From the NCBI GenBank assembly GCA_004431415.1, contig QPMI01000214.1, positions 62,001 to 126,000 of the forward strand: a stretch of DNA of 64,000 nt, read 5' to 3'. Shown here in pieces: positions 1-64,000 of the stretch. Under the pieces are notes generated by a model that saw only the letters and a program-made list of their open reading frames with translations, was not told where the DNA came from and did no database searches. Position 1 is the stretch's first letter. Every line of letters begins with the position of its first letter. This DNA is from Cyanophora paradoxa CCMP329. Taxonomy: Eukaryota > Plantae > Glaucophyta. The translations under genes and the position numbers were made by a program.

Positions 1-28
1 CTAGAGGAGATCTAGACCCGTTCAAGAA

Positions 29-2912
29 TCACCGGGCGCACCGAATGCTCTCCGGGTCGCGTCCACGTTCGAGCTGCTCCCGCACGGCCTGGATGGCATC
101 TTGAAGGGCCCCCGTCCACACCGTAGAGAAGCACCCCTGCAGCTGCTCGCGACCGCTTTGCCCCTTCTCGGCGGCAGCTGCAGCCTCGGCTTCGGCCCTG
201 TGCGTTGAGCGCAGGACGAGGAGCCTCTCAAAGGTCCCCTCCTGATGCCCACGAGGGCGGTGAGGGAGCGCCCTGCGCGCCCCTTCCTCGCCCCGCAGGC
301 GACGCGCACCGAGATCAAATCCTGCGAAGCATCGACCAGCCGCTTCCGCCCTCCCTTGCCGCCCTTGCCGGGCTGCTTCGAGCACAGGGCGCTGTACAGC
401 TGCCCCTCGACCGACCTCCAGAAGCCCGTCCCCATGACCGCGATCTGCCAGAGCCCAGCCAGGTGGATCAGGGCACCGCGAAGGGCCGGAGCCCCCGGAC
501 CGCCCCCCCCGCCCACGGCACCTCCTCCAGAATGAGGCGGAGCCCGTCCAGGCCGGCATTGTAGGCGAACACACACTCGCGTACGCCCGCCTTGCACCTT
601 CTGTACTCCTCGCCCTCGACGTCGAAGGTCAGGTGGTAGACCTTCGTGGCCTCGGCCTCCCTCTTCTTCTTCGTATCACGCGCGGGGAGGTCGCCGAAGC
701 TGCCGCCGGGCTCGCCTCGCCCTGAAAAGGAGTGAGGCATGCACAGGAGGAGGGCACGGAAGCTCCCGTGCCGCCAGAAATTGAAGGCCAGACGCACGCA
801 GCAGCTCGGCCGCGGCGGCACGGGAGTAGCCCGCCGGCACAGCCCCGTCCCGTGCGACGTGAACCTTGGCGCCGCACGGGATGTCGGAGAGGAGGCGCTG
901 CTCGGAGGGGGACCATTCTTCCTTCGAAATCGCCCGCGTCGCCCCCTCGAGCGGCTTCCAGAGCTGTGCACGGGGGGGAGGGGGGGGGAGGGGGAGGGGG
1001 GGGAGGGGGGGGGGGGGGCGGGGGGGGGGAGCATCAGGGGTAGGGCCCACAGCAGCGGACGGCCATCGCGCACAATTTCCGATGCTGCCCGTGCCCCCCC
1101 GTGCTGCCAGAAGGCGACGAGCTCCCGGTTCGCGGCCTTGAACAGGTCCCACAGCGCGCCAGTGCGCTCCAGCTGCCCCCGCATCGGCTGCCGCTGCAGG
1201 AGCCCCTCCACGACGACTGGTTTCACGTCCCTGACGGCCCGTTTCAGGTCGGATGCAAAGCAGAGCCAAGCGCGCCCCAGGCAAAGCGTACCGCTTGGAG
1301 ACAGTCGCGAAGAGCTTGACGATGGCATCCACGACCCCCTCGAGCCCCTCGCCGAGGCGGCAGCGGGGACAGTACCACAGGCTCCGCGGCACCAACCCCG
1401 CAAAGTTGGGGGATGCGCCCCGCAGCTCGCTGAGCATGCGCAAGCCGGAGGAGGAGAGGAGGGAGGAGGGAGAGGAGGAGCTCGAGGAGGAGAAGGGGGC
1501 GGCGGCCGCGGGAGGGGGAAGTGCGCCGCCCTCCCCTCGGCAGCCAGGGTGGTACGGCCGAGCGCAACCGGCGCAGCGCGCGGCGATGACCTCGCTGAAG
1601 ACGGCGCTGAAGGCGAACCCCCGCCGGCCGTCGGCGGCGGCGGCGTTCACGAACCCCGCTGGGGCAAAGGCCCGCCTGCACGCGCCGCACTCCTCGCGCG
1701 GCGGCTTGGCGGAGGAGGCGTCGAGGAGGAGCCTAACCGCCTCCTCGGCCTCACCGCTCATGATCACGCCAGCCGTCGAGCCGTAGGCAAGGGGGGCGGG
1801 GCCGGGATCGGGCAGCGCGGAGCCCGAATGCGCGCAAGACTGCAATTCAGACGTGAGCGCAGCCACGGCAAAGATCTCTCACGGAGCGTACGATATTGAC
1901 GGTGAGGTCCTTGACAGGAGCGCTCGGGTCGTACTCCAGCGTCTCGTCCGGCCCCCAACGGAGTCTCCCTAGTAGGTGAGCGACGGGGCTCGAGCTCGCC
2001 CCGCGGATTCTCCTCGGGAGCAGCGGCTGCAGCTGTCCCGTGGGAGGAGGCGCCGGACGACTCGAGCGCACGCCCCGGCCCCCGGTCGCAGTTCCCGCGG
2101 GCCGCCTTCGCCTTTGCCCGGGCACCCACTGCGAACGGCAACAGCAGGTCGCCAAAGGAAGAGCACGCAGCGGAGGGGGAGGTAGATACACGCACCTCTT
2201 CGTCGAGGGCGTCGTCGAGCCGCGCGCCTGCGTCCTCATCGGACGTCGACTTGTCACTGTACTTGGACTCGAGCTTGTCACTGTACTCGTTCTCGAGCTT
2301 GTGCTGTGCCTGCGGCGGGCGAATGAGACGCCGCGCCCCACGCCCGCGCCGCCTTTCCACGTCCATGTGATGTGCACGCACATACGCCAAGAGGCCATCG
2401 AGCTCGGCCTGCGCGAGGGGGGAGGGGGCATGAGAAGCGTGCGATCGCACGTGCACGTGCGATCGGCAGCTGCAGGCCCAGGGGGGGGAAAGGCAGGTCC
2501 TCAGGGCGCTCACATCATCAGGGGCGACAGTAGAGCCGCCGCCGCCGTCGCCCTCCTCCAGCTCCATACCATCGCCTCCTTCGGGCCCTCCTTCGGTCTC
2601 CAGACCGGCCTGCGGCGAGAAACGATTGAGCGTGGAACATAACCTAGTGCCGACTGCGACTGCGCTAGCGCTGCCGCGAAGGCGAATCGCACGGCGTAGG
2701 CGGCTGGATGAGGGGTCGGGTCCGACTGCGAAAAGAAAGGAGGCCAAGGAGGTCAGAGAGACGGGAGAGGGAGAGGAGAGGGCCAGGGATGGGGCGGGGG
2801 GCCGCACCGCAGCCACCGGCGGCGCCGAGGCGCTCGAGCCATCGACGGCATCCTCGATTTCGACATCGTCGCTGACGTCGATCACGATCTCGATGTCGCC
2901 GTCGAGCTCCAT
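29..2912 (-). CDS. Multi-exon PHD-finger-like (Cys/His zinc finger) protein
   Basis: ATG at 2912 (MELDGDIEIVIDVSDD...). Internal exon CGACRRAF...RCAGCARPYHPGC...WYCPRC fits a C4HC3 PHD pattern. Exon pieces lie in several ORF-track frames separated by short introns. TGA at 29-31. Confidence 0.6.
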
Positions 2913-3166
2913 CGGTGCAGGCGAGGGCTCGCCGCCAGCGCCCCCACCCGCGAGCCGCCGCGCCAGCAGCAGCCGCCGCGCCCGCGCCCAAGCCCGGCCC
3001 CTCGCCCTGCGCAGCGAAGGGAACGAGGAAGTGAGGGAGCGAATGCCAGAGGCCCAGAACGGGGCGCGACCGGGAAACCAGTTCAGGCCGGCACGCGCGG
3101 CGCACGCGCACACGTGGCACGCAACCGCGCTCGGAACGCGCCGATGCAGCGCGACAGATCGCGATC

Positions 3167-3325
3167 GAACCGGTTCGCGAAACAAGTTGCGCCGATGCAC
3201 CCGATACATCACGACATTAAGAACCGGTTCGCGAAACGGGCCGCGCCAACTTGCAAGCTGCGCCGCCGAGCCGGTCCGATCCAGCATGACATTATAAGAG
3301 ACGGTTCGCGAAACGGGCCGCGCCA
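3167..3325. repeat. Three degenerate tandem copies containing CGGTTCGCGAAAC, upstream of the PHD gene
   Basis: Copies start at about 3167, 3221 and 3301. Copies 2 and 3 share CGGTTCGCGAAACGGGCCGCGCCA. Confidence 0.8.
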
Positions 3326-4211
3326 GCTCGGAAGCTCCGTCGGAACTGGCCCGCGCCCCCGGCCCCCATTAATATTGCCCTGCATGAGTGAATGGAACCA
3401 CGCCAGATCTGGTCTACTCCTTACCGAACTTCGGAACTATAGCTACGCGCATGATCATGACCGCGGTCGATCGCCGATCGGGTAACCGCTAGCGCTGCTG
3501 TTGAGTCAGTGTTGACCAGCACAGGGGTACAGTCAACCTCAGTCGATCTCAACCTTAGCGCCGTACTACGGTATACGTAATCGTAATCGTAATTCTTAAG
3601 CTTCATGTGATACTACTAGTACTAGGCTATGATATTGCTAGACGGTCGAGACAGTCTTAATGCTGATCGTAATCGTACGCGTGACCGTCGGACTCATGAT
3701 CAGTGATCGTAATTCTAGATCTTAGCTATATATATAGCTAGCCCCCTTGGTATACGTAAGGCCTGATGAGCTACATGGCCATCATGGCCGGGCAATAGCC
3801 TTATATAATTAATTATATGAGCTTAGCTTAGCTCCCGCTCATGATCACCGCAAACCGTGCCACGGTGATTCTGATCATGATCGTAATCGTGCATATGCAT
3901 ATATAGCTGCTGATCGCAAACCGTAATTTTGATCGTAATTCGTAACCCTTGGGCCTCTAGCTAGAGCTGCCAGGCTGCGCATGCAGGCCTAGGCGCCAAC
4001 CTCAGTCGATCTCAACCTTATACTCGGCGCAGCCGGACGCGTCGATGTTCGCGGCACAGTTTGAACCTCGCCATGCATATGATCATGAGCGACGACGTCG
4101 ACGCGCCGAGCAGCTTCGCCGCAGACGTCGTAATTCGTATACGTAACCCTAGGCCTTGCACTTGGCCCAGTGGGCCTCTTAGCCGCAACCGTACGCGTGA
4201 TTCTGATCGTA

Positions 4212-6311
4212 ATGGAGCCGCCGCGGCGCAGCATGCGCAAGGATGAAATCGCTGCGCTCGGCCGGTGGTTCGAATGTCCTGCCGTCCTGATCGTTGAACC
4301 CAGCACTCTTCAACAGCACTCGCCGATGCCGCTCCTCGGTGCTTGGAAACCTGTACCCTGAAATCTGGCTAGCCGCTAGCCGCTACCGCCCGCACGCCTT
4401 CGACCGCTAGCTAGCCGAGCGCTTCGAGGTAGCCGCTTAGAAGCGTGCGGCGCCGGCAGCGGTCAGAGATAAGCGGCTCCCTGCGGCTGAAGGAGCCTCG
4501 CATCCTTTGGCAGCGCTTAGAAGCGTGCGGCAGCGCTTAGAGGAGTGTGGCAGCGCTTAGTGTGGCAGCGGCTCTGCAGGCAATGCTCCAGTCTGCCTTT
4601 CAGTCCTTACGCCGGTGCGTCCTGCGTGCTTGGTTTGCGTGCTGCGCGCTCACGGCGTCTCAGGTTCTTCTCTCGCGCTGATGAGGCTCCACTGGCTGCG
4701 CCGGCCGACCCCTCGTCCACGAGCGATCCGCGCATGGGCACAGCGATGTCGACATGGGCCGCGCCGGACGCTGAACGTAACAGGCCCAGGCCGAGCAGTG
4801 CCACGCCGAAGCGGACATCTCTAGCGTCGATACTGTGAGTTCAGCGTAGACACGCAAGCTATAGCTAGCTGCATCTGTGACCTACGCCGCAGATGGGGAG
4901 GGCCGCAGACGCAGCAGCAGCCAAGCGATCCCAGCAGCTCGGGGCGAGCTTCAGGAGATGGAGGTCGCCTTCTTGCCGCATTCGTGCGCTTCGGTGCTGA
5001 GATTCTACGGAACACGTGTGACGGGGGCGGCAGGCCGAACGGCAGGGGAGGCGCAAAGATATGCAGGACGTCTCCGTCCTCCGCCCTCTGCTCGTGTCGC
5101 TGGGGAACAGCAGAGAAGTTAGTATGTTCGCTCTGTTCGACGGCCACGGCGGCCGGACGGCTGCAGATCTCGCTTCCACTACGCTTCCCGACGTGCTCGC
5201 TCAGAAGTTGAAAAACTTGCCGATTGCGAAAGCGCTTCGTGAGGCCTATATAGATACAAATTCAGCGATTGCGAAGGCTGGAATCACCGACGGCACGTGT
5301 GCACTCGCCGTTCTGATTGTGTCCTCACCCTGTGAGATGCTAATGTGCGTAAACTATCGCTTTCTTGAATGCCTTTGACTCGTGTGGCAGGTACTGCGCC
5401 AATGCTGGAGATTCTGAGGCGGTCCTCTGTCGGGGGGGCAAGCCAAAGCTCGTCAGCATCGCTCACAGGCCAAAAAATCCACAAGAAATAACGAGAATCA
5501 TTAGTGGAGGTGGCTTTGTGACTGCGCGAGGGAGAGTCAATGGTGCCACCTCATCTCGTTATTTCTTGTGTGATTCAAACCTTCGTGTGATTCAAACCTT
5601 CAGGAATTTTAGCTGTATCTCGGGCCCTCGGCGACATCCCGCTCCAACCTCATGTCTCACCCGAGTCTCGTTCATTTTTCTTCTGTGCAACTGCCGCACA
5701 GGCCTTATTTTTCGCACAGGCCCGAAATTACTGAAACGAAATTGGTCGGCGATGAAATCCTCATCATGGTTCGCCGAAACAGCGCTTAGAAGCGTGCGGC
5801 AGCGCTTAGAGGAGTGTGGCAGCGCTTAGTGTGGCAGCGGCTCTGCTGAGCCCTCGTAATCGCTCTCTAATCTAGATCTCTAGTCGTAATCGCAAGGGGA
5901 CTAATTGTGATCCCCTGATTTGTTTTTGCGCCCCTAGGGGTGCGATGGAATCTGGGACGTCTTGAGCAAGGAATCGGGTTTGTCCATTGTGAAGAGCGAG
6001 ATCTCCAACACGAACGAGATCGATCGCGTTGAGCGAGCAGCATGCGCCCTCCGGTAATCCTTGCCTTCGTGTTTGCCGAGTCTTGCATGATCAGAACCCT
6101 ATGCAGTGACAAAGCATTCTCGGCTGGCAGCACCGACAACCTCTCAGTCATCGTTGTGCGGTTCGCCTCGAGCCGGCCCCCGTCTGCTTCTCTGCCCTCT
6201 GCACGGATTGGTGCAGTGCCGGCGAGGGGGCTGGAGCTCCCTATTATTCGCAATTCGCGCCCCGCGAGCGCCGGTGCGGCGGTGCGAAGGGAGTCCATGC
6301 GTTCAGCATAG
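4212..6311 (+). CDS. Protein phosphatase 2C (PPM family), multi-exon
   Basis: Spliced motifs QGRRKDMQD, FALFDGHGG, YCANAGDSEAVLCRGG, HRPKNPQEITRI, ILIM|GCDGIWDVL and GSTDNLSVIVVRF. Stop at 6309-6311. The 5' exons and start are uncertain. Confidence 0.88.
4511..4577 (+). repeat. 67-bp degenerate minisatellite (GGCAGCGCTTAG units), copy 1
   Basis: Identical to 5780-5846. A near-identical inverted copy lies at 9957-10023. Both + copies sit in probable enlarged PP2C introns. Confidence 0.9.
5780..5846 (+). repeat. 67-bp degenerate minisatellite, copy 2, inside PP2C intron (~5769-5937)
   Basis: Identical to 4511-4577. Confidence 0.9.
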
Positions 6312-6390
6312 ACATGTGATGTGAGCTAGCGGCTAGCTAGCTGCATCTGTGACCTACGCATGTATGGGCGACACACACGAAGGTGCGGTC
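6298..6390 (+). repeat. Interspersed 3'-end motif (TAGACAYG...CTAGCGGCTAGCTAGCTGCATCTGTGACCTACGC), overlapping the PP2C stop
   Basis: Related copies at 4838-4888 (+), 11090-11176 (-), 22172-22237 (-) and 26633-26666 (-). Confidence 0.8.
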
Positions 6391-6691
6391 CCCAGGCTGG
6401 GCGACAACTAAGCTTAAGGTTGGACGTCTTTTGATTTCGATTACGATAAGGGGGGTTGAACGACGAAGCTAGGGTTGGACGACTTTGAATTGCGATGTCA
6501 TGCGGCATAGCTATATATAGCTGCAAATTTCTAAACCAGGAGTTTTAGCTTTAAATTATATATATCTCTCGCCCGCTGGGAGACATCTGGTCCCGCTGAC
6601 CGTCGTACGCGTACCGTGCATGCGCATATGCACTGGCCATGGAAGACATACCGGTACCGCCGCGGCGGGCCCGCGCGCGGCCGTGGCCATG

Positions 6692-6756
6692 GCGGCCGCA
6701 CTGCGGCAGTGTACATTCCCACACTTGTGACCTGCGTTTTCAGTACGTGTAATGCG
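6692..6756 (+). repeat. Partial copy of the ~200-bp intergenic repeat family (GTGTACATTCCCACACTTGT core)
   Basis: Matches the reverse complement of 14182-14250 and also 10655-10715. Confidence 0.8.
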
Positions 6757-6962
6757 AACCAGGAGTACCAACGTCTACCACTTGACGTACCCCTACAGGG
6801 AGTCCGGCCGGGGGCAGAGCCCTGCGAGCAGACTCCGGGTTGCAGTGTCGCGCGCCCTCAACGTAGCTTGCACGCGAACTAGGCACCGAACCCAGCGCAG
6901 CGCAACGGCATGGCTGCAGCTGGGCTCTAAGCTAGACCCGCAGCGCGCCAGGCTACGCACTG

Positions 6963-9817
6963 ATGTTCACGTTTCTCAAAAGGTTCGTGTGCATTACAGT
7001 GAGCACCTGCGGCGTTGTATGGCTCAGATGGGTGCAGAGCCTGGCCCTCCGCCGAGGAAAGCCACGGCCAGGTGGAAGAAGACGCGTCGCTCAGCGATGA
7101 GCAAGTCGGGGAAATCATTGGACTACTGCGACGGCACGCATTGGAGGGCCGGCTCCCGCCTCAGGCCCGGGCGCTCTTGAATGAAATCGTCTCGTCGACG
7201 AGCGCTCGGCCGGCCGGTGCGTCGCCGGCGCGCTCTAAGCGTATTCTTGCTGAGATCTTCCTTTCTGCAGGCGATGATGCGGAAGGTCCAGACGAAGCGG
7301 AGGAAGCCACCAGCTCACACCCCGTTCAAAACTCCGAATGGGGGGGCGATTCAGCCGAAGCGGAGGCATATCAGCACAAACGGCATCAACCGGGCCTGCA
7401 GCCTGGAAGAGAAGGCCAGGAGCACTTTGTCCAAGGTAAGCCAGCGCTACCGCGGGAAGATTCGCATTCTCAGTTGTGGCGCAGAGTCGCGCGCTCGGCC
7501 GGAGCCCGTGGCACACGATGCGGGGGCGCACGATATGCCGGCACACGCCGACCACGGTGATGGCGAGTCTGATGAGTGGGAGGACGATGACGACCTCGGT
7601 TACCGTCGCGTCCCCGCAGGCGATGACGGCGCGTTTGAGGATCTGCGCTCTGAAGCTATTCTTTCTTATCGATTCCCAGATTTCTTTCTCGAGGAGGTTG
7701 AGGACGAGTACGTGCAACAGCAGCAGCGAGTCGATATGGGAGAGGGCGAGGATGAGGACGAGATAGAGGACGGGGAGGACGACGTGGAAGACGAGGACGA
7801 TGAACAGCGCGTATTCGAACGATACTACAATTTCGCAGGGCGAGGCCAGGCACAGCAAGGCCAGGAAAATGGTGACGTTCAGGAGGCGGCCTTTCAGGCG
7901 GCGGAGCACGCTGGCGCAGAACCTTTGGTCGTGGGCGGCGTAGCCGGCAAAACCGCTGTTGGATCCTCTCCAATGCAGCCACCGGGTGTGAGTGAGACAG
8001 CTGCGCAAGGAGCGAAGGCCAGCAACGACGGTGAACCGGTTGTCGATGCAAAAGAAACGCCGGAATCAGCATCAGCAGCAGAAGTGAAAACAGACAGGGT
8101 GTTCCCGCCGGATGATCTTGCAGATGAGCTAGAGGTTCCTGGTGCAGCCTCCAAAAAAATGCAAGCTCCGGGCCAGAGTTCAGCAGCTCTTTCACCAAAC
8201 GACCTCGTGAAGGAGGACACCGTCGCTAGTGACAAGAACGACGCGCTCATTCAATCGCAGCCTGCGAGGGTGGACGACTCGCAGACAAGCGATGGAAAGG
8301 ACGCCGACGCCAAGGATGGTCTATCTCACACCATCGATGACGATGAGCATGTCCCCGATGAAGAAGATGCTCTGAGGATGATGCGGGAGCAGCAGCCTGT
8401 ATACGAGTCTTTTGATCTGAAGGTAGCAAGTTGCTCAGCGCTTGTTTGTCATAAAATCCCGGGCCACAACTCCGAGACCGCAGGTCATATACGAACGCAA
8501 TCGCACGGGGTTCGAGGAGACCAAGGACTTTCCGATTCGCATCAACTCCGTCATTGCTGGCCGGTATCAGATATTGGAGTATCTGGGATCGGCCGCCTTC
8601 TCGAAGGCAGTGCAATGCCTGGACCTACAGACGGGCCAACTGGTAATTCGTAGCTAAGCTGGGTGACTGCTTCCCTTGCTCAACCTGCGCAGATTTGTAT
8701 CAAGATCATCAAGAACAACAAGGATTTCTTTGACCAGAGCCTTGACGAAATCAAGCTGCTGAAGTACATCAACTCCGCAGGCAATGCCGATGAGAAGCAC
8801 GTCCTCCAGCTTTACGGTATTGCTGTTGACCAGTTCCGCATGTCCACGTCGCACTGACCGCCTGCTTGCAATAGATTACTTCTATTACAAGGAGCATTTG
8901 TTCATCGTTTGTGAGCTTCTGCGTGACAACTTGTACGAATTCAGCAAGTACAACCGTGAATCTGGCGGTGACAACTACTTCACCCTTCCACGGTTGCAGA
9001 AGATCACTTGGCAATGTCTCACGGCTCTGCATTTCATCCACTCCCTCAACCTCATCCACTGTGATCTCAAACCCGAGAATATTCTCATCAAGTCATATTC
9101 GCGGTACGTTGGAGCTTTCTAATCTGGGTGAGTTCTATTTTGTCCAAACGATACCGCTCAGATGTGAGGTCAAAGTTATCGACTTTGGTTCCAGCTGCTT
9201 CATCACCGATCATCTTAGCTCGTATGTGCAATCACGGTCCTACCGTGCACCCGAGGTACCTCTCTAAATGGCTTGAGTTGAATAAATCAGCTGGTATAAT
9301 TCAATGCAGGTCATTCTTGGGATGCCGTACGGGCAAAAAATTGATATGTGGTCGCTCGGGTGCATTCTCGCGGAGCTTTGGACCGGGAATGTGCTCTTCC
9401 ACAACGATTCCATTCATTCGCTGCTCTGTCGAATGCAGGCAATCGTTGGCCCGTTCCCCCGCGACTTTCTAAAGCGTGGCCACTATGTTCACAAGTACTT
9501 CACCCCGAAGAACATCATTTACGAGAAAGATCGTGACACAGGCCGCTATGTGTATGTATCATTTGTATTTCAGACATGCCGCTGCTGAAATATAGATGGC
9601 AGGTACCTCTTCCCAAAGCGGACGACCTTGAGGCACCGGCTCCGAACGGACGACAGCTTTTTCATCGATTTCATCAGGCAACTCCTGCAGATTGACCCCG
9701 ATTTGCGGTGTGCTCTCCATGTCCTGCAGGAAAGCTTGTTGATCGTGATTATGGTTCCGCAGGCCAACAGCAGAGGAGGCGATGCGACACCCCTGGCTCA
9801 GCACCGTTGCAATTTAG
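6963..9817 (+). CDS. DYRKP: DYRK-family kinase, plant/algal DYRKP subgroup, with long acidic N-terminal region
   Basis: RTGFEETKDFPIRINSVIAGRYQILEYLGSAAFSKA, KNNKDFFDQSLDEIKLL, HCDLKPEN, DFGSSC and SSYVQSRSYRAPE are typical of DYRKP. Ends MRHPWLSTVAI* at 9815-9817. Start approximate. Confidence 0.9.
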
Positions 9818-9956
9818 ACGTGTCCAAGTGTTAGCTTAGCTACATTTAACCGTGGCATGTGATGTTCTCTAACTGTTGGACAGGGGGTTGGGTTTGGAGG
9901 GAGGGGGGGGTTTGGGGTTTGACGGGAAGTTGAGAGCACGCTGCCACACTAAGCCT

Positions 9957-10404
9957 GCAGAGCCGCTGCCACACCAAGCGCTGCCACACTCCTCTAAGCG
10001 CTGCCGCAGGCTTCTAAGCGCTGTTTCGGCGAACCATGATGAGGATTTCATCGCCGACCAATTTCGTTTCAGTAATTTCGGGCCTGTGCGAAAAATAAGG
10101 CCTGTGCGGCAGTTGCACAGAAGAAAAATGAACGAGACTCGGGTGAGACATGAGGTTGGAGCGGGATGTCGCCGAGGGCCCGAGATACAGCTAAAATTCC
10201 TGAAGGTTTGAATCACACGAAGGTTTGAATCACACAAGAAATAACGAGATGAGGTGGCACCATTGACTCTCCCTCGCGCAGTCACAAAGCCACCTCCACT
10301 AATGATTCTCGTTATTTCTTGTGGATTTTTTGGCCTGTGAGCGATGCTGACGAGCTTTGGCTTGCCCCCCCGACAGAGGACCGCCTCAGAATCTCCAGCA
10401 TTGG
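9957..10404 (-). pseudogene. 448-bp inverted duplicate of a PP2C segment (exons plus introns)
   Basis: Reverse complement of 5399-5846. I see only two mismatches, both in the minisatellite tail. No start or upstream exons. Confidence 0.92.
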
Positions 10405-10411
10405 TTAGTTA

Positions 10412-10496
10412 ACGCTCTCACCCCGAACAGCACGGGTATAGTTAAAGCGTTGACGGTCTAGGAGTGGTCCCGCGCGCCCGTAGCTTAGAAAGAGCA
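10412..10496 (+). repeat. 85-bp dispersed duplicate, copy 1
   Basis: Identical to 25381-25465. Confidence 0.92.
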
Positions 10497-10524
10497 CGGA
10501 CTTTGACCCTGCCGCTTCAAAAAA

Positions 10525-10718
10525 ACGCGATGCAGCATCACCGTGGCACGCCGTGCGGGCACCTGCAGCCATAGCCAGTGTCCAGGGGGAGAAGGCAATG
10601 CAGGGCCCGGCCAGTCAGTTCACTGGTGGGCTGGGCCAGTGCTAGCGGCGATCGCAGCGGCAGTGTACATCCCGAGTCCCACACTTGTAGCCCGGGTTGC
10701 AATTTTAGTACGCGTACA
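10525..10718 (+). repeat. ~200-bp intergenic repeat, inverted relative to 14180-14402
   Basis: Shared blocks ACGCGATGCAGCATCACCGTGGCACGCCGTGC, CAGGGCCCGGCCAG, CTGGTGGGCTGGGCC and TCCCACACTTGTAGCCCGG. Confidence 0.85.
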
Positions 10719-11180
10719 CATGCTACGTATACGCTTGTAGCTGGTACTACGGTTGCGATTTTCACAGTACTAGTCCGCCCCCCCGTGCAGGCTTCCAATT
10801 GCAAGTTCCGTCCCGGCCCCACCGTGCCGTGCCTGCAGCTGCAGGAAATCCCCGCAGCCCACCGTCCACAGACGACTTCCCTCTCCAATTTCATGAGTTG
10901 ACTTCCCGCAGTGCCGAGCGGGGCCGCGGGAGGTCGGGGGCGTCTTTGATTACGACTCGGCGATTAAAATTAGGGGTTGGACGATCATCCGATGCTGCAC
11001 ACGTCACGCACGCGGCTTAGGCCGTGCACGGGTGGAGTGTACTCCCCTTGCGGGCCTCGGGGGGAACGGCAAGGTCGGCAACGGCAAGGGCCGCACCTTC
11101 CTATTTGTCGCCCAGACAGGCGTAGGGCACAGATGCAGCTAGCTAGCCGCTAGGTTGCATGTCTACGCTGAACGCAAATG

Positions 11181-13946
11181 TCAACTGGTACCATCATTTT
11201 CAATGCCTGCACTGTGGCCCATGGACGTGACCACCAGAGGGCATGTGCTGGTGACGAGCCTGGGCGAGCAAGTGCATTGCAGGTGCAGCGACGTCAGCAG
11301 CCTCCTCTTCCGCTATCTTTAACGATCTTCAGAAGTCAAGCAGTTGGAGTAGTATGGATCGCCCTCACCTTTGCACGGATGAAAGGCTCTCGCGCAAAGA
11401 ACTCCCGCCCTGGTTCGCACTCTGGCCGCAGGCCATACATGGCCATGAAATTGCCAAGGATACCCTGGTTGAAGGGATTGTGATATGTGCCGTCGTCGTT
11501 GCGCAGATACCAGTAGCGCTGCCAATTAAATGCCTGTGGCACAAGCTCATGTACTCAATCCACAACAACAACAACTGTGCTTTCTCACCTCGTTGGTGGT
11601 CAGGTTTCGCGCAGCTTGCTGCCACTGGGCATATGTGAGGCTGAAAATGCCGAATCTGAAACACAGGCCCATGATTAGGTTTACTATATCTCTGCTGGGG
11701 GAAATGGACGGGCGCACAGCACGAGGGATGTGTAGAAAGTGCAAAAAGCTAACAGAGGCTGCTCTGCAATCGCGTGCTTGAGCCACTGACCCACCGAAAA
11801 TTGTTCTGGAAATCTCGGGTGTGCAGCAAGAGCTAAGATCGAAGGATGAGCAACACAGATGTGTCAGAAGGGGAGATAGTTGGGCGCACCAGAGCAAAAC
11901 AGGTATTCGACTAGAAATGCAGCCATGGTCTGTCCTCAAAAGTGAATGAAGCAGGGCTTGGAATGTTTGAATCGGGAGATCGGACCTGGAGAATGATGAA
12001 CGTGAAGAAGAGCTTGTGGTTGTCACGCCCAATGCACGTGTTCATCCTGAAAGAAAATGAGTGAACTCAGATTGTGCGGCGAATTTCGCGTTTACCAAAT
12101 ACAGTGATGGTCGAACCTGAGGAAAATCATGTGTCAATGATCAGTAACGAAAAGAGACCCGACGTACTCACTTGTGCACACATCTGTCGCACACACTACA
12201 ATGCTTAGAGCGAATCGGCTTCACAAGCTGCACAAAGAAGTCAGGTCGATAAGAGTTTGTCACGACCACTGCACGGTCACATTGCAAGTGTAGCACTTTG
12301 GTGGGGCAGTGATGGGCTCGCCAGTCTCCGGATCAGTAAGAGATTTGGACCACATCCCAGGCCCAGCAGTCTGATGGAGATCAGCTAGAACCACGTTTGA
12401 CATTTAAAAAATATTCAAGAAGACCTGGGATGGATCGTTCGAAGTCACTGTGCCCGGATCTGCACGGCATGCCTTCCAGTAGAAGAAGTACATGGCACAG
12501 AGAACAGCCAGAAATGACATATGGGTCCAGCTCATGTAGGACGTGACTGCAGCACTCTCAGATGATCGAGAATCGATCGAGCAACTTACGGACGAAGACC
12601 TGGCAAGACTCTCATAAAGTAGACCAGGACGTCCAGGCCGGAAAAGAAAAGGAAGAGCCCGGCAAAGAATCGTGTCTTCTTCTCGGGATCCGGAATGTAC
12701 TTCTGAAAAACAGCTTTCTTGCGTTGAGACCTCTGCTCGATGTCAGACACACATACCAATGAACAATGTGCAATATTTTCTCAAACCAGATAAATTGCCA
12801 GCTGTTCATGGCCTGCTTCGTGGGCAATATCTTCCGCAAGCTTCCCCGACGAATTCTTCAGTGTCAAGTCAGCACCTTCTGATGCCAGGACCACGGCAGC
12901 ATGGAAATGCCCCTTGGAGGCTGAAGCAGCAATAAGTGCTATGAAGAAATCAGAGAGGCTTCAGGCAGACCAGTGTAGTGAATCGGTGCCCCCCCTGTGT
13001 CATCCAGCTTGTTCTTCTCCACCTTTCGGGCTAACAGCCACTGGACTACGCGTCCGTGGCCCATGTACGCTGCCCAGTGCCTAGCAAAATCTGTCAGCGC
13101 ACATCGCAACTGAGCAAGCTCCTACATACAAGGCAGTGTGGCCCTCGCGGTCGGTTGTTTCGAGGTTTGTGCCCTGCTCGAACAGATAAATGGCAATCTT
13201 GGTCTCTCCGTATTGAACGGCGTGCTGCAAGTTCATGAGCAACAGCGAGGCACATTCACTCGGAATTCCATCTCGCGCACTGTCAGAGCTATGTAGCCAC
13301 GGTTGTCGACCTTGTGCACATCGGCGCCAGCTTCGACGAGGAGCTACGAGTGCGATGAGCAAGCCGAAGCCCGTCAGTAGGAAAAACGCCTTGCGAACCC
13401 GTACGCAACCAATGTGCCCTTTGATGCAAGCCCAGTGCCTGTGCAGCCGGTCTCATTTTCAGGGCCATGGAATCTGGGAAGTGCAAGTGCGCCGGGGCCC
13501 TGCACTCACAACGGCGTCTGGCCTTCGGCGTCCTCTGATCGGGGGTCGACCTCGGCTCCATTCTCGATCAAGAACTTAGCCAATTCGACGTGGTCGTTGA
13601 GGCAGGCCCAGTGCAGGGCAGTGTGGCCAGACGCGTCGCGGCCTCGAATGTCTGCTCCTCCCGCAAGCAAGTCCTTCACGCGCTGGAACTCGCCGTACCC
13701 GCTCGCATGCCACAGATCCATCTCCTCAGGTTCCGGCTTCTCCTCGTCACCGCTTTCCTCTTCATCCTTCTCGTCTGCCTTCCCAGCGGCCTCTTGCGCA
13801 GCTCTGGCTCGAGCAGCCGCGGCCAGCGCCTGCTGCTGCTGTAGCGCTGCGTCGCGCGCCGCCTCTTCCGAGAACACAGACAGCATCGCCGCTGCCGCCG
13901 CCGGGTCCGCGGGGCCTCCAGCTGGGCCCGCTTCCGCTCCCTGCAT
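11181..13946 (-). CDS. Ankyrin-repeat DHHC palmitoyltransferase (Akr1/TIP1/ZDHHC17-like)
   Basis: Ankyrin repeats (GHTALHWACLNDHVELAKFLIENGA, GQTPL). Spliced [37 protein letters not shown] and NPFNQG C-terminal motifs. Stop at 11181-11183. Confidence 0.9.
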
Positions 13947-14179
13947 GGTCTAACAGAAGCGCTGCGGCTGGAGACGATGCGGAGAAGTTAGTTGGCTGCG
14001 GTGGGCGATAAGAAGGCTCATGTAGCAGCTGCGCAGGAGGAGATGACGCGCCCCAGTTCGTATTGTTTTTAGAGAGGGGTACTGGGGGCCCATCCCTCCA
14101 GCAATCTGGCTTGCCAGGCCCTGCGTGGCATATGGGGAGTAATGCGCCTCTCCGATGACCATAGCGGTTGGGTGCAGTA

Positions 14180-14402
14180 CACGCATTTGGACACGTACTG
14201 AAAACGCAGGTCCGGGCTACAAGTGTGGGAATGTACACTGCGGCCGCCGCGGCCGCGGGCCCAGCCCACCAGCGAACTGGCCGGCTGGCCGGGCCCTGCG
14301 TGGCCCCCTAAGGAGAGTAATGCGCCTCCCCGCGGACACTCTGGCTAGCTAGAGCTACAGGTGCCCGCATGCACGGCGTGCCACGGTGATGCTGCATCGC
14401 GT
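14180..14402 (-). repeat. ~220-bp intergenic repeat, inverted partner of 10525-10718
   Basis: See 10525-10718. There is also a local partial direct duplicate at about 14116-14150 (GGCCCTGCGTGGC...GAGTAATGCGCCTC). Confidence 0.85.
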
Positions 14403-14573
14403 CTTGTGGCGGAGGGGGGTCGTCTCGGGGCGGTGGTGGGAGCCCCTAGTACCCCTACGGGCCCTGGGGGGCCCGACATGGAGTCAGCCTGCGCCGGGGG
14501 GCGAAAAAGGGGGTCAGATCGTAATCGAAAGGTCTTGAGATCCAAATCAAAGCAAACGGGGGCGCACTATGAG

Positions 14574-16016
14574 TCATGTTTGAGCTTTACGCTTTTTCCC
14601 TGCAGACGGTTTGAGCAGCTTATCGGCATCAGCTCCAGCATCTACACCCTTCCCCAACCTCGCCTCAGCAGCGACTCCTGCCACAAGACATGTGATCCTC
14701 TGCTTGGTTGTAGTGGACTTGACAGTCGATAGTGTGTCTAATGCCGAAAGCTTCACCTCGCCATCCGAGGAGCCTGAAACAACCAGGGCACCACCGGGAA
14801 GGCTGCTGTCATGCACGACAGCAAGACCCCTGATTCTGGGCAATTATCAGATTCAAATGCTCCGGTAAAGCACGCAATACGGAAGCGCCTATTTTGATGC
14901 GGCTCTGGTGACGAGAGCTCCATCGTGCCAGTTTTGAGAGACCACTTGCACACAACCTTTTCCTCACCTCCGCAAACAACAAAGTCGTCCTGATGCACAG
15001 CTCAATCTTAAGACAGGAGAAAGCATCAGACATACAACACTTACATCAACAAACGAAAAGCAGTTTATCCGCTTGTTGTGTTTGAAGACGGAAACGACGG
15101 AGTTGTCCTAATTGTTGAATGAGCTCAACGCAGGAACATCTTTGAAGCCGCAACACAAAACCGCGGACCTTTGCGCTCCGGATGGTCACATCTGTCCCCT
15201 GCAGAATCGCGTACCTGTCTCCCGAAGGAGACCATTTCAGTTGTTCGACTTCTGTCGTCATGTTAACACCAACCTCACGCTCAAAAGTAGTGACAGCGAG
15301 GGCGAACCAGCCTGCACATCTTGAGAGTATGCACTTTTTCCCTTGATTAAATCCCAAAGTTTTACAGTCTTGTCTTTCGATGCAGAAAGTGCAAGTTTAC
15401 CAGAACTGTGCACTGCCAGACTGTTCACTGGACCCCTGCAGCATCAAGTGAGAGTCCCTTCAAGATAAATGCATGAGATGATTCGGGATTTATCGAAATC
15501 AAGACGCATGCACTTGTGCCCCTTCAGAGAGTGGAGGGATTCCCAGCCAGAAGTCGACCAGACACAGATCGACTTATCCTCGCTGCCACTGAGCAGGTGA
15601 TGACGGCTAGCAAATTCGAGGCAAGTAACGGGAGCTGCGTGTGCGATTCAATCAAGGCTACAACAATATGTCGATTTATCGCAGCCGCACCATTGTGCTG
15701 CATAAGCGTGCCGATTTCCCTCTTCTTGAGTATGTCGTAGATTCTGTTTCGGGCTGAGTTGCGCGTGCAGTACGTAGAACAAGCGAAAAGCGTACTTTAT
15801 CGACTCATCAGTGCTGCCCGATACAAGCAGCTTGCCGCGCATCGCGAGGGCCTTGATGCAGCCGCCATGCGGCGCGTACGCGAAGGTCTGCAAGCCGAGC
15901 GTCACGATACGAGGGTGCAGCGCCCTGTAGACACCTCGCACTTGTCGAATGCCGTCCTCGGCGTCGTAGCGCAGCCCGAAAAGCAGCCTGTCGTAGGTTC
16001 CACCGACGATCTCCAT
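14574..16016 (-). CDS. PAK1IP1: WD40 protein, PAK1IP1/Mak11-like 60S biogenesis factor
   Basis: MEIVGGTYDRLLFG, FAYAPHGGCIKALAMRGKLLVSGSTDESIK|IYD and VSGSSDGEVKL, plus a basic C-terminus KKRKAQT*. Confidence 0.8.
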
Positions 16017-16373
16017 CGCGCGCGCCTTCCTCGCGACCGATCTTGCGCCCAAAGTATTCGGGGATCTCTCTAGCTAGCGACGCTCTCGATGTACGCGGCG
16101 CCGCCGATATCGATCCGCACTAAAGCGCGCCGCTCGGCGTGCTGCCGAAACTCCGCTAGCGAGCTGCCCAGGCGATAGTGCACTGGATCGCTTCGGAGGC
16201 CGACCGCAACCGACTGTTAGCGTACCCTCTGCATCAACTACCGGGTTACCACCCCGTTACCACCAGCCCACAGTCCCAGTAGCGGCGCGCGTATTAAAAG
16301 CGGATAGTCTCTTTGGCATCTCTCCGGCCTGCGCAACAAGACCGATCATCCGCTCGGGTCCCTTACGGCGGAG

Positions 16374-18665
16374 ATGACCAAAGCGAAGTCGTCCAGACTG
16401 GGCGCCGCCAAGCCGGCACCACCGCCTCCTGCGCCGGCCCCCGTGCAGGAACAAGTGTACAACCCGCCCCCGGAGCTGGAAATTCCCGGCGATTTGAAGG
16501 GTAAAGCGAAAGACACGCGCAAGAGCGAGAAGAAGACGCCAAGCGGCAAGGCGAAGCAGCAAGACAAGCGAGTCAGGGCTTTCGGAGCGCCCGGAGATGC
16601 CTCGTTGCCTCTCGCTGGTGGAGTTCCCGCGGACAGCGCGGCGCTCGAGACGCCGGCGGCCAAGGGCGGGAGACAGCGCAAGGTGGGCGCATGCATTTGA
16701 TGCGTTGACCGCGACCGTTGATTGCGCGGGCCAGCTCACGTACCAGGACGAGATCAAGAAGATGATGTTCACTTTCGGCGACGCGCGCCAGACTGATCCT
16801 GCCGCGAGCGAACTCGTTGAGGATACTGTCCGCAACCACATCGTCGACCTCGTGAGCGCGTGGATCGGTTACTCTGCGGGCACTCTCTGATCGGGCGGCC
16901 AAACAGGCCGTGCGAGCTGCGGAACTCGTGCGCGAGAAAGGGCACTCGTCACGGGCGAGCCAGGGGGGAACGCGCATCACCGTGGAGGAAATCCTATTCC
17001 TCATCCGCAACGATATCAACACGCTCCGGCGCGTGCAGGAGTACCTCGCGTGGAAGGACGTCCGCAAGCGGGTGTGCGACTCGATGCTGCGTGCTGTGTG
17101 CGCCGCTGAATGGAGCCCACCTGGCGGCAGCTGCAGAAAGCGAGCGAGAAAGCCGAGGCGGCCGACGCAGGGGGAGACGAGGAGGAGGAGGAGGACGTAG
17201 GTCCGGGCCCCTGCCCTTTTCATCGAGGTCGCGCGCTCATGCGTCGTGCAGAGGAGGTCGCGGGGGAGCTTGCTGAGGGAGCCGTTGGCGCGGGCGATCC
17301 TGCGGCCGACGCGCTCGCCGGTGGACCTGAGACGCTGTCGGGCGCCGCAAGCGCCGGGCAGCCATCGGGCTCGGGCACACCGCAAGCCAGCACCCCGATC
17401 ACAAGGCCTGCGCGGATTCGTGAGCCCATGCACCCGCGCGACAAGCAGCAAATGGCGCGCTATTTGTTTTTCATCCGGGGCGCATTGCAGCGCACGTTGC
17501 TGAGCGAGTGTGCAGAAGTGGGACTTGCCCAGAGTGCTCGCCGCAGAGGCAGGCGTAGAGCTGCATGCTGTGACCGGCTTGGCGGACGGGCACGGGGCGT
17601 CAAGCGCGACGGTGGGGGCAGCACAGCACGCCGCCGGGCTCGAGTCCGAGCGGCTCCGCCGTCTGAAGGTGCGCGGGCACGACTCGTCTGGGCCCCCTCC
17701 CCCCCCCCCCCCCCCCCCCCCCTCTTTCCCCCCGGCGCGTCTAACGCCGTGGTGGCAGCTGGCGGACGAGCTGACGAGGCGGATGACGCGGGATGAGTAC
17801 GAGGACTACACCGAGTGTCGCCAGGCGCGCCAGCGGCCCCCCCACATCCTCTCCCTCCCCCCTCTTCCCCCTCCTCCCTGCGCAGCGGCGGCCGCTGACA
17901 GCCGGCAGCAGGCCTCCTTCTCGTACAAGAAGGCAAAGCGCTTCCGAGAGTGGGCCCGTTTCGTAGAGCACAACATACGGGTGCGGCGGGGCGGGGCGGG
18001 GCGGGGCGGGGCGGGGCGGGGGCGGATCGGAGCGGATCGGAGCGGAGCGCGACGGGGAGCGCGACGGGGCGAGGGCGCAGGTGGCGGACGATTTGATCGA
18101 CGTGCTGGGTTTCCTCGCCTGGGAGACCGTTGGCCGTATCACCGAGGCCGCCCTGCGCGCCCAACGCGACGCCGCCTCCAACCCCGCCCGCCCTCCCCCG
18201 GTCCACGCGCCCCCGGCACCGGAACCCGGCCCCGCCGAGCCCGCGCAAGCGCAGGTCTGGCCCCCGCCCCTCGGCCCTGCTCGCGTCCCTTCGACCATCT
18301 AGCTGAGCTGAAAGGGCCCATCGATACCACAGGAGGCTGCGGCGGGAGCTCAAGAAGCCCTGGCAGGCGAGGCGGCCGCGGCTGGCGATGCGACAGCTGC
18401 GGCGGAGGCGAAACCGGCAAGCGAGACTCCAGCAAAGCCGGAGGGCGACGCGGCGGCTGCGGGAGCAGGGGAGGAGGGCTCGTCGTCGGGGTCGAAGCGG
18501 AAGCGAGAGGATAGGGTGGGGGATGGGGCGGGCGCGGAGGAGGAAGAACTGCTGCTCTTCATGCCGCGGCACGACAACAAGAACCCGTTGCGGGAGGAGC
18601 ACGTCTCCGAGGCCCTGCGCCGCCTCGCATTCACCAAGCGCGCCCGCCTCTCCAATGCCCCCTGA
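16374..18665 (+). CDS. SPT3: SAGA subunit Spt3/SUPT3H (histone-fold)
   Basis: YQDEIKKMMFTFGD, ITVEEILFLIRND...YLAWKDVRK, ERLRRLKLADELTRRMTRDEYEDYTECRQ|ASFSYKKAKRFREW, DDLIDVLGFLAWETV and PLREEHVSEALRRL. Confidence 0.9.
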
Positions 18666-19016
18666 GCCCCGGCCCACCTTGCACAATCGACCACCTTGAT
18701 GCATGCGCGTGCGAGGCTGGTATATGTGCATAAGCGAATCGAAGTTGACTCAGAGACAAGCGCGCGCGTACTCGCACGAGCCAGTGCAGTACTAGTTCTG
18801 CGTACTAGTACTAGTACACGTGCTAGCGCTAGTATTAACTAGTAGCAGCAGAGTAGCGCGCAGCACTGCGCATACGGCATGCGCAGTGTACGTAGCAGCT
18901 GATCATGAGGCCTAGGAGCAGCTAAGGAGCTCTGTCGCGGGGTACAGCGCGGGCCCTGCAGCTGAGGCCTGGGCTGGCAGCGCTAGCTGCGCATCGTTCA
19001 GCAGGAGGAGGGCGGG

Positions 19017-19916
19017 ATGTGGGCATCCGCGCGCGGATGCTGGCGAGCAGCGCGGGCCGTGCTGCGAGACTCGGCAAGGCGGCACGCGTCCACGTCCAGC
19101 GGTTCGTCGGACGCTTCCGGCGCCGGCTATTCGCGCGAGGAAACGATGGCACGCCGCTCGCTGAAGGCGGTCGTCATCATGTCGCTCACCGCTGGCGCGT
19201 TCGTCGCCTCGCCGCAAATCGGTGCGCAGCGCAGCGCGTCTGGCCGTCTGTTCCGCCGACGGCTGGCCGCAGCCGCTGGCACAATCAACTCGGCTGTGCG
19301 ATTGTGCCTGCTGGCTGAGGAGCCGTTTCTTCAAAAGAGCGGTGCATCCCGCCTCTCCACCATCGCCTACTTCGGTGCCGGCCCTACGCCCCGCGCCCCG
19401 CGCCGGGCGGCTTACGGGCACGCAGACACGAACAAGACAAAGATCGTGGAGGAGGGCGGCCTGTTCGCTCTGGCGCGGCTTCTTGGTACGCACGACGACG
19501 ATGTGCAGCTCGCCGCCGCCGAGGTCCTCGTCACCCTTGCCGAGTACCGTGCGCGCCGCCCGCGCGCCTCCCCATGCCCCGCACCCACACCCCCTCAGCC
19601 GACTCCGGGCGCCTCATGGGCGAGTCGGAGGTGTTGCAGCCCCTCGTGAGCATCGCGGGCAGTCCAGGCCACGCCGCCCGCCCTGCCGCCGCTCGCGCAC
19701 TCGCCGCACTCGCTGCACACGGTCCGGCCCCGCTTCCCGACCCAGGTCCCCGTCCCGCCATGCCGAGGGAGCGGCTTTTGCGCAGAGACGAACCGGGAGC
19801 CGCTGCTCAAGGCCGGCGCCGCCGCCGCACTGCGAAAGGCGGCCGGTGAGGGCGATGTGGCCCTCCGCGCTGCGGCCGACCTGCTCGCGCCCCAGAGCCC
19901 GAAGGGAAAGCGATAG
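19017..19916 (+). CDS. Armadillo-repeat protein with mitochondrial-type presequence and one hydrophobic segment
   Basis: Arg/Ser/Ala-rich N-terminus. NKTKIVEEGGLFALARLL, GESEVLQPLVSIA and NREPLLKAGAAAAL are ARM-like. TAG at 19914-19916. Confidence 0.65.
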
Positions 19917-20033
19917 CGCAGTACAGGTACAAGTAGGGGGCTCCGTGGGAAAGATCACAAGTACAGGGGGCGGGCCCTGTTGGCCGCGGCTACATATGGT
20001 ACAGGGGAAAGCGCAGTCGGGGGCGCCGGGGCT

Positions 20034-21841
20034 TCAGTTGAAGGCCTGCGGGCGGGTGAGCGGTGGGGCCGGGGCGCCGCCGGGGGCTGTGCGCACGTCC
20101 TTGAGGGAGGCCTTCGCGGCGAGGAGCTTGCGGGCGCGGTCCAGGACCTCGCCCACGATGCGGAGGCGCAGCGGCAGGTCCCGCGTCTGCAGCAGGAACT
20201 GCCGGTCCTTAGGCGCCAGCTCCAGCACGGAGCAGAGGACGAGGGAGAGCGTCGAGGCCCGCTCGAATGCCGGCATCCCCGCCGCCTCGGGGGCCTCCGG
20301 GAGCCAGCGGCTGATATGGCTTGGGAGCTCCGCCCCCTGCCGGCCTTGCGTTCAGGCTTCGCGCGTCGATTAGCACTACGGACAAGGAACCAACCTGTCC
20401 GCTTATCTTGTCAGAAAGCCGCAAAAGATCAGTGAGAATCTCCACGGCATTTTTCTGTAAGCTCCAAGTCAGAAAGGACTGACTATGAAAGGGGCCGTAC
20501 GACTAACCTCAAGGTTGGCGACAACAACCTCCTCCTCAGGGCCGGCGGCCGGCAGGTCCTCGATATACCTGCCGGTGCGAGGTCAAGATCAGGTTGGATA
20601 ATGCCGCCGCCACCGCATGTACTTGACACGGCACTTCAGGAAGGGAGCCTGCTGCACCACGTCCACCACCTGCAGCCGCCGCGCTCGTCGGTGGCCGCAC
20701 GGTCTCGGCGCGTCCGAATGCATTCCGCCCACCTGAAACCGCCGGCGCGGCTCTGAGTCGAACAGTATCCGACCATCCGGCAGCCGCTGGTGCTCCGTGA
20801 TCTCGCACGACACTCCGACGCTCGCCACCAGCCCATTCGTCGGGTCGAACCACACGCATCCATACAAGTGCGGCTCTTCCGCCAGCACCTGCACCCCGGC
20901 GCTGGCACGCAGCGCAAAGGTGGCGGAGGCAGGGGAGGGGGTAGCGGGGAAGAGAGGAGCGGGCAAGGAGGAGGGACGGGGGAGGGGGAAGCGGGAGAGG
21001 GGAGGGGAGGCGAAGGGGGGGGGGGTGAGGAAGGGAGGGGCGGGGGGGGGGGGGGGGGGGGGGGGAGCAGGAGAAAGGACGCGGGCGGGGGGGCGGGGGG
21101 GGGAGGGGGGGGGGAAGGGGGGGATGGGGACGGAGGGGGGACAGGATGCGGCTCGACCCCACCTCGTTGTACATTGTCCGGAAGCGCTCTTCGAAGATGT
21201 GAAGCTGAACGCGGTCCTCTGGGAGCGGGTACACGACTCGCGAGGACATGGCCCAAAGAGAGAGTTCTAGCCGACATCAGCTGAAAACTACGAGCGATAG
21301 CGACACCGCGTCACACCGAAAACGTCGGCGTCTACGGTCGGCGCCTTCTTCTGAAGGAATTCAAGGCCGAGCATCTCCGGCTCGCCCTCCTCCAGTTCCG
21401 GGTGCGTGAAAGTCGGCTTATCAGACTTCTCCTTCGCGCGCGGTACGGTAAGCGGCGCGGCGTGCAGCTGCGAATGATTACAGGACCGACCTCGTCGTCC
21501 CGGGGGTTCTGCGGTTCGCTGCGTGCGCTTCAGGTCAGTAAGATGTATGAGCACCGATCTGCCGCTGACTGCACAAGCGCGGCGGCGTCGGGAGGACCGC
21601 ACGAGGTGGCACGAGGAGCGCACGCTCCGAATGCGCACGCTCCGGTGAAGTACCTCCTGAACTGTCGAGAAGGGACGGCCGCGTACGCAAACGACCTCGA
21701 CGACGGGTGTAATCTGGTGCCGAACGGCCGCGGCTGAAACATAAGTCGTGCTGCGGTCGCCGGTGCAATTGGCGCTTTGGAAGAAGGTGTACGTGCTAGC
21801 GCCGTCAGACAGAAGGCGGGATGCATCGTAGGGCTGGCCAT
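20034..21841 (-). CDS. Stand-alone Lon N-terminal (substrate-binding) domain protein, cyanobacterial/plant type, with putative plastid transit peptide
   Basis: LHIFEERFRTMYNE, VASVGVSCEITEHQRLPDGR, RQFLLQTRDLPLRL and LAAKASLKD|AFN*. Leader begins MASPTMHPAF. Confidence 0.8.
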
Positions 21842-22077
21842 TGTTGCAGAACCGCCGACCAGTCGCCAGATTCCGTACCCCCTAGTAGGGGCCCCTACAG
21901 CTACAGCTAACAGCTGCGCGTGCAGCTAGCCTATATATAGTAGCTATATATCATATTATATGGCATGGCATGATTGGAGCTCGAGTAGAGTAAATAGAGA
22001 GTCTGGATCCCGCCCGCGGCATGCATATGGCGCCGGCGCCGGCGGCCCCCTATATAGCTATATATATATCATACCAG

Positions 22078-22134
22078 CTGGTGACGAGAGCTCCATCGTG
22101 CCAGTTTTGAGAGACCACTTGCACACAACCTTTT
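22078..22134 (+). repeat. 57-bp exact copy of a WD40 (PAK1IP1) exon fragment in intergenic DNA
   Basis: Identical to 14905-14961, same orientation. Confidence 0.95.
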
Positions 22135-22311
22135 GCCCATCATTGTAGCCAGACGTTATGCCCCATCATTGTAACCAGACGCAGGTCACAAATGCAGCAA
22201 GCTAGCCGCTGACATATGCATAAATCACGTGTCTACCTCATCACGCACATTAGAGCCTCCGCCTAATCCATTGAAGACCTGGCACAGAAGAAACGTAATC
22301 GTAACCTACTC

Positions 22312-22891
22312 CTAACGTTTGGAAAGCAGCTTGATGAAGGCCTGCGGGCGGGAGCAGCTCATGCAAAGCTATGCGAAAAGGGCGGGCAGACTTGCAGACC
22401 TGCTTGATATCGTCGGGCCTGTGCTGGAGGATGTCGCGGATGAACTCCTCGAAGAACTGATGCAGGCGGTGATGCGACATGTACTCCTCGAACCCCTCCA
22501 TCACGTCGTTCTCCTCGTCCCGGACGACGGCCTTCATATTCCCCCCGGCCGTGAGAAACTCCGTGAGAAATATGACCGGGTTCACTTCGCGGCGTCATTC
22601 AGTTCGCGCGGCGAATCAGAGCAGCGAGGTTCGCACCAGGCCTCCTTAGCACAAGCTCGGATGTTATTGCCGCCAGGAGCTCCTGGGCCCCCTGCAGCGG
22701 GTGTTAGCTAAGCCGTCACAAGCTAAGCGACGAGCGACGCGACCTTGTTCGCAAGGTATTCTGCGAGAGCGGTCCGTCAGGTTCGCCTCAAACAAAGCGC
22801 TGCGCTGCGTACCTTGTGCACTGTACTGTGCCGCCGTGCTGTACTCTCTGGACGTAGCCGCGTGCTTGGCAGCCACGAAAGACAGAGACAT
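22312..22891 (-). CDS. Small protein with two RIIa/Dpy-30-like dimerization/docking domains
   Basis: Spliced EYLANK|GAQELLAAITSELVLRRPVNPVIFLTEFL and EEYMSHHRLHQFFEEFIRDILQHRPDDIKQ|AFIKLLSKR*. Confidence 0.7.
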
Positions 22892-23158
22892 GGCTGGGGC
22901 GCTAGCCTCCCTGCGATCCGCGATTGCACTCCAAGGCGAATCAAGCTCTTGCGGTCGCGGCTGTTTCTAGCGGGGTTGCAATGCTGCCGTTTCTCAAAAC
23001 CTGCTCCAGGCGATTACCACCGCTCTCTGGCCAGACTGTGGGCTTGGGGCAAGCGCTTGCCTTGTTTTGGAACTTTTGGCTCTTCGAGGGGTACAATACA
23101 GGCCGGTCCCCCCAATCTCGCAGAGGCTTCGCCGTGGAGGACACGACCAGAAAGGAAG

Positions 23159-24805
23159 ATGGGTGCTCTCTGCTGCAAGCCAGAGGCCAGCCCCGCAGCA
23201 AGGCACCCTGCACACACGGAGCCTCCGCCCCAGCAGTTCGGGAAGCCACAGAGCACGGCGCCTAGCGGTTCCTTGTTATTACAGACTCCTAGCCCTGGGA
23301 CGCACTCTCCGGCCGCCTCAAAAGGCCGGCCCACGAGCACATCCCCGCGTCGTAGCGCAGACCACCTCAGCGCGGCAGACTCAGAACGGGAAGCATTCAT
23401 CAAGGCAGAGATGAAGCGCAGGCGATCGAGCGCCGGTCCCGGCCTCGCCGGCCCCGGTGGCAATTCTGGGACCGTCACGCCCGAAGTGTCATTCAGGGCC
23501 AGGATCCTCGAAACAGAGGTATGCTCGTTCACTTGGTAGGCAATGCGCTGCTTTTGCCTGAACCCCCGCAGGATAACCCTAGCTCATTCAGGAGCTCCGT
23601 GAAAGGTAAGCTACTTGCTGAACCGCTTGCTAAACTCATCGTTTACCCGTATCGACAGGAAAACTGCTACTTCCGCCGGATCCAACCCATCTCGTGCAGG
23701 ACAGGAAAACTGCTGCTGCTAACGTAGAGCTTTGTATGCAAAATTTTTTACGAGATTCAGATTGGTTTTTACTTTATATCACTTATGCTATTGTTGCAGT
23801 AAAGCAGGTGTTCAAGCAGGTGAGCTCCCGCTGAATGCGATGGCGCCGGCCGCTTCATTTCGCGCGTGTTTCCGTATATCTCACACTCATTGGATCAATT
23901 TTCGACTCTTCTAGCTCGAGGAGAAGCATGCAGGGCAGATCAAGGCCTCGGAGCTCAAGCACGGTTTAAATGAGATCTTAGGGCATGCGGCCTCTGAGTC
24001 AGACGTGAGCGCCTACTCCTCGGGAATCTCCTTGCCTGCTGATATCGTCGCAGCTGTCCGAGGCCTTCACGAGGCTCGGCAAGTCAGCGGACTCCCCGAT
24101 CACTTGGGTACGTTGCTCTTTTCCTTTCCCTCCTCTCCTCTGTCTCCTCTTTTCATCTCATTTGGCGTTGCGCAGGACGAGGTGCCCGCCAGTGCTCTCG
24201 AGAGGTTTCCCCTTGTGTCCGAGTGCCTTCTCCTCGCAGTTCCTGGTGGCGTGCGGGACGGTCAAGGCGCCGTTTGACGAGGAGAAGCTAAAGAAGATGA
24301 AGGACTCGTTCCTCGGTGCGCCCCCGGCCCCTCGGCTGCCCCATCGCCGCCACCCACGCTGTCTCCCCCGGCGGCTCCCCCGCGGCTCTGCAGAGCTCGA
24401 CACGAACGGGAACGGGTACATTGAAGTGAACGAGCTTAAGCGGGCGATCGCGCACCTCGTTGGAGAGGACCCGAGCGACGAGCTCATGGTCGCGATCCTT
24501 CTGTGCGTCCCGCCCGCCCGCTCTTTTTCCCCCTCACCTCACCAGCGGCGCCCTCCCGAGCAGCAAGGCTGATTTCAACAAGGCCCGCCCCGCGCTCGTT
24601 TCACTGCCCCCCCTCCCCCGTGACGTGCTCTTGCAGGATGGCGCGATCACCTTCGACGAATATATCTGCACGGTGAGCCCCCGGCGCTCTCCTGCCTGCG
24701 TCGCGTAACCCCCGTGATCAGCTCTACCCCTGGTTCGAGTCCATTTCGCCCCTGGCAGGCAAGGAGAGGAAGCAGCGGCTCGCCCAGCTTGCCGTTGCCA
24801 GCTAG
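23159..24805 (+). CDS. EF-hand calcium-binding protein with N-terminal myristoylation/palmitoylation motif
   Basis: Starts MGALCC. EF loops DTNGNGYIEVNE and DFNK|DGAITFDE. Stop at 24803-24805. Confidence 0.8.
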
Positions 24806-25204
24806 CGACCCCGGCCCACCATTTCCGTCCCTTCGCCTCACCATCCCGCATCTGCTCCTCCTGTTATCCGATACCATACCCCTCTTCCAAATCTTGCCTT
24901 GGCGCATTGCATCCGTCCAAGTGTCTCCCGTTGTACAGCGCATTCCACAGCCCTTTTCCGAAAGTTCGTTTCTCCTCTTCACTGTCCATGTCAATCATGC
25001 CATGATGAATTGCAAACGCTTTAAGCTTAAGCAGCCTGGCAGCGCCGGTCGTTGTGATATACCTCGCGATCGGGCAGTGACGGGAACCCCTATATAGCTG
25101 CAGCTCCTAGGCTAGCTTCAAAGGCTTGCCGGGCCCATATATATAGCTCGGCCTGGCCTCCTGGCCGCCACTATCACTACCCGGGCCGGCTTGCCGGCTG
25201 TGAA

Positions 25205-25378
25205 ATGCGCTTCAAGGGAAACCGCCAGCTCTTCGTAGTGAGCGTATACATGCCGGCCACCCAGCGGAAGCCTGATCATGAGCACAAGACCGATCAGGCG
25301 GCGCTCCTCGAATGCATCGAGCGCATCTACGCGGACTTCCGATCGCGCTCGACCACGCACCTCATCCTTCTCAGAGGG
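25205..25378 (+). mobile_element. Possible relic of a non-LTR retrotransposon APE-type endonuclease
   Basis: RQLFVVSVYMP...HLILLRG resembles the xxxvYxP and xxilxGDFN motifs of LINE endonucleases. It is truncated at the 85-bp repeat. Confidence 0.45.
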
Positions 25379-25380
25379 TT

Positions 25381-25465
25381 ACGCTCTCACCCCGAACAGC
25401 ACGGGTATAGTTAAAGCGTTGACGGTCTAGGAGTGGTCCCGCGCGCCCGTAGCTTAGAAAGAGCA
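25381..25465 (+). repeat. 85-bp dispersed duplicate, copy 2
   Basis: Identical to 10412-10496. Confidence 0.92.
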
Positions 25466-25618
25466 GCTGCACACCCGACCAGCGCTGCAGGGACAGGGAG
25501 CTAGCTGCAGATCCAGAAGGCGCAGGCTATAGTTGACGCGGCCGCCTCAGCTGCTTCGAAATCGGAGCATCGGCGCTAAACGACATCGACGCGCAGGCCG
25601 GCCGCGTCTGTCCAGCCC

Positions 25619-26591
25619 ATGGGTGAGAGGAGAGTGGCTAGGCCACCATGGGATCTTAGCGCCCACAACTTCCGCCTCCCCGAATACAACAGCCTCCAAG
25701 ACCAGAACCTGCGTAGCTACTTCGGCAACAGGAGGGTGCAGCAGATTCTACACAAGCACGGTCTAGTGCGTCAGAGCTCGTACATCGGCCACCGCCGCCA
25801 TGCGGCAACGCCCTCTTGACGCCTGTGCTAAACTCGACCGTCCGCGCGTTCAGATCGACCGGGATGGGCGGGTTCTGGACGTGGAGAAGGCGAAGAGCAA
25901 GATCTTCATCATTGAGCAGGAGTTCAAGAACGCGGAGAAGGCCGAGCAGCTGCGAATCAAGGAAGAGGAAGAACTGAGGGTCCGCCGCCACATCCGAGAT
26001 GATGTCGCGCCCGTGTCGAGTCGCCCTCGCAGAGGCGAATTCAAATCAAGCGGCACGAGGCACTGGAGGACACACGGCGAGCGGAGCGGCTAGCGCGGAT
26101 GAAGGTGCGCGGATGCGGGGCGCCGGGGGCCGAGTGCGTGCCGCGCGTCGAGTCGGCGTGCCGCAGGAGGAGGCGCGACAAAGGCGAGAAATTATCCAGT
26201 CAATGTCAATGTTCCGCTACGGGCTCGAGCACTCCAAGTTCCGCACCGAGGCGCCCCCGGCCGCCAAGGTGCTGCGCCACGCGCAGGGCGACGGGCAGGG
26301 CGTGACGGAGCGGCAGAGGGTGGGCGAGCACGAGCCGGCGCGGGGGTCGGGAAGCGGGGCGGAGGAGGGGCAGGCGCTGGGGACGGAGGAGGACATTCTC
26401 GAGGCGCTGCTGCGCGAGGGCTTCGACCGGTGCGCGGCCCTTCCCCGCCCCGCCCGGCCGGCCCGGGACGAGGCGGGGCGGGGCGCAGGGCGCGGGTCGG
26501 GGGCGACGAGGACGAGGAGGACCTGGAGGCGCGCTACGGGAAGGACTACGCCGGCCTCGGCGACTTCCTCGTCAAGACGGAGAAAGAGTAG
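25619..26591 (+). CDS. ERICH3 N-terminal-like coiled-coil protein (probably ciliary)
   Basis: YNSLQDQNLRSYFGNRRVQQILHKHGL|IDRDGRVL resembles the ERICH3 N-terminal motif, followed by an E/R/K coiled coil. TAG at 26589-26591. Confidence 0.6.
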
Positions 26592-27237
26592 CCGCCTCCT
26601 TCCAATGCAGCCAGCCGCTACAATCAAGATGTGCTGCTAGCTAGCCGCTAGCGAACATCACGTGTCACGATCAAATGCAGACAGCCGCAGACAGCTCTTG
26701 GAAGGGGCCCGTCGAGTCGCGGCGTCGACGTCGCGACGCCGACGACTCGGCGACGACCACCACCGCGGCCGTGTGCTACTAATTATAATACTACCATGCA
26801 GCAGGCTCTGAGGTTATGATCGTGCATTAATTTGTTCAGTGTAGCTGCCGATCATCTCGATCATTGGATCACTGAGTCGACGACATGACTCAGTGAGCCG
26901 CGCTGAGCTTATATAATTCAAGATGATTAGCTATAGCGGCGCCGCCGCGGCGTGGCCGGGCTGATCGAGAAATATTAATGTACAAACTTTGAAAGCTGAT
27001 AATGAGCGGCGCCCGAAGTCCATATGCATCGATATCGCCAGCAATAAAGTACACCGAGGGTCCGACCGGCGACGGTCAGGGCCCCCGGGGAGAGACTCGA
27101 GACACTGAGTGACGTGATATTCCAGGTCCCCGGGCCCCGCCCCGGGGCCCCGAAGGCGAACGCGCTGTCAAGACCGGACTTTGTTCTCCGGATCCCGAGG
27201 AGCTCCGGACCCGGGAATTGAGGCCGCCGGACTAGCG

Positions 27238-30200
27238 CTAGAGTCGGGCTCGCGTCACGCCGACCTGGGAGGGCGAGGTTGGGCACGTGAGGCGGGTGGG
27301 GGAAGAAGGCGGGCGGGATAAGAGGAGGAGGAGGAGGGGGGGAGGGGGGGGAGGGGGGAGGGGGGGGGGGGGAGGGGGGAGGGGGGGGAGAGGGGGGGGG
27401 AGGAGGGAGGCGCACGCGATTGAGGTAGTGCTGCAAAAATGGTAGATCGAGGTGGCGCATGAGAAAGTCGAAAGAGGGCGGGAATGGGAATGGAAGGGAA
27501 GCTCGGTCGAGGCACCTCGAAGGGGTCACCCTGGGCCTTCCCCAGCGGGGCGTTGAGCAGCTCGTCGGGGACTGCGCGCGCTGGCACGTCAGCGGCGCGC
27601 TCGCGCGGGAGGGGGGCGTGGAGGGGAGGAGGGGAGCGGGGGGAGGGAGGGGCGGGGGGTCCGGCGGGCGGGCGGGGGGTCGGGCGCACTGCCCCAGGCG
27701 TCGATGAGGTCGAGGGCGCTGACGCGAACCTCGCGGCAGAGGGCCACCACCTGCCGCCGCACCTCCTTGCCCCGCCCCCGCGTCAGGAACTCGTGCGCCC
27801 GGAACGAGCCTGCGCGGCTCCCCTGCGTGAGCCGCCCACGCAGAGCGGCGCGAGGCGGGGACGGGGCAGACCGAGGTCCGAGTCGATGCGGGAGAGGGCG
27901 TAAAGGTCGCAGAGGGCCTTCAGGACCGGCCGGCACTCGGGCGGCGCCCCGCGGACGGCGGCCTGGAACTGCTCGAGGATAACCCGCTCGACGTGCGCCT
28001 GCGCCGCCTCCAGCAGGTGGCCCAGGCACTCGTTCCAAGCCTGCGCGCATGCGTAGCGCGCCCGGCGGGGCCCGCTCAGCCGCCGCCCAAGCCTAGACTG
28101 GAACGGCAGGCGCTGGGAGGCAAGGGGGCTCGCGGACCTCGAAGAAGCCGAGGCCGGCGGCGGTGCGCTTGCGGAGGCGCAGGGCCGCCGTGTGCACCAG
28201 CCGCCCCTCCCGGAAGCCGAACGCCGCCAGCTGCCGCCCCCGGCCCCCTCAGCGCTCCCAGAATTCGCGAAACGCAGCGGGGCTGGCACCTGGTAGGCGG
28301 GGTCCGAGAGGTCCCCAGCGGCGTCCACGGGCCGGTGCTCCATCGCCCACACCCGCACCTGCCGCCTGTCAGGGGCCTTCCCCCCCGGCGCCCTGTCGCC
28401 CCCCGCAGACCGCGTGGCCGACGTAGGCGAGCGCGCCGCTCACGCCCCGCCCCGCGCGGCGCCGGTACTCGGTAAGGAGCGCCTTTGCGACCTGCTGCAT
28501 GAGGACCGTGTTGTCCCCCTCGCTGCCGCCCCGCGCGCATCAGGGCGGCGACGGGCAGCGAGGGCGGGGGGGCGAGGGGCGGACAACGTCGTGAAGATGT
28601 CGTGGTCGTTGCGGAGCGTCCCGATCCGGTTGTACGCGCTGTACCCGTGCCCACCTGCGCCGCCCCGCGTGAGGGCTCCCAGGGGATCGGAGTGGCGGGG
28701 GCTTGTACCGCAAGCCTCCCGGCACACCTGCGCCGCCCCGCGTGAGGGCTCCCGGGGGACCGGAGTGGCGGGGGCGTGGTGGCGGGGGCGGGGGCGGGCC
28801 TGGAGGGCCTTGGCGGTGTGGGAGGTGATGTGGGCCTTGAGGCCGGCCGAGAGGGCGTGCACCTCCGCCGCGTCCCCCGCCCCCCGCTCTGTCTCCGCCA
28901 CCCCCGCTCGCCCCCCCGGCGCCGGGCGGGGCCGGGCCGGGCCGGGCGGGGCACCGGTGTAGCGGCGGACGAGGTAGCGCGCGGCGCTGCGCAACGATGT
29001 CGCGGTCGCTGCGGGCGCTGGCGGCGAGCATCGAAACCAAAAGCTGCGCACAAGTCATGCGCGTAGGCAGCCGCGAGGAGCGGCATCAGCTTGATCTGCT
29101 GCGTCTGGTAGTCCAGCACCGCTGCGCCCCGCGACCGTCAGCGCCCCGCCCCGCGGCGCCGGGCGGGCGGGCGGACAGATCTCGGGGCCGGTGGGGGGCC
29201 CGAACTGGCGGCGGGCGGCGCCGTAGCGGATGGCGATGGCGGTGGCGAGGCGGAGGACGGCGACGGAGCCCATGGCGAGGCCGACGCGCCCGCCCGTGAG
29301 CTCCCCAACAACAGCTCCAAATCGCTTCTCGGCGTTGGGGATCGGCGTCTTGTACACGCCGGCCTCCGAGACGCCCCCGAAGCGGTCCAGCAGCGCCTCC
29401 CGCGGCACCCGCACCCGCTCGAACCGCATCCACCCGTTGTCCACCCCGTTGAGCCCTACCTTCGGCCTGCCGCGCCCGCCGCCGCGTCGGCCGGGGCGCT
29501 CGAGCGCAGAGGCGGGGGTCTGGGGCGCGCCCGCAGTCGCCGATGGTGACGCCGGGGAGGGTCTTGCCCGTGTCGGGGTCCCGCAGCGGCACCAGGATCG
29601 CGTGCACGCCCTGCGCCCCGCCCGCTCGCCACCGCCGTCGCCCCGCCCGGCCCCGCGCAGGGCGCGCCGCGCACGTGGTCTTCCCCCCCGACGAGGAGCC
29701 TGAGCGCACAGGGGCTGTTGACGCGGCGCTGCCAGGGAGCGGCGGGGCGGGGCGCCGTACCGTGCAAACACCGTCGCCATCAGCCCGTGCGCTGCCGCCC
29801 CGACCCCGGGTCACACGCCGCCCCGCAGCGCTCGCGATCGGGCGCAGGGCGCACTCGCGGCGTTCCCGATCCACCTGCGGACGAACGCTTAGGTCAGGCA
29901 ACTGCAAGGAGCCGGGGGCGGGGGGAGGGGGGGGGGGGGGGGGGTGAAGCTGGCTTGCGGCCCTCCCTTTTCCGTGGGCAGCCGCACCACTTCAAGGCGG
30001 AATCGTTCGGAGTGTGGACGACGAACTCGCGCGCCGCGGAGTCCCACGCAGCGGTCGTCTCGATACCACGGACGTTTGACCCGTGGCTGCCGCCCCTTGG
30101 ACTCAGCGCCCCGGCCCGGGGGGCGGCGATTGCGGAGGCCGGAAGCTACCCGAGCTCCCTGCGGCGAGGTGCATGAGGCGGACGGCGACGGCAATCGCAG

Positions 30201-31152
30201 GCGGGGGCGCAGCAGAATCGCAGGCGGATGCGCACGTCATGGCAAAGCAGCCCGGGAGGTCAATCTTGTCGATCAGGTCTAGCAGCTGCGTGGGAAGGGG
30301 GCTCAGGGTCAGCCGCCGCCCGCCCGGCCCGCCACACGCGCTCGCAGGGCGTTCGCGGCGCCACCTTAGCGTGGTGCATCTGCGGCCGCGGGAGGGCGCA
30401 CGTGAGCGCAAGATGCCGCCGGGGTGGGCAGGGCGCGGACCTCGGTGCCGAGGTTGAGGACGGAGCCGCCCCAGAGGCTGAACTGCACTCCCGTCTTGAT
30501 CACTGCGCATGCGCGAACGTGAGCGCACCTCGAGCCGCACAAGCACGTCGGGACCTTCTTACGTGCCCAGGCTCAGATCAAAGTAGCACACGCCCTGCGT
30601 TCTCTCTGCTCAGCAGGTGCACCCGCGCGGCCCGGGCTTGCGGATGGCGCCGCGCCGGCGGGCATTGGGGGCGGCGGGCAGGCAGGCGGGCCGCGCCTCG
30701 AAAGCGGCGAAGTAGCGAGCCGGCTTGTTCTTAAGGTCGCGCACCTGCGGCCCGCGTGTTGAGGAAGGGGGGGCCCGAGCGGCGTTTAAGCCGCACCCTA
30801 AGGAAACCGTTCTTTGCAAGAACGCGGAGCTGCTGGAGAACGCGCTCCCTGTGGGCCTCTTTGTTCGATTCAACATCGAAGCAAAAGACTGGATCGCTGC
30901 GCTGCCGTAAGTCTCACATCGCTGCGCCCGCCGAAGGCGCGCGCGCGCGCGCGCCTACGAATCAGGTCTATGACCCGCCGGCGGGTTTCCACGATTTCCG
31001 GGTCTGCACCGAGCAGATATGTCTTCAATACCTGCGTCATAAGACGATCGCGCGTCACAGATGAGCGCGCGGGCCGCGGCGTTGGTATTCACCGACTGCC
31101 AATTCGCTTTGCTGCCGCCGCTGGGACCGGCCGAGCGAGAAGGACGCGACAT
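27238..31152 (-). CDS. ACOX: Peroxisomal acyl-CoA oxidase
   Basis: [67 protein letters not shown] and TTFEGDNTVL. C-terminal PTS1-like ARL*. Confidence 0.93.
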
Positions 31153-31424
31153 CTTGCGCGTACGTGACTTGTAGAGCTACGGGCGAGCTTCTCGAGCGAG
31201 ATCTCTTCTACGGGCGCAACCGCTGACGGATATCAGGCTCGGATCGGCTGAGCGGATCGATACAGATCGCCTGTGTAGAGAGAAAGTAGGACGGGCCACG
31301 GAGAGCAGATCGCCAGTAAAATGGGAAAGCGGCCAGCGACGAGCTTAAGTACCAGTGAGGACTCGCTCGTACCCCACTCGAGGCCCTCGTCGCCCCTCGA
31401 GTCGCCAACGCCGCACCGCGCGCG

Positions 31425-34233
31425 ATGGAGTGCCGGATTGCGGCATTCTTGACGGGTCTCGGCTGCCAAGGCTGCGCAAATCGGGCCCCGCTGCGATTTG
31501 CGCCACCAGCAGCTCCGACTGAGGAACAGAGGAACAGATCACGTGCACGTATACGGCAAGGCCTCTCGAGGACATCGAGGACATTCACGTACGCGCCGGT
31601 TTGGCACGGGCATTCACGTTCGTACGCGACCGTCTCCCGGCTGCTGGGCCCGCTGCGCCCCGCGCGGCGCGGAGATGCACCTGAGCTGCCGGACGACGCG
31701 CTGCATGAAGAGGGCGGGACCGAGGGGTTGCTGGAGAGCGCCGGCCTGTCCCCCGCCGAAATCGCGTGCCTGGACGAGGTTGCGAGGCGGGCGCCGGCGG
31801 ACGTCCTGCGGGTCCTGTACGAGCACATCGAGCCCTACGCGCCCGCAGCTGCAGAGCTGCAGCTCTCCGGGCTGCGGCTCATGAGCTTTCGGGACTTTCT
31901 CGTCGAGAAGCGCGAGGCGAGCGGCAACTGCCTCCGCACCCTCTCCCTCCTCGTGCCGCCCCGCCCCCGGCTCCCTCGCCGCCGCAGCTATCCGACGGCG
32001 TGCGCCTCGCAGCATTCTGCGGGGGTCGACGCGGCGGGGCTCGACAAGGCGCGCGGCGCGCGGCTCCGCCTGGCGGGCGGGGGCGGGTGACGCGGCGCGC
32101 AGCTGCTGTCGACGTGCGCGGAGCTCTCCGACTTCACCGGCTCGGGCCTCGCCGCCGTGCGTCCTCTACGCCGCCCCCGCCGGGCGCAGCGCGGGGCGCG
32201 GGGCGCACGGGACGGGGGCCGCAGAGCGACGTGGAGGCGCTGCTGGAGACCCTGCGCGGGCCCGTGGGCCTCGCCGGCCCCGAGCCGGCCCGCCTCCTCT
32301 GCTCCAGGCCCGCCCTCCTCCCCGCCGCGCCCCGCCTCCCCGCCACCGTCGACGCCCTCCGAGTCCGCCCCGCCGCCCTATCTCCATCGCCGGCCTCGCG
32401 CACTGCGGCCGACGCCCCGCGGCAGGCGGGCGGCCTGCAGGGCCCTCTGCTGCGCGCCGCGGCGCTCCGCCTCCCCTCCATCCTCCTCCTTGAGCCGGCG
32501 CAGGCCCGCCAGCCGCCCCCGCCGGCCGGCCCCGGCCCTCGCCGCCGGCCGACGCTCGGGGGGCCGGCAGGCGGGGGCGGTGCTTGCGTTCCTGGCCGAG
32601 GAGGTGTACCCGGAGGCGGAGGGGGCGGGGGCGGCCTTTGCGGCGCGCTGGCCGGCGGTGCTCGGGCTGAGCGTCGACCGCGTCCTCCGCCCCAAGCTCC
32701 GCTGGCTCGCCCTCAATGGCTTCTCGACAACCGTGCCCCGCCCCGCCCCGCGACCCCCCGGCGCCCGATCCCAGCGAGGCAGGACCTGTGGCGCGCCCCG
32801 GGCTACTTCGCCGCCTCCCTCTCAGGCCGCGTGGCGCCGCGCTGCGCGTACCTGCGGGCCCTGCGCGCGGCGGCCGGGGAGGCGGGGCGGGAGGCGGGGG
32901 CGGTGGCGCCGCTGGAGGACCTGGTCTCGCTCTCGGACGGGGAGCTGGCGGCCCGCTACTCGTTCCTCCTCCGCGACTTCGCCCGCTTCCGCCGCGCCCG
33001 CGAGAAGCTCGACGGCGCCCGCCGCGTCCGCCGCTTCCTCACGGCCCGCCCCCGCCCCCTCCGCCCCCTCGCCGCCCCCGCTGAGGTGGTCCGCGCAGGA
33101 GCTGGGCCTCTCGGAAGAGGAGGCGGAGGAGGCGCTGCGGCGGCGGCCGTCGCTGGCGGCGGCGTCGGTCGGGCAGGAGCTCTCCCCCGTGCGGGCCCTC
33201 CTGGAGGCGGCCGGCCTCGCGCGCGCCGACATCGCCGCCGCCGCGCGCCGCTTCCCCGCGGCGCTGCGGTGCTACGGGGCGGGCGGGGCGTGCCGCAGCC
33301 GCAGGGCGAGGCGCTCCACTTCCTCCAGAGGCGCCCCGCCCGCCCCCCGCCCCCGCCCCGCCGCGCTGAGGGCCGGCAGCGTGCTGGGGCTGCGGGGGGA
33401 GCGGCTGGCGCGCGTCGTGGCGCGCTTCCCGCAGGCGCTGACGCTGGCGCGGGAGACGCTGGAGGGGAAGGCGGAGTTCTTCCTCGACGCCGGCCTCTCC
33501 CGGGCGCAGCTCGGAGACATGGTCGCCACCTACCCCAACCTCCTCGGCCCGCCCCCGCCCCCGCCCCGCCCCCCGAGGCCCCGCTGACGCCCCCGCAGGC
33601 TTCTCCGTGGCCGGCTCGCTGGCGCCGAAGGCGGCGGCGCTGGCGGAGGAGGCGGCGTACGGGGGCGGCCTGCGCGCGGCCGTCGCCTTCCCCCAGTTCT
33701 TCTCCCTCTCCCTCGAGGAGCGCATCGCCCCGCGCCTCGCCTTCCTCCACGCCACCGGCCGCGCCGGCTCCGTACCCCTCAAGGCACCCCACCCCCTCCC
33801 CCTCCGCCCCGCCCCGCCCCGCCCCGCCCACGGCTGTCGCAGCGCGTCCTCGACTGCAGCGACGAGCGGTTCGCAAGCACCATCGCCCGAGCGCCCCTCG
33901 AGGGTGCCCTCCTCCCCCCTCCCCCTTCCCCCCCTTTCTTCCCCCCTCCCCCGCCCCGCCGCCGACGCGCCGGCAGAGTACCTGCGCTTCCGGGAGGAGC
34001 ACCGCTCGCAGCGCCTCCGCGCCGCCGCCCTCTCTGCCGCTCCCGCCGGCGCCCCGCCCCACGACCCGGCGGCGCCTTCCCCGCATCCAGACGCGGAGCG
34101 GGCGGGGGCGGGGAAGGGGCTGCAGGCGGGAGGCGCTGATCAGGAGGGCGAGGCCGAGGATGAGCTGCCGGATTGCGAGGCGCCCCAGCCCCGGCGCCGC
34201 CGCGGCCGCCCGCCCCGCGCCCGCTCCCTGTAG
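31425..34233 (+). CDS. mTERF-repeat protein with organelle transit peptide
   Basis: WPAVLGLSVDRVLRPKLRWL, FPQALTLARETLEGKAEFF, YPNLLG|FSVAGSLAPK and FPQFFSLSLEERIAPRLAFL. Confidence 0.85.
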
Positions 34234-35152
34234 ACCCCGCCTCCCGGAGTCGTCCCCCGACCCCTTTCGCAATTGGAATACGGCTCGAGCTGCTCGCAAT
34301 CGAGGCGCCCCGCCGCGGCCAACCGCCCATGGCCACGCCGCCCCCTGCCCCGTCGATCGCGACAACCGTGGCAACCCTCCGCATGCGCATGCTTGCGCGG
34401 GGCGCGCCACCCGCGGCGACGTGCATCTGGATCGCGTCCCCAGGCCAGATCATGATCATCGGATCTCCGAGGCTTGAGGGCGACCCGCCGATCGCGATCG
34501 CGAGTCGAGCCGCTGAGCTCTGAGGCTCGCGATCGCGATCTGCTGGAAGTCAAGCCCCTGATCAATTGCCGCAGTGCAAAGTCCGACGTCGACGTCGACT
34601 CGTCGACCGTCGGACCCCGACCGTACGTACTACTACTACGGTAGCTACTAGGCTAGTGAATCACTGCCTCAACTTAGAGTCAACTGTGACCGTCACGGCG
34701 TCGGACACTCCGTGACCGTGGCTGATCTTGAGTCAAACCCGAAGCTTAATATAAGCTTGAGCCCCGGCGCGCCCAACTTGAATAATTGGCAAATCAATGA
34801 GTCAAGGCGGCTCCGAGGCTCGGCGATCCAAATTGATCATGATCGTGAAGTCCGACGCCGTGATCATGACCAACCAATTGCAGTTAATTATAACGACGGT
34901 TCCGGCCGCGGTCCGGAATCCAAGGCCTAGGGCATCATGGCATCTCTTTGGCAAGCTTATAATTAAGGCCCAAATCATGAGCAAAGAGAGCGTGGGCCGC
35001 ACTTTGTCACGATCAAATGCAGACGATTGTGCAGATAAAAAGTGGTACAGCATATACAGAGTCCGCGTTGCATTCTGGACCGCGTATAAAAGTGTCCGTG
35101 TGTGACTGGTTCTAGTGGACTGCATTCTGGAGGGGTGACTGGTTCAACGGTT

Positions 35153-36545
35153 CTAGTGGCCGTGGCCATGGGCGGGCGCGGCGGATCCGGAAGAGCGCTT
35201 GGCGGCGAAGGAGAGGTAGACTGCCCATCCAAGCCCGATCGCATCCATCTTAAATTGGCCGCGCGAATTCGAAAAATCAGGGCCGGCGGGGACGGGGTAT
35301 GAGGGGCGGGCGGGGCGGGGCGCGCACGTATAGCGCCGTGTAGTGTGAGGGAACGAACTGCGACGGGCGCGGCGTGGGCCAGGGCGGGGGCAGGAGGGCG
35401 GGGGCGGGGCGGCGGGCGCGGACCTTGAAGTTGATGAGCTGGGCGGGGATCCAGAGGCCGAGGTCCGCCGCCAGCGTGTGCTTGAACTCGCTCCGCAGCC
35501 GCGCCGCCATGAACTGGCCCCGCCCCCCTCAGCCGCCCTGCGGGGGAGGCAGGCGGGGCAGGCGGGAGGGCGGGCCGGCGGGGCGCACGGCGGGTCCTTT
35601 GCCCTCGAGGGCGGACATCAGCACAAAGAAGGCCCACACGGAGAAGGGCGCGAAGACCGACTCGTCCACGGCGAGCTTGAGCAGCAGGCTCTTGTTGCAC
35701 GCCACGGGGATGACCTTCTCGAGCCAGTGGTACCAGACTGGCGCGGAACGGTGAGGTCGCGCGCGAGCCTCGCATCGGCTGGCAAGGCACGCGCGAGGCG
35801 TTCCGTCCGTCAGATGCGCACTGTGATGGGAGGGCCCGTTCAGGACGAGGCCCACCACGGCGAAGCGCCCCACGCGGGGGACGTCCAGCGGGACCCGCAC
35901 GCTCTGCGCCTCCAGCCACTGGCACGCGACATCACCGACGCTGCAGAACACCGCCGCCGTCAGCGCCTTCGTCGTCAGCGGGTACTTCTCCAGCAGCCTG
36001 TTATACTCTGCGGCCCTCGTCGGGTCCCGGCCGGGCGCGCGCGCTACGCCCGGTGCGGCGCGCGGCGCACCTGTGAGCCAGCGGCCGAACCCGCGCTGCG
36101 CTTCGATGCTCTCCTCCTCATCGCCGGCATCCGCCGCTTCTTCGTCGCTCTCGTCGTGACCTCCGAGCCGCACGCGCGGCCGCCCACCGCGACCGCCGGC
36201 GCCGCCTCCGCCGCTCTCCTCGAAGGCCGCGAAGTTTCCGGCGTCGGGGCCAAGCGAGATAGCGGCGCTGTAAGAGACATACTGTCCAATTTTGCGTGGA
36301 TCGCCACTGTCAACCGAGTCGAGCTCACACTTCGCCGGCCCACAGAAAAACCGGGATGTCCGGTCAGAGAGCCTGCGCCGCGGGGCTCGCCTTGTTCGAG
36401 CGCTTTGCAATGACAGCTGAGCGAGGATCCGACCCCGCGGGCGGTTCCCCCCGGCTGCGAAGGCCTGAAGCGCAGCGTGCGCGCGCCCTTCGGTCGCCGC
36501 GGCCGGGCCGAAGGGGCTGCTGAACAGCGTCGCGGAACCTTGCAT
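35153..36545 (-). CDS. Mpv17/PMP22 family membrane protein with N-terminal extension
   Basis: YNRLLEKYPLTTKALT, GDVACQ, WYHWLEK, KLAVDESVFAP, WIPAQLINFK|FVP and WAVYLS. Confidence 0.9.
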
Positions 36546-37014
36546 ATGCTTTTGGAGATGGTCGGGCGAACCGGCGAGCAAACTGGCGGGCTGCTTCAGG
36601 TTTTGGCTCGTCGGTCCGCGAAAAGGCTCGAGGGCGAAAAGGCGAAGGCTCGAGGGCCTCCTCGACGCGAGCTTCCACGGGCCCGCTAGATCTACTGCGT
36701 ACACAACTATACCGGTATCAAATTAAAGCCGGGCGACGCGCAGTCTTTACGCCCTCTACCCCCGTTTCTCCGAAAGCCGTACCCAGGCGATCTTGTGCAT
36801 GACTTGCAATTGATGCATGCGCAACCGCTTATGATCATTTGCATGATTGCCGCACTGCATGATGCAGCCCAATCATCATGGCCCCAATGCGCATGCAGCG
36901 CACCCCTACAACTGTCCCCGCGCGCGTTAAAATCCGAATTCGGCCGCGGAGAGTTTGGGCGAATCAAGTCTTAAGTCGGCACGGATTCAGTTAAGAGCAA
37001 TAGCTGGACCGCCG

Positions 37015-40000
37015 CTAGCTCGGGAAGGCGAACTCGTCGTCGCTGTCGTCTGCGGTGGCCGCCGCTGCGGAGCCGACGGCGGCCTTGACGGGCGTGCCGA
37101 GGTCGGTGGGGTCGGGGGGCCAGCGGGCGCCGCTCTGGGGCAGGGGGATCGGGGGCGAGGGGGAGGCGGCCGCGTCCGGCGCCAGGTCGAAGTCGAGGTC
37201 GCTGAGGTTAAGGGCGCCGCGGACTGCCGCCGCTGTGAGGCCCGCTGCTGGTGGCGACGGCGACGGGAAGGCTGGGAGCACGGAAGAGGCCGCCGCCGCG
37301 AGCGCGGGAATGGGCGCAGGGGGCGGCGAGGCGAAGATCTCGCTGACCTCGCTGGCCCCGGCGCTCGGGGAGGGGACGGCGACCTCGAGCTGGCGGCGCG
37401 CCGGGGCGACGCCCCAGGGCGGCTGCGGGGCGGCATCCACCTCCTCCTCCTCGTCCTCCTCGGCCTCGCCGTCCTCGCTCTCGTCGGAGAAGGCGTGGCC
37501 GGCGTGCGGCACGGCCACGGCGGCCGTCGTCGCGGCGACGAGGAGCGGCTCGGGCTCGGGCTCGGGCTCGGGCGCGGGGGCGTCGGTGGCCGGGCCGCCC
37601 TGCGCGAACCCGAAGGCCTCGTCGCCGAGCGCCGCCGCGTACTCCTCCCCCGCCGGCGCCCGGAACGCCTCCCAGCCCAGCGCCAGGCCGGCCGCCTGCG
37701 CCCCCGGCGCCCCCGCCTCCGCCGGCCCGCCGCCGAGCCACGCGTCGGGGATCTCGACCTCCATGTCGGGGCCGGGGGCGGGGCCGGGGCCGGCGGGGCT
37801 GGGCGGCGGGGCGAGGTGGGGCGGTGGGCGAGGCCGTGCGGGGCGTGGGCGTCGTCCTCCGAGGCGGACATCGGGCGGGGCGAGTGCGCCTCCTCGTCCT
37901 CCGAGAAGGCCCGGCCCCGCAGCTCGGCCGGCAGCTCCCCGTGCGCCCCCTCCGCCCCGCCCCGCCCTGCCCCGCACCGTCAGCCCCCGCGTGCACGCAG
38001 CGCCCCGGCGCGGCTCCCCCGCGCCGCGCACCCGCGCCGTCGAATACCGCGAGGAGCGTGCCTCCGCGCCCGCCTCCTCTGCATGCGCCTCGGCCGCCCC
38101 CGCGGCGCTCGCTTCCTCCGGAGGCGTCGCGAGCGCCTGGGGGCGGCCGGGGCGTGCTGGTGGCGGGCGAGAGGCTCCTCAGCCTCCTCCCGCTCGGGTG
38201 ACTGCGGTGTGGGCGCCGACACCGCCATCACCGGCGCCGCCATCGCCGACACCGACGCCGCCGCCGTCGCTGCAGCCGTCGACGCTGTCGAGGCCGTAGC
38301 CGCCGCTGCGCGCTGCGCCGGCGCAGCGGCCTGCGACAGACGCGGCGCCGCATCAGGGCGGGGCGAGGCGGGGAGCAGGGGACGCACGGCGGCGGCGGCC
38401 TGGGCGAGGCGCTCGCGCTCAGCGGCAGCGGTGCGCTCGGCGAGCTCGCTGAGGGGCAGGAGCGGGATCTGCACCGCCCCTGCGCGTCAGAGCCTCGCGG
38501 CGAGGCGCGGCGCGCCTTGTGCGCACGTGCGGCTTGGGGGAGCTGCGCGACGGAGGGTCAGCGGGGCGCACGCGCGGCGGGGAGGGGCGGCGGCGGACCG
38601 GCCGGAGGAGGCGGAGGAGGAGCGGGGCAGGGAGGCGCGCTGGGAGTCGGAGCCGCCGCCGGTGGAGGGGGAGGCGGCGCTGCCGCCCGTGATGGTGGCG
38701 GTGGTGCCGCCCGTGACGACGGCCGAGGTGGTGCGCGGGAACATCTGCACCGCCGCCGGCTGCTGCTGCGCCGCCTGCCCGCCCGCCGTCGCCACCACTG
38801 CCCGCCCCGCGGTCGGGCCCCGGGCCCCGAGCGGGGACGGTGCGGGGCGGGCGAACCGCAGACGGCGATGGCGTGGTAGCGGGAGCAGACGACGTCTGCT
38901 ATGTGGTGCTTCTGCGGCACAGGCGGGGCTCGCGTGGCGCCCAGGAGGGCGGCGGGGCGGGGCGGGGCGGGGCGGGGCGTACGTCGACGGTGACCTGCTG
39001 CACCCCGCGCTGCCGCAGGCCCCATCGGAAGGCCTGGCCCCGCTCTGCCCCGCCCTCCGTCAGGGCCGGGGCGGGGCGGGGCGGAGCGGGGAGAGGGGCT
39101 GCGCAGGCCGTTGCGGAGGTAGGTGGCGTAGGCGGTGCAGGCGACGTGCGTTACGTGGCCAAGCAGGCCGCCGTCCATCTGGCGGCCGCCGGGTGAGGGC
39201 GTGCGCGCGGGCTCCGGCGGGGGCGTCGCCCACGTGCGCCGGCCCGCAGGGGGCCTCGGGGAGCTTGTAGTGGTGGCCCAGCTGGCCCTCCGCCCCGCGC
39301 CCGAACGAGTACACCTCGCCCCGCGCTGGCCCCGCCCGCCCGTCGGCCCCCGCGGGGCGGGGCGGCGGGGCGAGCGGCGAGGAGGCACCGGTGAGGAGGG
39401 CCGTGTGGCCATCGACGTCGAAGGCGCCCCCGCACGCGACCTGCACCACGTCCCGCGGGGCGTTCGGCACCGGCGCCGGAACCGACCGCTTCGCTCCGCC
39501 CATCAGGCGCTCCTGCGACCCGGCCCCGCCCGGCTCGGCTCGGCGGGGGGCGGCAGGGCCGCGGGGCGGGCGAGGCGGACGGCGGGGGAGCGGGGCAGGC
39601 CGGTGCGGCCCCAGGCGGAGACGTTGCCCTGGAGGTCGATGGCGACGGCGTGGTCGGGCCCGCAGGTAACGCTGCGCGCCGCCGCGCCGCTGTTCCGCAG
39701 GCCAGCCACCGCCGTCGGGCGCCGCAGCACGGCGACGCCGGGGCCGTGGCCGAGCTGCCCGTGGGAGCCCTCGCCCCACGTCGCCACCTCGCCGTCCGCC
39801 GAGAGGAGCGCCGCGAAGGCGTGCCCCGCCGACACCGCCGCCACGCGCTTCTCGTAGGGGACGCGCAGGAACGACTGGCTGTACGGCATGTCGTTGTCCT
39901 GCCCCAGCTGCCCGAACCCGTTGCTGCGCGCGCCCCCGTCGGCGGCGCCCCGCCCCGCCCCGCGCCCTCGGCGGCAGGTCCGCGCGCACTTGCCGCGGGC

Positions 40001-40979
40001 GAAGAGGGCGCCGTCCTCGGTGAGGGCGATGACGAAGTTGCCGCCGCACGCCACGTACTGCAGCCGCGGCGCCGGGCCCGACATCGGCGACTCCGGCAGC
40101 CGCTCCTCCTGGAACTGCCCCAGCCCGGGCGTCTCCGCCGGCTCCAGCGTCCACCGGTACAGCCGCCCCGACGCTGCTACCGGCCTCAGCGCGGTGGGCG
40201 CGGCGGCGGCGGGCGGCGGGGGGGGGCACCGGAGACCCAGAAGGCGGAGTCTGCGGTGGTGGAGATCTGGACGGCGCTCTGCGTGCTGAAGCGGCAGCGC
40301 TTCTGGCGCCCCGTATCGACGGCAAGCGCCTGCGCCGGTCGCATCGACTGCGTGATCGCGGCCTGGCTCTCGGAGCGCTTCGGGGCGCAGAAGAGGGATA
40401 TCTTCTGCCCCAGCTGGCTGATCGCAGGCAGCTCCTGCACGCTTTCCGACGGAAGCCGCACCTGTTCTCGTGTCAGCAAGATTTCTCGACTGTGCAATCA
40501 TGAAGGGGCGGCGGCTGGGCGGGCCGCAACCGCACCAACTCGATGTTCCGCCGCTCGCCCCCGCCAGACAGGCCGCCGCTCGGCACCGTCGGCTGCGCCG
40601 GGGACCCGCTCCGCAGCATGCCGGCAACCAGCGGCGGCACTGCCGCTGCAGCTGGCCGCGCAGCTGGCGGCTGCGCTGGTCGCGGCGGCGCCGCTGCTGC
40701 TTGGGGAGGACGAGCCGGCGGCGGCGGCGGCTCTGCCGGCCGGCGTCAGGTGCTTGCGAATCAAACAGGCAAACTTGGGGAAGCTAACCCGGAGCACCGC
40801 CCTCGAGGAGGAGCGCTATTGCAGATTCCACGTCGCCGCCCACGTTGTCAAGCGCCGTCTGAATCTGGCGATCCGAAAACGCATCCCCTGCGCCGCATAG
40901 CCGCATACGTGAGACGCGCATGGAGATTCAAAACGCAAACGAACGTACCGAGGACTTCCCGCACTTGGTCGCTTGCCAT
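37015..40979 (-). CDS. CUE/UBA-like + RCC1-repeat protein with disordered acidic C-terminus
   Basis: N-terminal MASDQVREVLG|DAFSDRQIQTALDNVGGDVESAIALLLEG. RCC1 repeats VACGGNFVIALTEDG, SNGFGQLG, WGEGSHGQLGHG and FGRGAEGQLG. Confidence 0.8.
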
Positions 40980-41265
40980 TTGCTAGGCGACCTTCGCGTG
41001 CCGGCCCCGGCTCGCTCAGGCTGACCCCTCGGTACGGTCTGCTCTCCACCTCCGCGCCAAGAAGTGCGAAGGGGCGTTCGCACGTCCGCTGGGCGCGCTT
41101 CACCTTTGAATTCAAGAGAGAGTTCAAGCAAGCAGGAAGCAAGTCAGGGCGGCCACTTCAGAGGGCGGAAAACTCTATACCGATCGAATGCGTGCGAACC
41201 AGAAGCGGCAGAGGCCTCAGAAGCTTGTTTGAGGGGCCTGCGATGGGTACAGCGTACTTCGCCCA

Positions 41266-41850
41266 ATGTTCGTCGGATCTGCGTCGGTGGCGAGGCCTCA
41301 AAGCAGCGGCCTCGTAGCTTTCGGTTCGCCGGCTACCCCGCTGCGATTGGCGCCACCAGCAGCACCAGCGAAGCACAGTGAGCGGCGATGGAACAGCTCG
41401 CGTGTACGTATACGGCGGGCGTTCGTCGGAGATGCGCCGCCGCCGGGCGTCGCTATCGCCTCGCTGTCCGATGCCAGCGACTTTGCTCCGGACCTGCTCA
41501 GCCGTGGTCTGAAGGTTGACCCGCGCCGCCGCGCCGCCACCGCCGTAGTGCTAGCCTGACGCATGGCGGCGGGCAGAGGAAGGAGTGCGAGGCGTGTAGC
41601 GGCACGGGAAAGCTAGTCTGCAAGGCATGCGGGGGCGCGGGGCGGCTGGCGGTGCCGTCGCTGCGCGGCTCGGAGGAGGAGACGGGCATCCCCCCGATCC
41701 AGGTCGTCTGCGGCGACTGCCTTGGCTTCGTCGGCGTCTGCGGAGAATGCTACGGCACAGGCAAGCCGCCGGGGGCTGCTCGACGCCCCTGGCGACCCCT
41801 GACCGCTCGGCACATGTACAGGCATGGTCGACGACCCCGGCGATGCCTGA
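41266..41850 (+). CDS. DnaJ-like CxxCxGxG zinc-finger protein (no J domain) with putative plastid transit peptide
   Basis: CEACSGTG, CKACGGAG, CGDCLG and CGECYGTG. Leader begins MFVGSA. The end assumes a GC-AG last intron. Confidence 0.75.
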
Positions 41851-42147
41851 CGCGCTCGCCGGCTTGGCCGGCCCAGGGGCCAGACCCCACCGGAGCCAGA
41901 TTCGGCGCTGGCTCTGCTGTACAGGCTGTATTCTACACGTGGTGGTACATGCGCGCCCCAAGCACGCCTCTGCATATGTCGCCGGCAGTGGATCCCGGGC
42001 GGCCCGCCGGGCGCACGCGCCTTCGAGGGTCGGGAAAAAAAATGCTCGGATAATTCCGGCCAGGTAGGAAGGGGGTTGCCCCCCTCCCCACGCGCCGCTG
42101 TTTCCAGCGGCTCGGCCGGACCATATCCTTCGCGGGTCGGGGGGGGT

Positions 42148-43640
42148 CTAGGGCGGGGCGGGGGTGGCAGGGGCGGCGGGGGCGGGCGAGGGCGGGGCCT
42201 GGAGGAACTTGAAGACGGCAGAGAAGTCCTCGGGGCCCATTCCCCGCGCCGCCATCAGCGTGTACACCTGCCCCGTGGCACCGGCCGGCCTCGGCGTCCG
42301 ACGGTCGGGGCGGGGCGGGCCGGGGGAGCCGGCGGGATGGGACGGGACCTGGAGGGCAGCAGACGACAGCGGCAGAGGCTGCCTGACGCTCGCGGCCGCC
42401 TCGGCCGCCAGCCCCAGGTCCTGCCCCCCGTCGGCGAAGGCGACGGCGGGGGGTCCGGGACGCGGGGGCTCACCTTGGCCATGAGGTGCGAGGCGAAGCC
42501 GCCGGCGTAGCCGCGGGACGCGGGGGCGGAGGCGAGGATGCCGGGGCAGGGGTTGTAGGTCTCGCTGGTTGTGCCCCAAATCATGGCTCCCCCAAGCGGC
42601 GAGATGATGGCGGACCTGGCCCAGGAGCGGGCGGAGGAGGCGTTGATGACGTCGGAGAGGACGCGGGGGTCCACGCCGAGGCGCGCCCCAAGCTGCAGCG
42701 CCTCCGCCAGGCCCACCATCGCCACCGCCCTGCGCCCCGCCCGCCCCGCCTCAGCATCCCCCACCCGAGGCGCTGCCCGCCCCGGAGAGCCCGCCGCACA
42801 TCGCCGCGTTGTTGCAAATCTTCGCCGCCTGCCCCGCCCCGAGCGGGCCCGTGTGGAACACCCGCTTCCCCATGCACGCCAGCAGCGGGCGCGCCTCCTC
42901 CACCTCCCGCTCCCCGCCCCCGACCATGAAAGTCCTGCGCCAACGCCAGCGAGCATTCAGCGAGGCTGTCTCCGGCGCGGACCCCGCAGGCGCGGCCGGC
43001 CGACGGCGCACAGGGTGCCGGCCTCGGCCCCCGCGACGCCCCCCGAGACGGGCGCGTCGACCATGCCGAAGCCGCGCGCGGCGGCCTCCTGCGCGATGGC
43101 CCTCGCCCCGCCCGGCTCGATCGTGCTGCAGTCCACCAGCAGCGCCCCGCGCCCAGCGCGCGCGCCCGCGAGCACGCCGCGCGCCGGGTCGCAGTACGCC
43201 TCGCGTACATGCGGCGTCGAGGGCAGCATGGACACTATGAAGCCCGCCGCCCGCTCCCCGACCTCCGCCGGCGACCCCGCGACCTCGCAGAGGCCGCCCG
43301 AAGCGTCCCGTAGCCGTTCTGCCTGCGGACAGCTGTGTCAAGGCAACAAGCGGGCGATCTCGGCTTCAATGTGAGAATGAGATGTATTTGGACTAATCAG
43401 GGGCTGTGAAAGGGCGAACCGCGCTTCGGTCAAGGTCGTACACGACGAGTGGATGCAGCTTCATCAGGTTTCGAGCCATTCGACCTCCCATCTGGCCTAC
43501 GGTTGCATCTCAGCTGAGTCCAACGAAAACCAACCTCAGCAAAGACTCACCGAGGCCAATGAACCCGACGCGCCGCGCCGGAGCCGCCTGCAATCGAGTT
43601 CGCGCGGAAAGCGCAGGGTCAGCGTAGCTCGGCGCACCAT
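42148..43640 (-). CDS. HIBADH: 3-hydroxyisobutyrate dehydrogenase
   Basis: VGFIGLG|QMG, SMLPSTPHV, DCSTI, DAPVSGGVAGAEAGTL|TFMVGG, GQAAKICNN, YNPCPG and GGFASHLMAK|DLGLA. Start approximate. Confidence 0.92.
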
Positions 43641-43900
43641 TTGGACAAAAGGAACTTTGGAAGAGCAGCAGCGGGACGAGTTTGCTTTGCGATAACGCAA
43701 AGCCGAGGCGCAGCAAGCCGAAAACCACTGATACCCCCTAGGGGAGGGTCCTGGGTCCTGGCCTGGGTCCTCGAGGGGGAGGGGTATTGCGGAAACAGCA
43801 CAAGAAACGCTCAAACAGCATCCGAACGATGCCGCCCACCTCAGGTGCGCTCCGAACAACTCAGAGGAGTCGCCCCGGGACGAGGAATCGCCCTGACGCG

Positions 43901-46451
43901 ATGCGGTTCATCAGGCCAGCGGCCCAGCACAGCGTCGAAGGATTCCCGGGAACGCAAGTCAACGACGGGCGCGTCCTCGCCAGCGGATTCAAGCCCGCCA
44001 CCTCTCGCGGATGCCCCGAAGCCGGTGAGTCCAGACTCCCGACGCGGCAAACGATCGTTTCCGCCCGATCGGGCACGTATTTCGCGTTTCGAGCGATGTT
44101 CGCAAGCGGAGCTCGCCCTGCCAGCTGGACCATCGGCGTAAGCGGACTGACGTCGACTAACCGTGCTTCGCAGGTGTCGGTACAGTTGGATCAGCTGCCG
44201 ACGGCGCGTACGCCTGACCAGGCGGCCGAGCTGTCCAAGAGCGGCCGTCCCTACGCCGTCGTCCTCGCGGGAGCCGGCCTTGTACGCCTCGCCCCCCCCG
44301 GCCTCGCTCCGACCCGCCGCTTCGGGGGCGTGACGCGGACGGCGGGCAGACGGATGCCCAGATGGACACTGTGCCTTTCGGAGGCTGCGTCGCCGCAGAC
44401 CTGAGCGGCAACTCCATCACCAAGCTCGTATGTCCCGCCCGTCCACCCCCCCGCCCCGCCCCGCCCCGCCGCTCCGGGGTCCCTCTCGCGACCGGCCGCC
44501 CGGGGGCGGCGCGCAGCCGAAGAAGCTGCTGGCGGCGTCTGCGGGCCTGATGTACCTGGACGTGAGCAGGACGTCGCTCGGGTGCCCCGAACTCCTCAAC
44601 TGCCCGCTCCTCGCCCACCTCGACCTGTCAGGTCTGCTCTTGCGATCAGGTTGGGCGGGGTATCGCGCGCGGGATGGGGCGAGTCGAAGGGATTGCGCGC
44701 AGGAAACAACCTGACCCTCCTGCACTCTTCCCTGGCCTCGTGCACGCGCCTGGTACCTCGGCTGCTGGCGCCTGTGCGGGACGCGTGGGGCGGCGCTGAG
44801 GGGGCGCAGGTCTCGGTGAAGCTGGCGGGGAACGGGCTGACGGAGCTGCCGGCGTGGGTGGGGCGCTGGCTCTCCCTCTCGACGCTGGAGGTGCAGGGGA
44901 ACAAGCTCGCCGTGCTCCCGTCCTCGCTGGGGAACTGCCGCTGCCTCGCCAAGCTCGACGCCTCCAACAACCGCCTCGTCTCCCTGCCCCCCGAGCTCGC
45001 CAAGTGCCCCGACCTCGCCGAGCTCAAGCTCGAGGGGAACCCGCTGGCGACCCTGCCCCTCGCCCTCCTCCGCCACCCCGCCGCACCCTGCCGCGAGTAT
45101 CTCTACAAGGTGCCCCGCCCCGCCCGCCCCGCTCCCCCGCGCCGCCCCTTCCCGCGCCGAGGGCTGTGGGGGGCAGAGCCTGCCGGCGGACCTTGCGGAG
45201 GCGGTGCGGGGCGGGCACCGGGAGCTGCTGGGGCGGGCGCGGGCAGCGGAGGAGCGTGTGGCGGAGAGGGAGGGGGAGGTGCGGCGGCTGGAGGGGGTGC
45301 TGGAGGAGCGGGAGGCGCACGCGGGGCGCCTCACGGGGGACATCGCGCGCCTCACCGCCGAGGCCGCCGAGGCGCGGCGCGGCGCCGAGGCCCTCCAGAA
45401 GCAGCTCGCCGCCCTCCACGCCGAGCACGCCGCCCTCATCGACCGCCACGCCGCCGTCCGCCCGCCCCCGCGCCCCCGCCCCGGCCCGCCCCGCCCCGCC
45501 TCACGCCCCCGCCCGCAGCTGGCGAACGCGGCGCAGCTGGCGGAGAGCAAGGTGGCGGCGGCGCAGCGGGAGCGGGCGGCGGCGGAGGCGGAGCGGGAGA
45601 AGATGCGGGGGAGCTGGGGCGGGCGGAGGCGGGGCGGCGGCGGCTGGAGGAGCGGCTGGCGGACCGGGAGGAGGGCCAGGCGCGGGCGGCCGGGGAGCGG
45701 GCGGCGCTGGCGCGGGAGGTGGAGGAGCTGGGGCTGGCGCTGGCGAGCGCCGGGGTGGTGAAGGGTCGGGGCCGGGGGCGCCCTCGCGGGAGGCGGTGCA
45801 CGCGCGGCTCACGCTCGCCCAAGAGCTGCGCGCCGTCGAGCGCGCCGTGCAGTCCCTCCTCGCCCTCGCCGCCCTCCCCGACCCGACGCGCCCGCCCGCT
45901 CCCTCCTCTCCCCGACCGCCGCCTCCGCCGCCCGCAAGGCCGCCCCCAGCCCCGCCCGCCCCGCCTCCGCTGGCAAGCTCCGCTCCGGCCCCGCGGCCGC
46001 CTCCCCCGCCCGCCCCGCGACGGCGGCTGGGGCGCGCCCCGTGGCGGCGCCGGCGGCGGCGGCCTCGCCGGCGTCGGCGCGCAAGCCGGCGGGGAAGGCG
46101 GCGGCGACGCCGGCCAAGGAGGCGGCGCCGGTGCAGGAGGAGGCGGCGGCAACGCCCGGGGCGTCGGAGGGGGCGGCGGAGGAGGAGGCGGCGCGGCGGC
46201 GGCTGGCGCGGCTGGAGATCAAGCTGCGGCAGCTCGAGGAGCGCATGAGGCGCCAGATGGAGCGCCTCCTCTCCCCCGCCGAGCGCCAGTCCCTCGGCAT
46301 CGCCGCCCCGGCCCCCCCCCCCCGCGAGAAGACCCCGGGCCTCTTCAGCGAGTACGCCCCGGACCCCGACGCCCGCGGCGGCGCCCCGCCGGCCCCCGCC
46401 GCCCCCGCAACGCCCACCCGGCCCCTCTACATCCCCGACCCCTTCGCCTGA
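43901..46451 (+). CDS. Leucine-rich-repeat + coiled-coil protein
   Basis: LxxLxLxxNxL repeats (LAKLDASNNRLVSLPPEL, LAELKLEGNPL) followed by E/R/A coiled coil. Ends YIPDPFA*. The start could instead be 44096. Confidence 0.8.
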
Positions 46452-46853
46452 GTCCCCCCCCCCCCCCCTCTCGTCGTGCCACAGCGGCCGAAGGCCCTGG
46501 GCAGAGTCGTTTGGACAGAAAGTTACAGTGTCCTCTAATATTCACATGCCACGCGGACCGCAGAGTCGCGCCCAATGCTCACCGCTAAGGACCGCCTCAC
46601 CGCTAAGGACCGCTAAGGAAGTACTAGGGTACACACAACGCGACTCTAAGAGTCCGAAGGGGGCGCATGCCGCGCGCACACACGAACATTCACTGGCCTG
46701 CGATTAGCTGAAGGCCGGCGTGCTCGGCGCTGCCGTCCGCGTGATTTACAGAGCGCCGAGGGCGGCCGGGCCCGACGGTAGAGGGGTGCGAAGTGTCGGA
46801 GCCAGGCGGGAGAGGCGCTGTGGGGCCGCCGGGGCGGCTAGGGGCGGGGGGCC

Positions 46854-48337
46854 TCAGGCGGCGGCCGCCGGCTCGAGGCGGGCGGCGGGGGCCTCGAGGG
46901 CCTCCGGGGCGGCCTCGGGCTCCCCCGGCGGCTCCCCCGCCGCCTCCGCGCCCTCCCCCGCCTCCGCCTCCGCCTCCGCCTCGCCCTCGCCCCCGCCCTC
47001 GCTGCCCGCCGGCGTCCCCGCCCGGGGCCGGGCCGCGTGCGGGTGCGGGATCACCCCGGCCCCCACCGACGCCTCCGAGCCATCCGCCTGCGCGATCACC
47101 CTCAGCGGCTGGGGGGCGGGGCCGGGGCGGCGGGGCGGGGGCACCGAGGCGGGGCGGGGCGGGGAGCCCGGGCGGGCCTGCACCTGCGCCGGGGCAACGG
47201 GCCCCGGGCCGCTGGAGCGGGCGTGGTGCCCGCGGAGCGCCTGCGCAGCGCGCCGCTGAGCGACGGGGGCGCGGGGGCGGGGGCGGGCGGGCCTGGGGCG
47301 TCATCTCCTGGTCCTCCTCGCGGAAGAAGCTCTCGCACGCCGACGCGATCTCGTGCAGGCACTCCGGCACCGCGCTGCCCCCACGCCCCGCGGTCCGTCA
47401 CGCGATCGGCCGCGCGGGGTGCCCCGTCGGGGGCGCGGACGCCGGGCACCGCGAGAAGTTGTCCTTCAGGTAGTCCCAGATCGCCCCCCAGGGGTCCACC
47501 TCCGCCAGCTCCGCCTCCCCATCTCCTGCCCCGGCCCGCTCCGCCTGCCCCGACCGCCCCCGCCGTCAGCGGGCCGGCCGCCTCGCCGGCGGGCGCTGCA
47601 GCTGCTGCGCCGGGTCGCACGGGGCGCTCGGGGCGCTCGTCCGGGCGCGGCGCCCCGGGGTTGACCCCGATGTAGTAGACCGCCGCCCCTGCCTCTTCCT
47701 CGCCCTCTGCCGCGGCGCTTAGGCCGGCGCCTCTGCCGTCGCGGTGGGGCCGGCGCACGGGGCAGGGGCGTGAGTCCGCGCTGCAGCGGGTGGGAGAGGC
47801 CGTCGGCTTCGTCGGCGATGGCGGCGAGGTCCACGGCGGGCGCCTGCCGCGGCACGGGGAGGCGCTCGAACAGCATCGCGAGCAGCAGGCGCAGGAGAAC
47901 GGCCAAGAAGACCGCCGGCAGGCGCAGCGGCGCCCACGACGGCGGCGCGCGCTTGCGTGCAAAGAGCTAAAATCGGCGCGCGGCGCGGGGGCGGGCGGGC
48001 GCGGGGGCTCGCCTCGTCCTCGCCGCCGATGCCGTCGGCGGTCGGCGCGACGGCCTCGCGCGCGGCGGCTGTCGCCTCGTCGTGCTCCGCCTCCGCGGGG
48101 CTGGGCGGAGTGACGTGAATCTGCGGAATGTGGGCGCTCGACGAGAGCCGCCGCGCCGGCGCGAGAGCAGGGCGCGGGCAACGCGCGGGCTCGCCTCGAT
48201 GATAGCGGGCGTCTCCTCCGCTGCGAGCGCTCTCGTCAAGCCCGGAATGTGAGCCGCCAGCCTGGCAGCGCACGGATTGCGGAGGCCCCGACGACGACAA
48301 ACTCGGCGGCGGTGTCGGAGCTTGGTGTAGTGCTCAT
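46854..48337 (-). CDS. Hypothetical protein with one hydrophobic segment
   Basis: Consistent spliced frame MSTTPSSDTAAEFVVV...VFLAVLLRLLLAMLF...WGAIWDYLKDNFS...CLHEIASACESFFREED. No family recognised. Confidence 0.5.
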
Positions 48338-48492
48338 CTTGAGGCTTGTTGTTTGGCGCCCGACGGTGCGAGAGGGCCGGTTTTTAGCGAGGTGTTTTAC
48401 TGTACTCCCCTACTGGCCCTGCGTGTATCCCCCTGCTGCTCTCGCAGGCTTCTGCCAGGCTTTTGGCAGGCTTCTGCCAGCGTCTGCAGCCC

Positions 48493-50369
48493 ATGGAGGA
48501 TCCGCGCTCGCCGCCGCTGCTCCTGGTGGTGGCAGTGCAAGGGGCGTCCGTGATTGGCGATGCGCTCGCGCAGCGGTGCGCGCTGCTACAAGGCCCCGTC
48601 ACAGCGCCCGCAAAATCCTTATTTCGAGCGCCAGGTGTCAAAACGTCTGCTTTCGTACGTTATACACCGGACTCGCACTGTCAGTTTCATTGCAAGCGCT
48701 GACGACGATAGCGCAGAACGTCACCGGGCGCAGATGCTGCTCGGCCTGACGACCGTCTCGGCGGTGCAGGTCATGGTCCTGCTCGCCCTCGCGCAGGCGC
48801 GGCGCGGCGGGGCCGCCGTTTTCGAATTCGAGCGAAGCTGACCTCGCCGGCGCCAGCTCTTACTCCCCGCCGAGATAACGGGCGCTGTGTACGAGGGGCG
48901 CGAACTGGTGCGTACGCACTCAGCGGGGCGGGGCGTGGGTCCGGTCCAGCGGGGCGGCCGCGGAGCGGCAGTGAGGTCGCCGTCGCAGAAGCGGTGCTGC
49001 CTGGGGTGGGATGAAGGGCCCGTGCCGGCGTCGGTGAAGGACTGCGTCGAGGTGAATTGCAGCCGTCGCCCCGTGCCGGCGCTCGCCGGCGCCGGCAGCC
49101 GCTCTGAGCTCGAGCACCGGCGCACCGCAGCGGGCGTGCGCGGCGCAGGGCCCCTTCTCGATCCCGGGTTTCCTATGGGGGCACCCAGCGCTGCTGCTGA
49201 ACGGGCTGCTGAACATCGTGTACTACTGGGCGGAGATCGAGCTCTACCGCACGCCCCTCGGCCTCGTCCTCATCGTCTGCAGCGCTCTCGCGTGCGCGCC
49301 CCGCCCCGCCCCGCGCGGCCCGGCGCCCGACGCGCCGCCCCAGCTCCACCTTCCTTCTCGACCCCGTCGCCCGGTGCCCGCCGCCCGCCGCGCCGCCCCG
49401 GCCCGCCCCTCCCGACGCCGCGCAGGGCCTTCGGGCTGCCGGCCTCCGCGGCCTCCCCACCCCCGTCCTCCTCCTCGGCTTCGCGGGTTCGCCATCCCCC
49501 CCGACCCCTCTTCCGCCCCCGCCCCGCCCCGATCGCCCCGCAGCTGCCTCGCCTGCGCAGTGGAGCTGCCCGCGGCGGACCCGCAGCGCCAGCTGCCGCC
49601 GCCCGCCGCCGCTCCCCCGCGGGGCGGCGGGGCGGGCCAAGCTGAAGAGCAGTGGCGACGAGGACGGAGACGGCGAGGCGGTTTCCCCGCGAGGCGGCGG
49701 CGAAGCGGCGGCGGGGCCGGCAGCGGCGGCGGCGGCGGCGGCGCAGGCGCAGGTGCACCTGCGCGGGGCCCACCGCGAGAAGGAGGGCGCCGGCAGGGAG
49801 CCCAAGGCGGCCCCCGCGGGGGCGGGCGCTGGGGGCGGGGCGGAGGGCGGCGGGGGCGGCGCCCTGCAGCGGACGCTCGCCGTCCTCGTCCCCTTCTTCG
49901 CGCTGAGGTGGGCCCGTGCGCTGCCCCCGCCTCCTCCGCTGAGGCGCCGCAGCTTCTCCTACTGCCTCTGGTTCGTCACCCAGGTCCGCGCCCCGCCCCA
50001 CTGCAGACGCGCCGCGCGGGCGGGGGGCCCCCGCCAGCTGCCCCCCCGAACCGGCCCCGCCGCGCACGCAGAAGTACTTCCACGACGACTACGGCCTCAA
50101 CGGTTGGGCCCGGCCCCGCGCTCTGCGCCCCGCGTGCGGCGGCGCTGGGCCTCACCGACGGGGGCAGCGTGGGGGTACACGGCGGTGGACCAGGGCTTGC
50201 TCCCCCTGTACATCGTCCCCTTCCTCTACGCCGCCGCCGCCTCCCCAACCCTCGCCCCCGCCGTCGGCTTCCGCCCCGTGCGCCCCACCGCCCCGCCCCC
50301 CGCCCCTACACCGCTCCACGGGACCCTTTCCGCCCGGCGTGCCCGCCCCGCGCTGTGCCCCCGCCCCCC

Positions 50370-50401
<32 letters not shown>

Positions 50402-50825
50402 TGCCCCTCACCCTGACGCCTCGCCGCTTCTCGGGCAGGGGGAGGGGGTGCGGGAGGTGGCGGCGGGGGCGTGGGAGCGGGCCCCGCTCGCTTCCCTCTT
50501 CGCCTACCGCCTGCTGGCGAACGGGCGGGCGCTGCTCTACTTTTATTTGATCATCCTATACGATATGGCCGCTGTCTATGTTACACTGTGCCCGCGCCGG
50601 CCCGCCCCGCCCCATGCCGAGCGCGGGTGACGGGGGCGCGGGGGCAGGACGCTGGTGCGGGTGCTCCTCTCGTGGCTGGTCTCCGTGGGGCTCTGCCTGC
50701 TGGCGCCTGGCCTGGTGGGGACGCCCCCGGAGGAGCGCGCCGCAGTGCTCGCCCCCCGTGCCCTCGCCCTCAAGGCCGCCGGCTCCCTCTGCATCCTCGC
50801 CGCCCTCCTCGCGGCCCCCCGCTGA
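48493..50825 (+). CDS. Hypothetical multi-pass membrane protein
   Basis: Several hydrophobic exons (LNIVYYWAEIELYRTPLGLVLIV, LLYFYLIILYDMAAVYVTL, VRVLLSWLVSVGLCLL) linked by short introns. TGA at 50823-50825. Confidence 0.55.
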
Positions 50826-51832
50826 TCGTGAGAGAGGGCCGCCCTTCCCGGGCACCGCGCGGTGTGCGGTACATGATTCATGATCATGAGCGCGTCTCTT
50901 GCATTGAATCGCGACACGTACGCGTACGTGTGGTGCTCGCTAGCTGTCTAACTAGCAGCACATCGGTGATCATGATCTACGCCGAAATTGAAACTTTCGA
51001 AATTTTGAGCTTTAAAATTTAGAGACCGACCGTCGGACTCGGCGAGATCGGGTTTTAATTTGCTTTCTGGGTCGAGCCCGGGGCGGCCTCAGAGTGCTCT
51101 CAGAGTCTAGATCTTGCAAGCTCCGGACTAGGGCTCGGGTTTGAAGCGCACTGAACGTACCACGGTGAAACTTTGAAATCAAACTTGAAAATTCAATGAT
51201 TCCGGGTCCGACGGTCGACGCCCGTCAAATGCCCGACCGTCGGACGGTCAACGTCACCGAGTCAAATCCCGTACGCGTCACGGCGTCTAACTTGGCAATC
51301 CCTCAAGTCATGATCAACCCCGTCAACCGTTGAACGTTAACTGAGTCACACACGCCGCCGGCGTTCAACCCTCAGCTGCAGGGCTCATGATCATGTAAGC
51401 TCAGCCCTGGCAGGGCACGCCGTGACGCCAAATTCGAACTTGGAATCACACGCGATGTTAATCGCCATGAGCGCGTCTCTTTTATTGGCCACGAGCAAAG
51501 CCGGATCAGACACGAGCACAACAGATTGGCGCGCAACAGATCGGAGCGCTCTCCTCACATCCTTCAAAAAAAAAAGAGAAACCAAATAAATTCTATGCAA
51601 TGCGCAACTCAATCGACAAAGGGGATGACACGCGGCCTCAGGGCCTTGACGTACATGCACACTGTGATACACTGGACAACCTACATTATGCGCACCCGGC
51701 GGTACCCGGCCGCGGTTGCTGGTCTACGCTGTGAGACTCATGAGAAGGGAACGAGCCTTTCGGCTCACAATGTTGACGCTATCTTCGTCGGATTCGGAAA
51801 GATCGCTCTGGGAAAGGCCACGGGATGAACGG

Positions 51833-54800
51833 TTAGGCGGCCTGGGTGCGGGGGGCGGCCTTGGAGGAGGGTGCGGGGGCCGGGAGGGGCGCGGCGGGGG
51901 CGGCGTGGGCGTGGGCGACGGCGTACTCGCCCGAGTGGGCGATGGAGACGGCGACGGCGGCGAGGCCGCAGGCGGCGGCGAGCTCGGCGGCCGCCCCGTG
52001 GAGGCGCACGCCGGGGCCCCCGACGGCCCGCGAGGACCTCGATCTCGCGCAGCGGGGCCGCCGAGCCGCGCAGGCCCTTGTTCGCCGGCGTCGCGGGGGC
52101 CGCCTCGGAAGCCGCCCCGAGGGCCTTGACGACGGCCTCCTTGGCGGCCCAGCGGCCGGCGAGGGAGGAGGCGGGGTCGGGCTGGCGGGCGCAGTGGGCG
52201 AGCTCGGCGGGGGTGAAGTTGCGCTCGAGGAAGAGGTCGCCGGCGGGGCGCCCGCGGAAGAGGCCGATCTCCTCCACGTCCACCCCACGAAGGCCCCGCC
52301 GGCGCCGCCCCCGCCCCGCCGCCTCCGCCGCGCTCTGCAGCCCCGCCCGCCCGCCGCCGGCACCGCGTGGCCGGCCTGCCCCCGCCGCGTCAGCCGCTGG
52401 GGCGGGCGGGGCGGGGCGGGGCGGGGCGGGGCGGACGGGCTGGAGGGCGGCGTGGGGCACGTGGTAGGTGAGGGGCCCGGGGACGGCGAGGCGCGCGCCC
52501 GCGGGTCCAGCAGCACCGCGTGCTGCCCCCACGTCAGGCCCGCCCCCGCACGCCCCGCGCCCCCGCACGCCCCGCCCGCCCCGCCCTGCTGCACCCAAGC
52601 CGCCCACGCTGCGCGCTAGAGGGCGGGGCGGCGAGGGCGGACCATGTCCTCGCTGGCGTAGGGGGCGTCGCCCTTGACGGCGACGAAGGGGCGCTTGGCG
52701 GCGAGGACCTCGTGGTGGAAGCGGCGGGCGGCCGCGAGGCGCGCCTCCCGCTTGGCGGCGTACTCGGCGAGCGCCGCCGGCTCGAGGGCCCCCAGCACGT
52801 GCTCCGGGGAGACCACCAGCAGCGCCGCCCCCGCCTGCCAGACTCTGAGAGGGGCGCGGGGCGGCGGGGCAGGCGGGGCGGCGGGGCGGACCTGGCCGAA
52901 GCCGAAGGAGGTGAGCATGCCGGCGTGGATGGGGCGCTTCGCGGGCAGCCGCAGCGCGCGGTCGACGGTGAGGATGTTGGTGTAGGGGCGGAGCTCGGCG
53001 GCGACGTTGTCGGCGTTGCGGTTCGGGGGCACGACGTTCTCCGCCATCGCCTGCAGGAGCCCGTTGAGCATCCACGCGGCGGCGGCGCCCTTCGGGTGGC
53101 CCGTGAGGTGCTTCTGGCAGACAATGGGCACGGGGTGGCCCTCGCGCCGCCCCAGGTGGTCGAGCATCTCGTGCAGCACCATGAACTCGTTCTTCTCGTT
53201 CGCCTTGGTCGACGTCCCGTGCAGCGAGGCGAGCCCGATGTCGTCCGGCGTGAGGCCGAACTGCGCCAGGCCGGCCCGCATCGGCGCCGGGGCGCCGGCG
53301 GCGGCGTCGGCGCCCTCCTGCCAGGCGGCGGCGCTGCCGGCCATCTTGGCGGCGGCGCGCTCGATGCGCGCCGCGCGCTGCTCGACGGCGGCGGCGTCGG
53401 CGCCGGCCTCCTTCAAGGCGGCGGCGCGGTACGCCTCGGCGGCGGCGCGCCCGGCGGCGAGGGCGGCGCGGCGCTCGGCGAGAGACGGGAGGGGGATGCG
53501 GCCGCCGGGGTGCTCCTCCTTGGCGAAGGACATGATGCCGCAGCCGGGGGCCGGCACGGACTTGCCCTGGCGGTCGGAGGCGGTGCGCGCGAAGGCGACG
53601 ACGCCGTAGATGGGCGCCCCGATGCGGATCGCCAGGTCCGCCGTCATCAGCACCTGCCCGCCCCGCCCCGTCGGCGAGAGCTCTCACGCCGCGCCGCCCG
53701 GCGTGCGGAGGACTCGCGGGGGCCGCATGCAGAGGCCCTCTCTGAGGCGCTCCTCCGGCTTCCCTCGCGGGGCGGGGTTCGCGGGGCGGACCTGGGTGCC
53801 GGTGCCGTGGGACTCGACGAAGCCGGCGCGGGAGGAGGTCGTGGGGCGGGACATCTCGCGCGGCTCGCGCCCCCGCGCGGCGTCCTCCACGCAGTTCACC
53901 GTCGCCTTCATCTGCGCGAACTCGTACGCCGTCTCCTCCGCGAAGTCTGCCCCAAGCCGCCCCGTCAGGCCCCTCCAGCCGCGGGGCAGAGGGCGCGCCG
54001 GTCTTCTCGCAGCAGGGAAAGGGGCGCGGCGGGGCGGGGCGGGGGCGCACCGTCGTAGCCACCGACGAGCATGACCTTGGCCTTGCCCGAGAGGATCGTC
54101 TCCGCCCCGACCTCCACCGACTGGGCCGCCGTCGCGCACGCCCCCACGGGCGTCTTGATCGGGCCCGAGGCCGAGAGCAGCAGCATGTTGACCCAGGCGG
54201 GGACCGTGTTGATGAAGGTTTCCTGCAGCGTGTCGGCCGCCATCGTCTGCTCCATGCGGCGCTTGACGAAGATGTTCTGGAGGGCCTTGGCGCCGCCCAT
54301 GCCGCCCCCGATGGCGTTGCCGACCTCGCTCGGGTGCACGTACTGGTAGAGCTCGTACGGGTCCGTCACTCCCGCCGACGCCAGCGCATCTGGTTACGTA
54401 TACAATTCAAAACGTGCGAACTGACTTGGAGGAGACGGGACGCGGACCGACGACGGCGACGAGGGTGTAGAGGCAGGTCGGCTCGACCTGGTCGACGATG
54501 TCCTTGGGGATGCCGTACGTCGCGGGGCTCCATCCGGTGGGGATCTGCCCCGCCACGAAGCGGTCGAAGGTGGTCGCCTTGGGGACGTAGAGGACGGCGC
54601 CGCGGTGGAGGCGGCAGAGGCAGCGGGCCTCGTCGCCCTCGCCCTCGACCCAGACCTCCGCCTTGTCGCCGTGCTGCCGGCGGAAGAGCTCCGCCTCCGC
54701 GGGGGAGGCGACCTCGAAGGGCGGCAGCTCCCGCTCGATGACCACCTGCCGCAGGAACTCCTTGTGGTTCGGCTGCCCCAGCCCCGTCAGCGGCGGCCCG

Positions 54801-57800
54801 GGGCGCGGCGCAGAGTGCGCTCGGGCCCGGGCAGGGAGGCTGTGCGCACGTCGACATGGACGACGTCGGGCTCGATGACGCGGATGCCGGTGTGCTCGAG
54901 GAAGTCGCGCTCGTACTTGCGGCCGACCTCGCTGTCGGTGAGGGGCTCCTTGGTCTTGGCGTCGAGCCAGCCGGTGTAGAAGCCGCGGGCGAGGGGCCCG
55001 TGGTGGTACTTGACCATCCCCATCGTGAAGGCGAGCTCGATGGCGGCCGCGAGGCCGAAGCGCCCGCTCCGCTCGTACTCCCACCGCACGCGGGCCGACC
55101 CGAAGGGCCCGACCTCGCCGAAGCCGGCGATGACGACCGTCTTCTCGAGGTCGACGAGGCCGCGCAGCTCGCGCAGCTGCTCCAGCCGCTCCGGCGAGGG
55201 CAGGCGGGGGAAGGAGGCCCACCAGGCCGGGCTCGCCTTCGGCTCGATCGCCGCCACGGGCCGCTTGGCGCCCTTCTCCTGCGTCGCGTCGGCCCACGCG
55301 GCGGCGAGGCCCTGGGAGCGCTCCGTGATCTCGCGCCGGGCGTTGCGCGCGAAGGCGGCGAGGTCGGGGATGCGCTCGAAGCCGCCCGAGAGGTCGGCCC
55401 AGACGGGCTCGTGCTCGGCGAGGGTCACCACGCGCGGGTGCAGGAGGCCCAGCAGGTTGAACGCCGTCTCCTTCGCCGAGAAGGTCCGGGCCCCCTCCTT
55501 CTCGAAGGCCGCCGCCGTCCAGTTGTTGGCGTTCATGAGGCCCGTGCCGCGCGTCCAGCCGATGACGGCGCCGGCGAGGGTGAGGTAGTCGCGCCAGCCC
55601 TCGGAGGCCCACTTCTCGAGGAGGACCTCGAGGCCGATCTTGGACTCGGAGTAGAGGCCGTCGCCCCCGAAGAGGCCGTGGTTCGGCGAGAGCGGGAGCA
55701 CGACGTGCGCCGGCCGCGTGTTCACCCCGCGCTTCTCCTTCTCGTTCTTGATGGCGCCCATCATCTGCGGGGGCCCGCGTTCGGGCGGGGGAGGGGGGAA
55801 GGGGGGAAGGGCGGGGCGGGCCGGGGCGGGGGCGACGCACGCGGACGGTGTTCGTGAGCATGACGCGGTGGGCGAGCTCGGAGCGGGCGTCGATCTTGCC
55901 GATGTCGCGCCCCGCCTCGGGCACGGCCGAGAAGGGGACGAAGTAGTCGACGTCGGCCTTGAGCGTCTCGTAGACGTACGCGACGAGGTTCGCGCAGTCC
56001 TGCGAGGAGGCCCCGTTGAAGGGCACGACGATGAGCTCCGCCCCCGCCGCCCCGTGCTCGCGGAAGAGGGCCCGGAAGTGCTCGTGCTGCGCCGCCGTCA
56101 TCCCGGGGCGGCCGCCCGAGGTGGCCCCCGTGGGGTCCGCGAAGCCGCCGGCGATGACGCGGGCGCCGGCGGCGAGCAGCGCCTTGACGAGCTCGGCGGC
56201 GATGGAGCCGCGGTCGCAGCCGTGCACCAGCGCCGTGCGGCCGCGGAAGGTCACGCCGGGGCTGGCGAGCTCGGCGAGGGCCTCGAGGAAGGTCGCGGTG
56301 CAGGCCGGCGAGTACTCCCGCTCCAGCGCCCCCGCCTCCTTGTGGCCCTCGCTCCGCCCGTGCCGCTTCAGGTAGAGCAGCGGCCGCGCGTGCTCGTCGG
56401 CCGCCCGCGCCCCGCCGCGCGCCATCTCCCGCACGTAGTCGCTGGCGTCGCAGATGCCGGGGCGCGGCACCTCCTCGTAGATGACCTTGCCGTCCTGCGT
56501 GATCTCCACCCGCGGCATCGTCGGCGTCGCGAAGTCCCGGAAGACCGGTGCCGGGCCCTTCGCCAGCTCCGTCAGCAGCTCCTCGAAGGCGGCGGCGGCG
56601 GCCGGCGCCCCCGCGCGGGTCGCCTCGTCGACGGCGGCGCGGGCGTAGGCGGCGAGCTCGGGGCAGGCGCGGTTGCGGAGGGAGTGGAGGCGGGCGAGGA
56701 GGGTGTCGCCGGCCATGTGCTCCCCGGCGACGAGCGCGTGGAAGAGCTCCAGCGCGTCGGCGCGCGCCCAGTTCCACGCGCTGTCGTACCGCCGCTCGCG
56801 GTTCGCGTCGAACATCGGCCGCACCGCGTCGATGTACTCCTGCCCGAACTCCTCCGCCGCCGCCCCCGCCAGCAGCGGGCCGGCCGCTGCCGCCGCCGCC
56901 TCGTGCCGCTCGCCCTTGCCGCCGCGCAGCTCCCGCAGGGCGTGCTCCATGGCGCGGATCTGCGTGGCAAGCAGCTCCGCCTCGAGCTTCTTCATCGCGT
57001 CCAGCGCCTTGCTGTCCACCACCGCACCCGCCCCGCCGGCCGCCGCCCCGCCGGCCGCCCCGCCGGCCCCCGCGACGGGGACGCGGACGCCGTGGGCAGC
57101 GCCGTAGGCGTCGCAGACGGCGTCCCAGAAGGCGTTGGCGTCGGCCTCGGAGGCGAGGCGCGCCGGCGGCTCCATGGCGAGGGCGTGCAGCTGGACGGCC
57201 TGAGAGCGGCCCTCGCCCAGCAGCCGCCGCCCCGCCAGGTAGCCCTTCACCTGCGCCGCCCCGTAGCCGGCCGGCATCTTGGCGGCGATCATGCGCGCCA
57301 CCCAGGCCGAGGCGACGGTGCCGAGCCGCGCGTACGAGGCGAGCGCGGGGCGCGCGGCGAGCGAGTCGAGGCTCGCCTCGGCGGCGCCGTCGCCCGTCTG
57401 CCCCGCGAACTCCTTGTCGAGGTCGCCGACGATCTCGTTCTGGATGGCCGACTTGCCCCCGCAGAAGTCCTTGATGCTCTTCGACCCGTCGCTGACCTCC
57501 CCGTACCCCTTCTTCAGCTTCATGCAGAGCGCCACCCGCACCACGTCCACCGCCGCCACCGGCGCATCCGCCAGCGGCGACCCCGACGCCGCCACGACCG
57601 CCACCGGCGCCGCAGCCGCCGGGGCAGGGGCCGGCGCCGGGGCAGGGGCGGCAGGGGCGGGGGGCTTGGGGGCCGGGGGGCGGGGGCGGGCGGGGGCGAG
57701 AGCTGGGGGCTCTTGTGGACGGGGGCGTCGGAGGGGGCGACGTCGGGGAGGGCGTAGAGGATCGGGTCGCGCTCCGTGGTCGAGAGCAGCTCGGCGTCGC

Positions 57801-60800
57801 GCCCAATGCTCCCTAGCAGCAGCTTTGCCATCCCGCAGAGCGTCTTCGCCGGGCCGATCTCGACGACGCGCTCGGCGCCGTAGGCGGCGGGGGCGAAGAG
57901 GAACTCCTGGGTCTCGATCCAGCGGACGGGGGAGGCGAACTGGTAGGCCATGCTCTCGATGAGCATCACCTTGGCGACGCCGTCGAGGCCGAGGCGCGCG
58001 ACCTCGCCCTCCCACCCGGCCACCAGCTCCCGCAGCACGGGGCTCTCCGTCTCCCGCAGCATCGCCTCCGCGTACGCCTTGTCTGTCCGGAACGGCTTCC
58101 CCAGCAGGTTCGGCACGAAGCGCCCGTCCAGCGTCGACGCCCGCACCTGCCGCCCCGCGCGTGAGCCCGGCGGGGCGGGGGCATGGGCGGGGGAGGGGGC
58201 GACCTCGGTCATGCGGTCGAGGAGGATCTTGCGGAAGGTCGGCACGCCGGAGCGGAGGAGGCGGGAGTGGAAGGGCACGTCGATGCCGGGGAGGGGGACG
58301 GTCGCCTGCCCGCGCTCGGGCATGCCGTACGGGTCGGCGTCGTAGCGGGCCTTGACGGCGCCGAGGGCGGCGGCCGCCGCCGCCTGCATCTGCTCGGCGC
58401 CCTGCGGCGCCGCCCCCGCCTTCTTCATCGCGTCGAGGGCCACGCCGAGGGCCGCCACGCAGCGCCGCGTCCCCGCCGCCACGTACTGCGAGCCGCGCAC
58501 TGGGGGCCGGGGGCGAGGTGAGGGGGGCGGGGGCGGCGGGGGGCGGGGGCGGGACCGTTGAAGTTGACGAGCTGGAGGAGCTCGGCGGCGGCGGCGCTGA
58601 TGGCGGCGACGGTCCCCTCGAGGACGGCGTCGGTGCAGAACTTGCCGACGCGGGAGGGGTTCGCGGCGGCCATGGCGTAGGGGGAGCGGCCCTGTGCGTC
58701 CCGCACGACGGCGACCTGCATGGTGATGCCGCGCAGGAAGGTCGTCTCGATGACGCCCTCGATGCGGAACGAGTTGACGACGCAGGAGAGGCAGCCGTAC
58801 TCGCCGAGCGAGTGCCCGGCGAAGGCGAGGGTCTCGGGGAGGAGGGCCCCCTGCTTGAGCTCGGCGTAGACGGCCATGTCGTAGAGGAGGATGGCCGGCT
58901 GCTGGAACTGCGTCGCGAAGAGCAGGCCCTCGGGCGCCCGGTACGTGTACGAGTTGGAGGCCTCCGTGAGGCCCGGGAAGAGCTCCGCCACCGCCCGCTT
59001 CTCCTCCCCCGGCACCGGCGCCTGGTACCGCGAGAGCTGCCCCCGCCCCGCCTCAGCCGCCGCCCCGGCGGGGCGGGGGCGGGCGGGCGGACCGTGAGGT
59101 AGTTCTCGCGGATGCGCTTGCCACGGGTGCCGCCGAAGTGGACGGTGAGCTCGGTCGGGTTGCGGCGGACGATGTCGAGGATGGAGAAGCCGTACTTGTC
59201 GCGGAGGTAGCGGTCGCCGCGGTCCCACACGGCCCGCGCCGCCCCCGAGGAGGCGTAGAGATCCATCCCCATGCCCACCCCCGCGCTCCCCTGGCCCGTG
59301 AAGACGTACGCCGTGCGGCGCTGCTCGATCTCGGCCTGCCCGCGCAGCACGAGGCGGCCGTCGGCGGCCTTGAGCTCGATGTCGACGGCCATGAAGCCGC
59401 CGCGCATGCCGACGTGGCGGGCGGAGAGGGCGAGCTCGTCCCCGGCGACCAGCGTGTCGACGAAGGAGACGCGGTAGCGCCGGATGCGGTCCCCGCGCCC
59501 CACGCACACGTGCTGCTCCAGCAGCCGCCGCCCCTGCGCGCTCGTCCACATCCCGTGCACGATCGGGCCCTCGAAGCCGACGAGCTCCGCGAAGAAGGGG
59601 TTGTTGTGGATCGGGTTGTGGTCCCGCGACGCCGCGCTGTACGGCGAGCTGCTGTGCGGCGCCCGCACCGTCGCCGCGCGCGAGAGCAGCGAGTAGCCGC
59701 CGCCGGGGAGGGGCTTGGGGGCGTCGGCGTTGGTGCCGGCGGCGCGGGCGAGGTAGCCGAGCACGGCGCTCGCCTCGCCCGACTCGTGCGCCACCTCCGC
59801 GACCACCGCCCCGCCGACGGCGTCGAGGACGCGGCCGGTGGAGAGGGAGTGGACGACGGTACCGCGGTGGGCGGGGCACCAGCAGCTCCGCTCGACAGTG
59901 CGCAGCTCGAAGACGAGCTCCGCGCCCTCCGTGACCGCCGCCCCCGGGACGAGCTTGAGCCAGGGCTTGTCAGCGAGCACGGCGGCGGCGCGGGCGTCGG
60001 GGAGGGTGATCGCGGTGCGCCCCGCCTGCTCCTTGAAGTAGCGGGCCTTGGAGCCGTCGGGGCCGCAGCACGCCTCGGCCGCCGCCGTCGACGGCGCCTC
60101 GCGGACGAGGAAGGAGCTGCTGACCTCGACGGCGACGGCACCGGTGTCGGCGCGGACGAGGGCGCCGGCGACGGCGATGGTGAGGCCGAGGGAGGAGCGG
60201 GAGAACTCGGTGACGCGCATGGAGGAGGCGAGGCGGTCGCCCTCGCGTAGCGGCGCCGTGTCCCGCGCCGTGAAGTCGTTCGAGAGGTGGACGAGCTTGG
60301 CGAGGTCGAGCGCCGGCTCCCGCGCCTCCACCACGGGCGCCATCAGCGCCTCCCAGCCGGCCACCACCGCGAAGTCCAGCGGCGCCACCAGCCGCCCGCC
60401 CTCCTCCCGCGGCGTGTGCCCCACCGCCCGGCAGAAGCGCTCCACGTCGGCGCGTTGCACGGCGAAGGGGGCGCCGGGCTGGGCCCCCGCCGGGGGCGAC
60501 CAGACGCGGCGGTAGAAGTCGGTGATGGCCTTGGAGCGGTTCTCCTGCACCTCGAGGAGGGGCGCGTAGCCCATGCGCGGCCGCGTCTCGTACTCCAGCG
60601 TCAGCGGGATCGCCTCCGTCGCGCTCCCGCTCCCCGTGAGGCGCACGTGGTTGATCGTCACCGCGATGCGCCCGCTGTCCAGCAGCCGGGCCTCCACCGC
60701 CGGCGCCCCCGAGCACACGAAGCCCCTGCCCCCCGTCGGCCCCGAGCAGCGGCGCGGCGAGGGCGGGGCGGGGGCGCACGAGTGCGGGGCGGGGACCTCG

Positions 60801-63800
60801 GAGCCGGGGCTCGGGGGCAGGCCCCACTGGTCCCGCTTGTGCGTGTAGAGGGCGAAGACCGTCGGCCCGTTCCCGTTCTTGACCATGCGGCGGACCATGA
60901 TGCCGGGGCGGGGCCGGAAGATGCGGGAGTAGGGGTTGGGGACGCGGCGGGCGCCGCGGACGAGGGCCGGGGCGTGGAGGAGGGCGTAGATCCAGGAGTC
61001 GCGCTCGCCGGCGATGAGGTCGAGCCAGGGGCCCGTCTCGGGCAGCTTCTCCGCCTCGGCGTCGGGCTGGATGGTCATCTCCACCGAGCTGCTGCGCGCC
61101 TCGCTGTCCTCCTTGTACGCCACCGACACCGCCGCGTGCTCCCCCCGCCGCTGCTGCTCCATCGCCAGCCGCGACGACGGCCGCCCCGACGGCGACGCCG
61201 GCACCCCCGCCCCGGACGCCGGGTAGAGGGTGACGCCGGCCCACGAGCCGCTGTTGTGGCGCTCGGGGTCCGAGGGGCCGTTGCGGGAGCGGGAGCGGGC
61301 GCCGGCGGGGTCCGGGGTGAGGGCGAGGGCGGAGGAGGAGCCGCCGGTGCGGGCGCCCATGAAGTGCGCGCACTGGTAGGCGTCGCTGCGGCGCGAGGCG
61401 GCGGCGACCTCGGCGTCGGCGTCGCAGTCGAGCTCGACGTCGAGCTCGAGGTCGGCCGCCGAGCGCGCCTTCTCGAGGATGTAGCCGTGGATCGAGTCCA
61501 TGACGTCGCCGACGCGCTCCTCGGCCTTCTTGATGTAGCGCACCGCCACGGGGCCCATGAGGATCATCGTCCGCTCCACGTCCCGCCCCGGCACGCAGTC
61601 CAGGTCCTGCGAGTAGAAGAGCGAGTCCCGCTTGAACCAGACCTTGAGCTCCCCGTCCACCGCCGGGATGAAGTTGATCGGCTTCACCGCGAGGCCCGGC
61701 CGCCGGCAGATCTCCATGAAGTAGTCGCAGTCCTCCGCCACCACCGTCTGCCGGCCCCCCTGCGGTGAGCGGGGGCGGGCGGGGCGGGCGGGGCGGGGCA
61801 GACGTTGAGGCGGGCGTCGGGGCAGGCGTCAAGGGTGGCCTGAAGGGCGGCCGCGGGGGCCGCCTCCTCCCGCTCCATCGCCGCGATCCTCTCCGCCAGC
61901 CCCACCGCCCCCGCGTTGAAGCGCGCTGCCGTGCGGCGCAGCCAGTCCGCCCAGCGCGCCTTGTAGCTCCAGTCCACCCACTTGGTGCGCTCCGCGCCGG
62001 CGGCGGCGCTCGCCTTGGCGTCCACCACATGCATGAGCTGCAGCATGCGCTCCGCAACCTGCGGGGCGGGGCGGGTGAGCGGGGAGCAAGGGGAGGGAGC
62101 GGGGCGGGGCGGGCCTGGGCGTAGGTCATGTCGGCGAGCTCGCAGGCCCTGCCGTCGGGGGTGCAGCCGAAGACGACCTTCTGGAAGTCGGCGTTGATGC
62201 GCGCCGCGATGGCGTCCTTGCGCGCCCGCACGAGCTCCGCCTGCTTCTCCTTCGGCTGCGAGAAGACCTCGCGGTCGAGGTCCCGCCAGAGCCGCATCCC
62301 CCGCGTGTTGACGACGTGAATCGGCTCCCCCAGCTCCGACGTCACCGTGATGATGCCCCCCGCCTCCCCCTCGTAGCTCTTCTCCCAGTCCGCCTCGTTC
62401 TCGATCCCCGGCGTCTGCGGCGGCGTGAGGCGAGAGCCGGGGAAGGCGAGGGTGGCGAGGGGAGCGGACGGCGGCGATGCGGGCCTTGGTCTCGGCCGGC
62501 GCGTCCATCTCAGCACACGCGCAGACGCGCGAGGCGAGCAGCACAGCGTCGAACGGCATCGGGGGGTACCCGAGCCGCGTCGACCACTCGCCGGAAAGCC
62601 ACTGCCAGGCGGACTCGCCGTCGCCGACGCCGGAGCCGGCGACGAGGACGAGGTTCTCGCAGGAGCGCATCTTGGCGTAGGTGTAGAGCAGCGGCTCGTA
62701 GACGTCCTCGAAGGAGTGGTGCCCGCCGGCGCGCCCGCCCGTCCACTGCAGCAGCACCGTCGACTCCGGGTTCGCCTTCGCGATGTCCACCACCGCGCTG
62801 CCGGCCCGTCAGACCCCTCGACTCGAGACCTCGAATTTCAACCGCTCGTGCTCGTGCGTAGAGTTTTAGGCTGGATTGGAATGGGGCGGGGCGGGGCGGG
62901 GCGGGGCGGGGCGGGCGGACTTGATGGCGGAGACGGAGCCGGGCTTGAAGGCGACGTGGCGGGCGCCGCGCTGGCGGAGGGCGGCGAGGATCTCGGCGGC
63001 CTTGTCGGGCGACGGCACGCCCGCCCCGATGCAGATCCCGTCGATCGGGCACAGCGCCGCCTCGCCCTCCTCCAGCGTCGAGAGCACCAGCGGGTACTGG
63101 AAGCCCCAGAGGTACTGGGCGGGGGGCGCTGTGAGGCGGGGCGCGGCAGGACGAGCGCGGGCCCGGGAGGGGCGCACGGGGTCGAGGAAGAGGAGGTTGA
63201 GGGTGACGGCGTCGCCCGGCAGCAGCCGCCCCGCGAGCTCCCCGAGGGCGCCCCGCAGCTTCTCCGGCGTCTGGAGGCCGCCCCCGGCGAGCTCCACGTG
63301 GTACCCGGCCCGCAGCGCCGCCGCCACGGGGTTTACCCCCGTCGTGCTCGGCGTCATGCCCCCGATCTGCGCCCCGCGCCTTGAGCTCCCGTGCCGGGCC
63401 GGCGGGGGCGGGGGCGGGGGCGGACCATGAGCGGGGGCTTGCCGACGGCGCGGACGAACCTGGTGTCGAGGGCGACGGAGCCGTCGGGCAGGCGCACGAC
63501 CTTGGGGGCGAAGAGGCGGCCCCAGTGCTGCGCGGCCGCCAGCGCGGGGACGGGCTGCTGCGAGAGGATGGCGTTGCGGCCGGCCATCGACGCGCACGAG
63601 ACGTAGGTGACCCCCGTGCCCCGCTTCTGGACCTCGGCGACGGAGCTCGAGCCGGGGCCGAAGTTGAGCAGGTGGGATACCTGCCCGGTGCCAGCAAGTT
63701 AAACGGAGGCGTGAATGCTCCAAAAATAAGCTCTGATAAACGGCGAACCCCGTGCCAGCCGTTGCATGCGGCGAGGGCGCGGTCGTAGCGGAGCGGCTGC

Positions 63801-64000
63801 ACGAGGATCGAGTCGACGAGGTCCGCCGCGAGGTCGGCCGGGCCGGAGCGCATGTCCCGCCCGTCGCTCGGGGCGTACACGGGGAGGTGCAGGTCCTGGG
63901 GCCGCAGGGCGAAGCCGGTGCCGGGGAGGCGGGCCTTGACCTCGGCGGCGGCGCGGGCGAGCTTGGAGAAGTGGAAGGGAGCCGAGACGGCGAGGAACTG
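51833..64000 (-). CDS. FAS: Single-chain fungal/CMN-type fatty acid synthase I (AT-ER-DH-MPT-ACP-KR-KS-PPT); 5' end lies beyond the window
   Basis: AT VSAPFH; FMN-dependent ER GGMTP...[15 protein letters not shown]; [16 protein letters not shown]; [26 protein letters not shown]; [12 protein letters not shown]; [22 protein letters not shown]; [23 protein letters not shown]; [23 protein letters not shown]. Confidence 0.97.

Follow-up and report, generated by a model that had tools for sequence, protein, structure and literature searches.

Two neighbouring introns sharing their 3' parts around a 19-nt micro-exon in an acyl-CoA oxidase gene of Cyanophora paradoxa: a possible case of local templated intron gain

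Introduction

How introns are gained is still under debate, because the source sequence of most gained introns cannot be found. In the potato RdRp gene, a parental intron was duplicated and the copy provided a new intron with its 3' splice site and branch site, while a cryptic site in the exon became the donor; the duplication was in tandem and included exon sequence, and comparison with outgroup species proved the gain (Ma et al. 2016, PeerJ, PMC4974935). In the tandem AGGT duplication model of Rogers and Hellsten (ATP2A1; PMC3265369), a local genomic duplication gives the splice signals, with AG/GT at the end of the copy, and it is exon sequence that is duplicated to form the intron. Gain by break repair in Daphnia pulex (PMC4202315), taken together with synthesis-dependent microhomology-mediated end joining (SD-MMEJ) and polymerase theta (PMC2943611, PMC7407515), is characterized by intron-sized inserts, short direct repeats, and filler copied from nearby with junction microhomology; in Daphnia, the filler can seldom be traced to a source, and the gains are seen as presence/absence alleles. 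The introners of Micromonas, Aureococcus, and fungi (PMC3879977, PMC4540971) are recently gained, mutually similar introns, with hundreds of copies that resemble each other over the whole element.

Cyanophora paradoxa has 9.2 introns per gene, and its bacterial-derived genes contain 13-27 introns (PMC6704402). The Cyanophora lineage has clearly acquired introns in very large numbers. Here, a pair of adjacent introns is described from an acyl-CoA oxidase (ACOX) gene in a 64-kb stretch of the genome of strain CCMP329 (64,000 nt; contig QPMI01000214.1, positions 62,001 to 126,000), hereafter the window, and compared with these systems.

The ACX2-like gene and its product

The product of the gene is the public protein P0010 (644 aa), which was mapped exactly onto the exons of the window (Table 1), with 100% identity over exon 14. 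Pfam matches to PF22924 and PF01756 were obtained on exon ORFs, and P0010 contains PF02770, PF22924, PF00441, and PF01756; the middle, C-alpha1, and C-terminal domains of an ACOX are present, and the CGGHGY and FEGDN motifs can be read in P0010. Its identity to plant ACX2 and Gloeochaete ACOX is 50-58%, and Cyanophora has a paralogue, P0014. The joined ACOX coding sequence was built by script for a translation check and codon counts. The gene is rich in micro-exons, with lengths including 15, 15, 19, 20, 25, 27, and 28 nt. The nearest relatives compared were transcripts (Gloeochaete, 58% identical) or streptophytes, and a metagenome scan with exon 14 recovered relatives at 50-57% only, with glaucophytes absent. 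The streptophyte ACX2 loci bear on intron turnover: all 26 ACOX introns lie at positions that these loci lack, in keeping with a lineage that has gained many introns. With the read-through ORF (28440-29051) as query, a PDB sequence search gave zero matches and a word search gave only distant ACOX fragments (38-42%), none of which was informative on the 18 extra residues.

Table 1. Positions in the window of the ACOX coding region, the two introns, and the repeated sequences.
Feature	Position	Strand	Evidence
ACX2-like acyl-CoA oxidase coding region, 27 exons / 26 introns	27238..31152	-	exon-ORF Pfam matches; exact P0010 mapping
Exon 17, 89 nt, end ...GCC CTC CAG (A-L-Q395)	28800..28888	-	RNA contigs; P0010 mapping
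Intron 17 (I1), 72 nt, GC-AG, phase 0	28728..28799	-	RNA-contig joints X15, X17, X19; P0010 mapping
Micro-exon, 19 nt, GTGTGCCGGGAGGCTTGCG (V-C-R-E-A-C + first base of Gly402)	28709..28727	-	RNA contigs; P0010 mapping
Intron 18 (I2), 54 nt, GT-AG, phase 1 within Gly402 (G/GT)	28655..28708	-	joints in three RNA contigs; P0010 mapping
Exon 19, 70 nt, GT GGG CAC GGG TAC ... (G-G-H-G-Y-S-A-Y-N...)	28585..28654	-	RNA contigs; P0010 mapping
CTCAC branch-like motif, intron 17, A at -16 from acceptor	28742..28746	-	
CTCAC branch-like motif, intron 18, within copy	28669..28673	-	
Repeat copy 1: intron 17 last 51 nt + micro-exon GTGTGC	28722..28778	-	repeat search, 57 nt, 93%
Repeat copy 2: intron 18 nt 4-54 + exon 19 GTGGGC	28649..28705	-	repeat search
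GGT, left member of 3-nt direct repeat around the 54 nt	28707..28709	-	read from sequence
GGT, right member of direct repeat; GGTG common to source and target here	28653..28655	-	
GTACAA in exon 19 = intron 18 first 6 nt (28703-28708), 73 nt downstream, in register with main repeat	28630..28635	-	

Splicing and anatomy of introns 17 and 18

Introns 17 and 18 are both spliceosomal introns, removed at GT/GC..AG. In three studies (X15, X17, X19), RNA-like contigs have joints that skip the 54 nt (GT..AG) and the 72 nt, with exactly the micro-exon between them (20 letters, corresponding to the 19-nt exon after piece-end correction), and no contig retaining intron 17 or 18 was found among them. A preliminary description of the locus had placed twin introns around a 19-nt micro-exon, with the conserved CREACGGHGY restored only if both are spliced, and had called for RNA data on the junctions; both junctions are exact in these transcript contigs, and P0010 matches these exons exactly. 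The upstream intron is bounded by GC-AG rather than by GT-AG. At the DNA level, a separately assembled contig (run X2) spanning 27950-29850 shows 0 differences and 0 gaps and contains no intron-less joint across this interval, and a single sequence is found at the locus across all listed DNA runs. The assembly duplication that the same description had named as a possible pitfall is therefore refuted, since transcripts splice both junctions and a separate DNA contig reproduces the locus.

The first three nt of intron 18 are GTA, and the other 51 of its 54 nt are a copy of the 3' end of intron 17. In intron 17, a C-rich stretch of 21 nt at the 5' end is found in this intron alone, and the remaining 51 nt are the presumed source of the copy. 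The lengths of both introns are divisible by three and neither contains a stop codon. The donor of intron 17, GCCCGCC, is typical of the ACOX gene, whereas intron 18 has GTACAAG, which differs from the gene consensus G[T/C]SCGC at +3, +5, and +6 and ranks as the sixth weakest donor of 26. The folds of the two introns are not unusual (z-scores -0.5 and +0.6), and terminal inverted repeats are absent. A functional RNA in the shared part was considered and rejected, as it had no Rfam match, an ordinary fold, and no visible C/D or H/ACA boxes.

The repeat and its limits

The segments 28652-28702 and 28725-28775 align without gaps over 51 nt with 2 mismatches (96% identity), including the CTCAC motif, the CAG acceptor, and the GTG that follows, in agreement with what had first been read from the sequence; the repeat extends to 57 nt at 93% (28649-28705 and 28722-28778), with a spacing of 73. 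The exon itself is not duplicated, again as first noted: its 19-nt parts match at 8/19 positions and 16 unrelated bases lie between the copies, which makes the repeat non-tandem. Exactly two occurrences of the 26-nt core were counted in the window, against 0 expected from shuffles. Introns 17 and 18 are the only similar pair among the 325 intron pairs of the gene, with a local alignment score of 43.5 compared with 27.5 for the second-best pair, a median of 8.5, and 8.1 +/- 1.4 (maximum 15.5) in shuffled controls. Their repeat is one of two clean local repeats in the 64 kb; the other (3209-3342) was rejected as a twin-intron case, being intergenic, with a 77-nt period, and not made of introns.

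At both internal mismatches, intron 17 has CpG where intron 18 has TpG/CpA, which is consistent with ordinary decay after a putative copying event. On the acceptor side, the homology crosses AG/GTG into the exon and runs over a rare codon, the split Gly402 codon being GGT (6/65 Gly codons; third-position T at 7.4% in the ACOX coding sequence). Since 7 of the 26 acceptors in the gene precede GT as AG/GT, the continuation of the homology past the acceptor counts as modest evidence only. At its left junction the repeat is not clean (CAAG versus CACG), and the microhomologies at the ends of the insertion are short (3-4 nt).

Origin of intron 18

On the evidence of one genome, the odds are judged to lie slightly in favour of intron 18 being a young intron that arose by a local, non-tandem templated insertion at the DNA level. 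A break or a replication template switch would have occurred in the Gly402 codon, within a formerly continuous exon (...GAG GCT TGC GGN GGG CAC...), and repair synthesis would have used a template 73 nt upstream, copying some 51 nt from the end of intron 17 with the CTCAC branch-like motif, the G-rich tract, the CAG acceptor, and the GT(G) that opens the exon, before being resolved at the GGT(G) microhomology. The resulting 54-nt filler would start with GTA and bring a proven branch site and acceptor, so that the spliceosome would excise it precisely, with no change to reading frame or CGGHGY motif and with a 19-nt micro-exon left between parent and daughter introns. A templated insertion derived from intron 17 was also the proposal of the preliminary description. 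Its DNA-level copying is favoured by the anatomy as read from the sequence (51/54 nt copied, branch-like motif, acceptor, exon homology, off-consensus donor, GGT repeat), which points to a duplicative origin; the gain itself we infer from a single genome. The repeat with its limits, both RNA junctions, the identical DNA contig, and the fact that the pair is unique in gene and window are direct observations, to which we add by inference that copying went from intron 17 to intron 18, when it took place, and by which repair pathway, which may have been SD-MMEJ or polymerase-theta-like.

A GGT...GGT repeat surrounds the 54 nt, with GGTG common to source and target, and this short end microhomology lends weak support to gain by break repair. 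A stretch of 51 nt is long compared with the typical polymerase-theta filler. The GTACAA hexamer of exon 19, located 19 nt past the insertion point, is a possible second template for the filler; it has a frequency of 0.11 per kb per strand in the window, and the match was noticed after the fact. By analogy, its recurrence looks like the composite templated filler of SD-MMEJ (PMC2943611, PMC7407515).

Several other origins were weighed against templated insertion. That both introns are old and owe their similarity to gene conversion or to recurrent homogenisation is considered unlikely. Conversion could uphold the low divergence (2 in 51), and the positions of introns 17 and 18 are undatable, because 0 of the 26 ACOX intron positions are common with streptophyte ACX2 loci. 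However, conversion requires prior homology, and unrelated introns share only a G-rich acceptor consensus of about 12 nt, so that the model still requires an earlier duplication; the tract would also have to span intron 18 except for GTA, gap-free, and end 3-6 nt into the exon on one side, and comparable similarity is absent from every other ACOX intron pair. An origin of both copies from a dispersed mobile or introner-like element, through two insertions or through one insertion and a partial duplication, is quite unlikely. The GGT bordering the 54 nt could then be a target-site duplication, and the DNA contig depth on the two copies (138 and 312) is somewhat over the single-copy value of 59.6, but the excess is centred on 28773-28813 (depth 3709), in the low-complexity, C-rich 5' part of intron 17, and not on the core. 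This core is found only twice in 64 kb, the shared portion is only the 3' part of intron 17, and the absence of terminal inverted repeats and the ordinary fold also speak against such an element.

Intron transposition, in which excised intron 17 RNA is reverse-spliced 19 nt downstream and enters the genome through cDNA and recombination, with later loss of the 5' part, predicts similarity between introns of the same gene (PMC3629103), and donor and recipient are here on one transcript. It is nevertheless very unlikely to apply, as the whole parent intron was not copied: the first 21 nt, including the GC donor, are missing, with GTA in their place, and the homology covers the exon bases GT(G), which an excised intron RNA would not carry. 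Recombination with cDNA also tends to delete neighbouring introns, yet 26 remain. A cDNA of the lariat intermediate was rejected as a source, the copy starting 35 nt upstream of the branch A and its limit not being at the branch. The potato RdRp precedent (PMC4974935) and the 73-nt register, which fits both the main repeat and the GTACAA hexamer, would suit a 73-nt tandem duplication over the intron 17/exon boundary; in its simple form it was rejected on the unrelated exon parts. A version in which the duplicated exon part was then lost or replaced is highly improbable, since the 19-nt parts (8/19) encode different conserved residues and a second, exact deletion would be required to regain a single CREACGGHGY.

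Significance

The ACOX pair has an obvious source, splicing of the two introns is documented, and the coding sequence remains intact; the case thereby illustrates how local copying of DNA could supply a ready-made branch site and acceptor with no transposon. A broader and rather doubtful extension is that such events recur as a transposon-free 'budding', in which the half of an intron that holds its branch site and acceptor is copied by repair synthesis into the exon a few tens of bases downstream, and that this has partly produced the extreme intron density and numerous micro-exons of Cyanophora. If so, any intron could seed an adjacent daughter, and the ACOX pair would count as a young example. 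Should many such neighbour pairs exist genome-wide, Cyanophora would become a system for counting, dating, and bench-testing intron gain.

Comparison with known systems of intron gain

The ACOX pair is most readily compared with the potato RdRp intron, with which it has in common a branch site, tract, and 3' splice site apparently inherited through copying of the adjacent parental intron, a donor from a former exon site, a source identifiable in the same gene, and splicing in vivo. In contrast to potato, the 51-nt copy lies 19 nt downstream, no exon is duplicated, the outcome is an unaltered protein and a micro-exon, and the case comes from a single genome. Compared with the features expected from the work of Rogers, Hellsten, and Ma, an adjacent source is found in the same gene (51/54 nt, 73 nt upstream), whereas tandem copies with an adjacent exon segment are not. 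As in the AGGT model, the splice signals would come from a local genomic duplication with AG/GT at the end of the copy, but intron 18 is duplicated intron rather than exon sequence.

The resemblance to introners lies in the mutual similarity of the introns and their presumably recent gain; here, however, there are two copies in 64 kb, the similarity is limited to the 3' 51 nt rather than the whole element, and neither transposon features, terminal repeats, nor a stable structure or Rfam match are found. With break repair in Daphnia and with SD-MMEJ or polymerase theta, the locus shares an intron-sized insert, a short direct repeat, and junction microhomology with filler apparently copied from nearby, the source being in this case the neighbouring intron. 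The preliminary description went too far in calling the mechanism distinct from known ones, as the potato RdRp (PMC4974935) and Daphnia (PMC4202315) cases are precedents. Judged by these comparisons, the ACOX case would be a non-tandem variant both of the duplication of intron-exon boundaries and of break-repair gain, with a mechanism that is not wholly new.

Host gene and its introns

The twin introns lie in a gene encoding an acyl-CoA oxidase (ACOX), and open reading frames (ORFs) over its exons matched ACOX_C_alpha1 and ACOX in a Pfam search. In a sequence search, exon 14 was 100% identical to the public 644-aa protein P0010, the product of this gene (EukProt name tig00000912_g5442.t1); a paralogue, P0014, carries the same ID style and is labelled Cyanophora_paradoxa. 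Exact mapping of P0010 onto the window gave 27 exons and 26 introns, and the translation of the locally joined exons equals P0010 with zero differences. Exon lengths range from 15 to 290 nt, the small ones being of 15, 15, 19, 20, 25, 27 and 28 nt, with an intron density of ~13 per kb (26 introns in 1935 coding bases) and a GC3 of 89%. Intron sequence is rich in C at its 5' end and in G at its 3' end, the donor consensus being G[T/C]SCGC and the acceptor a G-rich tract ending in GCAG; five of the 26 (19%) have GC-AG boundaries. The published C. paradoxa genome comprises 100 Mb at 67.6% GC, with 9.2 introns per gene and a mean intron of 86 bp (PMC6704402).

The shared part of introns 17 and 18

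The 51-nt repeat of the preliminary description was found as reported, with 2 mismatches, the CTCAC branch-like motif and the CAG acceptor followed by GTG; the A of the motif lies at -16, the repeat also contains a G-rich tract, and the match lengthens to 57 nt at 93%. Intron 18 lies wholly within the shared part except for its first three bases, thus consisting of GTA plus the copy, and intron 17 has 21 additional nt. The 26-nt core of the repeat occurs at two sites only in the 64-kb window, both here (expected 0). Among the 325 intron pairs of the gene, this pair has an alignment score of 43.5, the next best being 27.5 and the median 8.5, as compared with 8.1 +/- 1.4 for shuffled sequences. 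Whole-window scans for local non-tandem repeats returned only this pair and one other repeat. Fold analysis and an Rfam search of the shared part gave no fold signal or family explaining its conservation.

The other clean local repeat of the window is apparently intergenic and less GC-rich, with three copies ~77 nt apart, the best two 85% identical, and a unit containing the near-palindrome AACCGGTTCGCGAAAC. Introns 26, 24 and 9 gave the next-best mutual scores (20-27) and carry long C-rich or poly-C tracts; their similarity probably reflects low complexity, not homology. Over the C-rich 5' part of intron 17, DNA-contig depth was 3709 vs 60, and very many other genome contigs match this segment, indicating a common low-complexity motif.

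Coordinates of the ACOX gene, the twin introns and other features in the window
Feature	Position	Strand	Description
ACOX gene	27238-31152	minus	
Exon 14	29178-29462	minus	95 residues
GC-AG introns	30897-30954, 30595-30696, 30503-30566, 29467-29530, 28728-28799	minus	
Intron 17	28728-28799	minus	72 nt, GC-AG, phase 0 after Q395
C-rich 5' part of intron 17	28773-28813		CCCGCCCCCGCCCCCGCC
Micro-exon	28709-28727	minus	19 nt, GTGTGCCGGGAGGCTTGCG
Intron 18	28655-28708	minus	54 nt, GT-AG, phase 1 in Gly402
Shared part	28652-28702, 28725-28775	minus	
GTACAA opening intron 18	28703-28708	minus	
GTACAA in exon 19	28630-28635	minus	
Read-through ORF	28440-29051	minus	203 codons
Introns 26, 24, 9	27265-27415, 27572-27689, 29875-29987	minus	
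G runs opposite C-rich tracts	27280-27425, 29920-29945	plus	
Intergenic repeat	3160-3342	plus	scan match 3209-3342

Splicing of both introns and integrity of the locus

Three RNA-like runs, each from a different study, provided contigs that were aligned to 27950-29850; both joints proposed in the preliminary description were present in every study. One skips 54 nt (plus-strand CT..AC after a shift of 2, that is GT..AG) and the other 72 nt (GC..AG after a shift of 1, a shift inside the given ambiguity of 4). The flanking pieces are separated by 20 contig letters, which after correction of the piece ends correspond to exactly the 19-nt micro-exon. RNA contig depth in both intron bins equals the contribution of the micro-exon bases alone, so there is no retained-intron contig in these runs; the remaining introns of the stretch are likewise skipped, identifying the RNA-like contigs as transcripts. 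An assembly duplication, named beforehand as a possible refutation, is excluded, since a contig of the DNA run X2 covers all of 27950-29850 with neither differences nor gaps, and the intron-less joint occurs in no DNA contig at this locus. The 14 DNA runs containing 99% of sampled words may include the assembly's own source and are uninformative on other strains. Both introns have lengths that are multiples of three and lack stop codons, so that a long ORF reads through them; ORF-based gene callers would insert 24 + 18 spurious residues within the CGGHGY region.

Origin of intron 18

The most economical reading is one DNA-level event in which a local templated insertion would have created intron 18, a reading of one genome towards which we lean modestly. 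Repair of a break or template switch within the Gly402 codon would have used the final ~51 nt of intron 17 as template, extending through AG/GT, with resolution on GGT(G). The resulting 54-nt filler, opening with GTA, would bring a working branch site and acceptor and so be spliced out exactly, leaving the 19-nt micro-exon. The insertion originally proposed is partly supported, the gain itself being read from this genome only.

The junctions are consistent with such an event. TGC GGT GGG remains once the 54 nt are taken out, a GGT...GGT direct repeat stands on both sides of the insertion, and GGTG is common to source and target; the split codon, GGT, accounts for 6 of the 65 glycine codons in the gene. 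The homology continues across AG/GTG into the exon, which is not expected from excised intron RNA, as this would lack those bases, but is modest evidence given that AG/GT follows 7 of the 26 acceptors. As regards the direction of copying, intron 17 has 21 nt outside the shared part and a donor, GCCCGCC, that is typical for the gene; the donor of intron 18, GTACAAG, departs from the consensus at +3, +5 and +6 and is the 6th weakest of 26. At both internal mismatches intron 17 has CpG where intron 18 has TpG or CpA, the pattern of ordinary decay. GTACAA recurs exactly 73 nt downstream in exon 19, 19 nt past the insertion point and in a register equal to that of the main repeat, the hexamer being rare in the window, with a frequency of 0.11 per kb per strand. 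Filler assembled from templates on either side of a break is the hallmark of synthesis-dependent microhomology-mediated end joining (PMC2943611; PMC7407515), and the exon 19 hexamer may have been a second template, although this was noticed after the fact and carries little weight.

Gene conversion between two old introns is an unlikely source of the similarity, as it requires prior homology, absent from unrelated introns, and still presupposes an earlier duplication. Descent of both copies from a dispersed element family appears slightly less likely again, there being just two copies in 64 kb, only partial similarity and no feature of a transposon. An origin by reverse splicing of intron 17 is improbable, given that its 5' 21 nt are absent from the copy and that exon bases form part of it. 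Most doubtful is a 73-nt tandem duplication followed by exact loss of the exon copy, which requires two steps and would have to accommodate unrelated exon parts; these match at just 8 of 19 positions in the 73-nt register and encode different conserved residues, in agreement with the earlier statement that the exon itself is not duplicated.

Relatives and known intron-gain systems

The closest relative in protein collections was a Gloeochaete transcript (58%), the remaining matches being plant ACX2 genes or transcript-sized contigs, and a metagenome scan returned relatives at 50-57% only. ACX2 genes of Arabidopsis, Physcomitrium, Closterium, Marchantia and Selaginella were mapped onto their own loci for intron positions. 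Six positions are conserved among these five streptophytes, and none of the 26 Cyanophora positions coincides with them, which shows complete intron turnover between the two lineages in ACX2/ACOX and dates neither intron 17 nor intron 18.

Within the 64-kb window, the ACOX pair does not display the features by which introners or reverse-splicing transposition are defined. Its nearest counterpart in the literature is a new intron of the potato RdRp gene that arose by duplication spanning an intron-exon boundary; this intron owes its branch site, tract and 3' splice site to the parental intron and uses a cryptic exonic donor (PMC4974935). Intron 18 would arise in the same way; unlike in potato, the copy is non-tandem, no exon is duplicated, the protein is unchanged and a micro-exon is produced. 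The case also fits the Daphnia break-repair model (PMC4202315), differing in that the filler source is known here. Given these precedents, the ACOX pair would be a variant of known intron gain rather than the distinct mechanism of intron birth first suggested.
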